DNA of 60,057 bases, filler included, from Hausera hauseri (lineage: Eukaryota), in the NCBI GenBank assembly GCA_046269625.1. It is 11 parts of 11 records of this genome, joined end to end, with 100 filler letters (N's around TTAATTAATTAA, not from the genome) between each part and the next. Parts side by side here need not be neighbours in the genome. Positions count along the whole stretch, not along the records: positions 8,251 to 14,300 come from JBJURY010147868.1; 10 more parts are not named here. The stretch is one strand, 5' to 3'. The notes beneath the pieces are model-generated. The model was not told the origin of the DNA and searched no databases. It was given only the letters and a program-made list of their open reading frames with translations. Shown here piece by piece: positions 1 through 60,057 of this stretch. The translations under genes and the position numbers were made by a program. Position 1 is the stretch's first letter; each line of letters begins with the position of its first letter.

Positions 1-3000
1 GTGCCCGTTTGAATGTTGCATAATTTTTAGATTTGACTGAATTAGGTAAAGCAACAGCATAGCCGAATCTATTGCGGAATAAATATGTGTGAGGTTGGGT
101 AAGGTCTGGTAACAGCTCATTACGTATGGAATATGGATATGATTTAAGCTGAAGAAAGTGATGAAAAGAAACCGGTTTCAAATTATATAAAATCTGATGG
201 ACAAATAAGAGATCCAAAAATTGAAGAATCTGTAGACGAGAGAGGAGGGTGCGAGTATTTTTGGAAGTGATACCACCTTCTTTGTCGCCTAAGGGAATTT
301 GCTATCTGGTCTCTTCTCTCTGTGCCTTCGTACTGCAAATTCTTCAACCCTGAGTTGTAAGTGACCGTTTCACTCGTGAATTCAATGTTCAGTTATGAAC
401 AAGACAAACTACCAGGAGAAAGAAAAAAGGGCATCTTAAGTAGATGGAAAGATTCAATGTTCAATTTTGAACAAGACAAACCACTTACAGAAAAACAAAT
501 GGCACCTTACATAAATGGAAAGAATATTGTTGAAAGGTGTGTACAGAAGAAATGAGTTCTGCAAACATTCATAATATTAAAGAAAAAGAACGTACAGTTT
601 GTAGAGAGATTTCAAGGTGCCTACATTTTAGTCTGAAGACTGTATTTTAAGCAGCAAAATGACATTGTGAATACTGTTCATAACTGTGGAAGTATAAAGT
701 TACATTACTTACAGTTTACTGTTGGGAGACTTCATACTGTTAAAAATGAAAATGTGAGTATCGCTGACAAACAGAAGCATGGATTAAGCTGACACAAACA
801 CTGTGGCCGCCTATACTTTTGATGAGAATTCCTGCAGTATTGGTACCCAGTTTCTAATCAACAAAATTCAACTTGAAATTTATTGTGCAGAGCAAAATGT
901 TACTTGTAAATCAAAACAATAATGAACCAAACATTTTGTAGATTAATGATGGTTGTACAATCTATAAATTTTGAATTTTAATTATTCTAAAATTGTTGTA
1001 ATTAATATAACTTATACTAGATTAAAGAACAACGTATACATTAAATGGGCAAATAAATGATGTAAATTATACGTTCTCGAAGTGTTAAAGCTTTTTAAGT
1101 AAAAGAAGTTTGAAAAACAACAACTTCAGTTAAGTGAATACTAATCTTAAATTTGAACGCACTACAGAAGTCGTATTCACTAGATATAAACATGAACGCA
1201 TGAACGCGCCAAAATATATAAATATCACCACGCAAGCTAAAATGTGTATGCTATATTAACGATGACAATGCCATAAGAATAAATAATAATAATAACAAAC
1301 AATTATTAATATAATAAAAATACCATTAATAATAATACATAATAGTAAAAAAGAATATTGAGCTAAACTCATAAAATCCCATCTCAACCAAGCAAATAAG
1401 TCGTATTTTCCGAGTTATTTTCTTTAAACTTACGCAAAATAAATAACTAACAATACTACAATGTAAAGCTAATCACAAAAGGATGAAAAAAAGATGCACA
1501 ACAGTATGTCGTCTATTCTGTGAACCTGTGAGTAACTTGAGCATGTTTAATGAAACTAACATATTCAATAAATGCTATAAATAATGAGCAAAAAAATAAA
1601 ATCTAAATGTCAATGAATTTCATGAATCCTGCCATATACCCACAACCATGCACTAGATATGTGACTCAGAAATAAAATAAACCCGTTCAAAGTGCCGGCC
1701 AATAGAAAATCTTACAAAAGTGTAAATTCAAATCAATCCAACAAATTATATTCTTTAAAAAAGTTTAACACGAACCAAATCCACATGAACACCGATCAAT
1801 AATGAGACGAAATCGACACTTTTACAAATAAAAATTATTTGATTTTCCACTAATCATGGAAATAAGAAGACGACAAGAAAAAAGGTGTTTAATTCATCAA
1901 AACGTAGAAATCATCCAATTTTAACATAACAAGTACAGTTAATAGAAAGTTAAACAGTATGTGTAAGCTTCAACGTTTAAACCGCAACATTTTATACATT
2001 CACCGGTTATTTTTCCAAGTAAAAAGGGTTTGAAATCTTCATGCGAAATTTACATTAACTCGAACAGAAAATGATTTTACGAGATCTGGCTTCGATTTCG
2101 ATAAATCGACTTCTTATAATGACCATACACGGATCCTAACGTTGGTGCATCTTTGAATACGTGTACAATTTGAAATTTTGTCGCATGTATTCACGAGGAT
2201 CGAAATAAGCGATAAAGGTAAGACAGAATGTGGAATACAATCCACGTTTTTTGGAACATTTTTCAATTGCATTTTCATTGATTGCAATAAATGCATCAAG
2301 AAAGGAAAGGATTCTAAATTTCAATTCTAATTATCACACGACTTTCGTTGCCGTATTACGATTCAACAGAGGTCACGAACAAAGAACATTTAAAAGTCCC
2401 AAAATTTATATTTACGTTGACCATATGTTCATTTTGAAGTATTTTATGGTCAAATATTCGGCAAAATGGATAAAAAATAACCCGACGTTTTATTCAAATA
2501 ATCGATTTATATTCAATAGATTGTACATTTTGGGACCCAGATAATTTGATAACAACATTATCCGTGATTCATATTAAACCGCTGCCTACTATATACAGTC
2601 GTATAGTTCTAACCAAAAACAAATACAAATGTCGATATTGATTTGATTTATAAAACTGAGAGTTCAGTTTGAATTTATCTCCAACTTATTCCTTGCCTCC
2701 CCCACGAATTTAAATTTTTACATATTCGAAATTTTAAACATTTTGTAAATAATTCTATGAAGATAAGGTAAAATCATATTACAAAATATAACGAATAAGT
2801 CAATAAGATTTACTAAACGAAACCAAATCCATCAAATCAATAAATAAACTATATAGTCCAAAAATTTGACATACATCATAGAAAATAAAACTTTCTAACT
2901 AACAAATTCTCTAAATATCTAATATCGTCAATATTTATTTCAAATTCAGAAAAAAGACAATCTTATACCAAATACAAAAATATTTCTCACAAATAAAATA

Positions 3001-4000
3001 AACTATATAGTTCATTAAAAATTTTGTAATAAAATCTTTCGACAAATAATGCTAAATAACATTCGGTTTACGGAATTTGTTTCAGGGTTATTTTCATTCC
3101 AAAACTTCATTTTTAAATTAGCGTTAATTTCATCCAGTTTTCAATGGGAATTAACTATGGGGCAATTCGAATTAATTACTTCAAAGTTCAATTTTTTAAA
3201 ATTAACAAAAATTTTTAAGCATGCCCAATTCGTCCTGTTTTGGATTTTCATACAACTTTTAACTAATGAATAATCCTTTTATAATTGCTTACCAATTAGA
3301 ATTAATTAAGATTAATTAAAAAAACTATATAGTTCTAAATTTTAAAGAAACACATTGAAAATGTTCAACAAATTTTCACTTTAATAAACATTTTACATAC
3401 GTATCGATATCTCCATTACCTGATCAAATCTTAATTGAACAAAATCTTAATTGAACAAACATATGTAGTAATTGATCAAATCTATTTCTCATTGAACAAA
3501 CATATGTTTCACTTAATTGATTATCATTGAAATATTGACAATATGTTTAATTTTAAGTGTCGTATGTTTTTGTTGTTATTTTATGAACGTTATTGAATGG
3601 GTACATTGATTTATAGTGGTTTCCAAATAATTTTTGAATTGATCTTAACGATTATTTACATGTGGTGATACAAGTGGTGATATATAGATTCAACTATAAA
3701 TAGTTGAATCGAAAAGACTAAAGACACACAAAAAATTCTGGCTGATACGTCTTGCTGTTATCTCTATGTTTATAAGTAAGCATCGATTCATTGTACGTTT
3801 TTATATGGTTATCATCTATTGTTGTTTGTTTAGAGAATTATAAATTGTTTTGTTTACATTCGTTAACTTGTGTATCAGTCAACGCTATATAACGCTAAAT
3901 AACTAAATAATTGTGGATTTGTTATCCGTCCAGGTCGAACCTACCTGACGGAACCATCTAAGTAAATTTAGTGACAAGTATAACCTTAAGGCCAAGTAAT

Positions 4001-4100
4001 NNNNNNNNNNNNNNNNNNNNNNNNNNNNNNNNNNNNNNNNNNNNTTAATTAATTAANNNNNNNNNNNNNNNNNNNNNNNNNNNNNNNNNNNNNNNNNNNN
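4001..4100. other. Artificial contig linker N44-TTAATTAATTAA-N44 (also at 8151, 14301, 18813, 23209, 29333, 33821, 40511, 48964, 54570)
   Basis: The same 100-nt six-frame-stop spacer occurs ten times; it is an assembly artefact. Confidence 0.98.
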
Positions 4101-4573
4101 TGCTGCCCTGATCATTTTTTTCCCATTTGTGTGCCCATTTGTAATCTTTCAGATTTTTGTTTTTCACCCTATTTATGATTTTTTGCTTTAGTTTTGCATT
4201 GCCTCCTGCTTTTGTAAGTCATTAAAATATTGTGATTCGTTGTACTTCCAGCCCACCCTTTGGGTTTTCGCCAACTGCTCATATTGTGAGACAATATGGA
4301 AATAATGAGAGCAAAGGGGAAAAAAATAAAAGCACAGCACACACAGGACATGTTTGGTTATTAACATTAAACTGTAACAGATATGTGCTCAAATATAATG
4401 TGAAACCTGAGACCGTCGAGCACAAAGTCACAAATCCTGAAGTGTCTTTAAAATGCAAATGTATGCTAAATAACATGCACGTTTAGATGATGTTTGCAAC
4501 CTAACATTATAGTAATGCATACATCTGAGTGGATGAATGTGACATTTTTGTTCTGTATTTACATAAAACAAAC

Positions 4574-4694
4574 TATGGCTGCTGCGTCGGAGTCGAGAAT
4601 TCTGATCTGGAGCATTTTTTAGGCACGTGAAGATAAAACCGCTAGAAATGTAGGAATCGGAGTCGAATGTTTTGGATCCGACTCTGCAATCATG
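4574..4694. mobile_element. hAT-type MITE
   Basis: Imperfect TIRs (tatggctgctgcgtcgga / tccgactctgcaatcatg), internal GGAGTCG motifs, 8-bp flanks aaacaaac / aagcaaac (1 mismatch), matching hAT TSD length. Confidence 0.7.
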
Positions 4695-5045
4695 AAGCAA
4701 ACGATCGATTTATAAATAATATATACTGTAATAATTTTTACGTTAAAATTATTATTCATTTTCAAAATCCGTGACAAAGAATTAAATCATGGACCATTAT
4801 TCTAACAAATAAAAACAATACTAGAAATGCAAGGAAATGTAAGCAACTTGCGTATCATAAATCCTGTGGTACACTTGCTCTCAAAAAATGGATTTTTTTC
4901 CCAAAAATACTTGCTGACTATTTGGATGACCTTGTGAATAAATGGCACATTTATCGGAAAAGAAAACTTTCGCTGGTCGTACGGTATTATTATATTTTAG
5001 AATAATAGCTTCACATGCATTCACGATCAATAATGGACAAAAATT

Positions 5046-5423
5046 AAGCTTTAACTACCTTGTACGCTTTTAATTGAAGTTCATTCGTAAGAATCCGATG
5101 AACAGAGGATTTTGATACATCTGTTGCGTGCGACAGATGGCGTAGTGAAGACGTTAGATTCACTCAACCGCAGTTTTGATCATCGCAACTGTACCAGCAT
5201 CTACACTGGGCGTACCAGAACATGGTTTGTCAGGAATTGAACCAGAAGTAAGAGGTTTTTCTGACCCACACCTGATAACCCTGGCATCTGGGGGTTCAAT
5301 TTTATGTTTATCACGTAACTTCGCTTTAACTTCCCTTATATCCGCGATGGTACCATTACTGTCATAAAGCCATTCAACTGCCAAGACCCGATATTCAATA
5401 GTATAATCACATTTATCAGCCAT
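5046..5423 (-). pseudogene. Tc1/mariner transposase N-terminal HTH remnant (DUF4817-like)
   Basis: YTIEYRVLAVEW...PPDARVIR...TSGSIPDKPCSGTPS, then after a frameshift SLRHLSHATDVSKSSVHRILTNELQLKAYKV; no DDE domain seen. Confidence 0.8.
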
Positions 5424-5729
5424 AACTGATTACTAGATGATTCGGTAAAGCACATACAAAAACAGATAAGTAGATAGAAGTGAGAACACTGCATAAAGAC
5501 CCAACGCCTACGTACAGAGTTCGAATAGATGTGGTTCATAGATGAATCATGGGTGAGAAAAAATGATACACACATGCACGGTTAATAGGATGGAGATATG
5601 AGACATACAGTTACAAAAGTGATGCACAAGCAGGCGTGCTACAGGGATTCGGAAGTGGTTTTAAATTTTAAATTTTGCGCCAAAATTTTTTCCAAATTTT
5701 CCAAATTTTTCAAAATTGTATTTATATGG

Positions 5730-5950
5730 GAATAGGGGGAAATGTACCTTAGGTCCCACTCCAGAGGGAGTAATCGATAAACCGATACTGCATATATGCG
5801 AATCGATACTGCACCCGGAGCACTATCGATTGGTAATGTACATGGCAACGGTGCCCAATGGTGCACATTTTACTTTTCTATCGCTGCACATTTCACTATT
5901 GATCGAATCGATTGGAAAAAAGTGCTAATCGGTAGTACAAGTGTGCAAAA
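5730..5950. repeat. ATCGAT/GTGCAC-rich dispersed repeat, probably a DNA-transposon terminus; related copy at 14061-14300
   Basis: Shared blocks gcactatcgat, ttgatcgaatcgat and aagtgctaatc in both places; the 14061 copy begins TA|CAGT like Tc1/mariner ends. Confidence 0.55.
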
Positions 5951-6164
5951 ATTAATAACATCGGTTTTCCGATAATTCTAATATTGATAAATAGCACATG
6001 TGACGGGGTTTGTTCGAAAGCAAATACGGTGCACTATATGAATGTGCAATTAAAATTTAAATCTATCTATTCATTTTCGAATAACATCGACCCGACGTGC
6101 AACTGGAGCCGAAGGTACATAGGATTTTTCTGCTTCAAGGAAGCAAAAATCGATATTACATTGA

Positions 6165-6590
6165 GGGGGATAGATAGGAAACCGAGTATGGAGATATCGA
6201 ATATATAGTAGAATATTAGTAATTCAAAATATTTCCACCTCGAATATCGAACTCCGAACTTTTCGAAAAATCTAATGATGGCATTCGATTCCCATGTCCG
6301 GAAACCCCGTAATCCATTAAAGCTATTCCACGAAAATTTACTACATAGATATAAAATCAATATTTCGAATTAAGCAAAATGTGGATTTAAAGCGCAGTGA
6401 AGCAGAAATCGATAAATATAATAGCGCACACAGATAGGAAGCCATATATGGCAAATCGGAATATGGCATCATATATTTGAATTCGAGCTTTAAAGTCGAA
6501 TATTTAGCTATTCAAACTCGAAAACTCGGTTATGCGTGCATTAGTCGAAGAATCTAATGACGTCATTCGATTCCCCATATTTGAAAACCT
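6165..6590. repeat. Imperfect ~270-bp tandem duplication (transposon subterminal-type repeat)
   Basis: agataggaa at ~6172 and ~6432; aatctaatga..cattcgattccc at ~6269 and ~6551. Confidence 0.55.
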
Positions 6591-6683
6591 TATTTTAAAT
6601 TTGATGCCGACGTGCATTTAATTTGATGCATTAAAACAAAATGTGCTATATTTAGTGAATAAATAAAATGTCAAATATGGAAT

Positions 6684-6974
6684 ATGATCTACATAATGGA
6701 CTTTATTAATAATCTTTTATCTGATATGAACAAACTCACAGCGGATGATGCGTCGTATGAAGATGTTCCTGAATATACATATAGTCTATCAGAAGATCAT
6801 AGAGAAAATGAAGATATAGATGCAGCTAGTAAACCTGAAGATACTGAATTGTTTGAGGAATGCTGCCAAGATTGCCAACAAAGTGAATGTGGCGATGACG
6901 ACATTGAAATCAATATTATCAAGGAAGAGGAGGAAGACGTGACGATGAAAATTGATTATGTGCGAGTGTTATAA
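6684..6974 (+). CDS. Small acidic hypothetical protein
   Basis: 96-aa ATG-initiated ORF followed by AATAAA (~7001); converges on the TBP-like ORF; no recognisable domain. Confidence 0.35.
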   Translation: MIYIMDFINNLLSDMNKLTADDASYEDVPEYTYSLSEDHRENEDIDAASKPEDTELFEECCQDCQQSECGDDDIEINIIKEEEEDVTMKIDYVRVL

Positions 6975-7029
6975 TGACACATTTTTATTGTTTTTGTGTT
7001 AATAAAGTTGTTGTATACACATGTTGCTT

Positions 7030-7391
7030 TTTGAAATAAGACAAACATAAATCGATAATAATATATTGCCTAAAACGCAACTAACAAAATCACTATAATT
7101 CAAATCCTTCAAACCAGTTATACCAATTTTCCAATATGAAAGACATTTACACATAGAGGATTATAACAAGTTAATCTGAGTGCAGGAAATAATTCTGGTT
7201 CATAGAGACTTGGGCTATTCCTCGCCAATGTGTTGAGATCTATGGGTTCACCAAAATTACATGTCACTGTAATTGATTGTATACCAACAACTGAAATATT
7301 GTAGGACAAACTGCATGGATCAATGGGCTTTTTACACCCCATTATCCAATGAAACTGTACTGAAACCTTTGTAATTGATGTTGCTCAACAT
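7030..7391 (-). pseudogene. Divergent TATA-binding-protein-like gene (viral/Polinton type), frameshifted and internally deleted
   Basis: MLSNINYKG... then IQSITVTCNFGEPIDLNTLA..SLYEPELFPALRL...VNVFHIGKLV / ITGLK. YEPELFP and F..GK.V.TG are TBP repeat-2 signatures. Confidence 0.75.
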
Positions 7392-7420
7392 TTTTGTAAA
7401 AATGAGTGGTGACGTATTAA

Positions 7421-7500
7421 CTTATATACTTTTTTCAACTGCCTTTTGATTGGTTCATTTAAATTGGTCAAATTTGATTGGTTCATTCAAATTGGACAAA
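7421..7500 (-). promoter_or_regulatory. Putative promoter of the TBP-like ORF
   Basis: GTATATAAG about 30 nt upstream of the ATG at 7391, preceded by a duplicated block with several CCAAT boxes. Confidence 0.4.
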
Positions 7501-8250
7501 TCATTATTTCAAAAATCCTTTCGCAGAATGGTGAATTTTCATTCTGCTCTACTGAATTACATCTACTTTTAGAACTGCAACATAGAAAATACTGATGTGT
7601 CACTTGGCCGAGCGATTGATGAGGTGCTAGGCTTTCCAAACTGTAAGAGAAAGACAGAATATTTGATCGATTACATGAGAAAGCTGAAAGAGCAATTGGA
7701 TATAACATATCCTTATGGGGCTGAAGTAGATAGAAGGGAGCGCATGACGCCAACCCCCTCCTCCGGGGAAGCAAGGAAGCCAATGAACACGTCATGGGGG
7801 GAAGGAAAACTGGCGATTGAGAGTAGGACACGTCATCGGGGGGAAGGAAAAAAATTTATTTAAATTTCGATACTGAACAAAGGAAATTTGGTGCAGTCGG
7901 GGTTTCATTATTCCCACCTCCAATTTGTTTAAATTTTGCAAAGTTGTTACTTGTGTCACTTTCGAAAAAAATTTGTCAAAATGTACACTATGACAAAACA
8001 TAAAACAAAACACAAGACAAAACATAACACAAGGAAGTCTGTACAAATATTTATTAATATAACAAATACAAACAATCATATATTTATACATTTTACAATA
8101 TTGCCCATAGGCGACACTTTTGTTTTTCGATATCCAGTGTCGTTTGTAATNNNNNNNNNNNNNNNNNNNNNNNNNNNNNNNNNNNNNNNNNNNNTTAATT
8201 AATTAANNNNNNNNNNNNNNNNNNNNNNNNNNNNNNNNNNNNNNNNNNNN

Positions 8251-8931
8251 AGTTGAGAAAGGATATATTACATTCTCTGCATAAAACCACAATTTATTCA
8301 GTCATAGATCTCGAAAAAGCCTACCACCACATACCGGGAACACCTGAAGACATCCAAAAAAGGTCCATAATAGCACCCTTTAATCTCTTTGATTACGCAT
8401 TCATGACGTTCGCCTTAAAGAACGCAGTCCAAACTTTTCTACGGCATACTGATTCTATCCTCTCAGGCTTATCATTCGTATATCCATATTTTGACGATAT
8501 AAACGTAGCTCTGACCTCACCTAAACAGCATGAAGAACATCTCAAACTAGTTTTTCAACGCTTGCATAACAACTTACAAATCAACTTTACTAAGTGTTCT
8601 TTCTTGAAGGAAAAGGTTAACTTCTTGGTCACATAGTTACACCCGACGGACATAGTCAACAACTTGATAGGGTCTATCAATTACGAAACATCGAATTACC
8701 TAAAACCACAACGGATATGCGTAGCTTTTTCGGGACTGTGCACTTCATTCATAAATACGTCCCACACTGTAGCCAGTTAACTGCTCATTTTGCTCAACTA
8801 AGAGCAGGGCAAAAGAATCAGCCTCTAATTTGGACATCAGAACTAATAAACCCATTTGACGAACTTCGTAACAATCTCAAAACAGTGGAAATACTAACTT
8901 ACCCAAGGCCCGATGATGATATAATCCTAAC
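8251..8931 (+). mobile_element. Gypsy (CsRn1-like) RT to RNase H junction, degenerate; continues at 11258
   Basis: IDLEKAYHHIP...MTFALKNAVQTF...YPYFDDI...KC.F; close to the RT at 52000-52900. Confidence 0.9.
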
Positions 8932-8959
8932 TGTTACTTTTCGATTCATGAATGCTTTG

Positions 8960-9345
8960 AACATCCGGTTGCACACCCGACTCCTTTATCTTTCTGCCGG
9001 ACATTGTTTCAAATGCGCCATTGAAAGCCACTACTTTCGGTTTGAATTTTTTAATTTTTTAATTAACACTGATTTCGAAGCATGTAATTCAAAAGAAGTT
9101 AATTCGGAAGACCACTTCGTTGGGCAACTGCATAAATATGTAAAACCAATTCCATAAACCATAAGTTTAGTTCATCTTGGTAACTAAATTAGTTGGAACT
9201 TTCAAACAAACGATTATTTACTTCGGCATAATGATGACCAACTTCTGAAGAACGAATACCATGATTATATCCAACAAATAAAATATCCAAATTTTTTTAA
9301 TATAGTCCGGTGGAATACCACTTTTTGTAGTAAACATTTGAAACT
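8960..9345 (-). pseudogene. TDG: G/T-mismatch thymine DNA glycosylase (TDG/MUG family) fragment
   Basis: PDYIKK/LDILFVGYNHG..SEVGHHYA...YGIGFTYLCSCPTKWSSEL...KLKKFKPKVVAFNG...GVQP, with frameshifts and stops. Confidence 0.8.
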
Positions 9346-9879
9346 AATATTTTTACAGATTCTTAAAAGGGCCAACAGAGAATTAAAATTCAAAAGATAA
9401 CAGCAATAGTGTTTTATTAAAACAATTACAATAATATTTTTTCATTTAAAAAATTCAGATGAATTTATTGCGGATCATAGATAACTATGACTTATGACTT
9501 ATTGTTAAGCTTCAGGCTATAAGAATTGTGTTACAATCATTCCAATGTACAAAATATCACATCATCATCATCATTATAGTGAAACGATAGAGATTACACA
9601 CCAACAAACAAATATCAAAATCCTGTATCATCATAAACATCGACACCATTGTTCACATTTTCATTGCGAGTCTCCGTTTCATTTGTAATTTTTCTGGAGC
9701 TTTGATCAATTTCAGAGGACGTTTTGGAATTTTGGTTGTTTATTGCTGTTGTGGATGGTGAATGAGTGCTAAAAGATCTTCCGTTATGAATGCCACTTGA
9801 TGAACACAGATAATCCTGATCTCGACCATCATCTGGCTTCCATTGTTTGTGATTCTCTACTATCGATATATCTTTTTCA

Positions 9880-10500
9880 GAACTCGATTTTTCTTCAGAA
9901 AATTGCCATTGTCGTCGCTTCAATTCTTGGTTAGGCAATTCCAACTTGAATTTTTCTTATGTCAATTGACGACGAAAAGTTTTTGCATTCTGCTTCAAAT
10001 TCACAATTGATAGCATTGCATCGTGATAAATCTCGATTCAAATGATCAGATTTTGTTTTTTGACTATTGAAATGTATCCATTTCCGATTAAAGCTCGGCA
10101 ATCTGTTGCTGCGAATCCATATGGTTCCGAAATTCCTTTTCTCTTCCGGCCGACATCACCGTTTCTAAGTTTCTGATGTTTTATTGTAGCGAATTGATCT
10201 CAATTTTTTGACTTTAATTGTTCCACTTCTAACAATCGACAAGATATCTATCTTTGAATATTTTCCTTGCAATTTTCCAAACGGGTGCATAGATCTCTCA
10301 TAGTAGCTAATTCTTTCAACAGTTCGTTATGAACTACCAATGCACGTAGTTCCTGGCCCCGATGATTATTAACATCATAGATTCGTTTCAATTGTTGCTC
10401 AAGGTTAAGATCATACATTAGTCTTTCAACTTTCTGGCTGCAGTCACCGCCGGTCATTGAATGGAAATCGGATTTGGAAATAGTTAAGTCGCAATTATCG
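9880..10500 (-). pseudogene. Coiled-coil fragment resembling the CEP135/TSGA10 C-terminus
   Basis: ELLKELATMRDLCTRLENCKENIQR*ISCRLLEVEQL and RRQLT*EKFKLELPNQELKRR recall CEP135 C-terminal motifs; several stops. Coiled-coil similarity can be non-specific. Confidence 0.5.
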
Positions 10501-11257
10501 GCGTTTGCTCGATTTAAAAACGTTGTTGATGTTCTTATGCTATCTAGTTTTGTCGAATGATGGGAGTCCAACAGGCCAGTAATTCGTCCGTTTTGGTTAA
10601 TTGCCTGTGGTTCAGCTTTGACCCAGTTTCTTGATCTCGAGAATCATTGATATTCGTTTTTAGAACAGTTATTGACGAGGACAGCGGACTAGAGGGATGC
10701 GTTGTCGTTGCGAATCGATTAATATTTTCTGACAAATTTCTTGGATTCAAATTCAGAGAACTAAAACTTGAATCTTGTTTGTCAAATGTTGTTGACTACA
10801 GTGGCTACTATGTCTTGCATGCGTAATATCTTGCCGGTAAACAGTTGCTGCTCGAAAGAATAGGTCAAGTTTCATTTTAAACGGGCGACCTTTGAACACG
10901 TCTTCAAAATCCTGTTGATAAAATGTCAACATATCACAGTTTGCTTAGCAAGACTGAAAAATCAATTTAAAAATTTGTTTTTTATCGGCCATCAGAGGTT
11001 TATGGAAGCACACGGTCATAATGTCATAGTTTAATAATATGGGATATTGATCGAATAAAATGACTAATCGGTTTATGGTAGAGGAAAGGCAATACTGAAT
11101 GTTCATCGTTGTCATTCGAATTTCAAATAATCGGTATCATGGATACTCCTTCGAGGTGGAAAATTGGGTTCGACTATGGGCCCCACGCGGCGGCGGCGGA
11201 CGCCCGGCCGTGTCTAACCAAATGGGCCAGAGGGCGCCGGCCGCTGTGAGCACCACA

Positions 11258-11900
11258 CTAACAACCGACACCTCCATAACAGCAGTCGGCGCAGTTCTCC
11301 ACCAAACCTACCAAGTCACACGCTATATTGTCACAGATCAAGTCCCCCTATTCAATTCAAACCTATTAAAATCCTTAGTTAATCAACCGGGCATAAACCA
11401 CACACAACTCCATATCACCCCAATTGAACGGCTTATTTGAGCGTTTTCATCGAACCCTTAAAATGTCATTAAATATTCTTGTCGAAATTCACACCGACTG
11501 AACAACCGTCCTTCCTTTCGTATTACCATGGTGGCGCAACACGCCACCATTACCGCCGGTTGTGCATCCACAAAAGCACTCTTCGGCACCACGATACGTG
11601 CACTTTTTGAATTAACTGACTTGCATAACACACAGACCGACTAGACGATACGATCTGCGCAAAACCATTTCACCCAGTTAAGCCAGGACTCTGCAAAATC
11701 ATACACGGTGATAAGTCATATTTGCTCGAATCGTTGTTCAACGCAAAATTCATGTGGTTGAAAAATCCTACACCATCAGGATTTAAACCGCACTATTTAG
11801 GACCCTCTACAGTTTTAAACATAACTTTCCACACAGTTACCATAAGTAAAACGGCAAAGATCAAAATGTTGACGATGCGTCTCATTCATCGCTTAACTCC
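11258..11900 (+). mobile_element. Gypsy RNase H start and integrase remnant (internally deleted)
   Basis: TTDTSITAVGAVLHQ, IVTDQ..F.S.L, ERFHRTLK and FKPHYLGP; parallels 53700-54300. Confidence 0.8.
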
Positions 11901-12211
11901 ACACAACTTTTCTAGAGTCTTTCGCTTCAAAATCACACTCCACTCAAGCTGATACACCAAACAACTTGCCGATCAATCTCCAATCTGCTGACATTCAAAA
12001 TCATCACACAATTTCACCCCAATCATTTCAGCAGATCGCTAAACATCAAGTAACATATCGCAAGTCAGTTTTAGCAAATACAGTAGGAAGCAAAATATCA
12101 ATAAAGTACAACGTCAGATACACACGAAAACTGAATAGGACATAAACATTTTCCCTTTTCTGCGTTTTTCCTTTTCATACTTCTTCTGTATTGTAATACT
12201 ATCTTTGTTAC

Positions 12212-12414
12212 GGGGAGGGAGTAATGTGGTGCCGCAGTTTCGGGCGCTACCACAATTCCGCATTTTGTTTTTTACACTCAACACAGTTTTCACCATTGTG
12301 TTGGTCGTCCCGATCCTTGCTTGCCAGTTCCCGCTGGTTTGGCAGTTGACCGGTCCACTATTCACCCGAAATCGATTTATTCACATTACTAAAGAAGAAT
12401 CGAGCTATACCACG
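12212..12414 (+). mobile_element. Polypurine tract and start of Gypsy 3' LTR
   Basis: GGGGAGGGAGTAA (12212-12224) directly followed by TGTGGTGCCG. The LTR end is uncertain (ACCACG near 12414). Confidence 0.7.
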
Positions 12415-14769
12415 CCAAATGTCGAACTCAATGAAGATCTTTTTTCCGTTGTCTTGGAAAAAGATTTTTTCTCAACTCTTAAATTTCTCAAAATACGAAA
12501 AGTAGCAAATGTAAAACATGTTATTTTTGTGCAATTATATCAATTGGCTGGTACTCGACTACTGGCGTTGAAAATTAAAGTTGGCTAGCTACTGCCGGTT
12601 GTAGAGAGCACCTTATTAAAGTTTTGGAAAATAATTCCAAAATGCAGAATACTGAATCAGTCTGCAGTATACAAACCTAAATATTAATCTCAGTATTCAT
12701 GTTTGGGATATTTGAAGGTAATACTGATCTTGTTACAGGCATTAAGTGGTAAAATGATGGGAAATCAAACAAGTTGTTTCGCCTATTATTTATCATATTG
12801 CACTTAGTAATACGAGAAATACCAAACCAAAAAATAGTTTCATTTGAAGGTCGCAGATTTATGAATGTTTTTATCTGTTTGAAAAAGAAAATGGACAGAT
12901 TGAATTTAGTTTTCTAACGGGTTCTTACAATGGCAATATTTCGGCAATTGGAAATGAAAATAAAGAAAAATCTATGGATTTCGGGCCTGTTGTATTAGAT
13001 AGTCAATATTTAAATACGCAGGCAGTGGATTTGCTGAAGGTCGATTGAAGGTTCAATGGAATTACTTCATCCATCTGTTCCAATCAAATTGTATGACTCA
13101 AATGACATTTATGGAACATTCATTATCATTGTTGTTTCACGATTACCGAGTCCACAAAAATCTTTCAATTCGATAGACTTCAAAACCGATTCGACAACCG
13201 CTAATCTGGTACGGTTGTCATTTTCCAAACAAATTATAATCAAATCCAATACACGGAAACCGAATATTACCCCCACAGTTGAACAGTATTCGAATACCAG
13301 TATCGAATTTTATGGTTCAGACAATTAAATTATCAAAAAAATCTTCAATAAATATTTAAATTCCAGCGATACAAAATAAATGACGTTGATGATCAGCTAT
13401 AAGGAATTTTAAACCCCATTTAATAATTATTCATTCATTAATAACTATTACCTTAGAAACATTTTTATCAATGACACACAATACGGATTGAGTAATGCTC
13501 CATTTCCTGAATTCATTGAATCCGGATGACATTGGTTTTCCTGTTTTTGTTTCCAGAAACCGCAAAACAAACAACCGAAAATTGAATCACTCAGTCATAC
13601 AATATATTTCTACCGAAATACTCCAACACCACTCTATTCGGAGAATTTCATGTTCTGTCAATTCACCAACCATGAATCAATGGAATCGTTAAATTTTGTT
13701 CAACTAACAAATTTTGAACAAATATTTTGTTTTATCTGTAAAAAAGGCCAAGGTGATTATAAACAAGCGCAGGGTTTGTCCTTTGGTCGATTCACTCCAC
13801 CTTGACACGAAAAATTATAACTTTTTAATGATCATTGTTTAAATAAATTAAAAAATTACTTTTGGTCAGACATTGTAATTTAAGTCTGATTTTTAGACAT
13901 TGATTTAACATAGTATAAAACATTATCTGCTATTCCACGTTTAATCAGGAATAAACATTGGCGATGGATTTACTTTTTAATTACGAACTCAAATTTATTT
14001 GAAGTCCAGACGACAATTCTTATGGTGCCGATTGATCCGACCGACTACGGTCGAACTAGTTACAGTAGAGGGAAAATGGGGAGTCTGTCCCACCCCAGGT
14101 GGTGTGTGCGTCGATAAATCGATAGGGAACAAGTGCTAATCGATAGTGCACTATCGATCGGTAGTGTGCTAAGCGATGGTGCCGCTAGGCACCGTTGCTA
14201 AGCACATTTTTGCACATTTCACAAATCGATTGCTGCACAGTGCACAATTGATCGAATCGATCGGGACGAAGTGCTAATCCATAGTGCACAGTGTAGGTGT
14301 NNNNNNNNNNNNNNNNNNNNNNNNNNNNNNNNNNNNNNNNNNNNTTAATTAATTAANNNNNNNNNNNNNNNNNNNNNNNNNNNNNNNNNNNNNNNNNNNN
14401 ATCTGTAAAAAGATTGAGGGTTTCAGTATTTTCCATTGTTCAGTACTCATATGTGATATAGAATACAAGGTTACATATTTAGAGGAGCAAAATTCAGAAA
14501 TTTAATTTATACGTATTTTAGTACTATATATAGTTTAATATTTTTTACGAACAACCCATTTTTGTTTCATAATCGTTGGCCGATACTGTATAGTATGACA
14601 ATTTTGTGTGCTAAATTAAAATATGCAAATTAGGTTTTCTCTTGCTGTTTTGTATTATTTTAAATTTAAATTAAATCAAATTTAAACTGACAAATAAAGC
14701 TCCAATTTTAAATGGTCGTTATATTGTTATTTTAGATCGATATTTTTGTTTTATTTTTATGATATCCAT

Positions 14770-15086
14770 GAAGGAACACCTATATTTTCTGATTGAAACT
14801 TTACGCAGTGTCCAGATGATTTCTTAATTTTACGATGTATTCAAACAATTTGTAAGGAGTTCAAGGAAAATTAGAGAAATTCTTTTGAAAGACCTGAAGG
14901 TAGTGGTAGACCACAGAGCGATTTAAGACAGGAAATAATTGAATTGTTAAAACGGTTGTTTAAAGAAGACAATATTCCCATTGTTCAAACGATTACTGAG
15001 AATGTGCAGATATTACATACTATTGCTCAAAGGATTATTGAAGAAGACTTGGAAAGAAAATGGATTCACAAAATTTGGTGCCTCAC
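14770..15086 (+). pseudogene. mariner-like transposase N-terminal remnant
   Basis: IQTICKEFKEN*RNSFERPEGSGRPQS...IAQRIIEEDLERKWIHKIW, then a WVPH-like motif; interrupted at 15087. Confidence 0.65.
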
Positions 15087-15839
15087 TATGGTGCCCACGT
15101 GTATTTCGACCCCTTAGCCCATTTTGGCCGGGTACAGCCGGGTTGGCGTTTTTGTCTAGAGTGTTTCTTTAGTCGGGGCTGACTACTCGCTTTCGGGAGA
15201 TCTTGCTGCTGGTCGGCCTTGCGAAAATACTGTTTGTGATTGCAATGAACGATTCACTGTCATAAATGAGATGTTGGAAAAAATCGATATGGATTCTCAA
15301 CCTGTACAAACAATCAGATTCACTCGAATTTTATTAATCATAATGTTTATGTAACACTTTAACGACTAACTCAAATACACGTTAATGCCAGATGTGCAAA
15401 TGAAATAGTCGGAGTAATTCCGAGACATCGGATACAAATGATTGTCGAAAGAATGTCATTAAACATCAATAAATAGTTTAAACAATCCTAAAAAAGTCCA
15501 ATTCCTTTGAATATGCCAAAAGAACCATTAAAGCAATATTCACTGACGTATGCATTTAAGCGAAAAGTGCCTTCTCAGGCTCAACAAAACTCTTTCTGCA
15601 TACTGTTTATATTACTGTTGCAATTGTTTTTCGAACAGTGGTTTAATGTATTACAACCACTGATTATAGAATCAGTCAAAACATCCGATCCTGGATTTAA
15701 ATGATTTATAGATTCACAGCGAGTTATTAAATCTCTTAGAAACAACAAAGACCTGAACATAAAAGATAACGACGGAATACTCCAATCCACCAGGCGGTGA
15801 TTAAAAGACAAGACTACGTTATTACTTACCTTCATTTTA

Positions 15840-17760
15840 AATGGAAGCCAATATTGAAGAAGTTAAATTGCTGCAAACCACAATTTTACTAATAACCACA
15901 AACGACATTGTTAAAAGTCAAAATTTAACATGAGCTTTTGGTCTTTTCTTTCGGTTACATGATTCAAAAAACTCATCTACTGTAAACATTTCTAAATCTG
16001 CTTAGCGTCAGCGTATCATAGATCGAATGATTCAAAAAAATATTTCTAAAAATTCACATCGTAAAAACCAGTAAAGATGAAAATCGGTTCGATTACGATA
16101 TTTTGTACCCAAATCCAAAGCAGCAACCAACAAGTTTGAAAGACACATCTCGAGATGTTTTTATGCTATTTCAGGACCTCTGTCTGTTCATCAATAAGGA
16201 TAAAACTGTATGGCTAGAAGGTTTGAATGTTGTAATGCTAACTCTGGGATTGGAATTATTAGAATTGATACTTATCGATTATACACAAATATTCACACAA
16301 CTAAAAGATTATATTTTTGTTGAAAGAAAAGGTCTGTCTGTTGATAATAAAACTATTTTCTCCTAGTTTACAATTCAAGCTAATCCGTTTCTCACAAAAA
16401 ACCAAATATTCCCCTGATCGAACGACTAATTCGTCTTATAACTGTGATTATTAGAAATTACTTTTATTTATTGAATATTGAATGTGAAATATTCATCTCT
16501 TTATTGATCCGATTTTTTGACAATAAAAAGCCCATCTGACGAAGAATTTTAGCATTGAAAGTTTTATACAAACGCGTTTCAAAGCCATATCTCACAAAAC
16601 ATATTTGTGTTGTAAAGACGTCCAATATTGCGAAGGCGTCCAAAAATTGTAAATACTATTATAAGCAGCATATTGTAAATATTTATTATTTTCCATTATT
16701 GTACCAACTTAGGAATTTGTACAAATATAAAGAAGGAATTTAGTAATAATTTGGTGTATTTTTTAGAATTATTGGAAAAAGCGTTGAATTTATATTTAAT
16801 TTTCAAATCGGATAATACTGAAAAATTTAGTTAAAACTGTTCATAATTCCAAGAATATTAATTAAATCAGTCACGTACACAGTTGCAGTAGTATATAAAC
16901 GTGTGGCAGATACGAAAGTTTTGAGTCTGTGAGAGTTGTGAAAAGTTTATTGAATTTTATTTGGAGTCTATTTGAAGCAAGCTTTCTTAGAGAAGTGAGA
17001 AATGAATCGATTTTTGGGAGAATTGCCGAGAAATTCTCAAACATTCAAAGTTATTTTTGTGGATTGATTCTGAACCAGTTGATTTGATTAAGATACCAGA
17101 GGTGTATACAGAAGAAGACGTAACTGTTGAAATTGTTGTAAAATATATCTGTTATTCTAAAATTCTTATATAGGTTTTCATTCCCCCTTAAGGATGATTT
17201 GACTACAGTAAGGTCTGAAATTCTACTGTAAAATCTCATAGTTAAGACAAAAATTTTGCTGAACATTTTTGCACAGGACCGCAAGCGAGTACCAGCACTA
17301 TTGATTAAACTATTTGTTATAAGGCATGATCTGTCTATTCGATAACGGCAGACCTTACCTGTATTAAGGTACTCAAATTTCAAATGTAACTATTATTATA
17401 TAGTGGGAGTTGTATAATGGCCATCCCAATATAACATTTGTGAAAATTATGACGAAAGAACATTCAACGAACATTTTTAAGATGGTTAATTCCTTCAGCA
17501 TTTTTGTTTAATATTGTTTTTTAAACTCGCCAATAAATCAGTCTACAATTCATGTTGCCAAAGATCACACTACGAGCAATATTCCAAATGCAACAAATGT
17601 CCAACCATGTTTTAAATACAAAGTAAATTGCGTACCTATGTATATAAATTTAAAAATATTGTTTTACATGTTAGACAAACTGAACCACCCAATCCTCAGG
17701 ATGGATATTCACAATCTTTTGCTTTTTCAATCTCATTGAAATCATTAAATCCGTTCAAGC
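15840..17760 (+). pseudogene. MON2: MON2 N-terminal region fragment, split by a solo LTR
   Basis: EEVKLLQTTILLITTNDIV..FRLH, DVFMLFQDLCLFINKDKTVWLEGL..TLGLELLE, LKEKVCLLIIKLFSP, ECEIFISLLIRF and LDKTEPPNPQDGY match MON2; multiple stops and frameshifts. Confidence 0.88.
16608..17436 (+). mobile_element. Solo LTR (829 bp) with 4-bp TSD TTTG
   Basis: TGTTGTA...TATAACA, TTTG on both sides, internal TATATAAA (~16892). Excision restores MON2 ...KHICENYD. Confidence 0.85.
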
Positions 17761-19107
17761 TACAGTAGAAAGTCATGATGGAAACTTAAAAATAATTCGT
17801 ATCGATGGAAATGAATAAAATTGCTGCCGGCGTTTGGCATTTAATTGCCGAGATTGCCCCACTTTTAACAATTGTTTTAATATTCGAAAAGGTAGCACCA
17901 ATACAATTAAAAAAACAGTTACTTACATTTTCTGAAATCGATCGATTAAATTTGTAAACATCTTTTTCGTGATCGTTTGAATTACACATTTTGCTGCTGT
18001 ATATCTTCATTCAAAAATTACATTTATTCAACTTCCCTTATTTATTTTGTTAGTTTGGCCTATATTTATTTGCAGATGAAGCACCGTTCAGATAAAGTCA
18101 TTAACATAAAATCACCGTCAATTTATTGTGCAGAAATATTGTGGATATCGAAATCTTTTAAACAGAGTAGATGTCGGTGCCCTAAAATGTCCAGAGTTTA
18201 TTTTTGATGCTAGTTAGGTTTTATATAGGGGAACAGGCAATTCGAACTGCAAATTGTTAAAATGACACTCACTGAGGGATTTTTGTGACTGCGGTGTATT
18301 TGTTATCTGGACTGGTTTTATTGAACTGAATCACTGACAATGCTTTTGAACAAACACGAACGTTTCATGCAGTGCTTTGAAAGCTGCATATCCGCCTTTT
18401 TGATAAGTTGACTCTGAATAGGACGACAGTCTGAAATAATTTAAAATCAGATTTAATAAAATGAACATAAATCCTTCAATAATTTACAATAAAATTACAA
18501 TTACTGTAAATGTAAATCACGGAAAAATGAACATATTTTTATCATTTCGAAAAATGTGCACAATATTGATCAGCACTGAAATATGAAAAATAAACAAAGT
18601 TAAATTAAAAATCAATCAATCAGAAATAAACAGTTCTTACCAGAAATGAAAAACAAATAAATCGATCTGAGTTCCTAATAATGTAATAATGACTTAAAAC
18701 AAAAGAACTTACCATTATGTGATTGACTGTTCTTTTCTTGAAATGGAAAATAAATTTAACTTTCCATTATTCTGTTTATCCTTCCTATTTTTTTGTTGAT
18801 ATTGTATAATGGNNNNNNNNNNNNNNNNNNNNNNNNNNNNNNNNNNNNNNNNNNNNTTAATTAATTAANNNNNNNNNNNNNNNNNNNNNNNNNNNNNNNN
18901 NNNNNNNNNNNNATACAATAATAATATTTACTTTTTACTTGTCTGTAAACGAATGTTTGCATAAGGCCGAAACTCTCGGCTAAAACAATATTTGATTTTC
19001 GTTTGTACTAAGTACAAACTAAAGTAAATATTATTCTATCCGAGAGTTACGCTCTTATCAAAACAACACTCATATGCAGACAAGTAAAATAAATATTATT
19101 TTAAGTC

Positions 19108-19310
19108 AGAGAGAGAGACTAAATGATATATATAAGAGAGAATAAAAGGTATATAAAATATGTCTAGACTATGTCACGTGGCTGTCCGTTTGTATTACGT
19201 GATCAATCATGTGACGCACGTGACGCGTGGGTGGATCGCGTAACTGTCGTGTGATTGGTCACGTGATGCGTGGACGGACCCCATTGGTCTAGAACTCTCT
19301 TTTTTCCCCT
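19108..19310 (+). repeat. Probable Polinton/Maverick terminal repeat
   Basis: Starts AGAGAGAGAG and is rich in CACGTG/TGACG and ATTGG boxes, just upstream of pPolB. The opposite end is not in this contig. Confidence 0.5.
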
Positions 19311-19431
19311 ACTTATATGTATATACCTGAGTAAAAGAAATATGTTAGTGTGTATCAATTTATTATATAATTGTATTTAATGTTAACATTTACTTTAATT
19401 TATTTAAATTTAGAAATGTAATCAATATGTC

Positions 19432-22400
19432 ATGTATTGCGTCTCTTGCATGCATGAGGGGGCAGAACAGTGTCATAAACAGATGGCGAAATATTACAGT
19501 GTTAGAATGGTCACATATCTGCGTACGACGTGTAATATTTCAGCCCAATATCCGTACCTTAATTTTATGACATGCACAAGCATCATCTCGTACCTTTTAC
19601 ACGATCGAAGAAGATGATGCTAGTGCATTGTCCCATGTGTCCACGGTACTATACAAGTACAATGCGTAACGTTGATGGCTGCCATAGTGCAATGGAGCAA
19701 TACTATGGCGCCGCAACTGTGCACGGTAAACGAGCCTATGTATGTCTCGTTTGTTCTATAGTTGAAGAAATCAACTATGAACAATTTTATAATGAGCACA
19801 AGGACCACTTTAACGAGTTTCAGAGGTCCCGAAAGGAAATATTAATGGATGCAGAAAAAAGCAGTATTCTGTCCTCTAGCAGGAAACGACAAGCATCAAC
19901 AAGTCTTGATGAATACCTGCAAAGCAGCAATGTAGAGCAGCAGCAGCAGGAACCGCCCATTACTGTCAAGTACGATCTAAAGAGATCGCATGTGGACATA
20001 AAAGTGAACACGTCAGAGAAATCAGCAACTCAACTGAGACATGTACCCGCTCATGTGCGCAACCGATTAAAAACCGAAGTGGAGAAATTCAAACAAAACA
20101 ACTGCAAATTGCAATATTGTGGACTTGCAGAATTTGAGAATCTGCAGTGTGACAGTAAATAATGGTACCTGTCACATCGAGCGGTTCCATATTCCAAAGA
20201 TTTCATTGCCGAAATGGGCGAAAGGCTGGACGAAAAAATCGCCAACTACAACCAAAAAGGCACTGGTTGGCGAATAATAAAAATTGTCATTCTCGGTTTT
20301 ATTATAACAAAGTCGAGTGACATAATTTACCTGTCCAAACATTCATTCATACCGACACCTGAAGCTCTAAACCAATCTTATGCGGTAGTGGATGTAAAAA
20401 ACACGTACGATGGTTACTGTTTTATTTACAGTATTCTGGCGGTATTAAAATATGACAAAGTGGACAGACATAGTGCATATCGTCCAGGTCAGTATCGGCA
20501 GTATTTCTGCGAATTGCAATTCGACAAAAACTTGATGCCGATGAAACTAAAAGCCATTCCAACATTTGAACGGCGTAATCCGACACTGACAATCAACGTG
20601 TTCCGGTACGATGCAATAGTTGAAATACCGGTAGACGAAGAAATTTACAAGAATCCACATGTGGATATAATCTATCGAAGTCGGAACCCGAATGGACGCA
20701 TAGTAAATTTGTTATTGTTGGAGCAGGCAGAAAAATTTTATTACGTGTCCATAACAAATTTGGACAGACTGTTGAACATGGACCACCATCAGTTCATCAA
20801 AAAGCGTATACGTTGTAAATGGTGTCCTGTATGTCTGCATGGCTTTAGATCAGAAACCACTTGGGAAAAACATATGACGCTGTGCAGACAGAACGCATCA
20901 GGAACAACAATGTACGTCATACCAGTCAAAAAGGAGCTGCAATTTATTGACTGGTCTAAAACGGTCATTCCAGCATATGTGGTGTATGCTGATATTGAGG
21001 CAATCCTACCACGATCAAAAACATTTTTCTTTCGCCGTCGGAATGTTGGCTGTTCCAATAAAAGCTGCAAGTCAACCGCAATATTACAGGTTTCATGGCT
21101 GATTTCTTGCATCATTTGGAAACAATAGTTGAATCGGAAATCGCACCGTGGTATCATAATAACAGCACAAAACCCCTGATTTGAACAGATGAAGAAGAAC
21201 GCCTGACGTTTTCAGTCACAGAGGAATGTTATCTGTGCCACAAAATATTACTCTTTGATGTACTGGAACGGCTCGTACCGGATCATGATCATTTTACCGG
21301 TCGATTCTTAGGAGCAGCATGCAATTCATGCAAATTGGCAAGGTGTGTGCGGCCATTCCTACCGGTGATCTTTCATAAATTCCGAGGTTATGATTGTCAC
21401 CATATACTGAAATGGGCCGTCAACACATTTAAGTACTGGGAACTGTCCATAATCCCAACAACAATGGAGAAGTACATGTTCATGTTTGCTTGTATTAACT
21501 GGTTCCAGGTACTCTTCATTTATTCATTGCAATTTTTCAATGAATCACCGACAAAGCTGGGAAATGTTTGACCGGATGTGCCGATAACCTCAACACACTT
21601 CCCCACACATATTGCACGCAGCAAAGGCATATTTCCATATTACTTGGCTACATCATATGAGCGAGGAATTACCACCGCGATGGACAGGTATCGCGTAGGA
21701 TGAATACCGGAAGGCACAGAGGTGTTGGATAGAACTCGGCTGTAGAAACATGTTGGATTACATGCTCCAGTATTTTAAACTGAACGTGTACCTGTTAGCC
21801 GATGTGTGCCAGGCGTTTCGAACGAAAGCGTTGGTTGAAGATAGGCCTTGGCCACTCAACTTTTATTCCATTCCGGGAATGAGTTGGACATCAGTTCTAA
21901 TGTCACTGAATTGAGAAATTGAGCTGCTGCAAGACCCGGAAATGTTCCAGCTGTTTGATGTTGGTATTCACGGTCGTATGACTTTTGCCAACACGCATCA
22001 GGTCAGTGCTACCGTCGATGCCACATCACTGCCGTATAGTGATATTAATTACCTGTACGGCTGGGCCATTTCGCAATCCCTGCCGTAGTTCATTCGAATG
22101 GGTAGTCGACAGACAAGATTTGGACGACATAATGGTCAACTTATCACGAGAAGACATAGCAGGCTCACTCGTATACCTGATAGAGGTCGATCTCGTGGTA
22201 CCAGATGAGGTGCATAACGTTTTGGATGATTTACCGGTCGCACCATTTAATCAATGTTTACCAGGCTCAAAAGTAAAGAAACCTTTCATGACGCATGAAA
22301 CGAAGCTGAATTACGTGGTCCATTGGCGTCTACTACAGTTCTACATGAAGCTCTGTGTACGCGTCACACAACTGTATAGCGAAATCAAATTCAATCAGGC

Positions 22401-23208
22401 GCCGATATTCAAGGCATACATTGAGGGAAATTCAGGAAAACGAGCCGCATCTTGTACAAAGTTCGAAAATGACTATTACATGCTCAAAAACAATTCATTG
22501 TAGGGGAAAACAGCGGAGAATCTGAAGAATCGGCTCAAATTGAGCCTGTAAAACAACGAAAAACGACTGCTTACGTACACCAACAAGGCTCAGTTCAGGC
22601 AATCAATGCATATTGCCGATGGATTGATCGCCATGCTTCTAATCAGAGAAGTCGTACTAGACCGACCAAGCTATATCGGACAAGTGGTACTTGACCTGAG
22701 CAAGTTGCGAATGTACGAGCTCCAGTATCGCGACTTGGCACATTACCGGCAAATGTTTGGCGGCTGTGAGATCAGTATCCTTGCCGGTAACACAGACAGC
22801 TTTTTTGAGCTGAAAAACATTCATTAAGACCAGATGCTCCGGTAAATGATGACAGATAGACTGCAGGACACGTCCAACTACCTACAGAACCATCTTCTGT
22901 ACAGCAGCGCGATGACAAACAAAATCGTCTGCTTCAAGGACGAAGGTGAAGGCCGGATTCAATACAGGAAATGGATATTTCTGGGCCCAAAGTGCTGCAG
23001 TCTTCTGACGGACTGTTGGTTGAAAATGCGGGCAAAAGGCATCTAGCTAAAACGGATGGGAATAAATCACGGTAATTATGGACAAGAAGATGGAAAGACT
23101 GTTGTATCTCAAACGACCATACGATAGATGGAGCACCAATTGTACACCTTCATAAATAAAAATTTGCTTTGTCATGCAACGATGACAAGCGAAAGTGTGG
23201 GGGACAAA
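19432..23208 (+). pseudogene. Protein-primed family B DNA polymerase of a Polinton/adintovirus-like element, degenerate
   Basis: GTGW, FIPTP..L..AVV.VKN..CF.YS, CxxC zinc motifs, DHDHFTG..GAAC (endoVII-like), IFH.FRGYD.H, KGIFPY, KNNSL*GKT.EN, GQVVLDLSKLRMY, GNTDS, KAKG-like RAKGI; many stops and frameshifts. Confidence 0.92.
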
Positions 23209-23308
23209 NNNNNNNNNNNNNNNNNNNNNNNNNNNNNNNNNNNNNNNNNNNNTTAATTAATTAANNNNNNNNNNNNNNNNNNNNNNNNNNNNNNNNNNNN
23301 NNNNNNNN

Positions 23309-24200
23309 GTACGCACAGGCGATGGTGAGCGGTTTCGTGACGTAGAATGGGTACGGGAAGCGGCAAAATCCCTCATCGGGGCAAAGACAATTCATTTAAT
23401 TTATCATTTATTGTGTTGATAGTTGCCTGCAATGCAATATTTTCAGCTCGTAGCTGATTTAGCTGCTGTTCTATGGGCGTGTTAGTTGTTTGTATGTCGT
23501 TGGCAGCAACTGCTGCTGAAAGTACGGGTTGCAAATTTATGTGGAGGACATCGTATGTCCTATCGGCCAATTCGGCCAATTTATCAAGTGGCGTGGAGTA
23601 TTCCATCACGGTAAGAAGGGCCCGGATTTGGATGGGTACGGCGTTCGTTAAATAATGGCGTAGAAGATCCGGGTTATGTTCCTTAGTGACGCCAAGAATG
23701 CGCAAGTGTGCTAGTGAAGTGCGTAAGACGTCGCTGGGTTTTTGGGTGCCCAGTGCATTTTCGTTAAAGAAACGCTTCATTATGGAGTCAATGGAAGGTT
23801 CAGTCTGCTTTAATACAGCGTTGTATAATTGGGTATATGGGTCAGGATGCTGGAAGATCTCTAACAAGTTATGTATTGATGCTTTTATTGAGCTGGGAAG
23901 GAGATAGAGTAAATTGCGGGCTTTAGATAAGGATTTTGTGATGCCAGTAGACTGTAGCCAGAGTTGATGGAAATGAAGCCACGTCTTACTGGACTTTTCG
24001 TTATCGATGAAGTATTCAGTGTAGTGAGAAGTGTTGGTAGGGTTTTTATGGGGATTTGCATCGATTGAAGAGAGTGGTGGGTTTGGTTTAGAGTAAGAGG
24101 ATGGGTATTGGTTTTTTTGTGGTAGTTGTATCCGCGGTGTCGATAGTTGGTGGGGAATTCATTCCACTACGGATACGGAGATGTATGTTGAAGCAAGTTC
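23309..24200 (-). mobile_element. Gypsy (CsRn1-like) gag
   Basis: PDPYTQLYNAVL...LGTQKPSDVL...LLRHYL..VPIQIRALL..LDKLAELADR; homologous to 50280-50750. Confidence 0.8.
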
Positions 24201-50249: not shown

Positions 50250-53200
50250 GGAAATAGCCCAAGCCCCCCGCGCATCTTGTCGTTCCCCTGGGATCGCCTC
50301 AAATTCTACCAACAGTGGCTAAAATCCAACATCACCGATTCTTTTGTGCGGGCCAATAGTCTTTTGATACTTCTGCCTGTCAACGTCAAGCAGCAGATAA
50401 GTAACATCTCCGAACTACTCCAATACTCGACACCTTACGAGACACTCTGTGAAGCTGTACTGCATATCACGGATACTTTGATTGACAATATAATACAAAA
50501 GTATTTTAACGACCACGAGATAGGAAACCAGAAGTCATCCTACTTTCGCCAAACGCCCATTCTGTAGCTTAGTGCTCTAGGAGTAACACCTATGAATAAC
50601 GCGGATTTAATTCGCCGTTACTTCTTGTCATCTTTGCCCACCTCAATCAGAGCCTTATTCACCATTGTCAACGATTCCACTGCTATCAAAAACTGGCAAT
50701 AATGGCTTTCAAATCCTTTGAGATTCTCAATACCAACGGTTCTCTCCCAATTGCGGCTGCAACCACACATGTTTCAACTACAAACACAACATTCTTCATT
50801 CAACAATTTTAAATGATGAAACAACAGTTTGACAAGTTACAGCAGTCAATTTCGGCCATTACTACTCAACTAAACAATCTTAATGGGCCTCGAAGAAGTG
50901 ACATCAGACCTTCAAAAGAGCGAAGCACTTCGAGACACTCTACTCGATCCCTTTCACTTGGTGGACGTATGACGTGCTTTTATCACACGCGATTTCGTAA
51001 GGATGCAAGGAAATGCTTTTTGGTTGTCGATTCTGCAGCAAACGATACGCGGTAGACAACCCTATTTGCATCTACCACAACAAGTATTAGTCACAGGCCA
51101 GATCATGTGTGCATGGTTGCAAACACTACAAAAATAAATCTCCTCCCTTTTCTTCTCCTTCTTCCTTTTCTCCAAATTCTTCAAAAAACTAATAATGCTG
51201 CAAGATTTTACTGCACATTCTGGCGCAGGCAATGCCGCTCAATCTTCTGGCGTTTCAACACTGACTCCGCAGTCTTTCTGTTGAAAGCTGCACTGTTATG
51301 CAGCGATACCTCACATATCAAATTCCTTCCCTTGTCCTTCACTTCTACATCCACTACAGTTTCCTTTTCACCGCTTTTCACTGCCAGTGGTCAACCGTCG
51401 TACGTTGCAGGAACCACGGAATTGTCTTTCACATTCGCCAACTTGCCAAATAAGTTCATCTGGAAGTTCCACGTGACCAATATTAAATCTCCCATAATAG
51501 ACTCAGATTTTTTTGCCGCATATGATCTATTGGTTGATTGCAAATACGGCTGCCTTCTGAGCCGGAACTCGATCGCAATTCCAAACGTATGTTTCGCAGA
51601 AAATCTAGCGAACACCTCAATGCACTATTCTATAATTATACTGAATACCTCGTCAAATACTAACGAGTATAACAATCACAAACCAATTTTGAATACCTCG
51701 TCAAATGCTAACAAGTATAACAATCAGAAATCAATTTTAAAACAAAAATCCAAACTGAATATTCACAGTGGAAACGCCGGTTGTTCTTCGTCAATTACTG
51801 CAACTGTCTCGTCCGATGATATACCTCATTCATTCTCATCTATAGACTTCGATCTTAAATCATATGTTGCATCCTCTTGCTTTCGCATAGTTAAAAGGGA
51901 CGTCAACTTCAAGCCTCCATCCACAACTTATCACCATATAGTAACAGATCATCAGAGGCCTATTAAACAAAAGGTCAGACCTTTGTCGCCACGCAGACGT
52001 AAGGCTGTGGAACAAGAATTTAATGAAGTGGAAAAGTCTGGCATCGTTCGGAGATCGAATTCTCCATGGGCCTCTCCTCTTCATATAGTAGTAAACAAAG
52101 ATAGTACCTACAGGCCATGTGGCGACTATCGACAATTAAACAACCTAACTATTACATATGCCTATCCACTACCACTCATCAAGGATATTCTTCATAGCCT
52201 CAACAACACCAATACCTTTTCTACCATTGACCTGCACAAGGCTTACCATCAAATTCCTGTTGCACTTGATGACATTCCAAAAACTGCTGTCATTACACCA
52301 TTTGGTCTTTATGAATACATCTCCATGCCTTTCGGCCTTCATAGCGCATCTCAGACATTTCAGTGCCACATTGACACCGTCCTTTCTGGTCTTGATTTTG
52401 CTCACCTATACATAGATGACATATTAGTCGCTTCCTCCTTGATCAAACAACATCACGAGCACCTTAGGATTATTTTCTGCAGATTACATCAAAGCAATCT
52501 ACAAGTCAATTTCACCAAATACAATTTCTTCCAGAAACGCGTAAACTTCCTAGGCCACATGATTACTCCCAAAGGTCATTCGCTCCAGCCTGATCGCTTA
52601 CAACTATTAAAAAATGTGACCTTACCAACTACTACTACCGATATGAAGAGTTTTCTAGAGACATTGCATTTAGTATACAAATACTTGTCACATTGCTCCG
52701 AACTAACGGCACCTTTCGCACACCTCTCATCCGGGAGGAAAAGACAATTAATCCATTGGACTCCCGATCTAGTAAATCAATTTGATCGCCTTCGTGAAGT
52801 TCTGAAAACCGTTGCAATGTTGGCTTTTCCAAAATCAAACGCGGAACTAATATTAACTACTGATGCCTCCACCACAGCCACTGGTACGATACTACACCAA
52901 ATACACAATGGTGTGGATGAGCCGTTAGAATTCTATTCCCGAAAGCTTACGCAACCAAAAAGCCGATACGCAACATTCGATCGGGAACTCCTGGCCATAG
53001 TTCTAACGGTAAAGCATTTTAAGCATTAGCTCCAATTACGTCAAGTCGTCATCCAAACCGACCATAAACTTCTACTTCATATAATGACGTTGAAACAGCC
53101 ATCATACAGACAAGAATGACAGATTTTATACCTGTTGACATTTAGTTTTTCCATGAAATATATTTCAGGCACCGAAGATTTAGTTGCAGTTTTTTTGTCG

Positions 53201-54569
53201 CGGTCGGTCAACTCAATTACAGTTTAGCCAATTTTCTCTTCTGAAGTCCTGAGAAGTAATCAGCCATCATTTGATATTCTCCAAGCTTTTAAATCCGTTA
53301 AGATCATCGATAGCATCACCTACGACACATCTAACTCGACTAATAAAAAATCATTCTTGCTCCATCGCTACAAAAGACAGATTTCAATCACTTTCACTCT
53401 CTTCATCACCCGTATTCAAAAGCCACATTCCGTCTACTGCAACGCCATGTTGTATGGTCGATTTTGCGTACAGATGTACAGGTCTGGGTTAAGGGATATG
53501 TAGCATGTCAACAATATAAGGTTCATAAACACCTCACACCACCACTTTATCACTTCCCTTGCACGTTTCGTTTTGACACCGTTCATTTGGATCTTGTGGG
53601 TCCTTTACCATCCGATAACGGCTATCAATATATCTTATCCATGATGGATCGCGCTTCTTGCTGACCAGAAACCGTTCCGCTTCAATCAACCAACACTGAC
53701 TCAGCAGCAGATGCACTTATCAAAATAGGGGTCAACCGTTTTGGTTCACCACGTCACATAATAACGGACCAGATTACGCAATTTGAAGCTGATCGTTTTA
53801 AATCTCTGGTAAGGCACTTGGGGATAGCCCATTTCCATACGACGTCGTACCATATCCTAGAAAATGGTCTTCTTAAGAGATTTCACAGAACCATGAAGAC
53901 TTCCTTGAAAATCTTGGCAAACAACAATCATAACTGGACCTCAATTCTTCCCCTTGTCTTACTTGGTTGACGCAACACATCATCCACCACCACAGATTGT
54001 GTTCCAGCTGAGGCTCTCTGTGGAGCACCAATTCGCGCCCTATTTGAGCTCTCCAATCTCGATGAAAGTACGTCAGATGAAGTTATTCGCGCGGCACAGT
54101 CCCACTTTGTAGATGTAAACTCAAACGCATTTGTCGACTTATAAATAAAGACAAATATTATATTCCAGAGGACTTATACTCAGCCAAGTTTGTATGGCTG
54201 AAGGATCCGTCACCTTCTGGTTTTCGGTCTCAATACGTTGGCCCTTACAAACTACTCAACCTTTTTTCGCACACAGCTACTATTTTATGCAAAGACAAAC
54301 CTCAAAATGTACACATCTCTAATCTTAAGCCAGTATTCTTCGTTGACGATGACCAGGATGACAGCACTATTTCAAATCCTAACTCTAACCTCTCTTCCCT
54401 TGAGCCATCATCTAATTTCCTCGATGATTTTGATCTGTGACAGCAATTACTCTCACATCACAATCAGTGCTCTTCACGTCCATCACTGTCCACGGCTCCT
54501 TCACCACTTCGCCGTCATCGCCTACATATACACCACTCACTTCACCTTCATCGCACAATTCGTTTCCAT
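50250..54569 (+). mobile_element. Degenerate Gypsy (CsRn1-like) gag-pol
   Basis: gag with CFYH...ARKC motif, protease remnant, RT (SPWASPLHIV, CGDYRQLN, YIDDIL), RNase H (TTDAS, DRELLA), integrase (VHLDLVGPLP, ITDQ, RFHRTMK), GPY motif. Confidence 0.93.
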
Positions 54570-55246
54570 NNNNNNNNNNNNNNNNNNNNNNNNNNNNNNN
54601 NNNNNNNNNNNNNTTAATTAATTAANNNNNNNNNNNNNNNNNNNNNNNNNNNNNNNNNNNNNNNNNNNNCCACTAAGTGGAGTGCCAACAAATGTTTCGA
54701 GACCAAAACGCCCAGTCGCCAGACCTAGGAAGCCCCAAGAAGAAATTGACTACAATGGAGAACTGATAAGAGAGTTGAGACAGATGTCGATTCCTACTTT
54801 TAACGCAGACAATGAGGAATTAAGCGAGCTAATGAAGAATTTAATACGTATTGTAAATTATTCAAGTCTCCGTTGTAATCCATTAGACGATAAAGAAAAG
54901 GCGATATTTGACGCAGCTAGGACAATGAGAAATTCGCTTTTAAAGCTGCCAAAAAGCAGCTTTACTGATGACGTAGTAGTGGAGAAGATTATGGTAGAAA
55001 ATACAACAGAAGAGCTAAGAGAAGTATTACTGTTTGGCAATTAAGACAAATCCAAATGGAGAAAATGAACTAAATCGAGCTACTAGTTTGGCGCGAAAGG
55101 CATTTAGAAAACTCCCGTGGGAAGTAAATTGGCCGAAATTGTTCTATAAGGAAGAAGATAAAAGAACCAGCAGTAATAATTGACTAGGAGATATCATTCG
55201 GAACTTGACGACAACGGACAATAACAACAGAAAGAACGAATCTAAT

Positions 55247-57070
55247 TGGTTAATCAGTTTACTTACCATAATGATGTTGATAAAACATATTGGCGCTGTC
55301 ACCGTTTACGACTGCGATAGATTTAAGCTTGGACAAAAATACTCACTAGTGAATTTAGAAACATGTGAAGATGCCAGACCACACAAATTAGAAACAAAAA
55401 AGAAGAGTTACTTCCCATACCAACAACAAGAATTAATAGCTTTGGATGATATGGAATGTAGGATGAGATGGTCTCGTAGCATTTTCCACTGTGGACTAAT
55501 GCATGGACACTCCTCTATAATGAAACCAACGACCCCTCCAATTCCAATGAACTTAGAAAGGCAACACTGCAATCAGGCCAGAGAAACCGGAAAACTGAAA
55601 TGGGATAGTATGGAACTGGAAATTCAGCCCGGAAAGATAATCAGAGCATATAATATAGTAGTTGGTAGGTTAGATATGCATAACGGGCACTGTAGTGGAG
55701 CGGAATACGACACCGGAAAAGGATTAGAGGCAAACGTGGTAGTAGTAGACTTTTACGAATCAGAAATGCGAGTACAGAAGGTAATGTTTCATAGCGTCAT
55801 AAAACTATATACCGAAAATCAAAAATGTCATATACAGGATGGAACCTGTGCTTTTAGAAGTTCTATCGTCATATGGGAACCGCCCGCTGGAAAAGACCGT
55901 GATTTTATTAAGATTAAGGAATTGAAATTTAATGAAACTACCGAAAAACGATATGTAAACAAATTCGACATCAGTTTAAGAGCACGGGAAGACGTATCAG
56001 AGCATCATACACCTACGATACTAATCTCTGATCAACCTGGATTGAAATTCATAATAAAGGAAATGATTTTGCGTTGTGAAGTAGTAATGTTCACCACTAA
56101 TTACGAAGCGTTCTTCGTCGCAGAAACAAAGATAAACGCAAAAACATACAGATTGGAAACGCAAGACATTAGAATCGAAGATTATTTGAAAAATCGAGAC
56201 GATTATTCTTACTACAAAGGACAAGTCGGAATAGCCGAACTATGTCACAAAATGACAATTAATGACTGAAAATTAGACACGGAAATTATGAGGACAAAAT
56301 TAGCTCTTATCTACGCAAACCCTGAGTTAGCATCACCAATTATTCCCATGAGAAAAGGAATTTTTGGCCCAGTTACTGACGAAGTTCTACTAACATATGA
56401 ATGTGAGAAACAAATGTACTAATCAACGTCGAAGAAAAACGATATATACAGGAGCTGCCTGTAATTTACCAGAACACTCCGCGATTAGCCACACCTCTTA
56501 CTAGAGTACTATTAGACAATACAACACAACCTACAATCTTAAAGGATTGTAAAGCAAGTATTGGCAAACCAATGTTTAGGCGTAGCGAAACGGATTGGGT
56601 TAGCTTACCTAATGGAGGTGTCACTATCATTCCAAAAAAACTAACCGGAACTAATTTAGCAAAGGGAATTACTGATGACAAATTCCAGGACACATCTCAA
56701 AAGGGTATTTATATACCGAAAGAAATTGAAGCTTTTCGACAATTCCTCGCTTTTCCACGACAGCGAACACACGAATTAAACCGAGCTATAGCATTAGTAG
56801 TGGACGATACCCGACATCAAACTAAATGAGAATCTTTACTCGGAGCAAACCATTATCAATGAGTAACCACAGAAATACTCTACAAAATATGGGGAAGATT
56901 TTTAATTTTCGGACAAGCCGCATCTGGATTTTTACCAATCTATTTCTTGGTACAATTAGTAAAAGCGGTAATCCAAGCATTTATAAACGTATATGAAATA
57001 TTTACGGTAACAGAATTTTCTTGCAAAATTTTAACCGCAATTATCACCCTGTTTGGCAAAATGCTTAAAG
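55247..57070 (+). pseudogene. Envelope glycoprotein, chuvirus-G / gB-like (copy 2)
   Basis: 354-aa open stretch 55205-56269 with signal-like segment, VTVYDCD and the Cys pattern seen in copy 1; hydrophobic C-terminus at ~56880-57060. Confidence 0.82.
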
Positions 57071-57729
57071 CATAGGAAGATAATCGATGGAAAAATGACG
57101 TTGAACACCACGTCGGCTAACATAATTATAAACGACGAGCAAGACCCACATTTCTAATAAAACGCAAAACTAAGAGATCAACAACACAAAGAAATGACTC
57201 CAATTATGAGGAGCCTAAGGGAGGAGAAGCGATCCTCAGACAAAATAGACACAAAATGTATTTAGTAATCAAGGCACCCTTGCCTATCATGCCGACAACA
57301 GCTCCAATATATGAAGATTGTGATAGGACATCCATGGTTTCATACAAATCGGAGATCTGTTAGAAACCCTTTCGCTATGATGACCCGTATGAAGGAACAA
57401 AACAATATGGAGTAATAAAGAAAATGCAAATCACTAGTCAACGACAAGTGGACGATGACCATGGGGTAATATATTCACCGAGAATAGATCGTAACATAGA
57501 GACAAGATCGACAGTCTGGGGGACACAAGGAATGAAGTCGTTCCAAAACCCAATAACAAAAGAACCATTAATTAGAAATAACGCAGCAATTAACGACTTA
57601 TACCCTAACGAAGAACTAAAACAGTTGACTGAGAATATCGTTTCATCACCAGAAATAACAATAAACGGACATAAGATTTCATTAATTAAACGACCAAAAG
57701 ACATGTCAAATTGCTATGGAACCGTTATG

Positions 57730-59840
57730 GAAGGGTGACCCTTCACGAAAATTACTATTGAAGATTGGAAAGTTTATGCCTTAATCGACACCGAATCAGA
57801 GAAATCATTTATCAAGTTAGAATCAATACCACCGACGTTACGAAAACAACTACAGCCAGCATCGTCATCAGACCCTAGCAGCATAGGAGCTTTCGGACAG
57901 GAATCCAAACCGAAATGTAAATGGAATACTCTAGTTGAATTAATGGGTCAAATTCTCTGTTATGAATTCGCCTTAATGGATCAATTAACCGACGATCTAG
58001 TATTAGGTTGCGATATACTGAAACAGTTAACCAACATCGCAATAAACTTACAGACTGGAAACCTTTTGGAACTTGAACCAGTGAAAGGTATTAAGACAGT
58101 GAAAGAAAGGAAACTAGGAGAAGTATGGATCCCCGTCGATGAAAATATTCCGCCCAGAAACGAGATGTTAATTTATGCTCAGATCCGCGAAGAAGACTAC
58201 CAACCAATATATTTTGAGCCAAACAAGATGTTAATCAAAATATTATACTTAGTAACATTTTGACGAGAGTAACAACAGGAAGAGTACCGATTAGATCAGT
58301 TAATAACTCACCAACGCCCGTAAAATTATATGCGAATACTAAGTTGAGTCACACTTACAAAGTGTCTGCAATAACAATAGAAGAAAAACCGTACAAATAT
58401 GCCGAATTTCCACCTCATGTTGAAACAAAATTTTCACCAGAAGCATATTGCCAAAGTTACGAATTATTATGTAAATATAAATCGATTATTGCCCAAAATG
58501 AGGAAGATATAGGCAGAGCAAAAACGCTAAGATTGAAGATTCCATTAAAAATGAAACCTGGCTCAAAGGACGGAATTGATTTTAAAGAGCAAAAGATGCC
58601 ACAATGGCACCCACCACCTCATTCTCTAAGTCCCAAAATAACCAAAGAAGTAGAACGCATGTTAAAAGCTGACATAATACGACCGAGCTACCGATCTTGG
58701 TACTCACCAATACACATGGTTAAGAAAAAGGGTATTACGAAACATTGAGATTGTATAGATTACCGAGCCTTAAAAACACTTATGATGAAAGACTCATTCC
58801 CACTACCATCAGTGAAAAAAGCTTTAGACAGATTATCAGGAGAAAAATAGTTTACCACATTGGATTTGCAATCAGGATACTGGCAAGTAGAAATTGAAGA
58901 AGAAGACCGTTACAAAACGGCATTCAAGACGCGCGATGGAGTTTATGAATTTAACCTCATGCCAATTGGCATAACAACCGGCCCAGCTATCTTCACCAGA
59001 ACCATGAAGAAAATTCTAATGGGACTTGATCATGCATTCTCATATTTATACGATGTAATGATAGCATCAAGAACAGTAAAAGAGCACCTAAAGGATATCG
59101 AAGACACTCTTATGCGATTAGAACAAGCCAAATTAAAACTGAACCCAAAGAAATGTAAATGGGCACAAAATAATATATCCTATCTTGGACACATAGTCGG
59201 AGAAGCAGGGTCATAACCAGATAAATCTCTATTAAACAAAATATCAGATTGCATAGAACCCCAGAATCAAAAAGAATTAATGCATTGGTTAGGTTTATGT
59301 GGATATTATGCCACGTATGTACCAGACATCTCGAAAATAAATGCTCCATTATATAGACTACTGAAAAAGGGAATCAAATGGAAGTGGACCGATGTTGAAC
59401 AAAAAGCGTTTGACGAAATGAAGAAAATTTGAACAAGCGAACCAGTGTTGAAATACCCCGATTTCAATTTACCATTCGTAATTAAAACAAACGCAAGTAA
59501 AAAAGGAATTGGTTACGAATTGGCGCAGAAACGAGAAGATGAAGAATTGAACAACCCGATTGCATACGGACGACGATTACTTAAGAAAGCCGAATAAAAT
59601 TATTCAGTTACTGAATTAGAAACATTGGCTGTAAAGGATTCATTAAGACATTTTAATGTCTATGTATACGGACAGAAAACTATTATAGCTACCGATGACA
59701 AATCTGTGACAACGCTAAAAGGACGGGCAAATAACCCAACATGTAGGCTAAATAGATAAATTGAGGAAATCTCGCGATACAATATTGAATTTCAATATAA
59801 ACCTTGAAGCAAACATATCGACTCAGATGTTTTATCGAGA
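57730..59840 (+). pseudogene. Pol: protease, RT and RNase H (copy 2)
   Basis: ALIDTES (D at 57787), LVLGCDIL, WYSPIHMVKKK, LDLQSGYWQV, MPIGITTGPAIF, YLYDV, TNASKKGIG, NYSVTELETLAV; stops and frameshifts. Confidence 0.92.
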
Positions 59841-60057
59841 CTTGAAACAAAAACAAGTACAATTACGTCCATGAAGAAGGCCCAATTTGAAAAATTAGTC
59901 AAACGACAACGCGCTTTAACAATAAATAAAACAATTAAAATCTCTTCAGAACAAGCTAAAGATAAAGTTATCCAGCAAATAATCAAATTCACCAAGCAAG
60001 ATGAAATGCCGAAAGGACGTCAATAAAAGGAACACTTACAGAGACACGGACATAAAT

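What the first reader, a model, noticed from the sequence alone, without database searches (positions are those of the whole stretch)
8927..11262. Precise TSD-bounded insertion splitting a Gypsy RNase H motif and holding a chimera of host genes
Removing 8932-11257 and one CTAAC rejoins atc cta ac|a acc gac acc into ILTTDTSITAVGAVLHQ. TDG homology runs to within ~30 nt of the CA end, so there is no room for a second LTR. A cryptic CA end may have been used by integrase. At least two unrelated genes are fused, which suggests serial template switching (inference).
Basis: seen in the sequence. Interest (0 to 1): 0.7.

Follow-up and report, generated by a model that had tools for sequence, protein, structure and literature searches.

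The report
Lone LTR built from host genes
A 2.3-kb piece inserted into a dead jumping gene begins with the start of a very common retrotransposon end-repeat, continues as broken gene sequence right to its last bases, and recurs as several decayed copies that mostly stop at the same point, so it is likely a lone terminal repeat that was rebuilt from captured cellular messenger RNA, an unusual layout of a known gene-capture process.

Summary
The insertion is real: 8932-11257, TG...CA, 5-bp duplication CTAAC, splitting an RNase H motif whose halves align side by side on an intact sibling element. It reads on the minus strand: a head of about 80-110 bp that is very high-copy and is preceded by a purine-tract-like run in other copies, a dead ORF of about 500 codons with no homolog found (CEP135 not supported), a 275-bp spacer, and a broken TDG/MUG glycosylase fragment (E 1e-13) reaching to within 31 bp of the end. 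New here: the interior has about 4-6 other neutrally decayed copies, and 3 of 3 contigs that leave it on the left do so at 8932, 8939 and 8942 with three different flanks. The cargo-derived CA end is therefore a reused terminus, not a one-off cryptic cut. Best reading (0.55): a solo LTR of a Gypsy family whose LTRs are a fixed head plus captured host sequence. Serial template switching is unproven, since the parent genes could not be seen. The left junction was not covered by the contigs laid. The scan noted this head-plus-cargo system before, in other windows of this genome. New variant of LTR-mediated gene capture.

The parts
8927..8931 (+). left copy of the 5-bp target-site duplication (CTAAC)
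8932..11257 (-). inserted unit, 2326 bp, TG...CA, antisense to the host element; only 3 bp of terminal inversion (TGT/ACA)
11149..11257 (-). GC-rich LTR head (5' end); inner border approximate
   Evidence: summed contig depth 53,544 at 11215, 6,275 at 11184, 180 at 11149, 22 at 11036; 118 contigs leave at 11257, their loose line holding a run of seven C on the plus strand; first 8 nt identical to the host element's own post-PPT head
9615..11140 (-). dead ORF of about 500 codons (may be more than one gene), coiled-coil-like by eye, no homolog found; 5' border approximate
   Evidence: coding score z 4.7 on minus, -0.2 on plus; 22 control values at most 2.9; searches blank
9340..9614 (-). AT-rich non-coding spacer with AATAAA at 9469 and 9418
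8963..9337 (-). broken TDG/MUG-family glycosylase fragment, C-terminal part missing; ATG at 9337; homology shown for 9293-8963
8932..8962 (-). 3' terminal 31 bp ending in CA; low copy, same reading frame as the last glycosylase piece, no LTR-family signal
11258..11262 (+). right copy of the target-site duplication
   Evidence: contig 11229-11736 identical to the window
8251..8931 (+). host Gypsy: broken RT and start of RNase H
   Evidence: Pfam RVT_1 E 8.7e-16, RT_RNaseH_2 E 0.11
11258..12224 (+). host Gypsy: 18 codons of RNase H, large internal deletion, broken integrase, purine tract at 12212-12221
12225..12254 (+). host Gypsy's own 30-nt LTR head with inverted ends (TGTGGT...ACCACA), followed by coding-like DNA to about 14090

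Best explanation
The insert is likely a solo LTR of a Gypsy family whose terminal repeat is a short fixed head followed by captured host sequence, probably taken from messenger RNA. Shown: the head is shared by a very high-copy family and follows a purine-tract-like run in other copies; broken coding sequence runs from the head to the terminal CA; several decayed copies exist and three stop at or near that CA with different flanks; a 5-bp duplication flanks it. Inferred: during reverse transcription the enzyme left the element RNA for cellular RNA, so host sequence replaced the R-U5 part of the LTR; only the head (needed next to the purine tract and as one integrase end) was kept, and a CA in the cargo that came to lie against the primer-binding site became the second integrase end. 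Once fixed, normal strand transfers would copy head plus cargo into both LTRs of each new insertion. One such element inserted antisense into the RNase H of an older Gypsy, and recombination between its two LTRs would have left one LTR between the 5-bp repeats. All copies seen are dead; the cargo is a passenger.
For: TG..CA plus 5-bp TSD at homology-defined breakpoints. Head depth 53,544 against 21-49 in the interior bins and 4-15 in most unique flank bins; 118 contigs leave at 11257. The host element shows the same order, purine tract then TGTGGTGC. 3 of 3 left-side loose ends at 8932, 8939, 8942 with three different flanks; at most one can be a parent gene running on. Differences among copies fall 13/11/12 on codon positions 1/2/3 (36 of the 40 rows shown), so the copies are unselected. 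Siblings in this window have host-like coding sequence where an LTR should be: a broken USP9/USP24-like stretch before gag (Pfam E 8.6e-17), coding sequence running up to CA plus a Trp-type PBS at 24550, coding-like DNA after the host's own head (z 4.8). At 4 of 4 loci the coding strand is the element's strand (1 in 16 by chance).
Against: No full element with two such LTRs was seen; no genome is held. Only 1 of 3 other flanks opens with TGG near the CA, which has a 12% chance, and it matches the family's PBS poorly. One of three copies stops 10 bp short of the terminus; the 8939 copy keeps only 4 of 7 terminal bases (chance 9%). No contig was seen to link the other copies' interior to the head (tables are cut). 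Similarity of the head to the host's head is not significant unanchored (p 0.13). The left junction is uncovered. No head was found upstream of the two sibling elements, so these may be plain insertions into genes. Tan et al. (PMC5131818, section 5) argue integrase needs 15-20 bp at each end, which a cargo-derived end would lack.
Confidence: 0.55

Rival explanations
1. The 2.3-kb unit moves on its own as a single-LTR cDNA: it is transcribed, reverse-transcribed in trans and integrated with the head at one end and the cargo CA at the other, never as part of a two-LTR element.
For: Several dispersed-looking copies with a shared end; no PBS clearly seen after the CA in 3 flanks.
Against: The unit holds no primer-binding site or purine tract of its own (one search found neither pattern inside it), so priming has no basis; solo-LTR formation explains the same picture with standard steps.
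Confidence: 0.15
2. One reading: a one-off event in which integrase used a cryptic CA inside the glycosylase sequence of a longer cDNA; the other copies are the longer parent element, truncated by chance.
For: The end is in frame with glycosylase coding and low-copy; one of the three loose flanks could be the parent running on (not resolved).
Against: Three different flanks within 11 bp of the same end; two independent chance stops there have about 0.002 probability over the 258 bp examined.
Confidence: 0.12
3. The cargo is one contiguous piece of host DNA or read-through RNA holding two neighbouring genes, captured once (3' transduction into the LTR), with no serial template switch. This concerns the origin of the cargo and is compatible with a solo LTR.
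For: Co-oriented coding stretches, 275-bp spacer, two AATAAA after the first stop, ATG before the glycosylase domain.
Against: No sign of introns: 50 nt lie between two glycosylase motifs that are 25 residues apart in TDG, and two frame changes of the long ORF coincide with 1-nt indel differences between copies at 10621 and 10793. Weak, as host exons can exceed 1 kb here.
Confidence: 0.3
4. A Pack-type DNA transposon (Ginger-like TG..CA ends or Pack-TIR) that captured genomic DNA.
For: TG..CA ends, 5-bp TSD, high-copy end with low-copy interior.
Against: No terminal inverted repeat beyond 3 bp (one search lists none joining the two ends among the 25 longest of 441); only one end is high-copy; purine-tract-like run outside that end.
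Confidence: 0.05
5. Assembly artefact joining a repeat copy into the Gypsy contig.
For: Small-contig assembly; this copy's own left part is absent from the contigs laid.
Against: A mis-join would not give an exact 5-bp duplication with colinear RNase H halves; the right junction lies in an identical contig; the run holds 0.64 of the sampled words of 8300-12400, more than the flanks alone (about 0.44) could give.
Confidence: 0.03

Closest known systems
LTR-mediated retroposition in metazoans (Tan et al. 2016, PMC5131818; passages and section 5 read)
   Same: Partial host coding sequence joined to LTR-element sequence, several genes possible in one unit, further rounds of copying giving dispersed copies.
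   Different: There the cargo replaces internal ORFs and is flanked by element sequence on both sides, with both LTRs kept. Here element sequence lies on the 5' side only, the cargo sits in the LTR position and supplies the terminal CA.
Abnormal template switching into an LTR (barley BARE-2, wheat Veju TRIM) and 3' transduction in TRIMs (review PMC13317346; passages read)
   Same: Foreign sequence enters the LTR region through a switch between co-packaged RNAs.
   Different: The donor in BARE-2 is another retrotransposon (Wis-2); here it is cellular-type coding sequence of about 2.2 kb, and no native LTR tail is seen.
CsRn1 clade of Ty3/gypsy (PwRn1, AgCR; PMC2582038 passages; PMC3630058 passages)
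   Same: Sibling elements show a Trp-type PBS, a partial CHCC knuckle and a GPY motif; 3-bp terminal inversion TGT...ACA.
   Different: Described members have 4-bp TSDs and ordinary short LTRs (146-381 bp in the rows seen); here the TSD is 5 bp and the unit 2.3 kb.
LARDs and cargo-carrying giant LTR elements such as Burro and Ogre (review PMC6431247; passages read)
   Same: Non-autonomous carriage of host DNA; LTRs of several kb exist.
   Different: Cargo lies between the LTRs or in the polyprotein, not in place of the LTR's own 3' part.

Membership tests
Solo LTR of a Ty3/gypsy element | TG...CA termini with a 4-6 bp TSD | tested here: met
Solo LTR of a Ty3/gypsy element | 5' end homologous to an LTR start that follows a purine tract in full elements | tested here: met
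   118 contigs, C-run in the loose line, agreement only 0.38; same order in the host element
Solo LTR of a Ty3/gypsy element | 3' end homologous to the family's U5 tail | tested here: not met
   depth 26-35 at 8940-8969; no similarity to the LTR regions of two elements in the window (p 0.44, 0.46). The 3' end is cargo; this is the departure from the norm
Solo LTR of a Ty3/gypsy element | same 3' end followed by a PBS in some copies | tested here: inconclusive
   1 of 3 flanks opens with TGG two bases past the CA; chance 12%
Solo LTR of a Ty3/gypsy element | occurs as a pair around an internal domain | not testable with these tools
   no genome held; contigs of run X1 are short
LTR-mediated retrocopy (Tan 2016) | cargo flanked on both sides by sequence of the carrying element, replacing internal ORFs | tested here: not met
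   element sequence on the 5' side only; the flanking Gypsy is a target, interrupted with a TSD
LTR-mediated retrocopy (Tan 2016) | intron loss relative to the parent | tested here: inconclusive
   no intron-sized gap in the glycosylase piece; parent unknown
LTR-mediated retrocopy (Tan 2016) | microsimilarity at switch points | not testable with these tools
   parent genes and full head family not available
LTR-mediated retrocopy (Tan 2016) | secondary amplification | tested here: met
   interior depth 21-49 against 4-15 in most unique bins; up to 7 contigs differ at one site
CsRn1 clade | PBS complementary to tRNA-Trp | tested here: inconclusive
   met for the sibling at 24550 (motif as in PMC2582038); not shown for the donor of the insert
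CsRn1 clade | CHCC gag signature (CX2HX9CX3C) | tested here: inconclusive
   sibling near 50975 has C, H and the third C in register, the last C is absent
CsRn1 clade | 4-bp TSD | tested here: not met
   5 bp here; 4 bp in all elements of PMC2582038
CsRn1 clade | RT/IN phylogeny | not tested
   no tree built
Pack-TIR / Ginger-type DNA transposon | terminal inverted repeats | tested here: not met
   3 bp only
TDG/MUG glycosylases (UDG superfamily) | sequence homology over the catalytic domain | tested here: met
TDG/MUG glycosylases (UDG superfamily) | intact frame under purifying selection | tested here: not met
   frame breaks, a stop, C-terminal part absent; 12 of 36 differences at third positions
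CEP135 | sequence homology | tested here: inconclusive
   no hit in any search; frameshifts weaken all of them, and no CEP135 sequence was compared directly

The most novel reading that the evidence does not exclude
This animal's Gypsy family has given up a fixed U5: its LTR is an 80-110 bp head plus an exchangeable cassette of host mRNA, and its integrase accepts as second end any cargo CA that lands against the primer-binding site. The LTR then works as a standing exon-shuffling cassette, and every solo LTR is a TSD-bounded, dispersed gene duplicate.
Probability: 0.35. Interest if true: 0.75.

Novelty: new variant of a known kind. Interest (0 to 1): 0.52.

Why it matters
LTR-mediated gene capture is described as cargo between two intact LTRs because integrase is thought to need both specific ends. 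A unit whose 3' end is host coding sequence, reused across copies, would mean that one end has almost no sequence requirement beyond CA. It would also mean that such LTRs are missed by LTR finders and mis-annotated as pseudogenes, and that each insertion copies the cargo twice. This instance carries only dead cargo, so the interest lies in the mechanism.

Tried and rejected
No genome held. No RNA holder listed; this says nothing on expression. Identity of the long ORF: Pfam, PDB six frames (only chance hits apart from TDG), representatives search of one of three minus frames (0 hits at E 0.001), homolog search of one 126-aa stretch (0 of 13 candidates), IMG/VR (0 of 13 stretches), ESM Atlas on one 131-aa ORF (best 0.78); its 5' part was not examined in the Atlas. 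A 20-nt head motif in JGI metagenomes gave 2 loci of 63-65% GC that share only those 20 nt: chance. No second head in the window (2 matches against 2.28 expected). No tRNA gene in the window. Head not more structured than shuffles (z -0.5). A complete LTR of about 180 bp inside the insert was considered and dropped: no similarity to three window LTR regions beyond the first bases. My first negative control for coding signal (12500-14000) scored z 4.0, so I recalibrated on 11 other regions; that stretch looks like decayed coding DNA itself, with no Pfam hit. Glycosylase homology could not be extended to P0001's first 30 or last 44 residues. Host taxon not resolved by an eIF4G search (2 distant hits, about 30% identity). 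The third glycosylase piece hit only designed repeat proteins. Paper searches for cargo inside LTRs returned no description of this layout; they cover open-licence text only, I read passages of 6 papers and no supplements.

Full report
Setting. The window is a string of small contigs joined by N spacers; the finding lies in the contig 8251-14300. No whole genome is held. Host genes in the window (Mon2-like, CAP-Gly, eIF4G-like) show a eukaryote, probably an animal; earlier scan notes call it a probable flatworm, which I did not test and my one attempt did not resolve. One public run, X1, holds 0.64 of the sampled words of 8300-12400; it may be the source sample, so it is not independent support.

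The insertion is real. CTAAC stands at 8927-8931 and 11258-11262, with TG at 8932 and CA at 11257. The left flank is broken RT (Pfam RVT_1, E 8.7e-16) running into the start of RNase H. An intact sibling elsewhere in the window gives an internal control: aligned separately, 8600-8929 matches 52526-52855 and 11258-11311 matches 52853-52906, so the two flanks are adjacent on the sibling and share one codon. The contig holds 40 chance TG..CA pairs with a 5-bp repeat at 1.5-3 kb, but only 1 of them lies at these breakpoints, and the chance per given pair of ends is 4.6e-6. The host element is dead: frameshifts, and a jump from RNase H into integrase shortly after the junction. The right junction lies in an X1 contig identical to the window over 11229-11736 (29 letters on the insert side, two short of the tool's bridging rule). 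The left junction was not covered: 0 of 11 records laid on 8890-9189 reach 99%, and the tool warns that filtered records leave holes.

Anatomy, minus strand. (1) Head. Summed contig depth is 53,544 at 11215, 6,275 at 11184, 180 at 11149 and 22 at 11036, against 21-49 in the interior bins and 4-15 in most unique flank bins. Depth sums are not copy numbers, but the contrast is three orders of magnitude. 118 contigs leave the window exactly at 11257, and their loose line (agreement 0.38) holds a run of seven C four bases out, that is a G-run just upstream on the element's strand. The host element shows the same order, a purine tract at 12212-12221 and then TGTGGTGC at 12225; the first 8 nt of both heads are identical, though an unanchored alignment is not significant (p 0.13). 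I read this end as the 5' start of an LTR. (2) A long dead ORF, about 11140-9615: coding score z 4.7 on the minus strand and -0.2 on plus, where 22 control values reach at most 2.9 and a known broken gene scores 4.0. Two of its frame changes coincide with 1-nt indel differences between copies (10621, 10793), so they are not introns. No search named it; 'CEP135-like' is unsupported, though frameshifts weaken every search. (3) A 275-bp AT-rich spacer with AATAAA at 9469 and 9418. (4) A TDG/MUG glycosylase fragment in three frames, 9293-8963, combined E 1e-13 against P0001, with an ATG at 9337. Its first piece is 73% identical over 30 aa to P0001, an unnamed 184-aa protein (the only candidate scored), and 12 of 29 to the TDG in the PDB, so its origin is open. 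(5) The last 31 bp continue the glycosylase frame and are low-copy (depth 26-35). No LTR tail and no terminal inverted repeat beyond 3 bp were found.

The unit is a small family. Interior depth suggests about 4-6 other copies (inference); listed contigs are about 88-98% identical. Contigs link 8932 to 9344, 9297 to 9435 and 9783 to 10255, so the arrangement is shared at least in parts. Differences in the glycosylase fall 13, 11 and 12 on codon positions 1, 2 and 3 (36 of 40 rows shown; I dropped 4 rows beside a frame break, and 6 rows were not shown): no selection. Of 5 loose ends, 3 lie on the left side, at 8932, 8939 and 8942, each with a different flank; the other 2 are on the right (9108, 9168). 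The 8939 copy still matches 4 of the 7 terminal bases (chance 9%); the 8942 copy does not. If the CA were a one-off cut in a longer parent, other copies should run on with one shared sequence. They do not; at most one flank can be a parent, which I could not resolve. One flank opens with TGG two bases past the CA, as a primer-binding site would, but the chance is 12%.

Same pattern in the window. Upstream of the gag of the element at 50150-54500 lies a broken USP9/USP24-like stretch (Pfam E 8.6e-17). The element at 23373-24550 has a Trp-type PBS directly after a CA that ends an open host-like frame, with CAP-Gly coding further up. After the host element's own 30-nt head comes coding-like DNA (z 4.8; no Pfam hit). 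At 4 of 4 loci the coding strand is the element's strand (1 in 16 by chance). Against: no head was found upstream of the two siblings, so they may be insertions into genes. Earlier scan notes on other windows of this genome describe the same head-plus-cargo layout; they are unchecked leads, and they led me to look at the siblings.

Mechanism. Shown: ends, duplication, head, cargo, copies, neutrality. Inferred: host RNA replaced the R-U5 part of the LTR at a strand transfer; the head was kept; a cargo CA next to the PBS became the second integrase end; later rounds copied head plus cargo into both LTRs; LTR-LTR recombination left this solo copy (0.55). Rivals: the unit moves alone (0.15; it has no priming sites), a one-off cryptic end (0.12), a DNA transposon (0.05), an artefact (0.03). 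Separately, the cargo may be one neighbouring gene pair captured once (0.3) and not a product of serial switches.

Known kinds. Tan et al. 2016 (PMC5131818; passages and section 5) show cargo replacing internal ORFs with both LTRs kept, and reason that integrase needs 15-20 bp at each end. BARE-2 and Veju (review PMC13317346, passages) show foreign sequence entering an LTR by switching, from another retroelement in the case of BARE-2. CsRn1-clade features fit the siblings in part, but the clade's 4-bp TSD (PMC2582038 and PMC3630058, passages) is not met. Reviews place cargo between LTRs (PMC6431247, passages). Five paper searches returned no account of LTRs made of host coding sequence up to the terminal CA; the library is open-licence only and I saw no supplements.

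Verdict. Observation largely right, one gene label unsupported, interpretation partly right. A new variant of LTR-mediated gene capture; interest 0.52. The boldest reading not excluded is a family with no fixed U5 (probability 0.35, interest 0.75).

Noticed in passing
window 12212-12254 (+): The host Gypsy ends in a purine tract and a 30-nt unit with inverted ends (TGTGGT...ACCACA; fold z -1.8), then about 1.8 kb of coding-like DNA (z 4.8): either a 30-bp LTR or a head followed by cargo.
   Followed up: partly
window 49064-49880 (+): Broken USP9/USP24-like ARM-repeat sequence (Pfam E 8.6e-17) sits where the 5' LTR of the element at 50150-54500 should be; no clear PBS seen.
   Followed up: partly
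window 24520-26200 and 28140-28575 (-): CAP-Gly-containing (CYLD-like by recall) coding pieces with an in-frame stop lie upstream of a Trp-type PBS at 24550; an open frame runs right up to the CA before it.
   Followed up: partly
window 9204-9293 (-): The first glycosylase piece is closer to an unnamed compact MUG-like protein (73% of 30 aa) than to the TDG in the PDB (12 of 29); foreign origin or fast divergence is open.
   Followed up: partly
window 45900-48960 and 54670-59200 (+): Two related elements (about 76-85% identical blocks) with a broken Monjiviricetes-type fusion glycoprotein ORF (Pfam E 7.6e-17) next to gag/pol-like ORFs: envelope-bearing LTR elements.
   Followed up: no
window 19563-22503 (+): Fragmented ORFs that look by eye like a Polinton/Maverick-type protein-primed DNA polymerase region; the one ORF scanned had no Pfam hit.
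   Followed up: no
window 14088-14300: Very high-copy short repeat family (summed depth 568,042; many joints that go back about 130 bp), with related copies at 5780-5940.
   Followed up: no
window 34040-40500 and 27570-28130: Long simple satellites (GAAC/GAAT tetramers; GATGG pentamers).
   Followed up: no
window 10448-10745: An X1 contig of depth 19 is 98% identical to the long ORF here: either collapsed young copies or the parent gene.
   Followed up: no
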